Made by a program: the position numbers and the translations under genes. Below are positions 1 through 64,000 of a stretch of 64,000 bases of DNA, one piece after another (position 1 is the stretch's first letter; every line of letters begins with the position of its first letter). This stretch comes from a bacterium (GTDB taxonomy: Bacteria > Electryoneota > JAOADG01), in contig OY820579.1 in NCBI GenBank assembly GCA_963681965.1, forward strand, positions 2,944,001-3,008,000, given 5' to 3'. Below the pieces are notes generated by a model that did no database searches, was not told the origin of the DNA, and was given only the letters and a program-made list of their open reading frames with translations.

Positions 1-492
1 TGATCGATGTAAGGTCGCCACGACTTCCTTGTCACCGATCGTTACATCGGCAAAAAGACCGCTCTCAACCTTAAATGGAGATTTGCGATCTTTACAGGTC
101 ACTTTGCCAACGTCGGTTTTCAAGTCGAGTGGAATGCCAACCGGTACGGTTAATTCGTAGTTCACGGAATATCCCTCAACTCCTTTGGGATTTGGCGATT
201 CGATCGAGAGACGATTTCCAACTCGGTGAACATATACTGCAGAGTGATTCAGAATCGCATTCGCTTTGTTCTCGGTTTCAGCAGTCGCATTTCGCACGAT
301 CGCCATCTGAATCCGCGCACCACCTGTTTTTACGACGATGTCACCGTGATCGGTAACGACCGACAACAGGTTGATCCCATTCACATCGAAATCGCGAACA
401 ATCGATTCGTGTTGCGTGACGTGGGCAGCGGCAAAATGCACTCCTGCGACAACAAGTAGTAATACGACAACAAACCAATTCAATTTTTTCAT
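1..492 (-). CDS. Secreted DUF4097-like (adhesin-type beta-strand repeat) protein, 3' end truncated by window edge
   Basis: Not in the ORF track; translated by hand from ATG at 492: MKKLNWFVVVLLLVVAGVHFAAAHVTQHESIVRDFDV...TDHGDIVVKTG...YSVNYELTVPVGIPLDLKTDVGKV..., open to position 1. It has a signal peptide and resembles the neighbouring 548-1363 protein (SINYQVTLP vs SVNYELTVP). Confidence 0.7.
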   Translation of the reverse strand, partial: MKKLNWFVVVLLLVVAGVHFAAAHVTQHESIVRDFDVNGINLLSVVTDHGDIVVKTGGARIQMAIVRNATAETENKANAILNHSAVYVHRVGNRLSIESPNPKGVEGYSVNYELTVPVGIPLDLKTDVGKVTCKDRKSPFKVESGLFADVTIGDKEVVATLHRS

Positions 493-547
493 AAGACCCT
501 CGCAACTTGTGCGTAACAGGTTAAGATCGTAATCTTTTGTTGTTAAA

Positions 548-1363
548 TCAATAGCTCTTTACTTTGATATTGCCATTCGTAGTCGACAGGTTGATCGAAC
601 CAGAACCATCTCCAATCGAGCCTTCCGCATCTGTTTCCTCTTTGTTGAGTCTAATTGACTTTTCAAAGTCGTCTATATCGATCCGACCATTCGTGGTCGA
701 AGCGCGGAAACTGCCGTTACTGTTCTTGGGAATGGATAATTTCACATTTCCGTTTGAAGTCTCAGCTTTTAACTTACCCGATCCAGAGAGATCAACGCGA
801 AGTGATAAAGTTCCATTCGATGTTTCAAACTCAGCCCTGCTCGAGGAGCAATTGGCATTGATGTTCCCATTCGATGTGTTTGCCTTGATCACACCGGAGC
901 AGTTTGTTACTTCGATTGAACCGTTCGTCGAATTCAGCTCTAATTCTGCAGTTCTATCTGTGCATTCAATATTACCGTTAGTCGTTGAAATAAAAGCATT
1001 CATCTGTACTGGCAAGGTTACTTGATAATTTATCGATACATCGTAAAACATCTTCTCGGAATGGATTTGCTTCACTTTAATCCGTTCCCCGGTTTCTTTG
1101 ATATCGACTGTTAGTTTTTGCATGACTTCCCGGCACCCGGATTCTGTCGGACCGTGAACGCGCTTCTCTGCATGAATAATGATTTTATCGGAACTTCCAG
1201 CGATTACTTCAACATTTCCATTAATGTTTGACAGCTCAAAATCGACTTTTCCCGAAGCGGGCAACTCGCGCTGAAAAGTATCTTTTAGCTCAGCACTTAA
1301 AGCGCTTGATAAACCAAAAGCAGAGAAGTAAGCCATTGTTATCATTATGAAGATCCTTTTCAT
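548..1363 (-). CDS. DUF4097 family beta-strand repeat protein (putative adhesin)
   Basis: Signal peptide; repeated S/T-T/S-N-G-x-I motifs; AAGGAG RBS upstream. Confidence 0.8.
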   Translation of the reverse strand: MKRIFIMITMAYFSAFGLSSALSAELKDTFQRELPASGKVDFELSNINGNVEVIAGSSDKIIIHAEKRVHGPTESGCREVMQKLTVDIKETGERIKVKQIHSEKMFYDVSINYQVTLPVQMNAFISTTNGNIECTDRTAELELNSTNGSIEVTNCSGVIKANTSNGNINANCSSSRAEFETSNGTLSLRVDLSGSGKLKAETSNGNVKLSIPKNSNGSFRASTTNGRIDIDDFEKSIRLNKEETDAEGSIGDGSGSINLSTTNGNIKVKSY

Positions 1364-1377
1364 GAAATAGCTCCTTA

Positions 1378-2367
1378 TTACTTGTTGGAAGATTCAGATA
1401 GCAGGTTTGCTATCAAATCGTCAGCGCTTTTGCCTTCAGCTTCGGCATTGAATGTTAGAACGATTCTATGACGCAAAACTGAATTAGCAACAGCTTTAAC
1501 ATCTTCAATTTCAGGCGTCGGTTTTCCGTATAAAGCAGCTCGCGATTTTGCGGCTACAATCAATCCTTGCGAGGCACGTGGACCAGCTCCCCATTTAATA
1601 AAGGACTTTATCTGCGAGGAAGCCTCTTTTTCGTTCGGTCGGGTTTTCCTTACTAACTCAACTGCATACCGAATGACGTTGTCAGCAACTGGGATTCTGC
1701 CGATTAATTCCTGCATACTAATAAGAGCTTCTCCCGATAGGATCGGTTGCAATGTATCGATTCGATACATTCCATTCCCTTTCACGATCGATAACTCCTC
1801 ATCGAAACTTGGGTATTCTACTCGCAACATCAGCAGAAATCGATCTAGCTGTGCTTCAGGTAGTGGATAAGTACCTTCTTGTTCAATCGGATTTTGGGTC
1901 GCAAGCACAAAAAAAGGTTCCTTTAGACGCAATGTTTGACCAGACGTAGTCACTGCGTGCTCTTGCATCGCTTCAAGTAGTGCTGCTTGTGTCTTCGGAG
2001 GTGTTCGGTTGATTTCGTCGGCAAGCACGATTTGCGCGAAAATCGGACCACGCAGAAATCGAAAATGTTTTTTACCGGTTCCGAGTTCGTCTTCGAGGAT
2101 ATCCGTACCGGTAATGTCGGAGGGCATCAGATCGGGGGTAAACTGAATCCGGGCGAAATCCAGCGCTAACAATTTCCCCATTGTCCGAACCAGCAATGTT
2201 TTTGCCAACCCCGGAACACCAACTAAAAGCGCATGTCCTCTGGACAACAAGGCAATCATAATCCCTTCCACCACGGGTTGTTGTCCAATTACAATTGATC
2301 CAACCGATTGTGTTAATTTAAGATATTGCTCTGCGAGGTTTTCCAATGCTTTGCGGTCGTCCACCAA
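1378..2367 (-). CDS. moxR: MoxR family AAA+ ATPase
   Basis: GVPGLAKT Walker A, RIQFTPDLMPSDITG, LADEINR Walker B, ATQNPIEQEGTYPLPEAQLDRF. Confidence 0.93.
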   Translation of the reverse strand: MVDDRKALENLAEQYLKLTQSVGSIVIGQQPVVEGIMIALLSRGHALLVGVPGLAKTLLVRTMGKLLALDFARIQFTPDLMPSDITGTDILEDELGTGKKHFRFLRGPIFAQIVLADEINRTPPKTQAALLEAMQEHAVTTSGQTLRLKEPFFVLATQNPIEQEGTYPLPEAQLDRFLLMLRVEYPSFDEELSIVKGNGMYRIDTLQPILSGEALISMQELIGRIPVADNVIRYAVELVRKTRPNEKEASSQIKSFIKWGAGPRASQGLIVAAKSRAALYGKPTPEIEDVKAVANSVLRHRIVLTFNAEAEGKSADDLIANLLSESSNK

Positions 2368-2596
2368 GTGCTCCTGTAACTTCAGTATAATTGTAAGAAA
2401 ATGGAAATTCGGGTGAGAGATCGAGTAGCGATCCTCGACTTAAACCCGTATCGTATCTATAGGTTCCTAATTAAGATAGAATACGATGAAATCGCAAAGC
2501 ATCCAACAACCTGCTCCGACCAGTGAAGCGAGGTAATACAGTACATCCGCTTGTACAGCATACTTACTTGGACACCGATCCAACCGAGGAGTTACA

Positions 2597-4933
2597 GTGA
2601 TCTTGAAACTACGTAATCTTTTAATAATTAATATAATATTATTGGGATTGATTGGTATCAGCGTTAGTGCAGAGCAATCATTTTCGCCGATTTCGACGCG
2701 ACTTAGCCCTCCTCGGTATGCCAAAATTGAAGTAATCAATCAGGATAAACCGGCAATCACCAAACTGATTCACGGTGGTTATGATATTCAGGGAATGTCG
2801 AGTACACATAATTTTATCTTGATTGCCGACGATGATGACCGAGCACAATTGTCAGCCGATGGTATCGTTTGGCGCGAGTTGGAATCTGATTTATCTGCGT
2901 ATTTTCAACATCGACTTACAACTGAAAGTCAAGATTTAGTGGGTGGTTATCCCAGTTATCAGGAAACAATCGATTCGTTAAATCTATACCGCCAGCAATT
3001 TCCCAATTTAGTGTCAGCACCTGTTTCAATCGGTACTACTACTGAAAACCGCAGTATGTACATGATTCGAGTGACTCATAATCCCGACAGTATCGATCAG
3101 AAACCGCAAGTGTTCTACAATGGCTTAATACATTCTCGTGAAGCCATTACGCACACACAACTTCTCTACTTCATTCGATATCTGATTAGCCATTACAATA
3201 CCGATCAACGGGTTCGGAACATACTGGATACTCGAGCACTTTACTTCGTTCCATTAATCAATCCCGATGGTTATGTTTACAATGAGCAGTCCAGTCCCAG
3301 TGGCGGCGGCTTGTGGCGGAAAAATCGAGCAGTAGTGGGTGGTCGTATTGTCGGTGTCGATTTAAATCGAAATTTCGATGCTCATTGGGGATACGATGAT
3401 ATCGGTTCCAGTTCACAGTCGCGTTCCGACAGCTATCGTGGAACTGTGGCTTTTAGTGAACCGGAATCGCGCGCAATCCGCGACTTCTGCAATTCACATC
3501 GGTTTCGTGTGACTGTGAACTATCACTCATTTTCCAATCTCGTACTGTATCCGATGAGTTACCGACGGGAATATACCCGCGATAACCTGTTTTACAACAA
3601 TATGGGACATCGATTAGGCGATCCGAATCGATATCAAATCGGCACACCCTGGTGGTTGCTTTATACGGTTAACGGCGATGCGATCGAATGGCAGTATTCG
3701 AATTCTCCCGATTCTGTCAAGAATTTTGCATTTGGTATCGAAGTCGGCGACTCTACTGATAGTTTCTGGCCGGCACGATCGCGAATTTCAACGCTCTGTC
3801 AGAGTTTAATTGAACCGAATCTTCGACTTGCAGAAATCGCCAATGAACCAAGGATCGTACTACCGCCACCGGTACCGCTTATCATTTCTGCAGACACGAT
3901 CCAATCGACTCAAGCGATTCAATGGTCGACTAATCCGGATGAGCAGATTAATCCAGCTACGAACTGGGATCTGCGCGCGTCGAATACATACCCTACCGGA
4001 AATGAGAATTTCGATTCGACATCAATCCACAACTGGATTTCGAACGGAGTAATGCAGAATGATAGTCTCACAGCCCGTGGTCAATATGCCATGCGATTTG
4101 CCAATACGAACTCAACGACTTCGTACCTAGTCAATCGGTACCCAATTCCAATTCATTCAACCGATACACTTTCCTATCGGATCTGGTACGATATCGAAAC
4201 AGATTACGATTATTTCGTTGCACAGATCTCGACTGATGACGGTATTACTTGGTTTTCACTCCCGGGGAATCTCACAACGACCACTGATCCGAATCATCAG
4301 AATTGGGATTACGGAATCACTGGGACGTCCAATCACCTCTTTGTTCAAGCACGACATCCATTGATACAATACGCCGGCAAATCTGCCCTCTTGCGGCTTA
4401 TTTATATAACTGATGCCGCAACACTCAATGCCGGAGTTTGGATCGACAACGTAACACCATCACTTCTAGTGACTGAACCTTGGACAATTCATCACAACAA
4501 TCTGTTAAATGCATCTGATTCGCTCCCTGCGGGAAATTGGATCATCCAGATTAGAGCACGTGATGCTCAAGGTGATACTTCCGCATGGTCGCTCCCGACA
4601 TTGGTTACGATATCTTCATCTAATGCCATTTCTAATCGGGATCTTTCAATTCCAATTTCATTTGGGTTCGACCGAACTTATCCGAATCCCTTCAACAATT
4701 CGATTGCCATCACGTTTTCACTTACTGATCGAGCAAATACCGTTTTATCGATTTACAATACTAGCGGTCAGATCGTTTACCGCTACTCTTTCGGAATACG
4801 ACCTGCCGGTCAGTACTCTACCAGTTGGAATGGAATCAGTAACACCGGATCCTTGACCAGTTCAGGGGTATACTTCTTACAACTTTCCAGTGGGCAACAA
4901 GTAAGTCATCGTAAAATCCTCCTCGTTAAGTAA
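2597..4933 (+). CDS. Secreted M14 zinc carboxypeptidase (carboxypeptidase T-like) with jelly-roll domain and T9SS-like/FlgD C-terminal domain
   Basis: HSRE zinc motif, NPDG, WRKNR, GVDLNRN, YHSF, GIEVG; WYDIETDYDY jelly-roll segment; YPNPFN...SSGVYFLQL tail; GAGG RBS before GTG. Confidence 0.9.
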   Translation: MILKLRNLLIINIILLGLIGISVSAEQSFSPISTRLSPPRYAKIEVINQDKPAITKLIHGGYDIQGMSSTHNFILIADDDDRAQLSADGIVWRELESDLSAYFQHRLTTESQDLVGGYPSYQETIDSLNLYRQQFPNLVSAPVSIGTTTENRSMYMIRVTHNPDSIDQKPQVFYNGLIHSREAITHTQLLYFIRYLISHYNTDQRVRNILDTRALYFVPLINPDGYVYNEQSSPSGGGLWRKNRAVVGGRIVGVDLNRNFDAHWGYDDIGSSSQSRSDSYRGTVAFSEPESRAIRDFCNSHRFRVTVNYHSFSNLVLYPMSYRREYTRDNLFYNNMGHRLGDPNRYQIGTPWWLLYTVNGDAIEWQYSNSPDSVKNFAFGIEVGDSTDSFWPARSRISTLCQSLIEPNLRLAEIANEPRIVLPPPVPLIISADTIQSTQAIQWSTNPDEQINPATNWDLRASNTYPTGNENFDSTSIHNWISNGVMQNDSLTARGQYAMRFANTNSTTSYLVNRYPIPIHSTDTLSYRIWYDIETDYDYFVAQISTDDGITWFSLPGNLTTTTDPNHQNWDYGITGTSNHLFVQARHPLIQYAGKSALLRLIYITDAATLNAGVWIDNVTPSLLVTEPWTIHHNNLLNASDSLPAGNWIIQIRARDAQGDTSAWSLPTLVTISSSNAISNRDLSIPISFGFDRTYPNPFNNSIAITFSLTDRANTVLSIYNTSGQIVYRYSFGIRPAGQYSTSWNGISNTGSLTSSGVYFLQLSSGQQVSHRKILLVK

Positions 4934-4955
4934 TTTTAACCATTCTATTTACGTT

Positions 4956-4986
4956 TGCTGGCAACAATCCGTTGCCAGCGATTTTT
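4956..4986 (+). terminator. Intrinsic terminator
   Basis: GCTGGCAAC-aatcc-GTTGCCAGC hairpin followed by T-run after the carboxypeptidase stop. Confidence 0.65.
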
Positions 4987-5179
4987 GGTCAATATTCCCG
5001 AAAAAAAGAGATCAATTTCTTCTTCATCTAAAAAATTTGTTCCGGCTTGATAAATACTACTTTTGGACTGAAGTATTCGTAACACTATATTGAAGTATTA
5101 CGATTTTCGAAATAATTCGTATCATTCTGCTAATAACAATATTTATCGGAATTACGAATATCAAACAATAGGATCTGCG

Positions 5180-5470
5180 ATGAAAGTCAACTGTGAGAGC
5201 TGTAAGGGAACTTGGAATGCGTCGGAAAAAATCGGTACGTCGCGGAACTGCCCCCACTGTGGAAAACAAGGAAAATTGAAGTGTACTTGCAACAAGTGCA
5301 AGAAAACAATGATTCCCGATCAAACTTTTGAGAAGAATCAAACGAATATGATGAATCTGTACGCAACGAATCTGGTTATTCAATGCCCTAAATGTAAATT
5401 CATTGGTCATTGGGCAGATTTTGAATTGGTTCTGACCAAAGGTGGTGGATTGTTTGGTTTCAGTTTTTAA
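5180..5470 (+). CDS. Small Cys-rich (double zinc-ribbon-like) hypothetical protein
   Basis: ATG at 5180 preceded by AGGA; CESC, CPHC, CTCNKC and CPKC motifs in 96 aa. Confidence 0.6.
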   Translation: MKVNCESCKGTWNASEKIGTSRNCPHCGKQGKLKCTCNKCKKTMIPDQTFEKNQTNMMNLYATNLVIQCPKCKFIGHWADFELVLTKGGGLFGFSF

Positions 5471-5611
5471 TTTTCTACTAGTTAAGAACGAAGTCAATGA
5501 AAGCATCGGTTGATGAACCGATGCTTTTCAATTTTTTGGGTCCAGATTGGAATCTTGCAGAGGATAAAGTTCTTTATTATCTTCACTCGCTTGATGAATG
5601 TCAGAGCTTCG

Positions 5612-5685
5612 GGGCGATTAGCTCAGTTGGCTAGAGCACCTGCTTTACACGCAGGGGGTCACTGGTTCGAGCCCGGTATCGCCCA
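5612..5685 (+). tRNA. tRNA-Val (anticodon TAC)
   Basis: GGGCGAT/ATCGCCC acceptor stem, TAGCTCAGTTGGCTAGAGC D-arm, CCTGC-TTTACAC-GCAGG anticodon arm, GGTTCGAGCC T-loop; CCA not encoded. Confidence 0.97.
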
Positions 5686-5792
5686 CACAAAACAGGAACA
5701 TAATGTTCCTGTTTTTTTGTATTGATCTTTCCAAATCTGACGAATGGGAGTCGAAACGTGTAGAAACCTCGACCAAAGCTAACAAACACAAT
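5635..5792 (+). repeat. 158-bp direct repeat, copy 1 (attL-like; tRNA-Val 3' part plus downstream)
   Basis: Matches 10202-10359 with 2 mismatches seen (gatcTttcCaaat vs gatcAttcTaaat). Confidence 0.93.
5689..5718 (+). terminator. Intrinsic terminator of tRNA-Val
   Basis: AAAACAGGAACA-taa-TGTTCCTGTTTTTTT. Confidence 0.75.
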
Positions 5793-5870
5793 GTGAGGTG
5801 GTACCCTCCGTTTGGACAGTTTTGTGCGAATCTTAGTTAGATTGCACTGCCCACTGTCTGCTGTTTCTTG

Positions 5871-6680
5871 TCAGGCAGCTGCCTGACAAGAAAGATTTCT
5901 TAGACTATCGGTGTAGACTTCATCTGGGGTTTGATAGCCCAAGCCTTGGTGCGAACGTTCGCTGTTGTAGAACGAAAAATATTCACCGATACTGCGCTCT
6001 GCAATGCGAACTGAATCGTACCCTTTCAAGTATACTTCCTCGTACTTCAACGACTTCCACAATCGTTCGACAAAACGGTTATCCATCCACCGACCTTTAC
6101 CATCCATACTGATCCGAACGCCTGCCTCTTTCAAAACATCCGTAAATGCGACGCTGGTAAACTGACACCCTTGATCGCTGTTGAAGATCTCAGGCTTCCC
6201 ATACTTCGACAACGCATCCTTCAATGCTTCCACACAGGAATGCGTATCCAGCGTATTCGACAACCGCCACGACAACACCTTGCGACTGAACCAGTCGATC
6301 ACCGCCACCAGGTACATAAAACCCTTTGCCAGTGGGATGTACGTGATGTCGGTCGCCCATACTTGATTCGCGCGATCAACCGTCAAGTCGCGAAGCAAGT
6401 ACGGATAAATCTTGTGTTCCTTGTCAGGAACCGTCGTACGCGGCTTGCGGTACAATGCTTCCAGACCCAGGATGCGTAGCAAGGAACGAACCTTTTTCCG
6501 ACCAACATCGATACCCTGCTTCGATAACTCCACCACCAGTTTACGGGCACCGTAGAACGGAACCTTCAGGTGAAGCTCATCCAGCGTTCGCAACAGCATC
6601 AAATTGTTCGAATCAAGCGGAACAGGGCGATAGTAGTAACTGCTGCGTGGAACCTTGATCAAAGAACACTGCTGAACCAA
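5871..6680 (-). CDS. IS3 transposase OrfB (DDE/rve integrase core), expressed as OrfAB by -1 frameshift
   Basis: [35 protein letters not shown]; frame continues upstream as FSKGAQSLGRSEREALIDP. Confidence 0.95.
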
Positions 6681-6703
6681 CGGTAAACGGGCACCCGGAT
6701 CGA

Positions 6704-7006
6704 TCAGCGCTTCACGCTCAGAACGCCCAAGCGACTGAGCCCCTTTGCTAAAAAATCGTTTTCCATCGTTAACTGGCCGATCTTGGCGCGCAGCTCCTTA
6801 AGATCTACTTCTTCACTTCCTGACGATTCAGTTTTGCCAAATACCGATGCAGCATGATCCAAAAGCTGCTTCTTCCACTGACTGATCTGGTTCGGATGAA
6901 CTTGATATAGACTTGATAGTTCAGATACTGTCTTATCACCCTTGAGTGCGGCTAATGCTACCGTCGCCTTGAAATCAGGCGATAATGTCCGTCGTAAACC
7001 CGACAT
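6704..7006 (-). CDS. IS3 transposase OrfA (HTH_Tnp_1)
   Basis: MSGLRRTLSPDFKATVALAAL...VHPNQISQWKKQLL...KIGQLTMENDFL; GGGAG RBS before ATG at 7006. Confidence 0.92.
   Translation of the reverse strand: MSGLRRTLSPDFKATVALAALKGDKTVSELSSLYQVHPNQISQWKKQLLDHAASVFGKTESSGSEEVDLKELRAKIGQLTMENDFLAKGLSRLGVLSVKR
6749..6755 (-). other. -1 programmed ribosomal frameshift slippery site T TTT TTA
   Basis: GAT TTT TTA GCA in OrfA; a -1 shift joins the OrfB frame without stops. Confidence 0.8.
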
Positions 7007-7249
7007 TGTAAACTCCCTGCTTGCTGTCAAAATATCGGGCAAAGCAATCTAACTAACAAACTGTCCAGGAAAACGGGACCACTTCACTTATCCCTCCAGT
7101 AGCGACTTTCCAAGTGTACGTGTGAAAGGAAACCGTTCGAGCTGCAGCATGTATCGAAATTAAACTGATAAGTGTGCAGAAAAGGAGAGAATATTTGACG
7201 ATTGACCGCATGGTAAACTCCTTTACAGTGAAAGAAAGTTGTGAACTGA

Positions 7250-9784
7250 TTACTTGAGAAGCATCATCTTACGTGTTACAACCTGCTTTCCGATTTGAAG
7301 TCGGTAAAAATAAATTCCAGTTGGCAACGTTTGCGCATCGAAGCGGACGCGATACTCTCCGGCATCTTTTTGAGCATCAACCAAGGTGGATACCTGTTGC
7401 CCGATCAGATTGAAGACCGTCAATTTGACGTGTGAAAAAGTTGGAACTGAATAGTGAATCAGCGTTGATGAATTGAACGGGTTGGGATAATTCTGTACTC
7501 GTGCAAATTCAATCGGAAATATAAATCTATTTTCTTTTGCAGCTTCTTGGTGCAGTTGAATACAAGAAATAAAACAATCGCCATAATATGTTCCCCCATT
7601 GTAGGTAGTATCATAACCGTTTGTCGATACAGGAAAATTATTACTTGTGGTCATACCAACAATAATGAAATTTCTTGATCTAGTTATTTCAAGTCCGTAT
7701 GCTTGATCTCTTCCATTCCCACCGAGAAATGTACTATAAATTAAATTAGAAAGTGATGAATCTAATTTTGATAAATAGCAATCGAAAGAACCACCATTAT
7801 AATCTGAATCAAAGGATTCAATAGAAGTTGGAAAATTTACACAACTAGTATATCCTGCAATTGTAATACTATTCAAAGTATCTTCTTTAACAGCTGTTGG
7901 TCCAGTAATGCCAAGTGACGTTCCAAAATAAGTACTATGCAATAAGTGAGAACCACTTGAATCGATTAACGTTATAAAACATCGTGTACTATCGCTTCGG
8001 GTTGTATCAAATGCATTCTGAGTAACTGGAAAATTCATACTACGAGTTATTCCATCTACTATAACTCCAGAAAGTGAACTTAATTCAATGTTCACACCTA
8101 CATCTTGTCCAGAACCACCAAGAAAAGTACTGTAGATCAATTGCATACAATTAGTATCTACTTTTACAATATAGCAATCTTGAATCCCTCCATTGTAGGT
8201 AGTATCGAATGAAGAAATAGTCGTAGGAAAACTTTGATTCGTCGAAAAACCAGTTATAACCAGACCATCACGAGACCGAGTCAAGTCAAATACTCCATCA
8301 TTTCCCGAGCTTCCTAAATATGTGCTTGCAATTAAGTTCATAGCATCATTACTTAAATGAGCTATATAACAATCTATTCCCCCATTTAAAATGCGCTGAA
8401 AAGCTGTTGTTGTAGTTGGGAAATCATTACTTTGAGTGACTCCAGTTATGAAACAGCCACCAGTTGAATCACTAGTAATACTGATCACATCGTCTCCACT
8501 AGAACCGCCTATTGTTGTACTATATATAATTTGGTTTCCTATTTGATTGAGTCTAGTGATAAAACCGTCAGAAATACCTGAAAGTCTAGAACCGTTAGTT
8601 GTTGGAAAATCAATACTGTAGGTTTTTCCAGCAATAATAAAACCACTACTTCCATCATTACAGATATCACTCCCCTCATCTCCATTTGATCCACCTAGGA
8701 AAGTGCTAAAAATTAGTTCAGTTCTATTTTCGTTAAATTGTGACACAAAACAATCATTATTATTGAATGTTCTATCAAGTGCACCAGGCGTTGTAGGGAA
8801 ATTGGTGCTCTCTGTACTGCCAATTATTGTAACATGATTCTCATTATTGTAGTTGATTGCTCGCCCACCATCATCTCCACTCCCCCCCAAATAGGTGCTG
8901 TACACCAGCGGATCGATTCGGAGCGTTTGCGCGGGGTCGTACCCATTCGGCAAATCGATCGCGAAGAGATTCCCCGCCAAGAGTCTGAATTGTGCCTCGA
9001 CATCGTTTCCGCGTACACCATTCGCAGTGGTTTGGTATGCCCCCGGAATTTTCATCCGCAATTCACCCAATGAGATGGGAAGGAGGAGTTGGGAATCGGG
9101 TGTTAGGTCAAGAGGATCGTCCAACCCCGCACACACCATCTTGATTTGTTTCGGATCGGCACCGGGGTGAATCACAAAATCGAATTCGAGATGACCCTTG
9201 CTCTCATACCACTCGACATCGATGCCATCCCACACTTCGTGATACACCACGCGAGAGAAATTCCGACAATCCGGTGCCCACTTCGACGAATCATTCCCCA
9301 AGAAATAATTGTTGTGCCATGAAAATTCCCCCTGTGCATCGATGGATTTTGCGCAAGTGTATTTTCGTGGGTCGGAATTTCTTCCGACATCCTTTTGTGT
9401 CGTGCATTCGCCGACAAATTTGAATTTGAGAGCGTGCGATTTTAGTGCATATCGTGGTAGAAGATCGCGATCCATCGGATCGAAACGGGTATTGTCGAGT
9501 GGTTTCGTCGAATCAATCACGGACGTAACGAGGGTAACGCCATCGCGCTCAAGGAACCACGTGAACCCATCGCGCCGCACCTCGCATTTGTAGACAACGG
9601 CGGAATCCCACTGTCCCTTATTCTCCGTAAACTGGAATGAGTGCGGGAGTCGCGATGATTGCACACTGACACCTTGCACCACACTGATCGCACACAACAC
9701 GAACATCAGCACCAAACACGTTGATCCTCGGTGTGATCTATATTTTCGGATGTCTGCTAGCCGGTTATGGGATTTCGGTTTCAT
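7250..9784 (-). CDS. Secreted SBBP beta-propeller repeat protein with conserved N-terminal domain and T9SS-like CTD
   Basis: FTENKGQW...NYFLGND...GIDVEWY...IDPLVYSTYLGGS N-terminal domain; repeated YSTFLGGSGxD / SxNFPTT units; YPNPFN tail; AAGGAG RBS before ATG 9784. Confidence 0.88.
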   Translation of the reverse strand: MKPKSHNRLADIRKYRSHRGSTCLVLMFVLCAISVVQGVSVQSSRLPHSFQFTENKGQWDSAVVYKCEVRRDGFTWFLERDGVTLVTSVIDSTKPLDNTRFDPMDRDLLPRYALKSHALKFKFVGECTTQKDVGRNSDPRKYTCAKSIDAQGEFSWHNNYFLGNDSSKWAPDCRNFSRVVYHEVWDGIDVEWYESKGHLEFDFVIHPGADPKQIKMVCAGLDDPLDLTPDSQLLLPISLGELRMKIPGAYQTTANGVRGNDVEAQFRLLAGNLFAIDLPNGYDPAQTLRIDPLVYSTYLGGSGDDGGRAINYNNENHVTIIGSTESTNFPTTPGALDRTFNNNDCFVSQFNENRTELIFSTFLGGSNGDEGSDICNDGSSGFIIAGKTYSIDFPTTNGSRLSGISDGFITRLNQIGNQIIYSTTIGGSSGDDVISITSDSTGGCFITGVTQSNDFPTTTTAFQRILNGGIDCYIAHLSNDAMNLIASTYLGSSGNDGVFDLTRSRDGLVITGFSTNQSFPTTISSFDTTYNGGIQDCYIVKVDTNCMQLIYSTFLGGSGQDVGVNIELSSLSGVIVDGITRSMNFPVTQNAFDTTRSDSTRCFITLIDSSGSHLLHSTYFGTSLGITGPTAVKEDTLNSITIAGYTSCVNFPTSIESFDSDYNGGSFDCYLSKLDSSLSNLIYSTFLGGNGRDQAYGLEITRSRNFIIVGMTTSNNFPVSTNGYDTTYNGGTYYGDCFISCIQLHQEAAKENRFIFPIEFARVQNYPNPFNSSTLIHYSVPTFSHVKLTVFNLIGQQVSTLVDAQKDAGEYRVRFDAQTLPTGIYFYRLQIGKQVVTRKMMLLK

Positions 9785-10201
9785 CGTCAACTCCTTGGGA
9801 ATGTCACTCTCTCAACATACAACGAAAAGCCCAACGCAGATAAGCATTGGGCAGCGATTCATTCACTCTACTCATGTAACCAGCGGTCTCCTGATAAACC
9901 TTGATTTTATCATTAGATCGGCATTCGTTGTATTCATGGAAGCAAATCATTGCATCTTATTCCCTTTTCTTTTTCACATTAACTAAGTAATACTAGAAAT
10001 ACAATAGTAAGGTTCATACATCAGAAAATTTCTTAACAAGAAAATAATCCCTTGACTTTGACTCGAAGATTGTCGAGATTGGTGCTAACGGTTATGTGCT
10101 CTGTCCAGTTAGCAGTTTTTGGTCTAAACCGTTAGCAGTTGAGATTATTGACACTTTGTAAGTTTAGGGTTATAAGTGATTTATAGGACAGAGTGAACCC
10201 T

Positions 10202-10359
10202 AGCACCTGCTTTACACGCAGGGGGTCACTGGTTCGAGCCCGGTATCGCCCACACAAAACAGGAACATAATGTTCCTGTTTTTTTGTATTGATCATTCTA
10301 AATCTGACGAATGGGAGTCGAAACGTGTAGAAACCTCGACCAAAGCTAACAAACACAAT
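10202..10359 (+). repeat. 158-bp direct repeat, copy 2 (attR-like; partial tRNA-Val lacking acceptor 5' strand and D-arm)
   Basis: AGCACCTGCTTTACACGCAGG...ATCGCCCA plus terminator and downstream sequence duplicated from 5635-5792. Confidence 0.93.
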
Positions 10360-10784
10360 ACCCCGGAATCTTACTTATTTTTCAATTCCATATTGTCATT
10401 AGAATGATCACACGGTATATTATTATTAGATTTCATCAGATATTCAGTAATTTATTGTAAATTATTAATATTAATTGGTTTGAGGTTTTCTAAGTAACCA
10501 CATTAGCTGATGACACTGTGCGAGGAAGCGATGGTTACAATGGTTCCGATCAATCTTCTGAAGTTGACTCGCTGCTTCTCCAATCACGCATCTCGCGGTG
10601 TTTCAGATTCGTCAACGATGTTGTGTATTGCCTTTTCATGTTCAAATCACTATCTGCCAATTTAGAATTATCATCCAAGTTGGTTGGTGTTATTTTTTCT
10701 TTGAGATCGGTATTTTACCATTAGTTCTAACTTATCCCACTCTGTTCTATGATTCTGCTCGACTTTGATAACTGGGAGGCTATC

Positions 10785-12860
10785 ATGAAACGATTTTTGA
10801 GCATGTTTATTTTGATTGCAATGCTAACATCAGTGGCATTTGCGAATGGTGTTTTAGTCATCGATGGTAGGACTGGAATCTATCTCCGACTGGACAGTAC
10901 AGTCGTCAATGTAGATGTCCAAAGCCAAATCGCGATCACGACTACGACACAATATTATTATAATGCTGGCGCAAGTAACTTTGGAATATTTGCGTTTCCC
11001 TTGCCTGAGCAAGCGAGTGCGGTGCGCTTGCGTACAGGTGTTGCCGGAATCTGGGAAACGGCGCGGATCGATAGTGTTCGACAAGATACGACAATCCCTG
11101 GTGGAACGTCTCCAGCAAATTTAACTACCTATCTGGGACACACTCCCCTATTTTATACCTTACCTCAATATATTCGTCACGATTCGACCATTGCTGTCGA
11201 GCTGACGTATGTTGAACTGCTGCCCTATACCGATGGTAGTGTGAGTTATACTTATCCCAGCGACTATCATTTGATTCAATCGAGTGTAATACAACGCCAA
11301 CGATTTAATTTCAATATTACTTCACCTCGATCGATCGACAGCCTGCTGATGACGAGTTCCCATCCGACAGTGGAGATAACCAATAATGGGACGAGTGGAG
11401 TGATCCGTGTTAGTCTGGTAGAAACCGCGATCAACCAAAACTATGGCGTCAGATACCGTCTCAATGCGAATCAACTTGGTTTATTCGCATACAGTACCAG
11501 TCTTCCAACGGTACCGGATACGCTGGGAAATGGATTTCTCACGTTTATCGCTGAACCCGATCCATCGCAAAACACCCGTGCAATCTCCAAGGTATTCTCG
11601 TTGATTATCGATCGCTCTGGTAGTATGTCCGGCACGAAAATAACCCAAGCGAAAAATGCTGCAACGTTCATCGTAAACAATCTCAACGAAGGCGATCGCT
11701 TCAATCTAATCGATTTCGACGACGCAATCACTTGCTTTCGACCGCGTCATGTGATGTTTACCAATCAGTCGCGTGATTCGGCGTTGACGTATATCAATGG
11801 ATTGTATGCTCGAAACATGACGAGTATTTCCGGTGTTTTCGCGCAAGCCATTCCGCAATTCACTTTTGCGAACGATAGCACAGCGAATATCGTCATTTTC
11901 CTGACGGATGGTCAACCGACAGTCGGAATCACATCCCCAACGACACTCGTCACTTATGTCGATTCCTTGATCAGAGCAGCCGAAACCAATATCTGTTTGT
12001 TCAATTTTGGAATCGGATCCGATGTCAATCGTCAATTACTGGCTCAGATGTCGGCGCATAATCATGGTGTTGCCGAATTCCTTGGCAATGATGAATTGTA
12101 CGCCCGAATCACCAGTTTCTACACTACAATTCGCAATCCGGTGCTGCTCGATAGCCGCATTACATTTACTCCCCCAATTGTCAGCCAAGTCTATCCCGAT
12201 ACGCTGCCGAATTTGTATAAAGGCAAACAGATGATCATCTCGGGACGGTACAGTCAAGCGGCTAACGTTCTGATTACGTTAAGCGGTAATGCTTTTGGCA
12301 ATCCAGTTGCATATAATTACAACGTGCAATTGAATGAAGGTCAAATTGAAAGTAATCAGTTCCTCCCGAAAGTGTGGGCAAAGCGAAAAATCGAATCGTT
12401 GTTAGTGCGATATTATACGTTAAGTCCCACCTCATCGGCGGCGGTAGCACTACGTTCGCAGATCATTCTGATCAGTCAGCAGTATGGTGTGATCAGCCCA
12501 TTTACCAGTTTCTCGGGGAATCCGAATGATGTCGATGAGAATCCCGGAGAAGCGGTTACGGATGCAAAACATCCGGCATCGTTTGAACTTCTCGGTAACT
12601 ATCCGAATCCATTCAATCCGACAACAACGATCAAATTCCGGTTGAATATCAATTATCGGGGTATTGTCGATGTGCGGATTTACAATGTACTCGGACAACT
12701 GATTCGTACTTTGCATGTTCGTGTGAATGGACAAGGCGAATACGAAATCTTGTGGGATGGGTTAGCAGACAACAGTTTGTCGCTCTCCAACGGCACGTAC
12801 TTTTATGCGATCGATATCCAGAACACGATCTTGATGGGCAAGATGAACCTGTTGAAGTAA
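10785..12860 (+). CDS. Secreted VIT + vWA domain protein (inter-alpha-trypsin inhibitor-like) with FlgD/T9SS-like CTD
   Basis: GGAGG RBS, signal peptide, FAFPLPEQA (VIT), DRSGSM MIDAS, FLTDG, KVWAKRKI, YPNPFN tail. Confidence 0.88.
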   Translation: MKRFLSMFILIAMLTSVAFANGVLVIDGRTGIYLRLDSTVVNVDVQSQIAITTTTQYYYNAGASNFGIFAFPLPEQASAVRLRTGVAGIWETARIDSVRQDTTIPGGTSPANLTTYLGHTPLFYTLPQYIRHDSTIAVELTYVELLPYTDGSVSYTYPSDYHLIQSSVIQRQRFNFNITSPRSIDSLLMTSSHPTVEITNNGTSGVIRVSLVETAINQNYGVRYRLNANQLGLFAYSTSLPTVPDTLGNGFLTFIAEPDPSQNTRAISKVFSLIIDRSGSMSGTKITQAKNAATFIVNNLNEGDRFNLIDFDDAITCFRPRHVMFTNQSRDSALTYINGLYARNMTSISGVFAQAIPQFTFANDSTANIVIFLTDGQPTVGITSPTTLVTYVDSLIRAAETNICLFNFGIGSDVNRQLLAQMSAHNHGVAEFLGNDELYARITSFYTTIRNPVLLDSRITFTPPIVSQVYPDTLPNLYKGKQMIISGRYSQAANVLITLSGNAFGNPVAYNYNVQLNEGQIESNQFLPKVWAKRKIESLLVRYYTLSPTSSAAVALRSQIILISQQYGVISPFTSFSGNPNDVDENPGEAVTDAKHPASFELLGNYPNPFNPTTTIKFRLNINYRGIVDVRIYNVLGQLIRTLHVRVNGQGEYEILWDGLADNSLSLSNGTYFYAIDIQNTILMGKMNLLK

Positions 12861-12880
12861 CAATTACGATTGGTTAAATC

Positions 12881-12911
12881 AAACGGGATGTCCACTGGAC
12901 ATCCCGTTTTT
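12881..12911. terminator. Bidirectional intrinsic terminator
   Basis: AAACGGGATGTCC-act-GGACATCCCGTTTTT between convergent genes. Confidence 0.75.
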
Positions 12912-12933
12912 CTTACTATGATTACTTGATCGG

Positions 12934-15078
12934 TTATTTTACGAGTACCAACTTCCTCATTTCAGTTTGTTTGCCCGCCGTTAACCGCGCCAGATAAGTA
13001 CCGGACGATAATTGCTTGCCATCGAATGTTACTCGATAGGTACCGGCATTTTGGTTGAAATCGACCAGATTTGCGACTTCACGCCCGGTCAAGTCGAATA
13101 ACTTGAGTTCGACTTTTTCGCGTTGCGGAATCGAGTAACGGATGGTGGTCGTTGCGTTAAATGGATTGGGATAGTTGGGTAACAATGAGAATTGAGTGGG
13201 CGCGAAAGCAGCGAAATCATCGTGCTGGATATCGGTATTGAGTGAAGAAAAAGAAAAAGTCAGAAAATCATAACCATCAGCGAGATAGATAATATTTCCG
13301 CTGACGAATACATCGCAAGCATTAGATTGAGTGTTGTAAAAACCGACCTCACTTGCCTGTTCTGGGTTACTGATGTTATAAACATATAATCCCGCATATC
13401 TTGCAGCAATAAATATATAATTTTCAGAGATTGCAGCATTCACAACTGCATCGGGAAAATTATACCTTCCAACTGAAAAAGGTGTGCTGGGGTCAGCGAT
13501 GTTTATAATATTCAAACCCCCGAAATAATCAGAAACATATGCGTAATTGCCGTTAACAATCACAGCTACAGCCTGTCCAGGTGTATCAAACCTTCCTACT
13601 CGAGTAGGATTCTCAGGATTTGAAATGTTTAAAATTATTAAGCCTGAATCGCGATCTGCCACATATGCAAAATTATCTACAACGTCTACATCGTATGCTG
13701 CGAATGTGTCAAAATGTCCTACTAGCTGAGGTAAAGATGGCACTGAAGTATTAATTATTCGAAGACCATCGGTGCTATCTGCAATATAAGTGTAATCGCC
13801 TACAACCTTAAGATTCATTGCAACGTCAGGAGTTTGGTATCGAGCAATTTCTGTTTGACTCAATGGATTGGAGATATCCATTATTCGAACACCTGACCGA
13901 TAATCAGCAACGATTGCATAATGATCGGAAATCTCACAGCTCATTGCACCAGTCGGTGGAACTGAATTATGGACAAACACTGGACTAGCAGGATTAGTTA
14001 CATTGTAGATGTTCAATCCACCCCAGAGATTCGATAAATACGCATAATTCCCTGAAACATTTACTGAATGATTCCAGCCATTAATGGTACTCGTAGTCGA
14101 AAGAACACTTAGACCATTTGGACTAGCAGCTCTTCCCCAATTAAGAATCAAAAAATCCGAACCATCTGATAGATAAATGATGCTGTCTCTGACAGCTATA
14201 TTACATGCGATATTCGGAGTATCGTAATGTGCAACAAGTGTAGCATTTTCTGGATGAGTTACGTTATAGATGTATAAACCTGCGTATTTTGCTGCGACAA
14301 ACGCATAATTACCGTAAAGTTGGATATGCACAACAGCGTCAGACATTGGATATTGTCTTACTAAAAATGGTGATCCAGGATTCGAGATATCGATAATACT
14401 AAAACCACCAGTAAAATCCGAAACATACGCATAATGACAATTGACCACGACTGCAACGGCATATCCCACAGTATTATAAACACCAGTTTGAGTGGGATTC
14501 TCAATATCAGAAATATCAATTATTTTGAGACCCTGATCGCGATCGGCAATATAAGCGAAATCGCCTTGGACTTGAACATCATAAGCAGCAAATGTATCAA
14601 AATGACCTAACAACTGCGGACTAGATGGATTTGTAATATCCAGAACTCGAAAACCATCAGTACTGTCAGCAATGTATAATCTGTCACCGATGACTCGTGC
14701 ATTCATCGCTACATCAGGAGTCTGGTAACGTGTAATCTCGACCGGTTGAGCAGGATTCGAAATGTTGATGAATCGCATTCCCGAGCGATAATCGCATACG
14801 TAAGCAATACTATCAACAACTTCGCAACTCATCGCACCTGTTGGGGTATTGCATACTCCTAACAATTGTGGACTAGCTGGGTTGGTAATATCATAAATGC
14901 TTACCCCTCCCCACAAATTGCACAGATATGCACGATTTCCTGTAATATTGACGCCTCGGTTCCATCCCGAACCAATGTAAGTAGACCAAAGTTGAGTGAT
15001 ACCGGTACTAGGTTGCGAGTAGCAAATTGACGACGTAAGAATGAGAAATGAGAGGGCAATAAATCGCACGGTTTTCAT
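12934..15078 (-). CDS. Secreted LVIVD-repeat protein (two tandem propellers) with T9SS-like CTD
   Basis: About 14 AYVADxxxGLxIIDISNP units in two homologous halves; YPNPFN tail; AAGGAG RBS. Confidence 0.88.
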   Translation of the reverse strand: MKTVRFIALSFLILTSSICYSQPSTGITQLWSTYIGSGWNRGVNITGNRAYLCNLWGGVSIYDITNPASPQLLGVCNTPTGAMSCEVVDSIAYVCDYRSGMRFINISNPAQPVEITRYQTPDVAMNARVIGDRLYIADSTDGFRVLDITNPSSPQLLGHFDTFAAYDVQVQGDFAYIADRDQGLKIIDISDIENPTQTGVYNTVGYAVAVVVNCHYAYVSDFTGGFSIIDISNPGSPFLVRQYPMSDAVVHIQLYGNYAFVAAKYAGLYIYNVTHPENATLVAHYDTPNIACNIAVRDSIIYLSDGSDFLILNWGRAASPNGLSVLSTTSTINGWNHSVNVSGNYAYLSNLWGGLNIYNVTNPASPVFVHNSVPPTGAMSCEISDHYAIVADYRSGVRIMDISNPLSQTEIARYQTPDVAMNLKVVGDYTYIADSTDGLRIINTSVPSLPQLVGHFDTFAAYDVDVVDNFAYVADRDSGLIILNISNPENPTRVGRFDTPGQAVAVIVNGNYAYVSDYFGGLNIINIADPSTPFSVGRYNFPDAVVNAAISENYIFIAARYAGLYVYNISNPEQASEVGFYNTQSNACDVFVSGNIIYLADGYDFLTFSFSSLNTDIQHDDFAAFAPTQFSLLPNYPNPFNATTTIRYSIPQREKVELKLFDLTGREVANLVDFNQNAGTYRVTFDGKQLSSGTYLARLTAGKQTEMRKLVLVK

Positions 15079-15277
15079 AGCTTCTCCTTGATTATTTGAT
15101 TAATATTAACATCAACACAATTTCAAGAAGAATCAAGCAATTTATCTTGAGATGACAAAAAAGAATTTAAAAAGTACAATACATGAATTACAAAATTAAT
15201 TATAACTATTTATTATTTAATAGCTACGGTATAAATCACAAATGAATCCTCTTAGAGACTATCTATTTATTTCGGCA

Positions 15278-15829
15278 TTACTTTGATGCACTAACATAAA
15301 ACCGTATTGGTTTAATTTTCATATATTTCGAGCGATTTTGTCGGGCAAAGCGTTCGATTGAAAAGCTCTTAAAACCTGCTTTTTCTAACAACCATTCCAA
15401 ATCTGTTTTAATAAATTCATGGAAATGAGCGCGATACTTTCGTTCAATTAGATGTTCAATTTTGTGATAAGCACAATAACTATCTGGCGTTGTGATATAA
15501 AGACTGCCATTTGGTTTAAGTACACGATGAATTTCACGCATAAAAAACAAAGGATTCATTAGATGTTCAATCAATTCGAAATTTGTTACCACATCGATAC
15601 TGTTATCCTCAAAAGGTAACGGTTCCATGTCTAAGTCAATATCTAATACTAGAGGGTGAATCTGAAATTGTTCCTCGAGTAAATCCCGTAGCTTATTTGT
15701 TCCAGATCCAGCATCGTACCATTTTCCAGAAATCTTAACTTTATCTTTCAAGAAAAAATACTTGTCATCTCCTGCCACTGTTTCGTGACAACCACGTTCC
15801 TCGTGGTACAATGTTCGGAACAATTTCAT
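15278..15829 (-). CDS. Class I SAM-dependent methyltransferase (Methyltransf_11-like)
   Basis: YDAGSG motif I, LPFEDNSIDVV, IEHLMNP, RVLKPNG. Confidence 0.85.
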   Translation of the reverse strand: MKLFRTLYHEERGCHETVAGDDKYFFLKDKVKISGKWYDAGSGTNKLRDLLEEQFQIHPLVLDIDLDMEPLPFEDNSIDVVTNFELIEHLMNPLFFMREIHRVLKPNGSLYITTPDSYCAYHKIEHLIERKYRAHFHEFIKTDLEWLLEKAGFKSFSIERFARQNRSKYMKIKPIRFYVSASK

Positions 15830-15879
15830 TTTCTTTCCTCAGATAAGTCTTGGATTCTACTTTTAATAAATCAATCTAG

Positions 15880-16518
15880 TTAAGAATGTTCACCAACGAC
15901 AAAGTCCATCGTTGCAACGCGGTACTTCAATCGTCGGGCTAACGACGCGATATTCTGGGCATACATAAAGTCGTGACCCCACTTCTCCTGCCATTCCGCG
16001 CTTGCTACCAGTTTGGCATTCACCACAAAATTCAACGAATCGACTTCAGGATAACGTGGCGCATCGGCTAGATTTCGGGGAATGATCGAATTTCCTTTCA
16101 TTCCGAACAATCGCTCATTCCGATGGACATCCTTCACATTGGCAAATAAAATGCCGGTATCGTCCGACAACGCTTGTTCCAAAGCCGAAAATGCTCCCGG
16201 ATAATATACATTATCGTGATCGAAAAACCAGACCCACCCTTGTTCAATCTTCTCAATGGCGCGATTGCGTTGATAAATACCCCACACTGCCGTGCGCGGG
16301 GAAGAATAAACCTCTAGAGTGTACCAGTCAGGTGGTTTCGCGATTGTGAACTGCGGATCGGCATCGCCATCAAACACAACGATATGTCGCACCTGAAAAT
16401 GATGGTTTTGTTGCTGGATGATCGACTCTATTCCACGTTTCAGAACACCGTGAAATCGCGGGTAGTTGTAAGTAGGAGTGACAATATTCAGTAGCGTCTT
16501 CGTCACGAGTGGTATCAT
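15880..16518 (-). CDS. GT-A fold (family 2-like) glycosyltransferase
   Basis: IVTPTYN, IVVFDG, RNRAI, WFFDHDN (DxD), GHDF. Confidence 0.8.
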   Translation of the reverse strand: MIPLVTKTLLNIVTPTYNYPRFHGVLKRGIESIIQQQNHHFQVRHIVVFDGDADPQFTIAKPPDWYTLEVYSSPRTAVWGIYQRNRAIEKIEQGWVWFFDHDNVYYPGAFSALEQALSDDTGILFANVKDVHRNERLFGMKGNSIIPRNLADAPRYPEVDSLNFVVNAKLVASAEWQEKWGHDFMYAQNIASLARRLKYRVATMDFVVGEHS

Positions 16519-17192
16519 CCTCGCGGCAGTTCGGGATAATTCCCGATGGTGGTTAGTACTTGAAAATTCTCGAAGCCGTAATGACGACTAAAGTAGGTCA
16601 GATTTTCTTCGAACATGAAATCGGCGGTGGGACGTCGTTGAAAGTCGACCAGATGCGAAAGTGCACCATTCCACAAAAATCCAAAGATCGAATGTTGCGG
16701 TACTCCTCCCCACTGATCGGACCGATAATCGGGATCGTCGCCAGCGGCTGAATTAACTTGAAAGCGCAGCGTTCCAGCGCTTGCTCTAAGCTGATTTCGA
16801 ATACCCGAGAATGCCTGTTCATTGAATTCACATCCGGCAGGAACGATCATCACCCAACCGCTAGTAAGCGTATGGATAGCGGCATTACGCAACGCAGTTT
16901 CATCTCGTGCTGTTCCCGGTACAATCAGCCACGATTGCCGGTACCATTCAGGCAATTGAGCGGGTTGCGACAATTTCACTTCACCGGAAGCGACCAGAAG
17001 ATGTCGAACCTGAAACGGATGATTCGTCTGTGATACAATACTCTCAATCGTTTGCGAGACTCGCTTGACCGATTCATCATCCGGAATAACAGGAGTGATC
17101 AGCGTCAGTTCGTTGCCGATAACTCCCGATAATCGCTTCAATATCGTCCGGATTCGCCACCAATAATACACCCTCATTCTTCGATTTATCAT
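16515..17192 (-). CDS. Degenerate GT2-like paralogue lacking the DxD motif
   Basis: LITPV, IESIVSQTNHPFQVRH, RNAAI, GWV shared with 15880-16518; VPAG replaces FDHD; ATGA overlap with the downstream gene. Confidence 0.6.
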   Translation of the reverse strand: MINRRMRVYYWWRIRTILKRLSGVIGNELTLITPVIPDDESVKRVSQTIESIVSQTNHPFQVRHLLVASGEVKLSQPAQLPEWYRQSWLIVPGTARDETALRNAAIHTLTSGWVMIVPAGCEFNEQAFSGIRNQLRASAGTLRFQVNSAAGDDPDYRSDQWGGVPQHSIFGFLWNGALSHLVDFQRRPTADFMFEENLTYFSRHYGFENFQVLTTIGNYPELPRG

Positions 17193-17268
17193 GGTTGCCA
17201 GCGAATCCTACGTTATTCGATGTCTTAAATATACTGTCCTAACAGGTTGAATGCTTCACGAAATCCAG

Positions 17269-19773
17269 TTATTTAGAGAACGTACCGATCACAATCAGTG
17301 CCAGCAACGACAATCCGATAATGAGTGCGGTAAACCCGACACAGTACATTAGCACGCGCTTCCAAGTCGGAATCGGCAGTACTTTGATCTCGTCGATCTT
17401 CCCTTCCTGCACTAACCGATCGTACCAGAGCGGTCGTTCTTCCTTCAAATATTGTTCGCTGACACTACCGGTAAAAATCACTTCGTCTAGCGGGAAGTTC
17501 TCGCTGCGCAAGTGCTCGTTGAAAAAGTGAATCGTAAAGATAAAGCCTGTTGCAAGCAATGCCTCTTCCGAGTGGATGATATGCGCCGCATTGACGATCC
17601 AACCAGGCAACAACCGGGTAAAGAATTCCGGGAACCAAAGCGTTAAACCGGAAGCACCAATTGCAGCCACACCCCAGAATACCGCGAGATAATCAAACTT
17701 CTCCCAATAAGTGAAGCGATCAAATTTGGGTTTCTTGGCAATATGGAAGAAATATCCAATATGCTGGAAGAAATCAATCGCATCCTTCGGCTGCGGCACC
17801 ATACTGTCGGGACCCCACAGCATTTTCTTGAGCGGGAGTTGCCGTTTCGCAAATCGATAGGTCAAATTTCCCAAGTGCAGTGCAAAGTACATGAACGTTA
17901 ACACTGCCGCGACGCGATGCATCAATGCCATCGTATCGAGTCCGAGGAAATTGTGTGCAATCCAGTACGCCAGTGCTGTATGGCTGTATTTAAGCGGTAA
18001 CCCGGTCATCGCCAGTGTTAAAAAGCTTACAATGACGATGCCGTGAACCACCCGGTCGTATACGCCAAACCGGCGATAACGGAATTCGCCATGCCACCGT
18101 TTGTGCGGTCCGTGACGAACCCGATCGATCATTTGTCGACCGATCCAAGCGAGTGTATGGATACCAAAAATCGCCAGTGTGATGAGCAATAACCACTTCA
18201 TCATAAAGTGGATCGCATCCAATACCGGGTGCCCCGATGGTGCCATTGGATCGTAATGTTGCAATTGCGCAACGAAATTGGCATTCGCGTTCTTATGGCA
18301 TTTGGCACAGGTTTGGACGATGCGTTGCCGTGAAATCGAAGAGGCAGGATTGTCTTTCGGCAAAATCAGATGGTGATCGTGACAGGAAATACAGGTAGCA
18401 AATTGCTCGCCCTGATATCCCAATGAATATGCTTTGCCGTGATAAGTATTCAGATATCCTGCTACGACGTTCGGATTGATTTGAAAACGCATCGTGACTT
18501 CACGATTCGCGTGACACGATCCGCAGAGTGAGATTAATGTTTGCCCGGTAAAGCGACTACTGATGCGTTCGATTTTTCGTTCGCCGTGACACGTGATACA
18601 GGTCGGGGCTTCGGAATGTCCTTTGGCAAAAGCGATCCCGTGGGCACTCCGTTCGTAATCTTTGAATTCTTTGACATGGCAGTTCGTGCACGTCAATTTC
18701 AACTTGGCTTCGGCACGTTTCTTCGGATCGGGAAGTTTAAAGTGGTACACATGACATTCGGTACAATTTGCTTGACCACCGGTGGCATTCACCATCATTG
18801 CCTTGCCGTGTGCAGTATTATTCTCCATCCGGTGACGTTCGTCGGCATGACACGTTAAACAGGTGCCGGGGATCGTCGGTTTAACGATACCAGTACCACT
18901 CTTCCCCATCTCCGTTGAATGACCGGTATGGCAGGCGGCACAAGTCATTACTTTTGCATCGACACCACTCTTGCGGTGAACGGTCTGCTCGTAACCCGTG
19001 TGACAGTTGCTGCAGGTCTGATCCATACGATCGATATGAACTTTCGAACGCGTATCTTTTACTGCAAATATTTCATGATTGCCATGGCAATCGATACAGA
19101 TCGGTGCTTTGGAATTACCCTTTTTCACCTGATCGAAGTGATGCGATGTTAGATAATTCTTCGATTGCGGTTGATGGCAGGTATTGCATCGATCGACGAT
19201 TTTCAGTCGCCAATCGGCTGGAAGCATGTTTCCGCGTTCGTTTTTGTCGTGAGCATCGTGGCAGCTTGTGCAGGATACGACAGCCTTCCCGGATTTGGCA
19301 TTGCCATGAATTGAAGAATTGAATTTCTTGACTTCCAATGCGTGGCACACACCGCATACTTTGCGGGTATCCGGTTGTTTGTTGATTTCGTGGGTACCGT
19401 GGCACTGCTTGCAATCGGGGATATTGGTAAAACCGCGTTGTTTTAAATGATCGGCAAATCCCGCCATAAATTTCTTCGAGGCGTCGGCATGGCAATCCCC
19501 GCAATTTACCGGTTTGTATGGTTTAAAATGCGGAACATCATCGAAATTACCAGTTCCGTGACAATCGGTACAGGACTGAGAACGATGCATCGACGAATCG
19601 AAGCCAGTTTGAAATACTCCGACATTGCGATTGTCGGCGCTTTTCAAAGTGGTGTCGGAATGGCATTGAAAACAGTTCGAATTATCCGACCAATTCGTCT
19701 CGGCGGCGTAGTTTAGCATCGGTAAACTACCGAATATCAATAGCGCGAGTAAGAAAACAGAGTAGCGTTTCAT
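17269..19773 (-). CDS. Multiheme c-type cytochrome (17 CxxCH) fused to a cytochrome b (Fdh/Hyd-type) membrane domain, CbcL-like
   Basis: 17 CxxCH motifs counted; C-terminal RVVH..SFLTLAMTGLPLK, MHRVAA, FDRFTYWEKFDYLAVFWG, IIHSEEALLA; signal peptide from ATG 19773. Confidence 0.9.
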   Translation of the reverse strand: MKRYSVFLLALLIFGSLPMLNYAAETNWSDNSNCFQCHSDTTLKSADNRNVGVFQTGFDSSMHRSQSCTDCHGTGNFDDVPHFKPYKPVNCGDCHADASKKFMAGFADHLKQRGFTNIPDCKQCHGTHEINKQPDTRKVCGVCHALEVKKFNSSIHGNAKSGKAVVSCTSCHDAHDKNERGNMLPADWRLKIVDRCNTCHQPQSKNYLTSHHFDQVKKGNSKAPICIDCHGNHEIFAVKDTRSKVHIDRMDQTCSNCHTGYEQTVHRKSGVDAKVMTCAACHTGHSTEMGKSGTGIVKPTIPGTCLTCHADERHRMENNTAHGKAMMVNATGGQANCTECHVYHFKLPDPKKRAEAKLKLTCTNCHVKEFKDYERSAHGIAFAKGHSEAPTCITCHGERKIERISSRFTGQTLISLCGSCHANREVTMRFQINPNVVAGYLNTYHGKAYSLGYQGEQFATCISCHDHHLILPKDNPASSISRQRIVQTCAKCHKNANANFVAQLQHYDPMAPSGHPVLDAIHFMMKWLLLITLAIFGIHTLAWIGRQMIDRVRHGPHKRWHGEFRYRRFGVYDRVVHGIVIVSFLTLAMTGLPLKYSHTALAYWIAHNFLGLDTMALMHRVAAVLTFMYFALHLGNLTYRFAKRQLPLKKMLWGPDSMVPQPKDAIDFFQHIGYFFHIAKKPKFDRFTYWEKFDYLAVFWGVAAIGASGLTLWFPEFFTRLLPGWIVNAAHIIHSEEALLATGFIFTIHFFNEHLRSENFPLDEVIFTGSVSEQYLKEERPLWYDRLVQEGKIDEIKVLPIPTWKRVLMYCVGFTALIIGLSLLALIVIGTFSK

Positions 19774-19894
19774 GGGAAATTTTCCACAATCTTTCGATGA
19801 ATAACTCGCGAATATATCTATAGAACGCTTTTCTAACAAATCCAATCCGAATCAACTTTAATTTTTTGGTTCTACTATGCTCCGATCGGATTGA

Positions 19895-21307
19895 CTATTT
19901 CACTAATTCGATTTGCTGTACTTGATTGATAGTCGGGGTTGAAAGCCTAACAAAATAGGTTCCTGAAGATAATCCCGCACAATCGATCGGTATCGAATAG
20001 GATCCGGCAGAATACTGCTGGATTGGCAATTGAATCTGTACTTTCCCAAGTAGGTCAATTACCTGGAGCGAAACTCGATCCGGTCGAGTTAGCTGGATTG
20101 GAGCTATTATCGTTGAGTTAAACGGGTTCGGATAACATGGCGATAAAGTCGTCAACTGTGGCAAATTACACGGTTTTGTTTCGGTTACTTCGAGTAATCC
20201 CTGAGAGGATAAATGCGTCAATAATAAATCGGTTCCCGAAGTGCCGGTTACGATGTAATCACTGCTAGAGGTCTGTGCGATACCATAACCTGTTTGTGAG
20301 TAGAACTCGCGTTCGTAAGTGCGTTGCCATTGTTCCTGATTTGTCGAATTTACTTTGCCGATCCAGAGTAGGAACCGCCCGGATGCAGCCTGCTGAAACC
20401 CGGTTAGAACTGCACCACCATCAGCGGTCAGAGTGCCGTGATACGCCCAACCATACAGCATTGTAAACTCGTGTCGATCGGTTTCGATACCACTCGAATT
20501 CGTACGAATGATTACCGGCATTGAGGAATCGGCATGAGATACATAGCCGAAAATTGCGTATCCACCACTCGGTATGAGTGACAAACCGAATGGCACATCC
20601 ATCCTGTTTTCACCAAATTGCCTCCCCCATTGCACTGAACCGGAGGCATCAGTATGAATCAGCCAGATATTGTAATCGGTGGTGCTGCTCTGCATATACG
20701 CAGTTATCATATACCCACCCTCTGGAGCTTGCACGACGCCGTAACCGCAGGTAGATCCCGTCGCGTGAAGATTGGTCAGCCATTGCTGATTTCCAAGTGA
20801 GTCTACTTTGAGTAACAGAATATCAGTACCGGCATTCACTACCATCGAACCTGTAATGATGAAGCCGTGATCGTCAGTGGGAGCGATTGCCAGACCAGTG
20901 CAAGCAGGTACTCGACCATTGTACAAACGGGTCCAGATCGTATCTCCGGAAAGATTCATCTTGTACAAGTACACATAATTCAGCGTTTGCCTAAAAGCGT
21001 CGCCGACGACAACAAATTGCGTTGAATTGACCGACAGGACATTGTTCGCATGCTCGGTACTATCTAGAATTTTTGTCCAAATGGTATCACCATTGCTATT
21101 GGTTCGAATCAACCAACTGTCATAGTTGTACCGGGCAGTGCTGCCAACCGCTAAAAAACCTCCATCGGATAGCGGAATTACTTTGCTGCCAGCATCGGCA
21201 CTGCTGCGATGATAATTCCGAGACCAATATGATTGTGCCAACACTGCTTGCGAGAAGAACAAAGCAAAGACAACGATTAGAATGCTGAATCGATGATCGT
21301 AACGCAT
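19895..21307 (-). CDS. Secreted repeat (beta-propeller-like) protein with T9SS-like CTD
   Basis: Signal peptide; repeated DGGF..G / WLIRTNSNGDTIW units; CYPNPFN tail; GAGG RBS before ATG 21307. Confidence 0.8.
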   Translation of the reverse strand: MRYDHRFSILIVVFALFFSQAVLAQSYWSRNYHRSSADAGSKVIPLSDGGFLAVGSTARYNYDSWLIRTNSNGDTIWTKILDSTEHANNVLSVNSTQFVVVGDAFRQTLNYVYLYKMNLSGDTIWTRLYNGRVPACTGLAIAPTDDHGFIITGSMVVNAGTDILLLKVDSLGNQQWLTNLHATGSTCGYGVVQAPEGGYMITAYMQSSTTDYNIWLIHTDASGSVQWGRQFGENRMDVPFGLSLIPSGGYAIFGYVSHADSSMPVIIRTNSSGIETDRHEFTMLYGWAYHGTLTADGGAVLTGFQQAASGRFLLWIGKVNSTNQEQWQRTYEREFYSQTGYGIAQTSSSDYIVTGTSGTDLLLTHLSSQGLLEVTETKPCNLPQLTTLSPCYPNPFNSTIIAPIQLTRPDRVSLQVIDLLGKVQIQLPIQQYSAGSYSIPIDCAGLSSGTYFVRLSTPTINQVQQIELVK

Positions 21308-21545
21308 GTTAACCTCATGATAAAACAACTACCGAATAAACTTGAATAGTATGAATTTATCAAGTTACCTATTCCAATTCTATCAAACAATGATTTTATC
21401 CATGTGACAAACAATATTTTGGTTTTCTAGGGCAATTTTTGCGACCGATCGGTCGGAATAATTACTACTATCTCCTCTGGAAATGGTAATTTTATCAATT
21501 AGGAAATGAGTTTCGTATAATTGAACAAGATAGAGGAATGATACA

Positions 21546-21761
21546 ATGAAGGGAAAAGTTGCCATTATGAAGGAAATCGGATTATACGTCCTAATTGTCG
21601 CGGCGTGGTTTGCTTTGCAGCGTTGGATCTTACCACGTATGGGGGTCTCGACTTGAGCTTCTCAAGCCTGTGCTCCGGCGGAGACACAATCCAATACGAA
21701 AGCAATCGAAACAAAATCACTACCAAGTCATAACCAAATAAATTCTGCAGATGTAAAATAA
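21546..21761 (+). CDS. Candidate small membrane selenoprotein (71 aa with Sec at codon 37; 36 aa if TGA is a stop)
   Basis: AGAGGA RBS; MKGKVAIMKEIGLYVLIVAAWFALQRWILPRMGVST-TGA-ASQACAPAETQ...DVK-TAA; hairpin 12 nt after the TGA; terminator directly after the TAA. Confidence 0.6.
21669..21688 (+). promoter_or_regulatory. Putative bacterial SECIS element
   Basis: TGTG-CTCC-(GGC)-GGAG-A-CACA stem with one bulge; G-starting apical loop 20 nt after the TGA at 21654-21656. Confidence 0.5.
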
Positions 21762-21790
21762 AAAAAGGGGCATCATTGATGCCCCTAATT
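21761..21790. terminator. Intrinsic terminator between convergent genes
   Basis: AAAAAAGGGGCATC-att-GATGCCCCTAATT. Confidence 0.7.
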
Positions 21791-21804
21791 AACGTTTTGA
21801 AAGA

Positions 21805-22293
21805 TTATCTCTCGTCAGGATCTGCCATGGGTTTCGGACCTCGACCTGCCCAAGGCGGTGGACCCATTGGGTTATCACAACGAGGACCCATCGGGCAATC
21901 GCCTCTCATTGCACCAGGACCAAAAACAGGACCACGTCCCTTTCGCATACCGGGGTGCATTCCACGATTCATGCGGGGATGCGGAGCCGCTGCACCAAGA
22001 TGATGTCGCGCTTTTACCAGTTCGCCCTCGGCTTCAGCTTCTTTTCCCTCTTTCAACAACTTCTTCGCGTTGTCGATATCTTTCTGAGCATTCTTCATCG
22101 CTTCTTCGCGCAGCTCTTCCATCGCTTTCATCCGAATCGACATTTTCTCAAGTCGCTTTTCCCAGTTGTCGATTCTTTCTTTTACCGATGGTGGATCTTT
22201 TTTATCCGGCATTTTCTTGTCGTCGCCAGCCAGTGCTCCTGTTACCCAACCCAACGCGAGAACCATCGCGAATAGGATCATATACTTCTTCAT
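21805..22293 (-). CDS. Small secreted helical/coiled-coil protein with Gly/Pro/Met-rich tail
   Basis: GGGAGG RBS, signal peptide, charged helical core, GPPPWAGRG tail. Confidence 0.7.
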   Translation of the reverse strand: MKKYMILFAMVLALGWVTGALAGDDKKMPDKKDPPSVKERIDNWEKRLEKMSIRMKAMEELREEAMKNAQKDIDNAKKLLKEGKEAEAEGELVKARHHLGAAAPHPRMNRGMHPGMRKGRGPVFGPGAMRGDCPMGPRCDNPMGPPPWAGRGPKPMADPDER

Positions 22294-22422
22294 GGTTTCC
22301 TCCCAATTTCCGTTACTTCGATTTTCTATAACGAAATTAACTTAATCCAGTTAATCTTCGATCAGTATTGCGGTCATCTGAGGATATGACATCGGGAATA
22401 AAAAATCCGTTTAATTTACCGG

Positions 22423-23268
22423 TTAAGCCACATCAGGCTTGGTTTTCGCGACCAGTACCGGACACTTCGAAGTACGCACTACCCGGTCGGCAGTCGATCC
22501 GATTAAGAGATCTTTCATTCCACCCGATCCATGCGGTCCAATCACGATTAAATCGATTTGATTTTCGTCTGCGACCTTCACTAATTCGCGATGAGCGATG
22601 CCGTGAGAAACATGATGAATAGGCGAATCGACGATGTGAATATTCGCTTCGAAATTGCCGAAGGCATCGTTGACTGTCGCTTCGGCATTCGGTACCAGAT
22701 TCTTCAGCGACGGAAATTCGAATGGAGTTCCTTCTAGAACGCCGCTTTCAATGATATGCATGACATGAATTTCGGCACTACATTTCGCCGCAATCAGATT
22801 CGCCCATTCCAAAGCATAATGCGATTGCAACGAGAAATCTACACCGACGAGAATTTTCTTGATCCCTTCCCACTTGCGAAGGGCTGAGTGCGGTGTAACA
22901 AGCAGAACGGGGATATTGGCAAACCGGAGAATGCGTTCAGTGATCGAGCCCAGCATCCACTTCGCGAGTGGAGTACGTCCGTGGGTACCCATCACAGTCA
23001 TGATCGGAGGGAATTCGGTAAATTCTTTCAACGCCAAATCGGCGATATCGTTGCCATCGGTCATCTGAACTTGAAATCCGATTCCAAGTTCTTCCGCTAG
23101 CTTCGCAAAAGGTTTCAATACACTGCTGTGTGGTTCGGATTGTTTCGGATGGCGACCGTGAAAAATTACCAGATCCGATTGAAACGACTGCGCTAAGGTC
23201 AGTGCAACCGGAAACGCTGCTTGTGAGGTCTCTCCAAAGTCGGAAGGAAAAAATATATGCCGTGCCAT
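22423..23268 (-). CDS. Universal stress protein (tandem USP domains)
   Basis: PSDF...MGTHGRT...LGSITERILR; VGVDFS...IGPHG...LIGSTADRVVRTSKCPVLV. Confidence 0.93.
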   Translation of the reverse strand: MARHIFFPSDFGETSQAAFPVALTLAQSFQSDLVIFHGRHPKQSEPHSSVLKPFAKLAEELGIGFQVQMTDGNDIADLALKEFTEFPPIMTVMGTHGRTPLAKWMLGSITERILRFANIPVLLVTPHSALRKWEGIKKILVGVDFSLQSHYALEWANLIAAKCSAEIHVMHIIESGVLEGTPFEFPSLKNLVPNAEATVNDAFGNFEANIHIVDSPIHHVSHGIAHRELVKVADENQIDLIVIGPHGSGGMKDLLIGSTADRVVRTSKCPVLVAKTKPDVA

Positions 23269-23304
23269 CTCGCCACCTTTCCCGATCTGGCACAGCCAAT
23301 ACTT

Positions 23305-24138
23305 TTACTTACAGGAACGCCGTGCCGCGTCGATTGTCGCTATTTGCTGTAATACTTGTTCGAACAATTCAGGTGTTAACATATTCGGTCCATCGGAAGG
23401 GGATTGATCGGGATTCGGATGTGCTTCGAGAAAGACACCCTCAACGCCATGCGCGATCGCTGCACGCACCAATCCTGCTACTTCCCGTCGATCACCCCCG
23501 GTACTCCCCCCACTTCCACCAGGACGCTGAACTGAATGTGTCCCATCGAAGATCGTCGGGCAACCTAACTGACGCATTCTCTCTAAATTACGCATATCAA
23601 CCACGAGTTCGCGATAGCCAAACGAAGTTCCTCGCTCTGTAAGTAAGATTCGGTCGCTTCCACCGGCTGAAACTTTATCGATTGCCCCTCGGAGGTCGTC
23701 GGGATGGAGAAATTGTCCCTTCTTGATATTAACGGCTTTGCCGGTCGAACCAGCCGCCATCAGGAGTCGGGTCTGTCGGCACAGAAATGCGGGAATTTGA
23801 AGAATATCAACAACTTCAGCTACGGAGGCACATTCATTGCTTTCGTGCACATCGGTCAGTACCGGTACTCCGAAAGTGGATTTCACTTTGGCAAGAATCG
23901 ATAACCCCTCATCGAGTCCGGGACCGCGAATCGCCTGAGCCGAAGTGCGGTTGGCTTTTTCATAACTCGCTTTAAAGACGAAACCGAATGGGAATTTCGA
24001 CACGATCTTGATCAGTTGCTCTGCCCATTTCAGCGTGAAATCCTCTTCCTCCAGCACACACGGTCCGGCAATAATCAGGAGCGGTGCATCGCCTCCGACT
24101 TCTACTCCCGGTGCAATTTCCCAACGTTTCGTGATCAT
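23305..24138 (-). CDS. kdsA: 3-deoxy-8-phosphooctulonate (KDO8P) synthase
   Basis: IAGPCVLE, KASYEKANRTS, QIPAFLCRQT, KKGQF, ERGTSFGY, DGTHSVQ. Confidence 0.96.
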   Translation of the reverse strand: MITKRWEIAPGVEVGGDAPLLIIAGPCVLEEEDFTLKWAEQLIKIVSKFPFGFVFKASYEKANRTSAQAIRGPGLDEGLSILAKVKSTFGVPVLTDVHESNECASVAEVVDILQIPAFLCRQTRLLMAAGSTGKAVNIKKGQFLHPDDLRGAIDKVSAGGSDRILLTERGTSFGYRELVVDMRNLERMRQLGCPTIFDGTHSVQRPGGSGGSTGGDRREVAGLVRAAIAHGVEGVFLEAHPNPDQSPSDGPNMLTPELFEQVLQQIATIDAARRSCK

Positions 24139-25136
24139 AGTTGATGCTCCCGCGACGGCAGACCTGCCGCCAAAAGGTCGTGAAGCCGCAACATTCCGAC
24201 CGGTTCCCGATTCTCATTGACCACTGGTAATACCGAAATCTGCGAAGGGCGGTCTTCCATCAGTTTCAATGCATCCAGCGCTAACATCTCGGAATTGATT
24301 GTGGTCGGCGATTTCGTCATCAGATCGATGATCGGTAATTCGATAGCGGCAGCGCCATATTTCCGGATGGCTCGACGAAGATCGCCATCAGTGAAGAAGC
24401 CCGCCAATTGACCGGTTTGAAAGACGATCGAGACCGCACCCAGTGGGATTGCGGTGAGCATTTCGATTGCGTCGCGTAATTTGGAATTATCGAGAATGAC
24501 CGGATTTTCATTCCCGACATGCATTAGGTCGGACACCTTCAACAACAGCTTCTTGCCCAAAGCACCACCGGGATGCAGCATCGCGAAATCGACTGGTTTA
24601 AAATTGCGTTCATTCAATAAAACAACCGCGATTGCATCGCCGAGAGCGAGGGTTGCCGTTGTCGAACTGGTGGGAGCGAGACCGCTGAGACCGGCTTCCG
24701 GTGCCGACCCGAGATTCAACGAGAGATCGCAGCCGCGCGCCAATTCGGAGTTGGGATTGGCAGTAATCGCAATGGTGCTGGCACCAATCCGTTTCAAAAC
24801 TGGCAGGATCGCGAGCAATTCTTCAGTCTCACCCGATTTTGAAAGCAGGATGCAGACATCTTTCGGACGAACGACACCCACGTCGCCGTGCAGCCCTTCA
24901 GTCGGATGGAGGAAAATCGATAGGGTGCCGGTAGAGGCGAGTGTCGCGGCGATTTTGCGCGCCACCAGTCCCGATTTACCAATACCGGTAACAATTACTT
25001 TGCCATCGGTAGCGAGGATCAATTCGATCGCACGAGCGAAGTTGTCGTCGATTGCCTGTTCCAGTGCATCGAGCGCGGCGCGTTCCATCCGCACCACTTC
25101 ACGTGCCTGAGTCAGAATGTCTTGAACTGGTTTCAT
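24135..25136 (-). CDS. kdsD: Arabinose-5-phosphate isomerase (KpsF/GutQ family, SIS + CBS)
   Basis: GIGKSGLVARKIAAT, HPTEGLHGD, SKSGET, APTSST, HPGGALG, CBS pair with FTDGDLRR. Confidence 0.94.
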   Translation of the reverse strand: MKPVQDILTQAREVVRMERAALDALEQAIDDNFARAIELILATDGKVIVTGIGKSGLVARKIAATLASTGTLSIFLHPTEGLHGDVGVVRPKDVCILLSKSGETEELLAILPVLKRIGASTIAITANPNSELARGCDLSLNLGSAPEAGLSGLAPTSSTTATLALGDAIAVVLLNERNFKPVDFAMLHPGGALGKKLLLKVSDLMHVGNENPVILDNSKLRDAIEMLTAIPLGAVSIVFQTGQLAGFFTDGDLRRAIRKYGAAAIELPIIDLMTKSPTTINSEMLALDALKLMEDRPSQISVLPVVNENREPVGMLRLHDLLAAGLPSREHQL

Positions 25137-25260
25137 GATCTTACCAATCAGTCTGAGAGTAATTTGAAAAGCGTTCCAAGATACGAATTTCCTCGCAATC
25201 GGGGAAAGGTGGCGGGATAAAAAATCAACAATTGAGAAAACAAGGGATGAATCTGCTTTA

Positions 25261-25700
25261 GTATGGGCGACCCACTGCGGTCGCCCACATATCTTAGTGG
25301 TTGGAATTTATTCCGACCACCTCTTGTGTCTTTCATGTTTTAATGAGGGAGGCCCACCGCGGCCTTCCGTTCTTGTATCCTCTACCTTGTGGTAGGGGCG
25401 TTCCTACACGTCCGCCCTTATCCGTTGATGATACTCGATTATTGACGGATTCACACATTGAAATATTTTTCGTATCCGCGTGATGTCTTTCAGACATCAC
25501 GTTTCGGGCGGTTCGCGAACCGCCCCTACCCAAGAAGATCCGGGCGACCTATCGCGGTCGCCCACCATTTATTCCGTAGGTCGGGCACTCTTGCCCGACT
25601 CTTTTCTGTCTCTTGTATCCTGATTATGTCTTTGCGAGGACCGAAGCGCAGGAACGTGCGTTAGCTAACGGACTTCCGAAGCGTAGTGACAAAGCAAACT
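25261..25700. repeat. Cluster of REP-like palindromes (GTAG-type and TGTCATTGCGAG-type)
   Basis: About nine GC-rich hairpins, e.g. GGGCGACC..GGTCGCCC (x2), GGGCGGTTCGCGAACCGCCCCTAC, GTAGGTCGGGCACTCTTGCCCGAC, GTGATGTCTTTCAGACATCAC. Confidence 0.75.
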
Positions 25701-25842
25701 CCTCATTTTCTGTTTGAGCATCTTGGACAGACACTACGCCGATAATTCTACAGATTTCAATAATTTCTGTATGTAACCTCTCTTTACTTGAAATCAACTA
25801 ACACGCTCCGTAATTTGTTGAATAAAATAATCTGTGCATCGA

Positions 25843-25995
25843 ATGAGCACTCGGTTCGAAAAATATCAACGATGATAAGGAGAACGGATCGGCGTCTTCC
25901 TCTATGTGGACGAGTATCAGAAGATTCTCGTCCAGTTGGGAGAATTGGATGAAATTAGCGCTTTCGATAAATCTGTAAGAATAAAAAGAGCCTGA
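25843..25995 (+). pseudogene. Probable type II antitoxin pseudogene
   Basis: MSTRFEKYQR**GERIGVFLYVDEYQKILVQLGELDEISAFDK...; the alternate frame supplies INDDK, consistent with small deletions in a YIxDxxGxRxxVxLxxxEYxxLLxxLEEL-type antitoxin. Confidence 0.4.
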
Positions 25996-26041
25996 AAGTT
26001 AATTTTAATTAGCACAATACAATATTTTAACAAGGAATTTT

Positions 26042-26698
26042 ATGCAAAGCATAGGGAACTTCTTATTATCTGCACTAAAAAGCCTTTTTAATCACAAGAT
26101 TAACATTGAAATTGATGATAAAAAATATCCTCTCAATTTATTGATGATGTTAATTTTTGCATTTGTCTTGGGAATTTTTGTAGGCATAAAATATTTTTCT
26201 CCATTTTATCATAATATTAGTAAAGATTCACTATCAGTTTCAAAAGTAGCTGAGAATCGGAAAAATCTACCTCAACTTGTTGAGTTTAATGCTGACAAGC
26301 TATCTTTAGAATCTAGAGAACTTGGTCAAAATATTGGATTAAAAGAAATTAATGTTTCATGTAGAGTAATTAATTGCCAGATTAAAATTAATGCTATTAC
26401 TTATTTCTTCTCCCCAAATTACTTAGAATCATGGAGTGGAATGAGTAAATCTGTAGTTCAATTCAATACTGATTCAACAGTGATATCTAGTCAATCAAAT
26501 ATTAAAATATTTATTAATTTTGATGAACTCCCCAAGAGTTTGGCATCACTTCACAAATATGATCCTTCTAATAATGACAAAATAATAGGCACTTTAGATT
26601 TTACTGCTACTTTCGAATATTTAGATTCCATACCTGCTATAATCGATACAAAAAGTTTTCAATCGATAGTTTGTTTAACGAATAATCATCGCAAATAA
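26042..26698 (+). CDS. AT-rich hypothetical protein with one N-terminal TM helix
   Basis: 218-aa ORF, AAGGA RBS, LLMMLIFAFVLGIFVGI segment; GC visibly lower than flanks. Confidence 0.6.
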   Translation: MQSIGNFLLSALKSLFNHKINIEIDDKKYPLNLLMMLIFAFVLGIFVGIKYFSPFYHNISKDSLSVSKVAENRKNLPQLVEFNADKLSLESRELGQNIGLKEINVSCRVINCQIKINAITYFFSPNYLESWSGMSKSVVQFNTDSTVISSQSNIKIFINFDELPKSLASLHKYDPSNNDKIIGTLDFTATFEYLDSIPAIIDTKSFQSIVCLTNNHRK

Positions 26699-26814
26699 TT
26701 TTTGTTTAACAATTTCTACATATAAAACACCACTCTATCCATTTTTGTGATCGGGATTTTTTCTTGGAGGCGGCAAAAATCAAACCTACATAAATCAGTG
26801 CGTAAGGCTTCCGT

Positions 26815-27145
26815 CCGAACGGATGTCTGCAAGACATCCCGCAGATGTGAAAAAGAATAGATTGCGACACTGCGCTTCGCTTCGTTCGCAACGACAAATC
26901 AGGATAGACGCATTTCCGACCGTAGGGGCGCATGGCATACGCCCGAACGGGATGTCTGCAAGACATCCCGCAAATGTAAAAAAAGAATAGATTGCGACAC
27001 TACGCTTCGTTTCGTTCGCAATGACAAGAAACAAATCGTATTTGCGAGCAATGACCGGCGTCAGGCGCTGCCTGCCGCTTGGGGGCGAATGCGATTCGCC
27101 CCTACGAAAAAGAAACAGATAGCGGACTAAAGTCCAACGCTACAA
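26815..27145. repeat. Second REP-like cluster including an ~85-bp repeated unit (26815-26897, 26943-27027)
   Basis: CGGATGTCTGCAAGACATCCCG and AGATTGCGACAC..TTCGCAA(C/T)GACA each twice; GTAGGGGCGCATGGCATACGCCC; GGGCGAATGCGATTCGCCCCTAC. Confidence 0.8.
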
Positions 27146-27196
27146 AAAGAAGATGACAAGATAAAAAGTTAAAAGCCATATGTTCGCCCTGCTACC

Positions 27197-27226
27197 AAAA
27201 AAACCGACTATTCACATAGTCGGTTT
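27197..27226 (-). terminator. tmRNA intrinsic terminator
   Basis: Minus strand AAACCGACTATGTGAATAGTCGGTTTTTTT immediately after the tmRNA 3' end. Confidence 0.8.
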
Positions 27227-27228
27227 AG

Positions 27229-27592
27229 TGGAGGCGGTGGGAATCGAACCCACGTCCGAAGTTAGGTCACCGTTCAATCTACAGGCTTAGGACCGGTATT
27301 ATTTCTCGCTACTCGGGGAGCACTGGTCCGGCTTCCGAATAACCAGCCACCTGAAGTTTTCGAGGGACGCCCGGTGGCGCACGTCCCCTTAGCCCATCGA
27401 AACGACGGCTGTGCCGAACCGGTTAGGCGCGGGTTCGGTTCGCCGAGCGCTTATATCTCTTTAGAGATTAAGCTGCCAGTGCATACGAGTAATCGTTGGC
27501 ACTTCTGAGTGTGGTTGCGTTTTGACGAGGGACAACCATCCCCGGCCTGCATGAATCGACCCCCGTAACCCCGTCGAAGCCAAGTCGCCCCC
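27229..27592 (-). ncRNA. ssrA: tmRNA (transfer-messenger RNA); tag ANDYSYALAA at 27500-27468
   Basis: 5' GGGGGCGACTTGGCTTCGACGGGG; 3' GGACGTGGGTTCGATTCCCACCGCCTCCA with G3.U wobble; tag frame GCC AAC GAT TAC TCG TAT GCA CTG GCA GCT TAA. Confidence 0.96.
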
Positions 27593-27627
27593 CGGTTGAT
27601 ACTGGTCAAAATCGTGTGAAACTGATC

Positions 27628-27671
27628 GATTGCCACGTCATTCGCCTGACGGCGAATTCCTCGCAATGACA
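27628..27671 (-). repeat. Isolated TGTCATTGCGAG...GCAATC palindromic repeat
   Basis: Reverse complement TGTCATTGCGAGGAATTCGCCGTCAGGCGAATGACGTGGCAATC; same family as units in the two REP clusters. Confidence 0.55.
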
Positions 27672-27848
27672 GATTATCGACACTCATTTGATAAGAGTCA
27701 TCATATAGTACGGCGGTTGCAGTCGTTCTGCAATAAATTCCAGAATTGGGAATAGGAGCGTGAGAAAGGTATGACATTCGCTCATCGGCGTTTATGTCGA
27801 ACCGGTAAATAAGACAAAAGAGACTCACTGATTCGTAAGTTAATACGA

Positions 27849-29390
27849 CTACCAATATCGCAGCGGCTTAATCGCATCCAATGCATAGCGAATACGGGAA
27901 GTCAATAGCGGTGCCGCTTCTAGCAACCTCCCCGCTTCCTCTACCGCATATCGCTGTTTCAAAAATTCGGCAAATTCGATCCGGTATTCATCGCGATCCG
28001 GTGCCAATTCCACCGCTTTCAGAAAATGCTCCATCCCATTCCAGAGGAACATCGGCAAGCTCGATCGCGAAAAACCGGGATCATAATCGTGACCCAGTTT
28101 CGTCAATGCATTCGCTGTCGCAAAATGACAATATCCGGGATCGGTCTTTAATTGATCCGGAATAAAATCGCTGCCGAGAATATCGCGCAGTGCCATCCGA
28201 AGCTGCGGAATCGCCGACTTCGGATCATTTTCCAATTCACTCCAGGCTAGCGCGAGCCGCAAGTACATGGACGTTGGAATTGCTTTCACCGCTTGCTGCA
28301 GCGTCGGGGTGATCTTGTCGCGCTGTTCGAGTTGCCATAGCAATGATGCACGATCCAGCCATGTTGCCTCATCGAAGTTCTCAACCGCACCCAATAGGGG
28401 CAATCCCCCATTCAACCAGATTTCCCGCTGCGGATGATTCTGCCAGCGCAATGCCATCCGTACTGGCACACCGGCATACTGCCATTCGGGAATATGAGGA
28501 TGCGATCCTTTCGGAGCCTCTTTCAGATACTTTGCCAATTGCTCGGAGCGATGCGTGAGTAGATGGCGCGAGTTCACCTCGTGCATTCCGGTAAAGCCAA
28601 TACTGGCAGCTTTCGTCGGTCGTGTCAGGATCAAATCGATCTGATCGCGAATAGTGTCCGGATCGTAACTCAGTAGATGTTTATTCTCGACAAACAGACG
28701 CGCCCAACATTGATCGCATTCCTCCGTCAACACCAGCGCACCGCACGCCATTGCCTCGAAGAGCCGTAGATTTACCGAGGGAAACATGTTCTCATTGATC
28801 ACGACCTGCGCGCGGCGGTAGAGATCAGCAACCTCCTGCGCTGAAACATTCCGCGTTCCACCACCATCGACAATCATCACGTCGCAGCACTGCTGAACCA
28901 CTTTTAACAGCGCCGAGCGCTTTGGTCGCCGGGCGCTATCAATTGTACCGACAAACAAAAATGGAATATCGCGCTGCTCCCACTTCCGGTCACCGTGATA
29001 GTACAAATCGCTATCAGCCGAAAGCGGGAGCCATTCGACTTTCATCGCAGGATCGTTATAGAAGCCATACTCATGCGGTTGATCGACCAGTAGCAGCGAC
29101 AAAGCCGGTGCGGCACGACGCATCCAGAACCGGTGGAGCGGTGCATCGGGTAGAAATGTTATAATTGGACATGATAAAGTGTTCAAATCGGCGGGAAAGA
29201 CTACCGGCGAGATCGCACCAGAGATGAATAAAACATCGTCAGGCTGGATGAATTTGGCGATCTCCGGACCAGTCCAAGCTGATAGAGGAAACGGAGTGGT
29301 TGCGTCATCCGGTGTTAAATGCAGCACTTCGAAGCCTAATCGGCGTAACCCCTCAACAAATAATCCATCACCCAATACGACAATGCGCAT
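27849..29390 (-). CDS. GT-B glycosyltransferase (CgeB/Glyco_trans_1_2-like) with C-terminal TPR-like helices
   Basis: WLPLSAD, FVGT, LYRRAQVVIN, NLRLFEAMACGALVLTE, HLLTHR; GGAG RBS before ATG 29390. Confidence 0.82.
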   Translation of the reverse strand: MRIVVLGDGLFVEGLRRLGFEVLHLTPDDATTPFPLSAWTGPEIAKFIQPDDVLFISGAISPVVFPADLNTLSCPIITFLPDAPLHRFWMRRAAPALSLLLVDQPHEYGFYNDPAMKVEWLPLSADSDLYYHGDRKWEQRDIPFLFVGTIDSARRPKRSALLKVVQQCCDVMIVDGGGTRNVSAQEVADLYRRAQVVINENMFPSVNLRLFEAMACGALVLTEECDQCWARLFVENKHLLSYDPDTIRDQIDLILTRPTKAASIGFTGMHEVNSRHLLTHRSEQLAKYLKEAPKGSHPHIPEWQYAGVPVRMALRWQNHPQREIWLNGGLPLLGAVENFDEATWLDRASLLWQLEQRDKITPTLQQAVKAIPTSMYLRLALAWSELENDPKSAIPQLRMALRDILGSDFIPDQLKTDPGYCHFATANALTKLGHDYDPGFSRSSLPMFLWNGMEHFLKAVELAPDRDEYRIEFAEFLKQRYAVEEAGRLLEAAPLLTSRIRYALDAIKPLRYW

Positions 29391-29478
29391 GGAATGCTCC
29401 AAATTGAAACGGTGTTTACAATACGTGATTAAGAGGAATTTACGTATTATCTTCCTAATAAGAAATGGAGCTAGAATT

Positions 29479-30369
29479 ATGCGCGTCGTAACTCGAGCCG
29501 ATCTGGACGGTATTGTCTGTGCCGTGATCCTGAAACGGGTCATCAAGGTGACCGATTATCTGTTTACTGAAGCCTTCCCGCTGCAACATGGCGAAGTGGA
29601 AATTCGCGAAGGCGATGTCATCAATAATTTACCCTATCGGGAAGGGTGTACACTTTGGTTCGATCACCACGCCTCGAATGAACCGAGCGGTGAGATTCCC
29701 GGTAAATGGGCGCTGGAGCCATCAGCAGCCCGCGTCGTTTTCGACAATTATGAGGCACATTCACCGCAAATCCACGCATTCTCAGAGATGGTGCACCAAA
29801 CTGATCGTGTCGATTCTGCGAATATCACTGCCGAAGAGATTGCCAATCCCAGTGGGTTCTTTCTAATCGAGTTAACAATCAATCCTAAGCAGCCCGCCGA
29901 TGAGCCGTATTGGTTACATCTCATTGATTTGATGAATCGGTCCGACGGTAAGGTTGCAGCAATCCTTGCCGATCCCGAAGTCAAGAAACGCACTGATGTG
30001 GTACTTGAAGAAATTGAACAGTATCGCACATTATTAGCGAAACACTCGCAATTGCGTAACAACATCGTAGTAACCGATCTCCGATCGATCGACAAATTGC
30101 CAGCCGAAAATCGGTTCCTGATCTACGGGATGTTTCCGGAAGCGGAAGTCTCGGTAAAACTGGCATCTGTTCGAAGCGACAAAGGGCATCTTGTGAAAAT
30201 ATCACTCGGACGGTCGATCGTGAACCGAAACTCCACCGTTAACTTAGGGGAATTGCTTGCAAAACATGGTGGTGGCGGACATGCTGCAGCCGGTTCGGTC
30301 CATGTTCCCTTTGGCGAAGAAGAACCGGTACTGTCCAATTTATTGTCCGCGCTAATTGTCGAAGTTTGA
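29479..30369 (+). CDS. DHH family phosphoesterase (nanoRNase NrnB/exopolyphosphatase-like)
   Basis: MRVVTRADLDG, WFDHH, PSAARV, GGGGHAAAG; GGAG RBS before ATG 29479. Confidence 0.85.
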   Translation: MRVVTRADLDGIVCAVILKRVIKVTDYLFTEAFPLQHGEVEIREGDVINNLPYREGCTLWFDHHASNEPSGEIPGKWALEPSAARVVFDNYEAHSPQIHAFSEMVHQTDRVDSANITAEEIANPSGFFLIELTINPKQPADEPYWLHLIDLMNRSDGKVAAILADPEVKKRTDVVLEEIEQYRTLLAKHSQLRNNIVVTDLRSIDKLPAENRFLIYGMFPEAEVSVKLASVRSDKGHLVKISLGRSIVNRNSTVNLGELLAKHGGGGHAAAGSVHVPFGEEEPVLSNLLSALIVEV

Positions 30370-30434
30370 TACAGAAACAAATTTTCGAGAAAAACGTATT
30401 ACATTACGTATTGTAAACCCTACGGAAGGTCAAC

Positions 30435-31055
30435 ATGAGCTTAGTTCCTATTGTAGTCGAACAAACCGGTCGCGGCGAACGCGCATTCGACATCTTCAGC
30501 CGCTTGCTCAAAGAGCGCATTATTTTCCTCGGCACCCCCATCGACGACCAGATCGCCTCTCTTATTGTGGCGCAACTTCTCTTCTTGGATGCCGAAGATC
30601 CCGACAAGGAAATCCAACTCTATATCAATAGTCCGGGAGGCATGGTCACGGCTGGACTAGCGATTTACGACACGATGCAACATGTGCGCTCTCCAGTGAG
30701 CACTATTTGCACCGGTATGGCTGCCTCGATGGGAGCACTCCTCCTCACCGCCGGTGAACCGGGTCGCAGATTGGCACTACCCAACAGTAAGATCATGATT
30801 CATCAGCCCTCGGGCGGTGCACGAGGACAGGCGTCCGACATCTTGATCGAAGCGGAAGAAATTTTGAAGATCAAGAAACAATTAAATGGAATTCTTGCAA
30901 AGCACACGGGACAACCGATTGAGGTCATTGATCGCGACACCGACCGGAATAACTACATGACTCCCGATGAAGCACTGAAGTACGGTATCATCGATTCCGT
31001 TCTGGTGAAACAGCCTGTCAGCGATAAAGAAACATCGAAATCGAAAAAGAAATAG
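30435..31055 (+). CDS. clpP: ATP-dependent Clp protease proteolytic subunit
   Basis: [50 protein letters not shown]. Confidence 0.98.
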
Positions 31056-31072
31056 TATTTAGTTTCAATCGC

Positions 31073-31102
31073 AAAAAGGGAGGTTTTCCTCCCTTTTTTT
31101 TT
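31073..31102 (+). terminator. Intrinsic terminator after clpP
   Basis: AAAAAGGGAGG-tttt-CCTCCCTTTTTTTTT. Confidence 0.8.
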
Positions 31103-31180
31103 ATTTTAGTTGGATTAGTATAGATCCTCGGAGTAGTTTTAAAGATATTTATACCTATCCTTTTTGAAAGCGAGTTCAAT

Positions 31181-32449
31181 ATGATCTCTCCGATGGAAAC
31201 TGCGACCTTCGATTTGGTTACTGGAATTGCCGAGGCAGTCGACCTTATCAATCCAATTGTAGCTAATCATCACAAGAAAGTTGCCTATTTTGCGACAGCA
31301 CTGGCACTTGAAGGCGGATTATCCGAAAAAGAACGCGAGGAGATATTAATTGCAGGAATGTTGCACGATATCGGTGCAATCTCGCTTCAGGAACGGAAGA
31401 ATTTACTCTTCTTTCAAGCAGAACGAACGGTCTCCCACTGCGAAATCGGGTATCGATTGTTGAAGATGTTTCCACCATTTGCGAACATCGCCGAGATCGT
31501 CCGTTACCACCACACACCGTGGCGCAACGGCGAAGGAACGTATCAAAGTGGATACGATATTCCATTATCCAGTCATCTGATTCATTTAGCCGATCGCATT
31601 GCAGTATGCATTGAGCCGAATGAAGATATTCTCGATCAGTCTAATCACATTCTAGCGACCATAATAAAACACAAGAATACGCTGTTTCATCCTGAACATG
31701 TGGAATGGTTTGAAGCGTTGGCAGACAAAGAGTTTTTTTGGTTGGAAGCAACAGTTCCAAACATTGATTACTACCTTCGCAGTCACGTATCGTTAAGTCG
31801 GTATCAGCTTGAAGTCGATGATTTAGTTTCACTTGCACAAGTTTTTGCCCACGTGATAGATTTCAAGAGTACTTTTACCGCGACCCATTCGGCTGGAGTT
31901 AGTGTGGTTGCCGACAAACTGGCACAACTACTTCGATTTCAAGAAGAAGACCGCAAACTGATCCAAGTTGCTGGCTACCTCCATGATATTGGAAAATTAG
32001 CAGTTCCAACGGAAATTCTGGAAAAACCGGGGATGCTCGATCCGAGCGAAATTAATAAGATGCGCCGTCATACATTTTACACAAATTATATCCTCGATCA
32101 CATCAAGGGATTTCAAACGGTAAAAACCTATGCAGCATTGCACCACGAGCATATGAACGGCAAAGGGTATCCCTTCCACTTGAAAGCGGAAGATCTTCCG
32201 TTAGGTACGCGAATTCTAGCGGTAGCAGACGTTTTCACCGCCTTGACTGAAGACCGACCATACCGCACTGGAATGGCAAAAACCGAAACGATGAAAATCG
32301 TTGGCTCGATGGTCGATTCTTATAAACTTGACCCTCAAGTTGTGTTGATTTTATCTGAAAATTATGAGGATATCGACAAAATCCGCGTCGAAGCTCAAGA
32401 CCAAGCTCGAATAGTATACAAGCAACTTGTCGAAGTAGATTACGAATAG
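31181..32449 (+). CDS. Tandem HD/HD-GYP domain phosphodiesterase
   Basis: Two LHDIG motifs; C-terminal HHEHMNGKGYP and VADVFTALTEDRPYR intact. Confidence 0.9.
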   Translation: MISPMETATFDLVTGIAEAVDLINPIVANHHKKVAYFATALALEGGLSEKEREEILIAGMLHDIGAISLQERKNLLFFQAERTVSHCEIGYRLLKMFPPFANIAEIVRYHHTPWRNGEGTYQSGYDIPLSSHLIHLADRIAVCIEPNEDILDQSNHILATIIKHKNTLFHPEHVEWFEALADKEFFWLEATVPNIDYYLRSHVSLSRYQLEVDDLVSLAQVFAHVIDFKSTFTATHSAGVSVVADKLAQLLRFQEEDRKLIQVAGYLHDIGKLAVPTEILEKPGMLDPSEINKMRRHTFYTNYILDHIKGFQTVKTYAALHHEHMNGKGYPFHLKAEDLPLGTRILAVADVFTALTEDRPYRTGMAKTETMKIVGSMVDSYKLDPQVVLILSENYEDIDKIRVEAQDQARIVYKQLVEVDYE

Positions 32450-32473
32450 TAGATTCCTTCGATCAATTTCTCT

Positions 32474-33775
32474 TTGATCGATTTAACTGAGATGATTATG
32501 AGTTCTGCTTTCCAAATTTCCGAATATGAAATCGTCTGTGCGATTGCCGATGCAATCGATCTGATGAGTCCGATCGTTTCGAATCATCACAAACGTGTTG
32601 CATTCATCGCGTCTGCATTAGCACAGATCGGCGATATCCCTGCGAAACAACAACAAGAGTTAATTATAGCGGGATTGCTACACGATATCGGGGCATATTC
32701 TGTTCAGCATCGCGCTGAATTACATGAATTCGACAATAAAGATACGTCACTTCATTGCGAACTCGGATACCATTTTTTAAAAGAATACCCACCGTTTGAA
32801 AATGTTGCCGAGATTGTTCGGTTCCATCACCGACGCTGGAAAAATGGATCCGATCAAAAAATCGATGGAAAGAATGTCAATGAACTGGCACACTTATTGC
32901 ATTTAGCCGATCGCATCGCAATCATGATCAACCAATATGAAGATATCGATCTGCAGATCCCGCGCATCTTGAATATTATTCAAAACGAAGCTGGTTTGAT
33001 GTTCAAACCCGAGCACGTCGACTGGTTCAAAAACTTAGCAATCGATCAACAATTTTGGCACACACTTAATGACGAAAATTTCGAGACTGTTGTAAACAAC
33101 CACATTTCACACGCAAAAGAAGAAATCGAACTGGATCAATTCATTCAATTTTCGCGAATCATCTCTCACATGATCGATTTTAAAAATCATTATGCTGCAA
33201 CACACTCAGTTGGTGTTGCTCAAGTAGCGACTGATTTAGCGCATTTATTAAACTTATCCGAACAAGAATCAAAATTGATTGCGATTGCTGGGTATCTTCA
33301 CGATTTAGGTACACTTGCCGTTCCTGCGGAAGACCTAAAACATAGTGGCGAAACACATCTGCGCGAAGATAAATTGAATCGTCGTTACACATTCTATACA
33401 AAGCAGATAGTCGATCGAATCGACTGGTTGCATAATGTAAAGGCCTATGCCGATATGCGACATTCAATCGACAATGACAAGCAATTTCCCTACAACTTGG
33501 GTGGTGACGATCATTCGATTGCATCAAGAATTCTTGCTCTTGCCGATGTTTATTCTGCTTTTAAAGAATACCGACCAGAGCGGGATGAAGTCTCGCACGA
33601 TGATTTATCGAAATATTTGAGTGGAATGATTTTTAGTGGGCAGCTTGATCCAAGGCTAGTTGAGTTGCTGATGGCGAACATCGACTCGATCGAACAGCAC
33701 CGAAAGTCGGCAGAAGATAGTGCTATGAGTTATTATAAAGAATATTTGAAAATTGCTCAACAAGAGAAGAACTAA
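32474..33775 (+). CDS. Tandem HD/HD-GYP paralogue with degenerate C-terminal catalytic motifs
   Basis: Colinear with 31181-32449; HHE..GYP replaced by MRHS..QFP and RPYR by RPER. Start may be ATG 32492 or 32498. Confidence 0.85.
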   Translation: MIDLTEMIMSSAFQISEYEIVCAIADAIDLMSPIVSNHHKRVAFIASALAQIGDIPAKQQQELIIAGLLHDIGAYSVQHRAELHEFDNKDTSLHCELGYHFLKEYPPFENVAEIVRFHHRRWKNGSDQKIDGKNVNELAHLLHLADRIAIMINQYEDIDLQIPRILNIIQNEAGLMFKPEHVDWFKNLAIDQQFWHTLNDENFETVVNNHISHAKEEIELDQFIQFSRIISHMIDFKNHYAATHSVGVAQVATDLAHLLNLSEQESKLIAIAGYLHDLGTLAVPAEDLKHSGETHLREDKLNRRYTFYTKQIVDRIDWLHNVKAYADMRHSIDNDKQFPYNLGGDDHSIASRILALADVYSAFKEYRPERDEVSHDDLSKYLSGMIFSGQLDPRLVELLMANIDSIEQHRKSAEDSAMSYYKEYLKIAQQEKN

Positions 33776-33792
33776 AAATATTTCTAAACAAA

Positions 33793-35193
33793 TTACTTAC
33801 CTGCTATCGCTTCTTGAATCTCGGTGACTGCGCGTTCACCGGTTTCGAGAGCACCATGTACAGTGCCAAATTGACCATCGCTATGTGTTGCTTCGCCGGC
33901 AAAGAACAGTTTATCATTGACCGCCTCGCCTAAAGCGACTCGTGCATCTCCTTCGCCAATAATTGGATACGAGAATGCTCCTCGAATATAAGGATCTTTT
34001 CCCCAATCGGCGATATGGGATCCGATAAGTGTTTGCGAAGCGGCACCGGGACCAAAGATTCGATCGAGTTCGTTTAAGATTACTTGAATCGCTCCCGAAC
34101 CGAGATTACTCAGATACTCGGCTTTTTCGCCAGCGACATACGCAGTCAGTACATCTCGAGCGGCGCTTCCCCCGGCACGCGCAACTGGATAATAGATCGG
34201 GACAAATCCATCACTGTAAATCGCGCCGGAATCCGGTTCCCAAAAACGGTTCGAGAATTTCAGGAAAATCTTCATTCCCGCACCCATGCCGATTTGATTC
34301 ATTGCGGCAAGTTTTGTCGATGGGAGTGCTGGATAAAACGTGATATCACCATCGCGTAAAACCGGTAAAGGAACTGTGATAATAACTCTTGTAGCCGTAT
34401 AGTGGCTTCCCCGAGCATCAGTCAGTTGAATTGAATCGCTTTCGTAGTTGATCGATTTGATCTGAACATTCAATCTGACTTTAGGAATGATCTGAACCAT
34501 ATAATTCGCAAGCATTGGTAGAAGTGCCGCGTTTTGAACTAAGTAATTAGAATCGCCCGAACTCCACAGTTGTTGCGCATTTGCCAGCCACTTTGCCGAT
34601 ATCCGTCGATTGGAAGCACCATAATCATTGCCAATTCGCGCTTCGAGTAGATGATTTACGCGGATCGCTATCGCTTGCAATTGCGCATAATCGTAGACTG
34701 TGATATCAGCACCATTATAAAGATAGAAATTGTCGATAAACTGATTTAATGCAACATAATCGGGGTCGGAAGTAATTTCAGATTCGGTGCGAAGGAAATT
34801 ATCTAACATTAAATAGGTCGTTAAATCGGGAAGTAATAATGTAGCATGAGATGCTTGAGCGATCTGATACAAAATCGAATCTTCACCACGGATCTCTTCG
34901 GCACCGGTTTCAATTGGAACATCGGTAAAATTTTCTAATGTTCGAACGCGTCCGCCAATTCGATCCGAGGCTTCCAGAATCGTGACATCGATATTTGCGC
35001 GATCCAGTAAATAAGCGGCATAAAGTCCAGCAGCTCCAGCACCGATGACGATAACTTTCTCCGGAGTAGCAGGTTCATTGATGGCGGGATCATCCGACCA
35101 ATTCGACTTTTTGCATGAAGATAGAATTGTCGAAAGTGCAGTCATTGAGGCAGCACTAACCAATATCCGTTTCAATACTTCACGCCGATCCAT
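33793..35193 (-). CDS. Flavin monoamine oxidase family protein, Tat-exported lipoprotein
   Basis: MDRREVLK twin-arginine plus ILSSC lipobox; VIGAGAAGL FAD motif, EASDRIGGR, FAGEAT, GTVHGALETG. Confidence 0.88.
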   Translation of the reverse strand: MDRREVLKRILVSAASMTALSTILSSCKKSNWSDDPAINEPATPEKVIVIGAGAAGLYAAYLLDRANIDVTILEASDRIGGRVRTLENFTDVPIETGAEEIRGEDSILYQIAQASHATLLLPDLTTYLMLDNFLRTESEITSDPDYVALNQFIDNFYLYNGADITVYDYAQLQAIAIRVNHLLEARIGNDYGASNRRISAKWLANAQQLWSSGDSNYLVQNAALLPMLANYMVQIIPKVRLNVQIKSINYESDSIQLTDARGSHYTATRVIITVPLPVLRDGDITFYPALPSTKLAAMNQIGMGAGMKIFLKFSNRFWEPDSGAIYSDGFVPIYYPVARAGGSAARDVLTAYVAGEKAEYLSNLGSGAIQVILNELDRIFGPGAASQTLIGSHIADWGKDPYIRGAFSYPIIGEGDARVALGEAVNDKLFFAGEATHSDGQFGTVHGALETGERAVTEIQEAIAGK

Positions 35194-35313
35194 GGGAATT
35201 CCTTAGCGGGTTGTACATAGCGAGAATGCAGTAACTTTCTATGCAAGTATACCGAAAAGAATGCGAATATTCAATACATCACAAGCAATATGAAGAAATC
35301 TTTCCGCAAAACT

Positions 35314-36549
35314 CTATTTCAGTAATTGAAAACTCTTAACGGTAGTTAGACCATCCCCTTTTAACTGATAGTAGTAGGTTCCCGATGCAAGATCATTTCC
35401 TTGAAAGCGGATCGAATGCTCGCCTGCCGAATAATTATTCTCCGACAATACTCGCACTAATCGACCATTTGCATCGAATATCGAGAGTTTGATCAATCCC
35501 GGTTTGCGAAGCGAAAACGGAATTTCAGTAGCGTTATTAAATGGATTGGGATAATTTTGTGCCAATGAAAAAGTCGTCACCATCGGTTCGACGGTCTCAT
35601 CGATTCCGGTGAAATTCGTAGCAGCGAGCCAAAGCGAGGCGTTCGTAAACAATTTTCCGTGATTTCCACTCGCATCGGTCCAACCGTAATAGAGCTGATC
35701 GCCGGTATCTCCTGTTCCATCGTCGCACGGTGAACTATCGCCAATTCCCACTACTTTTCCGCGACCATACTGCGCATACGCAACCATCACATTCCAATTG
35801 TCTCGCGACGAATACCATACTGCTCCCCGCACCGTCGGATTATTGGTAGTACTGATCGTTAAAGTAGTTCCGGCATCGAAATTGAATTGGGTGACTGTTC
35901 CGGCTGCTCCCCGAATGATCGAGTCCGAAACTGCAGTATCCATTACATAACTGTCGTATGAATAGCTATTTAAATTAAATAACATTCCGAACGGATTCGC
36001 TTGAACCGAATTTGTGCTCATCAAATCATTCCAAGCGTGGGGCGAATCAATACCATCGTTGTTTCGGTCGGAACCATTGTGATCAGCCACCATAAACAGA
36101 CTTCCCCCGGCAGCGACAAAATTGATAATTGCAGATTTTTCGGTTGTACTAAAAGAGCTATTCGGTTCGACAACAACAAAGACATCGTAATTGGACAAAT
36201 CTTGCACATTCGATCGACTGCCGTACGTAATCGCGCCACTAATGGGCAGCGTCTCGATAATATGACCACGTTTCACCAGCTCAACCCCCCAAGACGAAAT
36301 CGCACCGGACCAATAGGTTTCGGGAGTTGAAGCAGTGATTCCCGATTGCGCTGGAGTGGGAATGCGTTGTGGATTTGACTGACCACCGGTCTGAGTATCA
36401 GCATCGATTACCCAATCGGCATTGGACGCCATCTCAGCTTTCGTGGCATCGAACAGGAATTTTCGTGCAAAAGCGGTCTGCTGTAAGTTCAATCCTAGGA
36501 TTACCAGAATTGCACCAATAAAAATTCGAAACATAAGGGGACTGCGCAT
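35314..36549 (-). CDS. Secreted GATase-like/DUF4350-like domain protein with T9SS-like CTD
   Basis: FLFDATKAEMASNADWVID, YDVFVVVEPN, LFMVADH, GDSSPCDDGTG; QNYPNPFN tail; AGGA RBS before ATG 36549. Confidence 0.75.
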   Translation of the reverse strand: MRSPLMFRIFIGAILVILGLNLQQTAFARKFLFDATKAEMASNADWVIDADTQTGGQSNPQRIPTPAQSGITASTPETYWSGAISSWGVELVKRGHIIETLPISGAITYGSRSNVQDLSNYDVFVVVEPNSSFSTTEKSAIINFVAAGGSLFMVADHNGSDRNNDGIDSPHAWNDLMSTNSVQANPFGMLFNLNSYSYDSYVMDTAVSDSIIRGAAGTVTQFNFDAGTTLTISTTNNPTVRGAVWYSSRDNWNVMVAYAQYGRGKVVGIGDSSPCDDGTGDTGDQLYYGWTDASGNHGKLFTNASLWLAATNFTGIDETVEPMVTTFSLAQNYPNPFNNATEIPFSLRKPGLIKLSIFDANGRLVRVLSENNYSAGEHSIRFQGNDLASGTYYYQLKGDGLTTVKSFQLLK

Positions 36550-36678
36550 GGGACTTCCTAAAATCGGTAATTGAGATCGTCTCAATTCTATCGTGATAAG
36601 ATAGGCGCACCAAAGGCGCGCCTTTTAGATTAGACAAATGCTGCTAAACAAAGTTTACTTCAACACAAATATAAGCAA

Positions 36679-37356
36679 TTAGCGTGGTTTCTCGATGTTC
36701 TTAATCACAGTTTCCGGAGTACCGGGGAGACCGTTCACACCAATGTATTCAACAAACAATCCATCGGATCGAAACCGGTACCGACCATGCCAAAAATGCG
36801 AAAAGAGACCGGTAGGGTGAACAATCATGTCGGTATTGTGATCAGATTTGACTGTTTCATCCCGTTCCGCTTCCAATTTCACTGAGCTAAACTGATCTGG
36901 ACGATAAACCCAAAAATCAATCGATTGAGTCACCCGATTTGAGATTATCGCATGTCCAAGACAAAATGGAATTGACTGAAACCAAGGTTTTTCATCGATA
37001 TCAACAGATTTATCGATGTATTCACCTTTGAATTTCCCTTGAAATTGAATTGTGTTCCCGATCCTTGTCGCAGAGTAGTTTGATATTCCATCAGTCGACT
37101 GATAATGTAGCGAAATCGTTGCAAACAGTGAATCGTGTTCGAATGTGAAGGTCTCATTCGGTCGAACTACAGTCAATCGATTTTTCGCTTCGGGAAAGTA
37201 CTCCCAGTGAATATTTACGGTATCCGATCCGGTTGTCTGTTGGAAGTAATATTTACCGCCGCCGTATACAAGTGGATTTGCCGAAAACGAATAGTTCGAA
37301 TTGGCAAATAACAGTACGAACAATACGATTATCAGGTTGTTTTGCTCAAGTTTCAT
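36679..37356 (-). CDS. Secreted hypothetical protein (beta-rich)
   Basis: Signal-like N-terminus from ATG 37356; C-terminal GVNGLPGTPET. Confidence 0.6.
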   Translation of the reverse strand: MKLEQNNLIIVLFVLLFANSNYSFSANPLVYGGGKYYFQQTTGSDTVNIHWEYFPEAKNRLTVVRPNETFTFEHDSLFATISLHYQSTDGISNYSATRIGNTIQFQGKFKGEYIDKSVDIDEKPWFQSIPFCLGHAIISNRVTQSIDFWVYRPDQFSSVKLEAERDETVKSDHNTDMIVHPTGLFSHFWHGRYRFRSDGLFVEYIGVNGLPGTPETVIKNIEKPR

Positions 37357-37456
37357 AAATCGAGTCACTTTTTCCGTTTGTAAAGTAATTCCAATAGAAA
37401 GATCAGTGCAAACAACTTGCCGAAAGCAATTTGCGGTATTATACTGAACGCTCACT

Positions 37457-38566
37457 ATGAACGAGAAAATACCCCCCCCACATGCACCGGTTCTTGAACC
37501 GGCTCGAGATGTCGCTCGCGACAATCGCGAATTAACCCGAGAGATTGTACTGAAATGGCCCAAGACCGATCTTCATTGCCATCTCGACGGATCTGTCCGT
37601 TGTCAAACGGTATGGGAACTCGCACAAGATCAGAGCATCACCCTTCCTGCTCAATCCTTGGAAGAGTTAGAAAATCAACTAATCGTTGGTGATCGCGCTC
37701 AGAACCTCCGGGAGTATCTAGAACCATTTCACATCGTCAATATGGTTCTTCAGGAAAAATCTGCACTCGAACGTGCTGCTTTCGAACTTGCCGAGGATGC
37801 GTGGTTGGAAGGCGTCTGGTATATCGAGGTGCGCTTCTCCCCGATCCTACACATCCATCACGGGCTTCGACTCACTGAAATCATGGATGCAGTACTCGCT
37901 GGTTTAACCCGTGCCGAACGACAATATGGTATTCGCACTGGTGTGATCGTCTGCGGTATTCGATCAATCGAACCGGAAGTATCGCTACGATTGGCTGAAC
38001 TGACTGTTGCATACAAGAATAAAGGTGTGGTTGCATTCGATTTAGCTGGTGCTGAAGACAATTATCCAGCGAAAGACCATGCCGACGCATTTTATCTGAT
38101 CCGAAAAAACAACATTAATTGTACTGTTCATGCCGGCGAGGCATGGGGACCCGATAGTATAAGCCAAGCTTTGCACAGTCTGTCTACCCATCGAATTGGG
38201 CACGGCACCCGGTTGAAAGAAAATGGCGACTTACTGAATTATGTCAATGACCACCGCATTGCGATGGAAATTTGCGTGACTTCGAACGTTCAAACGAAAG
38301 TCGTCCCGAGTTACGAACAACATCCAATCCGATTCTATTACGACTGTGGTCTTCGCGTGACCATCAATACCGACAATCGAACCATCAGTGGCGTCTCGAT
38401 CACCGATGAATACATGCGGATTCACGAACGGTGTGGTCTCACCCGAGGCGAATTGGAAGATATTGTGATCATGGGTTGGAAAGCGGCATTTTTACCTTAT
38501 CGCGAAAAAGCGATCTTGTTGAAACGGGCACTCAAAGAGATGGAAAAAACTCGAGTTCCCTTCTAG
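37457..38566 (+). CDS. add: Adenosine deaminase
   Basis: PKTDLHCHLDGS, YIEVRFSP, DLAGAE, HAGE, RIGHG, NTDN. Confidence 0.93.
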   Translation: MNEKIPPPHAPVLEPARDVARDNRELTREIVLKWPKTDLHCHLDGSVRCQTVWELAQDQSITLPAQSLEELENQLIVGDRAQNLREYLEPFHIVNMVLQEKSALERAAFELAEDAWLEGVWYIEVRFSPILHIHHGLRLTEIMDAVLAGLTRAERQYGIRTGVIVCGIRSIEPEVSLRLAELTVAYKNKGVVAFDLAGAEDNYPAKDHADAFYLIRKNNINCTVHAGEAWGPDSISQALHSLSTHRIGHGTRLKENGDLLNYVNDHRIAMEICVTSNVQTKVVPSYEQHPIRFYYDCGLRVTINTDNRTISGVSITDEYMRIHERCGLTRGELEDIVIMGWKAAFLPYREKAILLKRALKEMEKTRVPF

Positions 38567-38588
38567 ATTTAAATGACAATTAGATACA

Positions 38589-38619
38589 ATAAGGCGGGGC
38601 ATGTGGACCCGCCTTATTT
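38589..38619 (+). terminator. Intrinsic terminator after add
   Basis: ATAAGGCGGG...CCCGCCTTATTT hairpin. Confidence 0.65.
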
Positions 38620-38847
38620 ATCGAGCCTGATTATCATTATTTACTGTCGTTTTTTTTGAATTGTGACAAAGAAACGAGTTATATTAAAGGTTCATTACTA
38701 CAATTCAATTCAACCAATACATCGGCGATTCTTTTCGAAGTAACCGAAATTAAAATTCGGCAAAATCATTCGAAATTGCGATTATTGGAAATTCTTCGTC
38801 GCAACATTAGCAGAAAACTGCGTTAACGCATTTCAGCAATAGAGCAA

Positions 38848-40947
38848 ATGCAAAAAGTTTCAGTAACGTTTTTGGGATCGTTCACGATGAAAAATCGATA
38901 CTCCGGATCACACTCCTGGCAGGTAATAATCTTAGCACTGCTACTCACTGCCTCACTGGCTAGTGCACAAATCAGATCGATCTATGATGTGATGTACAAT
39001 CCAGCGAATCCAGGCGGTCCATCGCCATTTGCAGGTCAACGTATTCAAGTTACCGGCATCGTTACCAACACCGCAATCAATGCCAATGTCGTCGGTGGAG
39101 ATTTCAGTTTTTCGATCCAATCCCGAGGCGATACAACGGCATTTCACGGTTTGTTCGTTATCAGCAGCAGCTTGAATCCGCAACATTTAGTAACAGTTGG
39201 CGATTCAGTGATTATTACCGGTCGTGTTTCGACAACCGCACCGACTAATATCAAAGTTTCTTCGACCGATCAAATCCAGATCGTTTCGGCTACTGGCTGG
39301 ATACCGACCAATCCCGTGTTCGATATGACAGTTTTAACCAACGAAGATAGCGCAAAAACATATTCAGGTATGTATGTAAAGGTCGCAAATCCGATTATCC
39401 AGACGATTGCTACAGACGGTGCAACTCTGACCAATCGTTCTGTTTCGCTGCTGGTAGGTGGTGGTGGCAGTAGTGGTCGTTGGACTTATCAGTTAACAGT
39501 TGGTGATTCACTCAATTGGATTGGCGGGACCCTTCGAAAAAGCACTGCCGGTTGGATGCTGGAACCGCGCGGTGACGCCGACTTCCTTCCCTACGGTAAT
39601 TTACCTCCGGTACTATCGCAAATCGATGCCACTCCGAACCTCCCCACTCCGGACGATCACGTTGTTTTCAATGTGAAAGTGACAAGCGCACAATCACAAA
39701 TTAATCAAGTCTGGTTGACTTATTTTATTAATGATATCCGGCAAGATTCAATCTTGATGCACAAAGCCAATGGTGCGAACGATTCAATTTATACGGCAAC
39801 TGCCGGTCCCTGGTGGCGTGGTGCTAGTTTGCGTTTCCGTGCCAAAGCCAAAGATAACAACAATTTGATCAGCTCCAGTTTCGAAAAATCGTTTACTGTG
39901 AATTTTCCCGGTGGATTGCTGCCATTCAAGTATATCGCCGACAACATCGACACTTTCTTGAATACGACTCAGACGCTTGATGGTATGGTGGTTTACTATC
40001 AACTTCGGTCGGGACGTACCGACGCTTACTTCGTCGATACTACTTTTACTTACACTTTTGGTTCCGATACGATCCGTAGTGTGGGTTTGTATATCAGTGA
40101 ATCCGGTGCACCATCGACTTTCCCCAATTTGAAACGGGGAAACTACATCCGAATGCCATCAGCAATCAGTTACTACGCATACTCCAATCCAACTTCCTAT
40201 TCATTGCAGGTAACTGGATTGACTAATGCAACTGTGCTTGCATCTGACTTGCCGTTACCACGACCGACACGGTGTCGAACTGGCGATGCGCCACTATTGA
40301 ATAAACTGATCTCCTGCTCGAAAGCACCTTATTACAATTCAGGATCGTGGTTGGAAGTAACAGGGCGCATCATCACTGTAAATCCTACTTCCGGTGGTGT
40401 CAACCTATTGGTGGATGATGGATCGGGAACATTACCCATCCGCATCGTCGACGGCTCAAACCTCCGCTATGTCCGGGCATACAATCCCGATACTTCTGTA
40501 CACGACTCGATTCCATTATCGCAAATGGTTAATCGGTTGTACCGAATTAGAGGTGTGGCATCCAAGTATTATACCGATTTCCAGATGGCAGTTGGATTTG
40601 CCGATGATATCGTTGAATACGATCCTAAAGTCGGCGATACCGATGAACCGATCATTGACGTGCCGGCACGGGTTTTGGTCAACGACCTGAATGAACAGAT
40701 GACTATTCGCTACGGTGGAAAATCCGGTAGCCGAATTCAGCTCCGTGTATTCAATTTGAAGGGGCAAGTCGTTGCAACACTCGCCGATCGCACTAGTAAT
40801 GGTATTGCCGAGATAACTTGGGATGGTCGAAACGACCTACGTGAAAAGCTTCCGCTCGGAACCTACATCATTCAAGTTGTAACCAACACGAATGGCAGTA
40901 CTAAGAGCGCGTTAGCACCGATCGTTATTGGCACTAAACTGAAATAA
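38848..40947 (+). CDS. Secreted multi-OB-fold protein with Ig-like domain and FlgD-type CTD
   Basis: SIYDV..SPFAGQRIQVTGIVT, VGDSVIITGRV, LEPRGDADF, LVDDGSG OB-fold signatures; IQLRVFNLKGQVVATL..WDGRND..LPLGTYII tail. Start may be ATG 38887. Confidence 0.72.
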   Translation: MQKVSVTFLGSFTMKNRYSGSHSWQVIILALLLTASLASAQIRSIYDVMYNPANPGGPSPFAGQRIQVTGIVTNTAINANVVGGDFSFSIQSRGDTTAFHGLFVISSSLNPQHLVTVGDSVIITGRVSTTAPTNIKVSSTDQIQIVSATGWIPTNPVFDMTVLTNEDSAKTYSGMYVKVANPIIQTIATDGATLTNRSVSLLVGGGGSSGRWTYQLTVGDSLNWIGGTLRKSTAGWMLEPRGDADFLPYGNLPPVLSQIDATPNLPTPDDHVVFNVKVTSAQSQINQVWLTYFINDIRQDSILMHKANGANDSIYTATAGPWWRGASLRFRAKAKDNNNLISSSFEKSFTVNFPGGLLPFKYIADNIDTFLNTTQTLDGMVVYYQLRSGRTDAYFVDTTFTYTFGSDTIRSVGLYISESGAPSTFPNLKRGNYIRMPSAISYYAYSNPTSYSLQVTGLTNATVLASDLPLPRPTRCRTGDAPLLNKLISCSKAPYYNSGSWLEVTGRIITVNPTSGGVNLLVDDGSGTLPIRIVDGSNLRYVRAYNPDTSVHDSIPLSQMVNRLYRIRGVASKYYTDFQMAVGFADDIVEYDPKVGDTDEPIIDVPARVLVNDLNEQMTIRYGGKSGSRIQLRVFNLKGQVVATLADRTSNGIAEITWDGRNDLREKLPLGTYIIQVVTNTNGSTKSALAPIVIGTKLK

Positions 40948-40999
40948 GTGTCATTCAAGAACATGATGCAAGTATTCGGTATCTAGGAATTTCGACCAA

Positions 41000-41929
41000 A
41001 TGAACCGATTTTTGGAAATTTTGTTGACAAGGAATGCAATCGTGAGAAACAGCCGTTTCGTATCAATGGCGATTATCGGTGCCAGTTGGCTGATTGTCGC
41101 TTCTTTCGCGTACGCCCAAGTAACCACCGACATCGAACCGCCACAACCGCGATTCGCCGCAATCGGCGCAACAGTGGCAATGGCAGGTGACCCGGCAATG
41201 GCTTTTTTCAATCCAGCAGGATTGACCGGTATTAAAGCACCTTCATTTAATTGTGCCTTTACTCGCCCCTACGATCAGAATTTTTTGACGGTATATCATG
41301 TCACGGCTGCGATGCCGTTACCGAAAAATTGGGGTGTTGCTGGCGTTTCAATTTTGAATAGCGGCGTCAAGTATGGCGGACAATCGTTAAGCAATGAGAC
41401 TGCGGTTGCTTTAGCACACGCAATTACGCTTCAACGCGATATCAATACCGACCTCACTTTCGGATACGCTATTAAAGTGATGTCTCAGAGTTTTGGAACT
41501 TCGCTGGCTGGTGAAGATCTTGGAAGTTCAACTTCTTTCGGTATCGATGCCGGTGTGCGTGCAACACTGTGGCAGCGTACACGCGTAGCGTTCCATATCA
41601 CCAATATCAATCGTCCTGAGATTGGAACGACTGAACCACACGATTTACCCGCAGTGGTTAACGTCGGTCTTGCCTATACTCCCTATCGCGGTGTCTACAG
41701 TGCGATCGAATTGGAACGAACGCTGGGTAATGAACAATTGTTGAAAGGCGGCTTCGAATTTGAAGTCGATCCTCACTTCGACCTTAGAATTGGCATTCGA
41801 TCCAACCCGAACCGGATTGCTTTCGGTTTTGGCATCAAACAGATCATGAATGCTCACGTCGATTACACTTATTTGACTCACTCGTCGCTTCCGGCGACGC
41901 ACATGATCGGATTTGGCTATGATTTCTAA
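41000..41929 (+). CDS. PorV/PorQ-like outer-membrane beta-barrel protein
   Basis: PRFAAIGATVAMAGDPAMAFFNPAGL plug motif, amphipathic strands, terminal GFGYDF. Confidence 0.78.
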   Translation: MNRFLEILLTRNAIVRNSRFVSMAIIGASWLIVASFAYAQVTTDIEPPQPRFAAIGATVAMAGDPAMAFFNPAGLTGIKAPSFNCAFTRPYDQNFLTVYHVTAAMPLPKNWGVAGVSILNSGVKYGGQSLSNETAVALAHAITLQRDINTDLTFGYAIKVMSQSFGTSLAGEDLGSSTSFGIDAGVRATLWQRTRVAFHITNINRPEIGTTEPHDLPAVVNVGLAYTPYRGVYSAIELERTLGNEQLLKGGFEFEVDPHFDLRIGIRSNPNRIAFGFGIKQIMNAHVDYTYLTHSSLPATHMIGFGYDF

Positions 41930-44537
41930 TATCGTCAACGGGCGCATTCTGGCAGGAATTGCCGTTGGCGTGTTGCTGATGTTGATTCCGGTCGCGTTCG
42001 CACAAGTCGAAGTCGATGAACCCGGTTCTCCGGTTTCGTTGTCCGACTCATTGAAAACAGTTACCGGCAGCCAGATCGACCTGAATATGGCTTCCAGGGA
42101 TCAATTAATCGGAATTGGATTGACTGAAGCAGAAGCCGATGCGATTCTCGATCATATCCTGATGGAAGGACCGTACGAGAATTTTTACGAACTTTACGAT
42201 ACCGAAGGTTTACCCCAAGAAACGGTCGAGCGAATCGGTCCTAAAGTAATCGTTCGGATGCCAGGAGTGGATGATCCAGTCACACAACGACGCGAAGCAA
42301 ACGCATATCGCATCGAACAACTTGTAAGTGACGAAGGATTCAGTGAAGGACTGGCAGATCAATTGGCAGATCAAATTCTTGACCCAATTGATGTGAATTC
42401 CGCTACTGAAGAAGAATTGACCGATATTCAAAATGTCTCGCCGATCGATGCCGCAGCAATTGTTAAGCGCATTCGAAGCGGCAACCCGATAAAAAGTGCA
42501 CGCGAGCTTCGCCAGACACCGGGACTATCGCATTACGGTTATATCAATGCGCGACCCTATGTCAATTATGAACCGGGTATCGGTTTTCAACAAGTTCACG
42601 GTTTCTTCCAGACCCGTCTGTTCGATACTCCCTATCTTCCCGATAATTCGGCATCGATTCGCGACGATGCGCCGACCAACCGCTTGGATCTCAACGCAAA
42701 ACTTCGATTGAATTATCTGAAATGGAAATTCGGTGTAGCAACTCATCGCGCGCGTAATGAAGATTTCCTCTATGACCATACTTTCGGTTCGTTCAGCACA
42801 CCTCAAGGAAAGATTTTTCTTGAAAAGGACTATACAAAATTGGGTCCAGTCACTTTCAAGAAATTAATACTGGGTAATTTTCAAGCTGGATTCGGACAAG
42901 GTTTAATTTTCTCCAGCGGCGACTATTTTCAACCGCGGCAAACCGGATTTGGATACAGCAAGTCGATCAATGGGGTGTTAGGCGACTTGTCGGCATCCAA
43001 TGAATTTGCCTATCGCGGTGCCGCATTCGAAGGTCGCGGCGGTCCATTCGAATTCACAGGTTTATACTCCAGTACTTGGAAAGACGCGGTGCTGAATACC
43101 GACGGTACGGTGAATCGATTTATCGTGATGCAGCCTCGATATGTCTACGATGCCCGTCCACCGATGGATACGATGTATGTTGTTGTCGACCCGAATACCA
43201 GTATTTCCGATACGATCCGTACAAAAGTAGATCGATTTCCCGGTATTCAATCGTATTTGAGTAACACCCGGGAAAACATTTTCGCCGGTAATTTGCAGTT
43301 TATTCCGGCAGTCGGCGTCCGCCTCGGTGCGAGCTGGGTTGAAGCGCTTTACAGCCGTCCGATTCGCGCGCAGCTCGATACGACTACGCTCGTCAACGGC
43401 AGCGATATGCAACAAATGGATGATTACTTTCCCGATATCGAAATCTCGGAAGGTTATTCCAATGCCTCCACCAGCAAACTGTGGAGTGGCGCAAAATCAC
43501 GAATGCGCATTTATGGTTTCGACTGGCAGTTTGTTTACAAGAATTTCTCGTTCCAAGGCGAATACGGCGAACAAGAACATAAAGGGAGTTTCTGGAGAAT
43601 CGGTGACGATCCTCACGGTTTTGTTTCATCGCTGTATGCCCAGTATTCTTCGCTCAATTTGCTACTCCTGTATCGCGATCGAAACGTCGGTTACGACAAT
43701 ATCTACGATCGCGGTTATGCAAACTATTCCCGATTCAAGAGTTCGATTTTCGGCGATGAGTTTTATTTAAAAGACGTCGTGATTGGTCAGCTTTACGACA
43801 ATTCGTTCCAACCACAACCGGAACGCGGCTGGTTTTTGTCGGGACGATATCAGGTTCTGCGTCAATTGATCACCAGTTTCGAACTGGATCAGTGGACCCG
43901 CACGAGCGACGATGCCGAGCATTACCGCTGGGTTATGCGACTTCAGTACCGTCCGATCTTCCCGTTATCGTTCAACTTGCGACTATCCGATCAGGCACGC
44001 GACTATCAGAATTCGGAAAATCCACGCTATTACCGTGCAATGCAAGGTCGACTACAGACGAACGTGCGTTTATCGAATTACGATCAGGTATCATTCCTTT
44101 ATTCTTATTCAGTAACTCAGTTCGCGCCACGTCCCCGACTCTTCTACGATGCGCTACCCGATGGCAAGTCACCGGTTAGCGGTCAGGGAACTTCGCCTGC
44201 CGAAGCATTTGGGATGTCGTTCCGACATAATTTGAATCGGTCGCTCTGGATCGGTGCCGGTGGAACGATGTATGACGGCTTCTTCTGGAATTATGAAGAA
44301 GGCGACTTCTACATTCGTGACGGAAAAGGGATTCGCTTCTATGGCGCGATCGGATCGCATCTCGGATCGGGAGTGTATGTCAAGGCGAAAGCCACCACGG
44401 AACACCCTTTGACTATTACGAATATGGTTGCCCGCAAATACAATTCGTCAATCGCGAGTGATGGTAAAATCCACGTAGGCGATAATGTTGCCAGCGACGA
44501 CTTGAGTTTCCGAATTCAACTCGATTATTCGTTCTGA
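41919..44537 (+). CDS. Helix-hairpin-helix (ComEA-like) domain protein fused to an outer-membrane beta-barrel
   Basis: IDLNMASRDQL..AEADAILD..GPY and PIDVNSATEEL..AAAIVK..ELRQTPGL HhH modules; LILGNFQAGFGQGLI barrel motif; terminal RIQLDYSF. Confidence 0.8.
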   Translation: MISNIVNGRILAGIAVGVLLMLIPVAFAQVEVDEPGSPVSLSDSLKTVTGSQIDLNMASRDQLIGIGLTEAEADAILDHILMEGPYENFYELYDTEGLPQETVERIGPKVIVRMPGVDDPVTQRREANAYRIEQLVSDEGFSEGLADQLADQILDPIDVNSATEEELTDIQNVSPIDAAAIVKRIRSGNPIKSARELRQTPGLSHYGYINARPYVNYEPGIGFQQVHGFFQTRLFDTPYLPDNSASIRDDAPTNRLDLNAKLRLNYLKWKFGVATHRARNEDFLYDHTFGSFSTPQGKIFLEKDYTKLGPVTFKKLILGNFQAGFGQGLIFSSGDYFQPRQTGFGYSKSINGVLGDLSASNEFAYRGAAFEGRGGPFEFTGLYSSTWKDAVLNTDGTVNRFIVMQPRYVYDARPPMDTMYVVVDPNTSISDTIRTKVDRFPGIQSYLSNTRENIFAGNLQFIPAVGVRLGASWVEALYSRPIRAQLDTTTLVNGSDMQQMDDYFPDIEISEGYSNASTSKLWSGAKSRMRIYGFDWQFVYKNFSFQGEYGEQEHKGSFWRIGDDPHGFVSSLYAQYSSLNLLLLYRDRNVGYDNIYDRGYANYSRFKSSIFGDEFYLKDVVIGQLYDNSFQPQPERGWFLSGRYQVLRQLITSFELDQWTRTSDDAEHYRWVMRLQYRPIFPLSFNLRLSDQARDYQNSENPRYYRAMQGRLQTNVRLSNYDQVSFLYSYSVTQFAPRPRLFYDALPDGKSPVSGQGTSPAEAFGMSFRHNLNRSLWIGAGGTMYDGFFWNYEEGDFYIRDGKGIRFYGAIGSHLGSGVYVKAKATTEHPLTITNMVARKYNSSIASDGKIHVGDNVASDDLSFRIQLDYSF

Positions 44538-44560
44538 TGATATTAACTATTTCTAATTTC

Positions 44561-44593
44561 AAGAAAAACCTGCTTGATAGCAGGTTTTTCTTG
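44561..44593 (+). terminator. Intrinsic terminator
   Basis: AAGAAAAACCTGC-ttgata-GCAGGTTTTTCTT. Confidence 0.75.
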
Positions 44594-44648
44594 TTATAGA
44601 TTGAAAGAGTTCATTGAAATTGCTCAAATACGATGAAAGGAAACGACT

Positions 44649-47600
44649 ATGTATAATAATTCTAATTTCATCAATATGTTTGTGTTAAGTTCATACATCT
44701 CAATTTTAACTATCATTATGACCTGTCCTTCATCTACTTTCGCCCAATCTTGGGAATGGCAGAATCCATTGCCAAATGGTCATTTGTTAATGTCTTCTTC
44801 TTTCGTCGGTTCGAGCAACGGATGGGTTGTTGGTGCCTTCGGAACAATCTTACACACTACAAATAGTGGGTATTCATGGATTAATCAAACTTACAATGTT
44901 TCAATTCAACTTAATAGTGTATCATTCGTCGATTTACGCAATGGATGGGCAGTTGGGTGGTACGGTAATATAATTCACACTTCTAACGGTGGATTATCAT
45001 GGATAAATCAAACAAGTAATGTTTCAGTCAATTTGATAGATGTACTATTTTTAGATTCTCTTCACGGGTGGACAGTCGGAGCCAGTGGGTCAATTCTTCA
45101 TACCGATAATGGAGGGACAACATGGTCTCAGCAATCTAGCGCATCGACGAGCACTTATGAATCAATTTCATTTGTTAACTCTAATATTGGTTGGATCTGT
45201 GGGAGTGATGGATCAATCCTGCATACTATTGATGGAGGTTCAACATGGACGATTCAAACGAGTACAACAACAAATACACTTTTCTCAATCAAGTTTATTG
45301 ATGTAAATAATGGATGGGCTTCGGGAAATTACGGGACGATCATTCACACGACCAATGCAGGTTTAACTTGGATTGCTCAGCGGTCAGGATACGAGAATTC
45401 GCTAACTTGTGTAAATTTCTTCGACGGAAATAATGGATATGCAATTGGAACACTTGGTATGATTTTACACACATCGAATGGTGGAAGCACATGGATCAAC
45501 CAGTCTTACAATCTACTGAGTACATTTCGGACTATTGACCAACTCTCCACCGATACATTATTAATTTGTGGATCTGGCAATGTGATTCTTCGATCTGTCG
45601 ATCAAGGTGCATCTTGGGTTAGAATAAATTCATCTGGAAATATAAGTTATCTTACATCCATTGCCTGTACAGATTCAAACAACATATGGGTAGCTGGGGA
45701 ATTTGGTACAATTCTACATTCATCAAATAGTGGATTCGCTTGGATAAATCAAGAAAGTGAAACCGTAAATGATCTATATGGAATTACTTTTTTCGATACA
45801 TTTACGGGTTGGGTCGCTGGACAAAATGGTACAATCCAACATACTACTAATGGTGGATTGACTTGGTTTTGTCAAAATAGTGGTGTAACTGACGAACTAT
45901 TAGCAATAGCTAATTTTGGCTTGAACCATGTTTGGGCAGTAGGTTCAAATGGAACGATCGTTCACACTTCCGATGGGGGAAGCACTTGGTCAATTCAGGC
46001 GAGTGGAACCACAAATCAGTTAAAAAGCGTTTCGTTCATTGATAGCCTTAGAGGTTGGGCTGTGGGAATGCCTGGATCATTGGGTGTCCCTGGAGTTATT
46101 TTAAGGACTATTAATGGAGGTTTGAGCTGGGTTACAATTTCTAGTAGTACTTCGAACTATTATTATTCAATCAAATTTCTTGATTCTTTATCTGGGTGGT
46201 CTGCCTCATATATGCCAATGCAGGGACGTTGCATTGTATCTCAAACTACTGATGGAGGATATGGTTGGTCACTGAGAGGGTCAATTCAAAATTATTTAAA
46301 TTGTATCACTATGTCTGATAATTCGCATGGATGGGTTGTAGGTGCAAACGGTACTATTATGGCCACATCAGGTACTGGATGGGTTGCTCAGACAAGCGGA
46401 ACTACAAATAAATTACTTGGTGTTGCTTGTTCGGGTAGGTATGCATGGGCAGTTGGAACCGATGGCACTATTTTACGATTTCATCCACAATATCAACAAC
46501 CATTAACACTTGAAAGTCCGAACGGTGGTGAACATTTCACACTCGGCAATTATTTCATTCACTGGAATGCACAATCTGTAACCGGAAATCTTCGAATTCA
46601 ACTCAATCGGAATTATCCTCTTAGTACGTGGGAAGATGTTGGAACGGTTAATGCAAGTTTAAATCTTTTCAATTGGCATGTCACTTCACCATTAACCACC
46701 CATGCTCGGATTCGAATCCTTAGCATAGAGACACCTTCATATGGGGATACAAGTAATGCTGATTTCAGTATAGCGAATAATTCATTGTCTCTTCTTCACC
46801 CATTAGCTGGTGATACGTTGATAAATTTCTCAGTTGATACTATCCGTTGGCAATTCTTTGGATCGACTGATAATATCCGCATTTCTATTAACTATAATTA
46901 CCCATCAGGTGAATGGGTACCGCTTCAGACACTTCCATCTTCTCGAACGTACTATTTATGGACTCTCAACGGACCAGTTAGCAGCAATGTTAGAATCAGA
47001 GTTTTAACAGATACAAGTCCCTCGGTTGGTGATACCAGTAATTCAAATTTCTCGATTGTGAATCCCACATTGCAACTACTATATCCTTACGGGGGAGAAA
47101 TCCTTGCAAGATCAACGACTGAATCGATTAGATGGACTTATTCCGGACCACCGGTTTCATTCCAAATCGCTGTTAATTATACATATCCATCGCAAAACTG
47201 GGTATCATTACAAATGATATCTTCAGCCTATCGCAGACATGCATGGTTTATCGATGGTCCAAATAGTACTAATGTCAGAGTAAGATTGATTTCGAATACT
47301 AATCCGGCATTCGGCGATACTTCTGATACCGATTTTTCAATTCAAAATCCCTCGATCCGAATTACTTATCCGAACGGTGGTGAAATCTGTAGCAGTTCGC
47401 AAGTAGTTATTCGGTGGAATCATGCATTTATAGCAGATACTTGTCACATTCAACTTGAATATGATCGGAATTTTCCCAGCAGTGGTTGGACAACGATCAG
47501 TAGACCATCTGTGTACCCAGATTCTTTCGTTTGGCAACTCCCTTTTCTATCCTCATCGACAGTTCGTATCAGAGCTTTTTTGTTGAACAATACCTCTTTT

Positions 47601-47933
47601 TGCGACACGAGCGATGCCAATTTTTCGATCCAATATTCAGGGATTAATGAAGACGGATCGGAATTGCCGCACTCATTCTCTCTCAATGACGGGTTCCCCA
47701 ACCCATTCAATTCGAGTATCGACTTCAGAGTCGCAGTGCCTCAAGCTGCATTGGTTGTGATAAAAGTATACAATCATCTCGGTCAGGAAGTTGCTACACT
47801 TACAAATGAACGTCTTGAGGTCGGCTACTATATATTTCAGTGGAGACCGACGTATTGTAGTTCAGGGATCTATTTTGTAAATATGAACTCGGAACACTTT
47901 TCGGTTGTTCGAAAAGTGAGTTATATTAAGTAA
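44649..47933 (+). CDS. Secreted YCF48-like BNR/WD propeller protein with four Ig-like repeats and T9SS-like CTD
   Basis: WQNPLPNG start, repeated GWAVGxxGTILHTxDGGxTW units, four PNGGE..W..YP..W..DTSxxxFSI modules, FPNPFN tail. Confidence 0.88.
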   Translation: MYNNSNFINMFVLSSYISILTIIMTCPSSTFAQSWEWQNPLPNGHLLMSSSFVGSSNGWVVGAFGTILHTTNSGYSWINQTYNVSIQLNSVSFVDLRNGWAVGWYGNIIHTSNGGLSWINQTSNVSVNLIDVLFLDSLHGWTVGASGSILHTDNGGTTWSQQSSASTSTYESISFVNSNIGWICGSDGSILHTIDGGSTWTIQTSTTTNTLFSIKFIDVNNGWASGNYGTIIHTTNAGLTWIAQRSGYENSLTCVNFFDGNNGYAIGTLGMILHTSNGGSTWINQSYNLLSTFRTIDQLSTDTLLICGSGNVILRSVDQGASWVRINSSGNISYLTSIACTDSNNIWVAGEFGTILHSSNSGFAWINQESETVNDLYGITFFDTFTGWVAGQNGTIQHTTNGGLTWFCQNSGVTDELLAIANFGLNHVWAVGSNGTIVHTSDGGSTWSIQASGTTNQLKSVSFIDSLRGWAVGMPGSLGVPGVILRTINGGLSWVTISSSTSNYYYSIKFLDSLSGWSASYMPMQGRCIVSQTTDGGYGWSLRGSIQNYLNCITMSDNSHGWVVGANGTIMATSGTGWVAQTSGTTNKLLGVACSGRYAWAVGTDGTILRFHPQYQQPLTLESPNGGEHFTLGNYFIHWNAQSVTGNLRIQLNRNYPLSTWEDVGTVNASLNLFNWHVTSPLTTHARIRILSIETPSYGDTSNADFSIANNSLSLLHPLAGDTLINFSVDTIRWQFFGSTDNIRISINYNYPSGEWVPLQTLPSSRTYYLWTLNGPVSSNVRIRVLTDTSPSVGDTSNSNFSIVNPTLQLLYPYGGEILARSTTESIRWTYSGPPVSFQIAVNYTYPSQNWVSLQMISSAYRRHAWFIDGPNSTNVRVRLISNTNPAFGDTSDTDFSIQNPSIRITYPNGGEICSSSQVVIRWNHAFIADTCHIQLEYDRNFPSSGWTTISRPSVYPDSFVWQLPFLSSSTVRIRAFLLNNTSFCDTSDANFSIQYSGINEDGSELPHSFSLNDGFPNPFNSSIDFRVAVPQAALVVIKVYNHLGQEVATLTNERLEVGYYIFQWRPTYCSSGIYFVNMNSEHFSVVRKVSYIK

Positions 47934-47963
47934 TATCAATATAAAAACATTGCGGGAGCCATC

Positions 47964-48257
47964 TTGAAACGTAACGAATACGGCGGCAGTTTAGCCGATA
48001 CATTCCTTGAGAAAGCCGATTATATGATCTCAATGGCGCGGATCAGGCTCGATCTCGCGGCAGCCCGTCAACGAGTCGATCGCGCACTACTGGCGCTTGG
48101 AGAAGGCACGTATAGCTTCGCAAACAATCCGAATCAAGCACAACCATTGCCGGTCGAGCTGGATGGCTCGGTAGAGCGAGTTCGGCGGGCACTTCAGGAT
48201 TGTGATCGGTTACAGGAACGACTTGACAAAGTTCGCGAGCAATGGCGCGGTGAATGA
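47964..48257 (+). CDS. Small helical hypothetical protein
   Basis: GGGAG RBS before TTG; coiled-coil pattern with LLALGExTY. Confidence 0.6.
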   Translation: MKRNEYGGSLADTFLEKADYMISMARIRLDLAAARQRVDRALLALGEGTYSFANNPNQAQPLPVELDGSVERVRRALQDCDRLQERLDKVREQWRGE

Positions 48258-48426
48258 TTTTTTGGTTTGACGACAATAAGAGTCCAAACCAACTTGATTA
48301 TCACTGACTAAAACTTCAGTTTAGTCATTTTTAATCTGCAACTTATCGATATTTGGGTGTTACTAACCAATATCGGATATCGATTACAGTCACGTCGATC
48401 GTTTGTATTTTTTGAAAGAGGATCCA

Positions 48427-49035
48427 ATGAAATTTAAATATTCCATTCTGGCGATTGCCATTTTGTCTGCACTTTTAGTAATCGGCGCCGGGTGTGGCAA
48501 GAAAGTCACGCGCATCGATACCAATGAAACGAAAGACCTTTCGGGTCGTTGGAATGATACCGACAGTCGCACTGTGAGCACCGACGTTATTACTGACGTC
48601 TTGAATCACCCTTGGCTACAACAATTCGTAGCAAAGAAGAGCAAGAATCCTACGGTGATCGTAGGCACGATCCGCAATCTGTCGTCCGAACATATCGCGA
48701 TCGGAACATTCAGTAACGACATTGAAAAAGCATTCATCAATAGCGGAAAAGTGACTGTGGTCGCTTCGGCTCTCGAACGCGGTGAAATGCGCGATGAACG
48801 GCGTGAGATGCAAGAAAATGCCGATCCCGAGACGATCAAGAAATTCGGTCGCGAACGGGGTGCCGACTATATCCTCAGTGGTGAAATCAATGCAATCGAA
48901 GATCGCGAAGGAAAAGAATCGATCATGTATTATCAAATCGATCTGAAACTCACCGATCTTGAAACCAATGCCAAAGTCTGGATCGGTGGTACGAAGATTA
49001 AGAAATACATCGAACGCAGCAAATTGAAGATCTAA
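48427..49035 (+). CDS. Penicillin-binding protein activator LpoB-like (CsgG-like) lipoprotein
   Basis: GAGG RBS, GAGC lipobox, DLSGRWNDTD, NLSSEHI, GADYILSG, YYQIDLKL. Confidence 0.8.
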   Translation: MKFKYSILAIAILSALLVIGAGCGKKVTRIDTNETKDLSGRWNDTDSRTVSTDVITDVLNHPWLQQFVAKKSKNPTVIVGTIRNLSSEHIAIGTFSNDIEKAFINSGKVTVVASALERGEMRDERREMQENADPETIKKFGRERGADYILSGEINAIEDREGKESIMYYQIDLKLTDLETNAKVWIGGTKIKKYIERSKLKI

Positions 49036-49041
49036 TCCAGC

Positions 49042-50424
49042 ATGACATTTCAAACCATTACCCAACGACTGCAACGATGGCGGTTATCGGCGCTGATTGC
49101 TGCCATCGTCATAACGACATTATCGGGTTGCGTCAGCAATTATGCGCTGAAGCAAGATGCCGCACGCGATGCGGTAATTCAAGGTAAATATCAGGAAGCT
49201 TTGCAAGTTTACACAAAAGGCGACAAGGCAACCGATTATGTCGATGTATTACTCAATCGCGGTCTATCGAAATTCGAAACAACCGATTACCTCGCTGCGG
49301 AAAATGATCTTCGTCGTGCAGAAGAGCGGATCGAAGAGTTATACACGAAATCGATCTCTCGCGGCGTACTTTCGATGGTTTCCAATGATCGCGCACTGGC
49401 TTATTCGGGAACCAATTTTGAACGCGGAATGATCCACTACTACCGTGGTCTCGGCTTTCTCGAACGGAATCGTCGCGACGACTTTATCATCGAAGGTCGA
49501 TCGCTATCCAAGTATCTGACTCAGCTCCCGGAATTGAGCAAAAAATCCGATACCGATTTCGCTTTCTTGCAATATTTTTCAGGAATTGGCTACGATCTCG
49601 GAAACCAACCGAACGATGCATGGATTTCATACGAACGTGCACGCACTTTGTATCCGAAGCAGCTTGGAACGACACCACCCTTCTTGCCAGCAATCTCTGC
49701 CGTAGCAGCAAAACGCGCTGGAATTATCTCGAGCGACAGTCTTCGACGGTCGGGCTTTAGTATTCCCGATTCTAGCTATGGACGACTGATCGTATTGCTG
49801 GAAAGTGGCGTCTGCGCTGGGTTGGATCAGGAAGATATTACGATTCCGATCTTTGAAACCGATCAACATCATTACGGCGACGATTATGACTATGCCGCTT
49901 TTGGTCGCGAGTGTCGAAGACGATCCTATCACACCGATCCACATCTTCAGATTGTCGATTGGTTGCATGTCGCAATTCCAAAACTCGATATTAACGGCAA
50001 AACGCGCGTCAATTCTGTTCAATTCTCAGCTTCCGGGTTAGGATCTGAACAATTACCGCTAGCAGTCGATCTATCGGATGCGTTCGAACGAGATTTCAAC
50101 GATCGCCTCCCTGCAATTTTGGGTCGAGCAGTTGCCCGAACGATTGTAAAACGTGTTTCGGCAAATACAGCAAAAGATCAAGGTGGTACTGGTTTTTATT
50201 GGTTGGTGAAATTATTGGGTGAAGCGACCGAAACTGCCGATACTCGAAGTTGGGCTTTGCTTCCGGATAAAATCTTCGTTTACGATAAGTATGTACCTAA
50301 CGGATCATATCATCTATCGATATCTGCGAATGAAGATATTATTCCGGTGGATAAAATCGACATCTCCGATGTAAAGGTCGAGGCAGGAAAGTCTACAATT
50401 AAGCGTATTCGAATTCGAGGGTAG
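49042..50424 (+). CDS. COG3014-like TPR lipoprotein
   Basis: LSGC lipobox, YSGTNFERGMIHYY, ADTRSWALLP; typical partner of LpoB-like genes. Confidence 0.75.
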   Translation: MTFQTITQRLQRWRLSALIAAIVITTLSGCVSNYALKQDAARDAVIQGKYQEALQVYTKGDKATDYVDVLLNRGLSKFETTDYLAAENDLRRAEERIEELYTKSISRGVLSMVSNDRALAYSGTNFERGMIHYYRGLGFLERNRRDDFIIEGRSLSKYLTQLPELSKKSDTDFAFLQYFSGIGYDLGNQPNDAWISYERARTLYPKQLGTTPPFLPAISAVAAKRAGIISSDSLRRSGFSIPDSSYGRLIVLLESGVCAGLDQEDITIPIFETDQHHYGDDYDYAAFGRECRRRSYHTDPHLQIVDWLHVAIPKLDINGKTRVNSVQFSASGLGSEQLPLAVDLSDAFERDFNDRLPAILGRAVARTIVKRVSANTAKDQGGTGFYWLVKLLGEATETADTRSWALLPDKIFVYDKYVPNGSYHLSISANEDIIPVDKIDISDVKVEAGKSTIKRIRIRG

Positions 50425-50456
50425 CCAGCAGACTCATCAATGAATTGTTTAATAAA

Positions 50457-50492
50457 GAAAACCCGGGAAAAAATTCTTCCCGGGTATTTTTT
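50457..50492. terminator. Bidirectional terminator
   Basis: AAAACCCGGGAA...TTCCCGGGTATTTTTT between convergent genes. Confidence 0.65.
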
Positions 50493-50511
50493 GATGAAAA
50501 GAGCGTTACAA

Positions 50512-51345
50512 TTACTTAACCTCTTTATGATCCTTCTTTCCATCGTCTTTGCAGTCGCCCTTGCAATCGGTTTTCTTGTCTTTGCAGTCGCCCTTGCAAT
50601 CGGCTTTCTTATCTTTGCAGTCGTCCTTGCAATCGGCTTTCTTATCTTTGCAGTCGTCCTTACAATCGGCTTTCTTGTCTTTGCAGTCGCCCTTGCAATC
50701 AGCTTTCTTGTCTTTGCAGTCGTCCTTGCATTCAGCTTTCTTGTCTTTGCAGTCGCCCTTACAATCGGCTTTCATTTCGTGTTTGCCGTCTTTGCAATCC
50801 TCAGTCTTTTCGACTTTAGCTTCTTCATCTGGACATTTCGTATTAAGCACTGCAAAAACCTGACCGGACTTTGGCGTCAGCTCAACACCACTGGCGACCA
50901 TCATCATCATTTTCCGGGGACCTTTGATTTCGCCTAAATTCATTCCTTCTTTCGCGAAATGCTTCAACATTTCTTCCGGCATATCCAATTCTTTTACCAC
51001 ACCCATCGCGCGCACGCTTGCACCCGCAGCATTTTTCGGCATAAAGAATTTTTCGCCCTGCGCTTTAACAAATAAATCTTTATCGCCGTCTTTGATGATA
51101 ATCCAGCAACCGGCACTTTGACAGACAGTGGTGACGATTCCGTCGATGATAATAGGATCTTTCGATGGTTTCAGATCGATGAGTTTCATCGTTTTAAGAT
51201 CGCCAATCTTCTCGCCGCAAGATAGCGGTGCCATTGCCTTCATGGCAGCAGGTTCTTTTGCCGATTTCATTTCTTCGGCATTCACAGCCAATACTAGTGA
51301 TGCCAAAATTAAAATCGAGATTGCGATCGAAATAACACGCTTCAT
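50512..51345 (-). CDS. Secreted DUF4920-like OB-fold protein with Cys/Lys/Asp-rich tandem-repeat tail
   Basis: Signal peptide, VCQSAGCW, FFMPK, KHFAKE, ASGV motifs, then 7x (A/T)(D/E)CK(G/D)DCKD(K/D)(K/G). Confidence 0.78.
   Translation of the reverse strand: MKRVISIAISILILASLVLAVNAEEMKSAKEPAAMKAMAPLSCGEKIGDLKTMKLIDLKPSKDPIIIDGIVTTVCQSAGCWIIIKDGDKDLFVKAQGEKFFMPKNAAGASVRAMGVVKELDMPEEMLKHFAKEGMNLGEIKGPRKMMMMVASGVELTPKSGQVFAVLNTKCPDEEAKVEKTEDCKDGKHEMKADCKGDCKDKKAECKDDCKDKKADCKGDCKDKKADCKDDCKDKKADCKDDCKDKKADCKGDCKDKKTDCKGDCKDDGKKDHKEVK
50539..50769 (-). repeat. 33-bp coding tandem repeat, 7 copies
   Basis: Plus-strand unit approx. TTTCTTGTCTTTGCAGTCGCCCTTGCAATCGGC repeated head to tail. Confidence 0.93.
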
Positions 51346-51361
51346 TAATGAATCCTTCCCT

Positions 51362-54148
51362 TTACTTTATGATTACAAATTTACCCTGAGTGATCGACCC
51401 GTTGTGTTCCGGAGTTAGATCTTCCACTGAAAACAGATACAAACCTGCCATTACCTGCTGATCGTTGCGGTTCTTCAAGTTCCAATTCTCAGCATAGTCA
51501 TAAGTAGCACCGATATTACGGTCTCCTTCGATATTATGCGGAATGGCAGCCACTAAATCGCCACTGACGGTGAAAATACGAATAAGCGCCTTTCGAGGCA
51601 AATTGTAAAAATAGATCCGCCGGTCTTCTTGCGGGAAGAAATCGGGTGTTCCATCATCGCGATTTTCCCAGGCAAGACCATTTCCATGTGTTTTCGTATA
51701 ATCGACATCGAATCGATAGGGATTCGGCACTACACCGACTTTCCGCATCGATGTATTGTATGAAGGTGCAGTCAATTTCATATTCGAGACTTTTCCAGTC
51801 TCCAGCGACATCGTTCCAGTTTTATAATCACCAAAATCGAATGCAGTCACCGAATAATATCGTGGGATCAATGGTGGAATTCCGTCGACGATGTAATGGT
51901 AACTCGAATCGACCGGATTCCAGAGTTGATACCGCACGCCATTGGATACGTAAGATGCTTCTTTGATACCCCGATTGATATTTACTCGCCGCCAGACATA
52001 GGTTTCACCCTTAATCACTGTATCCGGTTTCGAGCGAATCGTATCGGGCATTGACACCAATGAATCGGTAATTCGATCGTAAAAGGCGTAATCCATTCGG
52101 TCAAATACCGCCAACAACGAGAATTCATTCTCTAAACCGGATTCTGAAACGTAGATTCGGTACCCTTCAAAATCGTGCAATCGCGAAAACGGATCCAGAT
52201 TGATTGAAGTGTCTTCCGATGGGGTCGGTTTCCAAATGATCTCGATCTGATTATTGCGCGATTCGACAGTTATTCGCGGTATCGGCGGCGGCGGCGGACC
52301 CCGGAAATCGTAATCGCCATCACCCGGGTCCAGCATACCATTGTCTTTCATATAATCGAGTCGAGGTGGATACCAAGGGTGCGTATCTTCGGTCAAGCCC
52401 TGTGATGCCCACTCAACATGGTCGGTACTACGTAATGAATCGATGCGACCGTTATTTTCCGTTCCGTCGGGATCCGGGCGAAGATACCGTCCACGCCAAA
52501 TACCTTCAATGACGACACTATCGGTAGGTGTGGTCCAATACAAACCGTCGGAACCGGCATCTTCACCGAACCATCCGTCACCATTCGGATAATTTCGCGT
52601 CTTTGTGTCGTACATCGGATTGTCATATACCCGCGCAGCCCAATCTGCCGCATATTGAATCGTTCCAAAGTTGTAAAGATTTCGATTGAGTCGAGTACAA
52701 GAGATCTGTGCCGAATCCGGATTATGGAATGCCAATCCAGCCACAAAGGCGACTGTCATCGAGAATTTCTCACCGGGATTTAACCGGTAAACTCGGTCAC
52801 CACCCGGTCCAGGTCCATCGTAAATTCCCAATGGTCCCCATGACAACAAGTACCGGGTATCATACCCTTTCGCAATGTCTTCCTTGACTTCATCTTTTGG
52901 CGCTCGCCATTGATGCGCTGGAATGCCGGGATGATCCAGATCGGGTTGCGAATGCGATTGGATATATGTCAGATCGTTTGTTAATACCTGATCGTAATCG
53001 AATTCGCGATTCGACAAAACGTCGTATTTCCGCTCATCGCCCATCGGGGTTCCGAATGTCGATGTCCAAGATTTTGAATCCTGCCATGCTGGTCCAAAAT
53101 CTAAATTTTGGTTATTGTTGGATACCCACCAATTGAAACTGGTTTTGAGACGCGGATTGGGTGCTCGAAGAACGCGAGACCCTAACACATGAGGAACTGT
53201 AAAATCGCTACCGGAACAAACTCCAGGGGGTCGCCCATCGCCATCTGCGATATATGCGACATTCACAACCGAACTGTCATCACTCCCATCAGCCCGCTTG
53301 AAATAATAATATCGTTGAAATCCACAGATATCGTCAGTTTGATACACACCTGGAACTTCTCCGACGCCCCCGACATCACCATCGACATATAGACCAATGT
53401 ATAAGTTTTTTAAATAGTTCGAAGCAATATTTTCAAATTCCCAATCAAAAAAGATAAAGTCTTTCGCATAGGAATATGAAAAAGCATATGATCGTTGCGT
53501 TACTTTAATGCCTAAGGGATAGTGCGGTCCGTCGATCGGATCGGTTGCCACAAAAAACTGATCGGTTAAAGTATCCGAATAAGTCATAATAAAGTCTTGT
53601 TCAGATACCGCTTCCGGTGAGCTTACATAGTCCCCGAGCCGGTTGAAATAATTCTCGCGAGTCGATCGTTCGATAATTCCACCGCGCGATCCTTCCGCTG
53701 GCCAGAGTTCGATAATATTTGTATTGGCAGACGTGCGGACCCATCCATCCGATCCAACCGAAACTCGCGGAAATTCTCGGTTGTCTTTTTGTACCATAGC
53801 ACCAATCCAGAGCGATGCCATGTACATATAAGATTGACCCGATCCAGCCGGATACATTGCCTGAGGTGCATACGTTCCGGGATATTCCGGATCGGTCATA
53901 GCATTCGAATTACGGGTCGAGTAATTACCGATAAACCCATAATTTGTCACATTCATCCAGAGATTGCCGACGCGATGAACGCGATTGTTCACATTCGGAT
54001 TGGCAATTTGAATTTGTGACACCCCTTTTCGAACTGGTCCGCGTTCTTCTTCGATCTCGGCACGTCCAATAGACACCCAGCTAAAGAAGAAAGAACAGAT
54101 CAGAGAAGTACGTAATAATATAAAAAACAATAGTTTCATTATTTTCAT
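51362..54148 (-). CDS. Large secreted protein with FN3-like domain and PNPY-type C-terminal sorting domain
   Basis: HRVGNLWMNVTNYG, SEQDF, GIKVTQRSY, PPPPPIP, DFEGYRIY, YYSVTAFD, VVPNPY..RIYFYNLP..IRIFTVSGDLV..GKFVIIK. Confidence 0.8.
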   Translation of the reverse strand: MKIMKLLFFILLRTSLICSFFFSWVSIGRAEIEEERGPVRKGVSQIQIANPNVNNRVHRVGNLWMNVTNYGFIGNYSTRNSNAMTDPEYPGTYAPQAMYPAGSGQSYMYMASLWIGAMVQKDNREFPRVSVGSDGWVRTSANTNIIELWPAEGSRGGIIERSTRENYFNRLGDYVSSPEAVSEQDFIMTYSDTLTDQFFVATDPIDGPHYPLGIKVTQRSYAFSYSYAKDFIFFDWEFENIASNYLKNLYIGLYVDGDVGGVGEVPGVYQTDDICGFQRYYYFKRADGSDDSSVVNVAYIADGDGRPPGVCSGSDFTVPHVLGSRVLRAPNPRLKTSFNWWVSNNNQNLDFGPAWQDSKSWTSTFGTPMGDERKYDVLSNREFDYDQVLTNDLTYIQSHSQPDLDHPGIPAHQWRAPKDEVKEDIAKGYDTRYLLSWGPLGIYDGPGPGGDRVYRLNPGEKFSMTVAFVAGLAFHNPDSAQISCTRLNRNLYNFGTIQYAADWAARVYDNPMYDTKTRNYPNGDGWFGEDAGSDGLYWTTPTDSVVIEGIWRGRYLRPDPDGTENNGRIDSLRSTDHVEWASQGLTEDTHPWYPPRLDYMKDNGMLDPGDGDYDFRGPPPPPIPRITVESRNNQIEIIWKPTPSEDTSINLDPFSRLHDFEGYRIYVSESGLENEFSLLAVFDRMDYAFYDRITDSLVSMPDTIRSKPDTVIKGETYVWRRVNINRGIKEASYVSNGVRYQLWNPVDSSYHYIVDGIPPLIPRYYSVTAFDFGDYKTGTMSLETGKVSNMKLTAPSYNTSMRKVGVVPNPYRFDVDYTKTHGNGLAWENRDDGTPDFFPQEDRRIYFYNLPRKALIRIFTVSGDLVAAIPHNIEGDRNIGATYDYAENWNLKNRNDQQVMAGLYLFSVEDLTPEHNGSITQGKFVIIK

Positions 54149-54556
54149 AAATTATTCCATACGTAGGATGATTTCGACCATTATGCAGGAAAATTGGTAA
54201 TTAACAAACTTCAATAACCCACTTCTGAGAGCAACCCGACTATATCATGCCTCAAAATCTCATCGCTATCATTCAATAATTCGATGGATAGCGGAAAAAA
54301 CTGTTAGACGCGACTTAACACTTGATGCAACTTATGAGAATTTCTACGTATTTATCTATGATGGATAGTTGCATACCAGTTCAAATGAGAGCTTTTCAAA
54401 CTGTTCAAGGTAATGAAACCGTTTATACCAGACAAGCTGAAGGATCAATCTTGCAATGAATGTTGCGAGCTAGCTAGTGTCTGCAAGTGATACACTTTGG
54501 AATCCAATTAACTGGTGATTATCTTTATCAGATATTATTTCTAACCGGAGGTGAGA

Positions 54557-54868
54557 ATGAAGAAGTATTTAACTATGATCTGCCTACTGGCACTAACGGT
54601 GGCGTTCAGTGGTTGTGGAAATCAGGGAACCGAGCGAAAGATTCAGGAAGCCAACGATTTGATCACTCAAGCGGTCAACGAAGGCGCAGAGCTACATGCT
54701 CAGATTCCATTGCAGAAAGCGCGCGAAAGTATCGATCTCGCGAAACAACTTCTCAAAGAGAACAAAACTGACTCGGCACTGACAGTTTCCGCTCTTGCAG
54801 CCGAAGCAGCCCGCGAAGCACTTACTACAACCCGGGAAAATAATTCAATTCCTCATGACGGAAATTGA
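54557..54868 (+). CDS. Small helical lipoprotein (DUF4398-like)
   Basis: GGAGGTGA RBS, FSGC lipobox, Ala-rich helices. Confidence 0.7.
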   Translation: MKKYLTMICLLALTVAFSGCGNQGTERKIQEANDLITQAVNEGAELHAQIPLQKARESIDLAKQLLKENKTDSALTVSALAAEAAREALTTTRENNSIPHDGN

Positions 54869-56189
54869 TACCTCAACAATGTATGCTTCTTCGAAGCGAC
54901 CGCTCAAGAAGTTGAGCGGTCGTTTTTCTCTTCCTCCACGGAAAACTCTTCGTGGAGCATTTTATCGTTTGATTTGGGAAGGTTCGTTCGCGCAGGCATT
55001 CATGGTGATGACCAGTGGCGGCTTGCTTATAGGTCTCGCGAAGTATCTTGGTGCGGCAAATTGGGAAGTGTCCCTGCTGAATGCGATGAATTTTTTGGTA
55101 ATGCCCTTCCAATCCATTCTCGGCATCCATATCAATAAACCCTCTATTCGAAAAAACATCGTAATTATCACGGCAATCATTTCGCGGTCGATCTGGCTCG
55201 CACCGATGGCACTCGTCTGGTGGAAACCCAATCACGCGATCATCCTGTTGCTCCTGTTTGTCTTCGTCCAGAATGTGAGCTTCACAATCAGCACACTGTG
55301 TTGGATGTCGTGGGTGGGTGATATAGTCCATCGGGATTGGCGTGGTCGCTTTTTCGGAATCCGTCAGCGAGCTGCATCGACAGCTTCTGTTATCTTTCTG
55401 ATGAGTGCGGGTTACTTACTCGATAAGTATCGAGAAGTGGGTCGAGAAGATATCGGTCATGTTGTATTAGGTGCGATTGCTGTCGTAATGGGAACGATTT
55501 CTACGGTTTTATTGAGTACAATTCCCCGGACAATTCATCACAGCAAACATATTGAAGAACATGATGTTAGTAAAGTAAAACCGTGGAAGGATCCAGCATA
55601 TCGGAAAGTCATGATCGGAATTGCCGGATGGTATTTTGCCGTCGGTTTTGCAGGTCCGTATTGGGCGGTTCATATGCTGACCCATCTAAAGTTCGACTAT
55701 ATCATGCTGGTTGGATACGGAGCCGGTTTTACCGTCACGATGGCGATTGTTTCACCGTATGCCGGTCGGTGGATCGATAAGTTCGGTGATTTTGGGCTTA
55801 CTACTGCAGGAATGATTTGTCTATCGACCGTACCGATTTATTGGCTGTTCATCACTCCCAGTTTTCCCTATCCGATTATTCCAGAGATTATTATTACGGC
55901 GTTCGGATGGAGTGCCGTACAAATCACTTCTTCCACAATTCCGCTACGGTTTTCGACACCGCATACTCGCAATAAATATATCGCCTCGCTATCTATGGCT
56001 ACCGGTATCGGTTTTACTACCGGTGCTGTTATTGGTGGTCCACTGATGGATCTCTGGGATTCCGCGCGCGGAACGCTGTTTGGATTGCCACTGTACCCCA
56101 CGCATTTCGCTTTCGCAATTACTGGTCTTTTGAGATGGGTAATTGCTGTATATTTCTACCGCCTACAAAAACGCGATTACGCACGATAA
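54855..56189 (+). CDS. MFS transporter
   Basis: About 12 hydrophobic segments; WMSWVGDIVHRDWRGRFFG, GRWIDKFG. Confidence 0.88.
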   Translation: MTEIDTSTMYASSKRPLKKLSGRFSLPPRKTLRGAFYRLIWEGSFAQAFMVMTSGGLLIGLAKYLGAANWEVSLLNAMNFLVMPFQSILGIHINKPSIRKNIVIITAIISRSIWLAPMALVWWKPNHAIILLLLFVFVQNVSFTISTLCWMSWVGDIVHRDWRGRFFGIRQRAASTASVIFLMSAGYLLDKYREVGREDIGHVVLGAIAVVMGTISTVLLSTIPRTIHHSKHIEEHDVSKVKPWKDPAYRKVMIGIAGWYFAVGFAGPYWAVHMLTHLKFDYIMLVGYGAGFTVTMAIVSPYAGRWIDKFGDFGLTTAGMICLSTVPIYWLFITPSFPYPIIPEIIITAFGWSAVQITSSTIPLRFSTPHTRNKYIASLSMATGIGFTTGAVIGGPLMDLWDSARGTLFGLPLYPTHFAFAITGLLRWVIAVYFYRLQKRDYAR

Positions 56190-56263
56190 TCAGTTAGATA
56201 TAAATTCTTATTTCCTACTTTTCGCTTCATTACTCTCGAATCTTCATTTACATTTAGTCTACT

Positions 56264-56914
56264 ATGGATCAATCAATGTTTGTCGCCGAATCAATTCGAT
56301 CAAATGGTTTTCCCGATAACGGAAAACCGATCTTGAATGGCATCTCATTGACTATTCGATCGGGCGAATGGTGGCAAATTGTCGGCGAATCCGGGGTGGG
56401 AAAAACGCTGTTCCTGAGGTGTCTTGCCGGACTCATCCCATCACAAGGTAAACTGCTGCTCCATAATCGAAGTATCACTGATTACCCGTTACCGGAATGG
56501 CGAAGACACGTTTTGTTCATCGGTTCGAAACCGATTCCTTTCGCCGATACAATCCAAGATACAATGACGCTCCCATTTCATTGGCGTCATCTTTCAGCAC
56601 CGGACAACGACCATCTTCGACGGACTTTGCATTCGGTAGGTTTGACTTTTGCGATGGATTATTCGACTAAATCGCTCTCAGATGGTGAGCGAGTCCGATT
56701 GGCAATCGCATCGGCAATACTTCTTGCACCTGACATATTGCTGCTGGACGAATCACTCGCTCCGTTAGATCGCAGTAATGCCGATTTAGTGATATCCACG
56801 ATACTTTCCTTATCTACCCAACAAGGCACTGGGATTATATGGGTCGATCACGGCGATCGACTTACTTCCGATCACCCAATTTCGAAACTTGAAATTAAGA
56901 AAAATGAACGTTAA
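56264..56914 (+). CDS. ABC transporter ATP-binding protein (FetA/YbbL-like)
   Basis: GESGVGKT, LSDGER, LLLDE, DH; overlaps a UPF0014 permease. Confidence 0.85.
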   Translation: MDQSMFVAESIRSNGFPDNGKPILNGISLTIRSGEWWQIVGESGVGKTLFLRCLAGLIPSQGKLLLHNRSITDYPLPEWRRHVLFIGSKPIPFADTIQDTMTLPFHWRHLSAPDNDHLRRTLHSVGLTFAMDYSTKSLSDGERVRLAIASAILLAPDILLLDESLAPLDRSNADLVISTILSLSTQQGTGIIWVDHGDRLTSDHPISKLEIKKNER

Positions 56915-57719
56915 CCCGGCATCTCCTACTCCCTATTTTCCGCTTTCTTTACTCGATCTGAGTATCGGCTGTGGGATGATGTTGTTCATTGCTTTTTTGG
57001 CGTGGCGCGGTCGCTACGGGATTGCTAAGACACTACTCTGGGGTGCTGTGCGAGCAGCAGTTCAGCTTCTTGCCGTCGGATATGTTCTAATGTGGTTGTT
57101 CTCGGTGAATTATTTCACTGTGATCTTCGGCGTGTTAATGATTCAATCCTTTGTTGCAGCGTGGCAATCGTCACGTCGTCCGAAAGTAGTTCTGGCTCAT
57201 TTACCATTGTATCTCTGGGTTGCCATCACTGGATCTTCTTTCCTCTTTTTGTTTATTGCATTTGTTTTTGTGATTCAACCTGATCCGTTATGGAAAGGGC
57301 AGATTGTTATCCCGATCGGTGGAATGGTGATCGGTAATGCTCTGAATGCTGTGGCGTTAAGTGTCGATCGACTAGCTGCCGAGTATCGCTCGCGGAGGGA
57401 TTGGATCGAGGCAGCTTTGGCGTTTGGTGCTTCTCCGCGGGAAGCTTCCTTTGAACCCCGCCGCGATGCATTACACGCCGCTGTTGCACCATCGATGAAT
57501 CAACTTTTTGTAGTGGGTATTGTTCAGCTACCGGGGATGATGACGGGTCAAATCATAGGTGGCGTACCACCGACCGAAGCCGTTCGATACCAGATTTTAA
57601 TCATGTATCTCATTACCGCAGGCTGTTTTGGCGGTGCTTGGATTGCGGAACGGCTGATTTGGCGAAAACTCGGATCGGCTGTTGGTGTATTGCTGGAAGA
57701 ACGATCTCAAAACCGCTAA
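56904..57719 (+). CDS. fetB: ABC permease, FetB/YbbM (UPF0014) family
   Basis: RAAVQLLAVGY, IPIGGMVIGN, IEAALAFGAS, VGIVQLPGMMTGQIIGG..AVRYQI. Confidence 0.88.
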   Translation: MNVNPASPTPYFPLSLLDLSIGCGMMLFIAFLAWRGRYGIAKTLLWGAVRAAVQLLAVGYVLMWLFSVNYFTVIFGVLMIQSFVAAWQSSRRPKVVLAHLPLYLWVAITGSSFLFLFIAFVFVIQPDPLWKGQIVIPIGGMVIGNALNAVALSVDRLAAEYRSRRDWIEAALAFGASPREASFEPRRDALHAAVAPSMNQLFVVGIVQLPGMMTGQIIGGVPPTEAVRYQILIMYLITAGCFGGAWIAERLIWRKLGSAVGVLLEERSQNR

Positions 57720-57733
57720 CTACTTCTCCTGCA

Positions 57734-58648
57734 TTAAAAATCCATGTATCCCAAATGACGCAACGCAAGATATCCAGCTCCGACGACACCCGCTGAATCC
57801 CCCATTTGGGCTTTCAATATTGGAATTGAACCTCTTGGAACGCCAAAAAGCGATTTCTTCAATAAATCCGGCACTCGTTCGTACCAGATCGGAAGATTGG
57901 ATACTCCACCACCTAGCACAATTGCCTCGAGATCGAACGAATTGATCACATTGGCAAAGACTTCCGCCATGATCTGGCAGCTTTCATCGAAAAGCTTTAC
58001 AGCAGCAGGATCGTTTTGGTCGAACCGTCGATAGATCTCGACAACATCACAATCCTCACCAGTCGCCTCGGTATACCTTCGCTGAAGACTCGATCCTGAA
58101 AGATATGCCTCGGCACAACCCCGACGACCGCACTCGCAAAGCCGCCCATTATAATCGATTGTGGTGTGTCCAAATTCACCCGCTCCCCCCTTGGCACCGC
58201 GATATAGCGACCCATTCTGAATAATTCCAAATCCCATTCCCGTACCAAGAATTACTGCCAGTACGAATTTGTATTGTTCTTTCGGGAGAGCAAAGTATTC
58301 GGCAAGTGCTAGACAATTTGCATCGTTTTCTACAATCAACGGTACATTCAATTTGGATTGTAAGGAACTGATAAATCCAATCGTCTCATAAACAGGAGTG
58401 TGCGGAGACCCAAATAGCTGATCTTCAGTTAAAAGATATGTTCCGGGAGTGCCAATGCCGACAGCATGAATAGTATTACCATCGGAAACTTGTCGAACGG
58501 TTTCAAGGATATTCCTGATGACACATTCCAAGCCTTTTTCCGGTTGTGAGAAGGTGCGATAACGCTTGTATACTTTTCGGTCTGCATCCAGTAGACAAGC
58601 TTCAACCTTCGTCCCGCCAAGATCGATTCCGATAACATATTTCGGCAT
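57734..58648 (-). CDS. ROK family sugar kinase (Mak/fructokinase-like)
   Basis: IDLGGTK, ENDANCLALAE, ILGTG, GEFGH..CECGRRGCAE, LGGGVSN, GDSAGVVGA. Confidence 0.92.
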   Translation of the reverse strand: MPKYVIGIDLGGTKVEACLLDADRKVYKRYRTFSQPEKGLECVIRNILETVRQVSDGNTIHAVGIGTPGTYLLTEDQLFGSPHTPVYETIGFISSLQSKLNVPLIVENDANCLALAEYFALPKEQYKFVLAVILGTGMGFGIIQNGSLYRGAKGGAGEFGHTTIDYNGRLCECGRRGCAEAYLSGSSLQRRYTEATGEDCDVVEIYRRFDQNDPAAVKLFDESCQIMAEVFANVINSFDLEAIVLGGGVSNLPIWYERVPDLLKKSLFGVPRGSIPILKAQMGDSAGVVGAGYLALRHLGYMDF

Positions 58649-58760
58649 TTTATGCTCTGGGTTAGAATAAAAAAGCCTTCGGATACGTAATCAATGGAAA
58701 ACGTTTCCGAAGGCTTCACAGTATAATTATTGGACACTCGATCAGTGCCAAAATAGATTC

Positions 58761-59006
58761 CTACTTGTCTTGATTGGGCGCTTTTTCTGGCTCAGGTTTG
58801 ATCGAAAGACCAATCGGTACAAATACGATATAGCCCAGTGCCAGTAGGAGCGGTGCAACCGTTACCGACAGCGGATTATCGGCCGGTCCCTGAATCAGCG
58901 CCAGATATCCCAACACGATAAATATTCCAGCAATCCCCAACCATTTCCAGTTCCGGTGCCCTAAAGCAGGATGCTCAATTCGAATGTTCTTTTTGATTTT
59001 TGCCAT
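58761..59006 (-). CDS. Small membrane protein (DUF3098-like)
   Basis: NWKWLGIAGIFIVLGY..SVTVAPLLLALGY; GAGG RBS; hairpin at 58671-58717 downstream. Confidence 0.75.
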   Translation of the reverse strand: MAKIKKNIRIEHPALGHRNWKWLGIAGIFIVLGYLALIQGPADNPLSVTVAPLLLALGYIVFVPIGLSIKPEPEKAPNQDK

Positions 59007-59154
59007 ATTTCCCTCAGTGTCACCTATTGTACGAACTTTTAACGCGAACTGTCAAGTACCTGTTCCCTTTGTCCCCGATCACAGAAAAACCGTAAAAATA
59101 ATTGTATATCAGGCGATTCTGTGGTAATTTGCACTCTTGTAAAAGGAGAATGCA

Positions 59155-61008
59155 ATGGATGCACCCAAATCGATGCGACATATTCGAGACGATCTGTTGG
59201 GGAAATTGGATCAATTAGGTTTGGATCACCCCGGTATCGCTCACGAATTGTCACTTATCCGCGAAGATATCGAACATTTCACGACTTCTCAAATCGAACA
59301 GGGACAGCGATTAGCCAAGATTGGCGCGGCGCTGGGTGCAGAACGCGATATTAAAGCATTGCTCGAAATGATATTGCTTGAAGCGATGCGATTGAATAGC
59401 GCCGATGGTGGAACCTTCTACGCAGTAAAAACCGATTCAAAAGGAAATCCCATTTCACTCGAATGGATGCTGACCCGGAACGGAACGTTAAAGACATGGA
59501 TGGGTGGAACAAGTGGTATCCCCATCCCCTTCCCGGAAATCCCCTTGTTTGTCAATGGAAGTGAGAATCACAGCAATGTGAGTGCGCATGTTGCACTCTC
59601 CGGTGAAACGATTAACCTCCCCGATGTTTATGAAGCAGAAGGATTTGATTTTCAGGGACCGCGTGCATTTGACGCCAAGGTGGGATATCGAACTAAATCG
59701 ATGTTGGTTTTTCCGCTTCGCAATCACGAGAATGAAATTGTTGCAGTAATGCAATTGATCAATGTGATCGATGGTAGTGGAAATATTTATCCCTTCGCTA
59801 GCGACAATCAATTGGTCACTTTATCGCTTGCCACACAAGCGGCAGTGGCGTTGACGAATGCAAAACTGATTATATCTCTTGAAAACTTGTTCGATGCCTT
59901 CATCAAAGCGATTGCGCAATCGATTGACGCCAAGGACGATGTTACTGGTGGTCATATTCAACGAGTTGCCGAATTAACGATGATGATCGCCCGAGCGATC
60001 AATGAGACCAATGATGGACCGTTTGCCAATATTTATTTCTCGCAGGACGAGTTACGCGAATTATCGATCGCGGCATGGCTTCACGACACCGGAAAAATTA
60101 CCACTCCGGAAACCGTTATGTTTAAATCGACCAAGCTCGAAGCGTTTGTCGATCGCGTTGATAATGTAAAAATGCGGTTCGAACTAGCTCGGTGTATGAT
60201 GCAAATCGAGGCTTTCCGAAAGAAAATCGAACAAATCGTACCCAACCCCGAACAGAAGCAAAATTGGGAAGAAATCGACCGAAGCTTAACCGAATTTCTC
60301 ACGCAAAATCGCGATGACTGGCACCTAATTGAACGCTTCAACGTCGGTGCCGAATTTTTGAAACCGGAAATTGCCGATCGCATCAAAGCGATTGCTGCAA
60401 CTAGTTTCGAACTTTCTGAAGAACTGGCATTAAACCGCGAAACGCCGTATTTCGGCTACCTCTCGCGCAAAACCTGGGAAGCCAAACAAGAGAAGTGCGG
60501 ACCACGCGAAGAAAAAGATCTTCCCATCGATCCTTCACAACGCAATTTATTAACAGCGAATGAATTGCTGAATATGTTGATTGCACGCGGAACAATCAAC
60601 GATGAAGAACGTACTAAGATGGAAGATCATGTCGTGCAGACGATCAAGATTCTCGAGAAACTGCCATTCCCGCGAAAAATGCAGAATGTCCCGGAATATG
60701 CCGGTGGTCACCACGAATTCCTTAATGGCAAGGGTTATCCAAAGCATTTGAATAGGGAGAATCTCCCGATACAGTCGAAGATAATGGCAGTCGCCGATAT
60801 CTTCGAGGCGCTGTCCGCTGCCGATCGCCCCTATAAGAAGGCGAAACCATTAAGCGAGACCTTGAAAATTATGGGATTCATGGTCAAGGATGGGTGTATC
60901 GACAATGATATTGTGAATGTCTTTCTTCACACCGGTACGATGGCAAAATATGCAAAGGAATTTATCGATCAGAAGCAAATCGATATCGAACTGAACGAAC
61001 CACAATGA
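59155..61008 (+). CDS. GAF + HD-GYP domain c-di-GMP phosphodiesterase
   Basis: ADGGTFY..YRTKSMLVFPL GAF; GHIQRV, LHDTGK, HHEFLNGKGYP, ADIFEALSAADRPYKK. Confidence 0.92.
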   Translation: MDAPKSMRHIRDDLLGKLDQLGLDHPGIAHELSLIREDIEHFTTSQIEQGQRLAKIGAALGAERDIKALLEMILLEAMRLNSADGGTFYAVKTDSKGNPISLEWMLTRNGTLKTWMGGTSGIPIPFPEIPLFVNGSENHSNVSAHVALSGETINLPDVYEAEGFDFQGPRAFDAKVGYRTKSMLVFPLRNHENEIVAVMQLINVIDGSGNIYPFASDNQLVTLSLATQAAVALTNAKLIISLENLFDAFIKAIAQSIDAKDDVTGGHIQRVAELTMMIARAINETNDGPFANIYFSQDELRELSIAAWLHDTGKITTPETVMFKSTKLEAFVDRVDNVKMRFELARCMMQIEAFRKKIEQIVPNPEQKQNWEEIDRSLTEFLTQNRDDWHLIERFNVGAEFLKPEIADRIKAIAATSFELSEELALNRETPYFGYLSRKTWEAKQEKCGPREEKDLPIDPSQRNLLTANELLNMLIARGTINDEERTKMEDHVVQTIKILEKLPFPRKMQNVPEYAGGHHEFLNGKGYPKHLNRENLPIQSKIMAVADIFEALSAADRPYKKAKPLSETLKIMGFMVKDGCIDNDIVNVFLHTGTMAKYAKEFIDQKQIDIELNEPQ

Positions 61009-61481
61009 AGTCTGAAATGAGAAGAAATTCTTTCATTCTCGCCATCATAATGCTGTTTCTTATCGCATCGTGTGCGAATCGCAAACCATTGAGTACGGCA
61101 ACTACCGGTTCATCCGCGATCGACTCATCTTACGCAAAAATTGATTTAGTAAAGTCGAATGCGTGGATCAATTTGATGCCTTCGACGACCCCAATAAAGC
61201 GAAATATCAGAGTAACAGCCAGCTTTCGTTTTACTGGCTCTGGACGCGCTTATCTTCCTAATTTGAAATACTATTTGGGTGGAAGCGAGATACTTGTTGA
61301 AGAAGCTGTAAATAACTGGAAAGATAGTACAGATTTTTCTTTACATCCCGATGAAGTCAAAATGCTCGACCTGCGCGTCTTATGCCCCGATCGATCGGCA
61401 GATTCTATTCGGATTGAATGGTATGATTGTCGATCAAAATCGCTTAAAAGCAATAAACTGCGAATTACTAAAGCGTACTAA
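61005..61481 (+). CDS. Hypothetical lipoprotein
   Basis: IASC lipobox, AWINLMP motif; ATGA overlap with the upstream gene. Confidence 0.65.
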   Translation: MKSEMRRNSFILAIIMLFLIASCANRKPLSTATTGSSAIDSSYAKIDLVKSNAWINLMPSTTPIKRNIRVTASFRFTGSGRAYLPNLKYYLGGSEILVEEAVNNWKDSTDFSLHPDEVKMLDLRVLCPDRSADSIRIEWYDCRSKSLKSNKLRITKAY

Positions 61482-61507
61482 TTCTTGTCCCTGCTAAACC
61501 TAAAACT

Positions 61508-61538
61508 AGAAAGCGCGGTATTCAATACCGCGCTTTCA
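61508..61538. terminator. Terminator hairpin between convergent genes
   Basis: GAAAGCGCGGTATT-c-AATACCGCGCTTTC. Confidence 0.65.
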
Positions 61539-61560
61539 GGTCAATCATTGGCAGTAGTTC

Positions 61561-64000
61561 CTATTTCAGTAGGATCACTTTCTGCATATTCGAATACTTC
61601 GAGGTATTCATTTTTACAAAATAAATTCCAGTTGCTTTTCGATCGCGATCCGATACTCCCGACCACGTTGTCGAATGATAACCAACTTCGAATTGTCCAT
61701 TCACTAATGTCGCTACTTTACGACCCATTACATCGAAAATTTCGATTGATACATGATCCGATCTGGGAAGTGCAAATTTGATCTCAGTTGTCGAATTGAA
61801 TGGATTCGGATAGGGAGCCGATAGTGAATACGACTTTGGTAGTGCTCGTTCGGTTTCTTCTACATCGTTCACACCAATACTGAAATCGGCATTGCTAGTA
61901 TCGCCAACTAGAGATGTCTCAACGGGTAGTAGTCGCAATCTTGCATGACCCGTCATCGGTATCGTAACTGTCCAAAATGCCGATCCAGAGTCGACTACCG
62001 AACTCACAATCTCTTGCCATTGATTCGAGGGAAAGAGACGATCCATTTGAATCCGAATCGTACCGGCACGATTCGAATTCCACCGGATAACTTGACGCTG
62101 TCCTACTCCCCAGTATTCTCCCCCATTCGGAGAAATCAACTGATAAACAGGAGTCATCACTATGAAGTCACGCTGCGATACGGCAGTAACTGTTGTATCG
62201 GTTCGCCAAATCAATTTAAACCGGACATTGTTTGCCACCGGACCAGTAACATTCCATCGGTAATAACCGACATTCTGAATGTCGCTGACCAACGTTTGCC
62301 AGGGTCCGTCTGGGAAATTTCGATTAATCAATAAATCGACATTCCCGCGCATTCCATAAGAGATCCAATTAATGGTCTTGGGAATTCTTACCCAAAATGT
62401 ATCCGGTACCGATTGATTGGAAAAGACCATCGATGGGAATTTGATTGAGAAATTACAGTCGGAAGTATCGGCAAACATTTCGCTATTAGAATTCACGATA
62501 CGAATTCGCGCACTGTCAGTGTCGAATCGACCGATAGTCCAAAGATATCGTCCTTGATCTGCAGGTACGTTCGTTGCAATCGTTATCCACTGTCCGACGG
62601 GGTAATGCAAATTCAATTCAATATTGATATAAGTTATCGCGTACGCATCCCAGCGAATAGTGTCGATTTGATTGAAATAAATCGTATCGCCATCATTCTG
62701 AGTTCTCAATCTGAGTAATGGTGAATTAATCGTGAAGTTCTCATCGGAGCGGTCGCTTTGCGTCGTGTCGTTTGGATCGACAATTCGAAGCCGAACATGT
62801 GACGAGGGTTGACCAGTAACTAACCAAGAATAAACACCGTTATTGTTGACATTATTCGCTAATGTTTCCCAATTTGTGTAAGGATAATTGCGATTAATCT
62901 CAATCCGAACAAACGGAATGGTACTACTCGCATTCCAGCGAATTAGCGAAGTGTTCTGAGCCCAAATAGTGTCAGGATTGTTGTGGGAAAGTAATTCGAT
63001 AGAGCGTGCCGGCGTCAGCGCAATAGCCGCTTGCGCATCGGGCAAACCCGCTCCCATTTGACCGACAAATGTTGGATTGTAACTATCCAGATTGATTGCG
63101 GTCGAATATAACAGGCTCTCGACATCGGAATTCATCATCGACGGATTACGCGACCAAATCAAAGCTGCAACTGCTGCAGCATTTGGACAAGCCATCGATG
63201 TACCATCATGCGCTTCATAAGTGTTGTTGGTAAAAGTCGAATAGATATTCGCGCCCGGTGCCGATAATCCAATCCAGTTTCCATAACTCGAAAAATCGGC
63301 GACTACATCGCCAGCAGCCAATGCAGCTACTGCGATGACACCTGTTGCAGCAGCAGGATACATCATTACCGTGTCGCCATTGTTTCCGGCAGCAGCGAAT
63401 AACAAGCAATCGTGAGCTTGTGCAAAGTCAATTGCATCCTGGAAAAATTGCGGTAGTTCAGCATCACTTCCAAAGCTCATGCTAATAATTCGTACACCGG
63501 AGTTGACGGCATATTGAATACCACGAGCAATATTAGTATCGGGGTAATTCGCAAATCCAACTTGAACGGCAATCAGTTTCACGTTGAAACTTGCAGATGC
63601 AACTCCGAAGCCATTATTGGTTCGAGCAGCAATGATCCCTGATGTATGTGTACCGTGCGGATTCGACCCAGCGACGTTGTTGCTGCCAGCAGCAAAATTC
63701 CAGCCGATTACATCGTCTACATATCCGTTGCTATCGTTGTCAACACCGTTTAAATCCGCTTCCGTCATTCGACCATCCTGATCGATATCTTCCGCCGGAT
63801 TGAACCAGAGATTATCTTGGAGATCCTCGTGGGAATACTCAACTCCGGTATCGATCACCGATACTAGAATTTCATCATTTCCACGCGCAGAATCCCATGC
63901 GGCAGGACAATGCATCGAGTCCAAACCCCATAGCGTACCCGCAGTCGACCAGTCGTCGGGGAGCATGCAAGAAAATCGAATTGGTGGTAATTCGGCACGC
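61561..64000 (-). CDS. Secreted S8 subtilase with four Ig-like repeats and T9SS-like CTD (5' end beyond window)
   Basis: VIDTG, NPHGTHTSG, AAAGN, DGTSMACP catalytic motifs; frame open to the window edge; YPNPFN tail. Confidence 0.92.
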   Translation of the reverse strand, partial: RAELPPIRFSCMLPDDWSTAGTLWGLDSMHCPAAWDSARGNDEILVSVIDTGVEYSHEDLQDNLWFNPAEDIDQDGRMTEADLNGVDNDSNGYVDDVIGWNFAAGSNNVAGSNPHGTHTSGIIAARTNNGFGVASASFNVKLIAVQVGFANYPDTNIARGIQYAVNSGVRIISMSFGSDAELPQFFQDAIDFAQAHDCLLFAAAGNNGDTVMMYPAAATGVIAVAALAAGDVVADFSSYGNWIGLSAPGANIYSTFTNNTYEAHDGTSMACPNAAAVAALIWSRNPSMMNSDVESLLYSTAINLDSYNPTFVGQMGAGLPDAQAAIALTPARSIELLSHNNPDTIWAQNTSLIRWNASSTIPFVRIEINRNYPYTNWETLANNVNNNGVYSWLVTGQPSSHVRLRIVDPNDTTQSDRSDENFTINSPLLRLRTQNDGDTIYFNQIDTIRWDAYAITYINIELNLHYPVGQWITIATNVPADQGRYLWTIGRFDTDSARIRIVNSNSEMFADTSDCNFSIKFPSMVFSNQSVPDTFWVRIPKTINWISYGMRGNVDLLINRNFPDGPWQTLVSDIQNVGYYRWNVTGPVANNVRFKLIWRTDTTVTAVSQRDFIVMTPVYQLISPNGGEYWGVGQRQVIRWNSNRAGTIRIQMDRLFPSNQWQEIVSSVVDSGSAFWTVTIPMTGHARLRLLPVETSLVGDTSNADFSIGVNDVEETERALPKSYSLSAPYPNPFNSTTEIKFALPRSDHVSIEIFDVMGRKVATLVNGQFEVGYHSTTWSGVSDRDRKATGIYFVKMNTSKYSNMQKVILLK

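Follow-up and report, generated by a model that had tools for sequence, protein, structure and literature searches.

A candidate 71-residue membrane selenoprotein gene with an in-frame TGA codon in a bacterium of the phylum Electryoneota

The locus and its predicted product

The stretch of DNA analyzed here, referred to as the window, is 64,000 nucleotides long and comes from a bacterium of the phylum Electryoneota. On its plus strand, an open reading frame was located at positions 21546–21761, which contains an in-frame TGA codon at 21654–21656, followed by 34 sense codons and a TAA stop codon at 21759–21761. When the TGA is read through as selenocysteine (Sec, U), this full coding sequence specifies a 71-residue selenoprotein running from M1 to K71, in which U37 and C42 form a U-x4-C motif, and the first codons 3′ of the TGA read ASQAC. 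A hydrophobic stretch of the product ends with ...WFALQRWILPRMGVST. The transmembrane stretch, the TGA, the 34 open codons, and the TAA had been pointed out in a preliminary description of this DNA, and all of them are present in the sequence. The same is true of the ribosome-binding site, a Shine–Dalgarno-like AGAGGA at 21532–21537 on the plus strand, which was read 8 nt 5′ of ATG 21546. Further upstream, a sigma-70-like promoter candidate (TTATCA, 18 nt, TATAAT; 10 of 12 consensus matches) was located at 21492–21521 on the same strand; it is a consensus match only, with 2 such sites in the region versus 1.8 expected from shuffles. The choice of 21546 as the start codon was supported by sequence comparison for the window’s phylum, where an in-frame upstream ATG is found at 16 of 17 loci, versus 2 of 17 in each of the other two frames. 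In most other phyla, the start in use is the equivalent of ATG 21567. Over positions 21400–21900, contigs assembled from the runs of two studies are identical at the DNA level, and these runs may be the window’s own source.

Directly after the TAA lies a G+C-rich hairpin (21766–21786) with a 9-bp stem including 6 G-C pairs. It had been taken for a terminator following the TAA, of which the hairpin itself was found as described; with its T-run on the minus strand, it scores as an intrinsic terminator of the convergent minus-strand gene at 21805–22293. The plus-strand sequence 3′ of this hairpin is AATTAACG, and it would act as a weak bidirectional terminator at best for the plus-strand transcript. 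The gene at 21546–21761 stands alone between minus-strand genes, and no plus-strand gene lies behind it.

The AlphaFold2 (AF2) model of the product consists of one helix spanning residues 3–31, with the remainder disordered; the block mean pLDDT was 94 for residues 11–20 and 83 for residues 21–30. Together with alignments of 17 phylum sequences (A1) and 64 sequences (A3), this model places a single transmembrane helix at about I11–L29 (21576–21632). The helix is followed by the conserved core L-P-R-M-G-V-S-T-U-A-S-Q-A-C (residues 29–42; 21630–21671), as defined by A3, in which Sec sits 7–8 residues past the helix. Residues 43–71 (21672–21758) form a hydrophilic tail, which is non-conserved in A1 and predicted to be disordered. 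The product is hence predicted to comprise a short Lys-rich N-terminus, one transmembrane helix, a membrane-proximal LP(R/K)xG(V/I)xT-U-x-S-x-x-C segment, and a disordered hydrophilic tail. Its orientation was evaluated from the distribution of charges. In the wider family, K+R residues after the helix are more numerous in 35 proteins, equal in 38, and less numerous in 56, and a bias is clear only within the window’s phylum, whose members carry a Lys/Arg-rich N-terminal extension. According to the positive-inside rule, the U37/C42 pair would be located outside the cytoplasm in this phylum.

Family spread, neighborhoods, and possible roles

Homologues of the window protein were detected in 16 of 40 phylum relatives (E ≤ 2.5e-5), each spanning exactly one TGA at the same position. 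A further match containing two TAG codons (L019, E 0.00135) and all weaker ones were left out as non-members before alignment. A DNA pattern allowing TGA, TGC, or TGT at this position yielded at least 120 loci in named genomes of many phyla. The matches listed comprise 117 TGA and 3 Cys forms, numbers that come from a pattern derived from Sec forms and do not give an unbiased Sec-to-Cys ratio. Carriers among these matches include Geobacter, Desulfuromonadales, Syntrophobacter, Planctomycetota, Acidobacteriota, Armatimonadota, Chloroflexota, KSB1, Zixibacteria, and others. TGA forms occur in at least 10 phylum-level groups. They are also found in the cultured Geomobilimonas luticola JCM 17780, Pelotalea chapellei DSM 13688, and Geobacter sp. 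OR-1. A HMMER profile search of a protein collection gave 1284 matches at E ≤ 0.001, of which 72 reached E ≤ 1e-10. The best 150 of the 1284 together with cluster members, 161 proteins in total, were examined, and the motif was readable in 148 of them. The residue aligned with U37 is Cys in 122 of these, Trp in 20, and another residue in 6.

The family core is W..L....LP(R/K)xG(V/I)xT-U-x-S-x-x-C. In A1, no variation is seen at W, P, G, or U, and conservation reaches 90% or more for L, L, V, T, S, and C, which lie on both sides of U. In A3, P30, G33, and C42 are invariant, and L29, T36, and U37 are conserved at 90% or more. W21 is shared by 17 of 17 sequences of A1 and by at least 90% of the 64 in A3. 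The preliminary description had expected true homologues to keep TGA or Cys after GV(S/P)T together with a conserved downstream Cys; TGA or Cys is indeed retained after GV(S/P/Q)T, and the downstream Cys is kept as well. In the family, the tails past this Cys have a median of 21 residues and are enriched in E, K, D, P, and S.

The gene neighborhoods of the family are heterogeneous, and no neighbor family is shared by more than 12 of the 137 loci. In 11 of the 137, one of which was counted twice (L008 = L119), a thioredoxin gene is at most three genes away, and in 8 it is directly downstream on the same strand. At two loci (L028 and L125), the frame itself continues into an in-frame thioredoxin domain, and Cys-form thioredoxin fusions were also identified (P0133 and P0096; 121.8 and 105.7 bits to TIGR01068, respectively). 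Such fusion and adjacency recur in several phyla. In one taxonomic family of the window’s phylum, 7 of 8 loci have a downstream same-strand gene for thioredoxin, an ECF sigma factor, and/or a zf-HC2 anti-sigma factor, and all three are present at L008 and L011. TlpA-like redoxin genes were found in 8 loci and DsbD_TM genes in 6. The neighbors of the window gene include none of the thioredoxin, ArsR, and sigma genes seen at other loci. When the motif segment of P0133 was modeled in complex with its own thioredoxin domain, a score of 0.00 was obtained, which counts neither for nor against an interaction.

A redox or metal-binding role is hinted at by these neighborhoods, which would fit the former through thioredoxin, TlpA, CcdA, and zinc-finger anti-sigma genes and the latter through ArsR and NikR genes. 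For the redox role, U37 and C42 would act together as a selenol/thiol pair, passing through a selenylsulfide in each cycle. This pair would in turn be recycled by, or donate electrons to, thioredoxin-fold proteins, partners that are suggested because of the adjacency and the fusions. We give this combined proposal, cycling and exchange with thioredoxin-fold proteins, slightly less than an even chance.

A less likely function of the same protein is that the pair binds or passes on a soft metal or metalloid (Hg, As, Cu, or Ni), or else serves as a carrier of sulfur or selenium in persulfide or perselenide form; this would replace only the functional part of the above proposal. According to a preprint by Haft, small membrane proteins with Sec/Cys pairs are known among MerT-like and SO_0444-like transporters, which is a point in favor of a metal role. 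ArsR-family genes lie within three genes in 12 of the 137 loci, being the immediate same-strand neighbor, upstream or downstream, in 8, and NikR genes were found in 5 loci. In 5 Acidobacteriota loci, a class-V aminotransferase gene (cysteine-desulfurase-like) is directly upstream. The convergent neighbor of the window gene (21805–22293, minus strand) also points in this direction, as it encodes a secreted protein with a high content of Met, His, Pro, and Gly, without a Pfam family above the cut-off. However, the ArsR family also includes thiol and persulfide sensors, and the ArsR and NikR neighbors agree equally well with a metal or metalloid role and with a redox role. Furthermore, one helix is not enough to build a transport path by itself, and apart from AcrB-type pumps in 6 loci, no metal-transporter gene was recurrent in the neighborhoods. 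The recurrence of thioredoxin fusions and adjacency in several phyla also speaks against a metal, sulfur, or selenium role and for the thiol-exchange proposal.

Decoding of the TGA codon

If the TGA were a true stop, the gene would encode a 36-residue membrane peptide, and the conserved downstream sequence would be an RNA element such as a terminator or regulator. Gene callers yield exactly such a product, and the protein collection holds the window’s own truncated 36-residue form (P0098). A regulatory RNA function of the conserved hairpin is conceivable in principle, and the residues past the Cys are partly shaped by RNA. This explanation is nevertheless very unlikely. A pattern built from the N-terminal part followed by T[AG]N gave 25 matches in 79 phylum genomes and none with the reversed control. 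All 25 have TGA at this position, and the TAA or TAG that the preliminary description had named as evidence against Sec occurred in 0 of 25; such exclusive use of TGA is not expected of an ordinary stop. The frame remains open for at least 13 codons 3′ of the TGA in 130 of 130 loci (median 26), whereas frame +2, used as a control, meets a stop within 12 codons in 43% of loci. The downstream Ser codons vary synonymously (TCC 47, TCG 32, TCT 21, and TCA 10), as do the downstream Cys codons (TGC 84 and TGT 47). Moreover, the Cys found at the aligned site in 122 of the 148 readable proteins is followed by the same xSxxC continuation, and the in-frame thioredoxin domains of L028 and L125 lie beyond the TGA.

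Translation of the UGA by other means, namely near-cognate read-through with Trp, Cys, or Arg, or a local reassignment, has a slightly smaller chance still. The 20 collection proteins with Trp at the site show that the frame can be read in that way; judging from the protein records, they probably reflect gene calling under a code in which TGA is Trp. Against this, the aligned residue in homologues is Cys, the usual counterpart of Sec, and the genes neighboring 21546–21761 end at ordinary stops under translation table 11. The genome also possesses the complete Sec machinery whose confirmation had been proposed, with SelA (428.6 bits), SelB (363.6), SelD (336.7), and tRNA-Sec (63.8) all scoring above the curated cut-offs. 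SelD of this genome itself contains one in-frame TGA, and SelA was above the cut-off in 40 of 41 phylum genomes.

The RNA signal 3′ of the codon was examined in the same context, since a covarying hairpin with a bacterial SECIS (bSECIS) loop and spacing also argues against a non-Sec reading. In the window, a bulged hairpin, UGUGCUCC-GGC-GGAG(A)CACA, is located at 21669–21688 on the plus strand. It starts 12 nt past the TGA, as had been described, and its G-led loop was confirmed, with GGC at +21 to +23. The predicted folding energy is −7.9 kcal/mol, and the hairpin is placed 3 nt upstream of the commonest register in the family, in a position homologous to that of the hairpins in the relatives. 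The proposal that it is SECIS-like was upheld by family covariation at the same place, whereas the window hairpin alone does not exceed chance: the 81-nt region gave a z of −0.56 with 48 of 200 shuffles folding as well, and the +10 to +48 segment gave a z of −0.73, which is not significant by itself.

In the family, the loop of the best hairpin falls 17–24 nt past the UGA in 110 of 132 unique sequences, and the commonest loops are GGA (42), GGUC (10), and UGGAU (9). The downstream segment folded more stably than its shuffles (mean z −1.22), in contrast to the upstream coding control (+0.14; n = 129). Among 46 sequences, which were chosen solely by GGA at +24 to +26, a 7-bp stem was paired in 88.8% of cells, compared with 62% for shuffles (0 of 500 reached the observed value) and 24–49% for slid partners, and compensatory changes were found in 7 of 7 stem pairs. 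The significance suggested by the shuffle and Wilcoxon figures is inflated, as relatedness makes the genomes non-independent. According to the bSECIS model quoted in PMC13188914, a G lies in the first two positions of a small apical loop, 16–37 nt from the UGA; the hairpins of the window and the family agree with this loop and spacing. At residue C+4, which follows the Cys, Asp was found in 42 of 122 Sec forms versus 5 of 122 Cys forms, and the GAY codon at C+4 supplies the last two bases of the GGA loop. This Asp, common only in Sec forms, agrees with a constraint that acts on the RNA and is confined to genes in which Sec is decoded. It also indicates that codons overlapped by a SECIS can owe part of their apparent conservation at the protein level to the RNA, which calls for caution when functions are assigned from motifs.

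The least probable alternative is a selenium-sensing leader, in which ribosome passage of the UGA would control the next gene (for example trxA or arsR): at many loci this gene does follow on the same strand within 1–50 nt (gaps of 1, 5, 10, 13, 15, 30, 41, and 42 nt) or overlaps (29 and 35 nt), but the window gene is monocistronic and has no plus-strand gene after it, conservation of the transmembrane helix and of the LPxxGVxT-U/C-xSxxC core is at the protein level, and the abundant Cys forms cannot sense selenium in this manner.

The window locus is raised above chance by its family, that is, by the invariant TGA, the conservation on both sides of it, the Cys homologues, and the covarying hairpin at the same place. 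From these comparisons, we hold with high confidence that Sec is inserted at UGA 21654–21656, the TGA being present in every phylum match and aligned with Cys in the Cys forms. SelB and tRNA-Sec would decode the codon, guided by the hairpin that starts 12 nt further downstream, at the Cys codon. It is also very probable, if a little less firmly so, that 21546–21761 on the plus strand is a real, monocistronic selenoprotein gene encoding a 71-residue single-pass membrane protein. The preliminary suggestion of such a protein missed by open-reading-frame calling was thus supported by the invariant TGA, the conserved flanking residues, and the existence of Cys homologues.

Significance and comparison with known selenoproteins

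As had been noted earlier, the protein could not be assigned to a characterized family. The window protein matched 0 Pfam-A families and 0 NCBIfam models at E ≤ 10, and the 17 members of A1 and 12 small Cys forms matched no NCBIfam selenoprotein model at E ≤ 1. When the Cys forms were compared with Pfam, only sub-threshold chance matches were obtained. Nothing resembling the family was found in a 2026 table of 119 selenoprotein families. An Rfam scan of 21300–22000 (E ≤ 10) gave four weak matches, all far below the gathering scores, and a PDB sequence search with profile A3 gave only chance matches to a GPCR helix (E ≥ 0.12). One unnamed cluster of 123 members was found in the ESM Atlas with a score of 0.88, which is below the 0.9 mark and serves as a lead only. 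These searches and the sequence comparisons support a widespread bacterial family that is cut short by gene callers and absent from selenoprotein catalogues (Pfam, NCBIfam, and the 119-family table).

If the family is confirmed, a protein of only 50–70 residues with a broad taxonomic range would join the bacterial selenoproteins, and counts of selenoproteomes would be systematically missing micro-proteins. The gene would also offer a compact natural UGA-plus-SECIS cassette of about 35 nt, or 12 codons, for studies of recognition by SelB. The question would then be raised of what a lone membrane-tethered selenol/thiol pair does; candidate roles are defense against thiol stress, membrane-proximal reduction of oxidants, and handling of metal, sulfur, or selenium. 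Cultured relatives of Geobacter are among the TGA carriers, so that genetic approaches are possible.

Canonical bacterial redox selenoproteins, such as the Sec-containing thioredoxin, glutaredoxin, and Prx-like proteins entered in Table 1 of PMC13188914, share with the present family the alignment of UGA with Cys and a nearby resolving Cys. Their genes also share the G-rich small-loop hairpin at about 20 nt past the UGA and the dependence on SelA, SelB, SelD, and tRNA-Sec. The present family differs from them in having a transmembrane helix and a disordered tail instead of a thioredoxin fold or globular domain, and a U-x4-C motif instead of UxxC or CxxU; its 50–70 residues are also below the size that most pipelines consider. 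The same distinction holds for thioredoxin-fold oxidoreductases in general, whose fold is absent from the AF2 model of the window protein and appears only as an added C-terminal domain in the rare fusions. TsoA (LULAxC motif, NF045695), another entry of that table, resembles the family in its short Sec...Cys motif with a hydrophobic residue after U, but its spacing is U-x3-C and NF045695 was not matched.

A different kind of resemblance was seen in protein architecture, for which no sequence similarity to SELENOS or SELENOK was detected in the Pfam-A scan (E ≤ 10, 0 families). SELENOS and SELENOK are small eukaryotic proteins in which a single N-terminal transmembrane helix is combined with a disordered, hydrophilic tail. 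In SELENOS, the Sec has a Cys partner, and thioredoxin acts as its reductant. In both proteins, Sec lies within a few residues of the C-terminus, and the SECIS is a 3′UTR element. Small size, a single transmembrane helix, and a disordered tail are hence common to the window protein, while its Sec is at position 37 of 71 and its SECIS would be of the intragenic bacterial type. This likeness is an analogy and not membership. On its basis, we tentatively suggest, as a rather speculative idea, that the family could be a bacterial functional counterpart of SELENOS and SELENOK: a minimal, helix-anchored selenylsulfide relay at the membrane surface that is recycled by thioredoxin-fold proteins, ranks among the taxonomically broadest bacterial selenoprotein families, and escapes annotation because gene callers stop at the UGA. 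In the window’s phylum, the Lys/Arg-rich N-terminus would place the pair of this relay on the outer face of the cytoplasmic membrane.

Reading frame across the TGA and its conservation

A short ORF on the forward strand (21546–21656) comprises 36 codons, MKGKVAIMKEIGLYVLIVAAWFALQRWILPRMGVST, and stops at TGA (21654–21656). Reading through this TGA added 34 codons (ASQACAPAETQ...ADVK) up to a TAA at 21759–21761, so that the window translation gave a 71-residue product carrying U37 and C42 as a U-x4-C pair. The ORF, in-frame TGA, U-x4-C pair and hairpin put forward in the preliminary description were thus all found in the window sequence. The ATG lies 8 nt downstream of a Shine-Dalgarno-like AGAGGA (21532–21537, forward strand), and a promoter-like TTATCA-18-TATAAT (21492–21521, forward strand) matches the consensus, such matches being no more frequent in the region than in shuffles. 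The segment 21400–21900 showed zero differences from contigs of the runs of two studies, which may be the window's own source.

In each of the 130 scorable loci of the family, the frame past the TGA ran for 13 codons or more before a stop (median 26); in frame +2, a stop fell inside 12 codons in 43% of loci. Variation downstream was synonymous, with Ser encoded by TCC, TCG, TCT and TCA and Cys by TGC (84) versus TGT (47), for which the degenerate search pattern constrained the sites to KCN and TGY only. An equal codon spread was observed in the 17 loci obtained by protein search. A read-through search detected a homologue in 16 of 40 same-phylum relatives (E ≤ 2.5e-5) in addition to the window's genome, each match holding exactly one TGA. 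The first match left out (E 0.00135) had two TAG codons, and all weaker matches were also dropped. In the alignment of these 17 phylum sequences, W, P, G and the U position were invariant, while L, L, V, T, S and the downstream C were at least 90% conserved; no conservation was seen in the tail beyond approximately residue 45. A search without TGA bias, using the N-terminal residues only followed by T[AG]N, gave 25 matches over 79 phylum genomes, all 25 of which had TGA (reversed control, 0). Homologues with TAA or TAG here, named beforehand as evidence against Sec, were therefore encountered in 0 of 25 phylum matches. We conclude that this gene for a micro membrane protein is genuine.

In most phyla the start is a conserved Met 28–29 codons before U. 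Outside the window's phylum, 51 of 114 loci carry an in-frame stop no more than 12 codons upstream, and ATGs lying upstream were no commoner in frame (21) than off frame (15 and 23). Within the phylum, an in-frame ATG lies 5–11 codons further upstream in 16 of 17 loci (compared with 2 for each of the other two frames), and ATG 21546 has the better Shine-Dalgarno sequence, which together indicate a Lys/Arg-rich N-terminal extension in this phylum. Since K+R numbers 2–6 before the helix and 1–2 after it in these proteins, the N-terminus would be cytoplasmic by the positive-inside rule, with the Sec/Cys pair facing outside. Across the wider family the charge bias pointed in no clear direction, K+R being more abundant after the helix, equal, or less abundant in 35, 38 and 56 proteins, respectively. 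AlphaFold2, run with a 64-sequence alignment, gave one helix at residues 3–31 (block mean pLDDT of 94 for 11–20 and 83 for 21–30); residues outside the helix were of low confidence, and the mean pLDDT was 69.7.

Sec machinery and the downstream hairpin

The Sec machinery on which the preliminary reading depends was present in the window's genome, as SelA (428.6 bits), SelB (363.6), SelD (336.7) and tRNA-Sec (63.8) all scored over their cut-offs. Judged from these genes, the genome can insert Sec. Of the 41 genomes sampled from the phylum, 40 have SelA over the cut-off; the trait is therefore general in the phylum, and carriers are not told from non-carriers by it. The selD match, which lies outside the window (L150, G000:C1:4177383–4178309, reverse strand), contains one in-frame TGA, making SelD of this genome a probable selenoprotein too. 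SelA matched once in the window's genome, whereas two full-length matches each were observed in G006, G007, G011, G012, G016, G017, G021, G025, G029, G033 and G037, where the second may be a paralogue or a SelA-like enzyme.

The SECIS-like hairpin proposed earlier, UGUGCUCC-GGC-GGAG(A)CACA, was located at 21669–21688 on the forward strand (−7.9 kcal/mol). Taken alone it is unremarkable, with z of −0.56 for the 81-nt region and −0.73 for the +10 to +48 segment. Over the family, the loop of the most stable downstream hairpin was positioned 17–24 nt past the UGA in 110 of 132 unique sequences, most commonly at 23 nt (46 sequences), and the loops were small and G-rich (GGA 42, GGUC 10, UGGAU 9, GUC 6, CGUGC 6). 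The downstream segment was more stable than dinucleotide shuffles (n = 129; mean z −1.22, 33% of sequences below −1.64), as compared with +0.14 and 3% for an upstream coding control of equal length (n = 129), a statistic that is overstated because related genomes are not independent. Pairing in a specified 7-bp stem was counted in 46 sequences, selected on the sole criterion of GGA at +24 to +26. This stem was paired in 88.8% of cells, a level that none of 500 shuffles reached (62.0%); sliding the partners by 1–3 columns gave 24–49%. Both-side changes occurred in all 7 stem pairs, with 100 double-change cells observed against 30 expected. The set includes the window and its closest relative, whose own loops (GGC and GGU at +21 to +23) lie 3 nt further upstream, and both hence count against the stem. 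These features fit a role of the family hairpin as a SECIS, and its geometry agrees with the bacterial SECIS model quoted in a 2026 review (PMC13188914). Asp appeared four positions past the Cys in 42 of 122 Sec forms versus 5 of 122 Cys forms. Most of the apparent E/G-D-R motif in the protein past the Cys (codons 6–10 after UGA) is hairpin sequence translated in frame.

Sec and Cys forms across phyla

A degenerate pattern permitting TGA, TGC or TGT at the critical codon, which recovers 14 of the 17 phylum loci, detected at least 120 stretches when searched with one genome per species. Among the 120 matches listed, 117 had TGA and 3 a Cys codon (L064 of Verrucomicrobiota, L098 of Polyangia, and L127), a ratio biased by construction of the pattern from Sec forms. 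By record title, carriers among these listed matches included Geobacter and other Desulfuromonadales, Syntrophobacter, Desulfomonile, Planctomycetota, Acidobacteriota, Armatimonadota, Chloroflexota, Spirochaetes, KSB1, Zixibacteria, Sumerlaeota, Actinomycetota and others; three were cultured isolates. When 1.84 billion representatives were searched with a profile, 1284 proteins matched at E ≤ 0.001, 72 of them at E ≤ 1e-10. Inspection covered 161 proteins (the best 150 of the 1284 plus cluster members), of which 148 had a readable motif with C (122), W (20) or another residue (6) at the critical position. The 20 W cases probably represent TGA called under another code. Truncated products of 29–36 residues, including the window's own (P0098), were also present in the protein collection, and family members bearing any name are called "hypothetical protein". 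The invariant TGA, Cys forms, family hairpin and Sec machinery support the initial reading as a membrane selenoprotein, and the gene probably decodes Sec.

Genomic setting, function and relation to known families

The selenopeptide gene is solitary in the window, with minus-strand genes on both sides. These encode a multihaem cytochrome of 858 residues (17269–19845), a secreted protein with a Por_Secre_tail domain (19895–21328), a secreted 162-residue protein rich in Met/His/Pro/Gly (21805–22293), a tandem Usp protein, and a DAHP_synth_1 family protein that is probably KdsA. The N-terminal half of the cytochrome contains many CXXCH motifs with Cytochrome_C7, Paired_CXXCH_1 and MtrC/MtrF-like domains, and its hydrophobic C-terminal half gave a weak cytochrome b561-like match. 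The 162-residue protein matched no Pfam family over its cut-off and may bind metal. A signal peptide and a coiled-coil-like middle precede its Met/His/Pro/Gly-rich C-terminal third (HPRMNRGMHPGM..., CPMGPRCDNPMGPPPW). Its gene and the selenoprotein gene converge on a shared G+C-rich hairpin (21766–21786, reverse strand), whose orientation is that of a terminator for the gene of the 162-residue protein.

Neighbourhoods of 137 loci were compared by clustering 610 ORFs, three on each side, and naming recurrent clusters by Pfam. Thioredoxin was found at 11 loci, a figure that includes one locus twice (as L008 and L119); in 8 the thioredoxin gene comes immediately after, in the same orientation. 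TlpA/redoxin was found at 8 loci and DsbD_TM at 6. The other clusters were ArsR-type regulators (12), ECF sigma factors (11), OmpR-type regulators (9), histidine kinases (8), zf-HC2 anti-sigma factors and AcrB (6 each), and NikR, class-V aminotransferases and DUF3313 (5 each). None of these recurrent families lies alongside the window's own gene. Among eight loci belonging to a single family within the window's phylum (L005–L012), a same-strand thioredoxin, ECF sigma and/or zf-HC2 anti-sigma gene is downstream at seven, and all three are at L008 and L011, a layout that recalls thiol-stress sigma/anti-sigma units. The Sec-form frame continues into a classical thioredoxin domain in L028 (a Pirellulales MAG) and L125, and the Cys-form fusions P0133 and P0096 scored 121.8 and 105.7 bits to TIGR01068. 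In five Acidobacteriota loci (L049, L095, L111, L123, L133), the selenopeptide gene directly follows a class-V aminotransferase (cysteine-desulfurase-like) gene in the same orientation, and in two of them (L123 and L133) its end is overlapped by a thioredoxin gene. Because thioredoxin-type links recur in several phyla, our best guess, by inference only, is thiol/selenol redox chemistry with thioredoxin-fold partners. A role in metal, sulfur or selenium handling is kept alive by the ArsR, NikR and desulfurase-like neighbours.

The window protein matched no Pfam-A or NCBIfam (release 20) model at E ≤ 10, in line with the earlier failure to assign it to a characterised family. The 17 aligned members and 12 small Cys forms likewise had no model in these libraries at E ≤ 1, save chance sub-threshold matches, and no related chain was found in the PDB. 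Table 1 of PMC13188914, in its accessible part, covers 119 selenoprotein families with no single-helix U-x4-C family among them; the nearest by motif is TsoA (LULAxC, NF045695), but its model fails to match the window protein. The families described in the accessible parts of the deep-Sep paper (PMC12013277) and the Haft preprint (10.1101/2022.07.06.499078) differ from this one. A full-text literature search found no description, and supplementary tables might carry the family under a generic label. The family is uncatalogued and widespread. Eukaryotic SELENOS and SELENOK have an architecture like that of the window protein, but they share no detectable sequence with it and differ in Sec position. 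For decoding, the mechanism is one already established in bacteria; what the catalogues compared do not contain, as far as their accessible parts extend, is the protein family, its size class and the membrane-proximal U-x4-C design, all of which are new in that sense.
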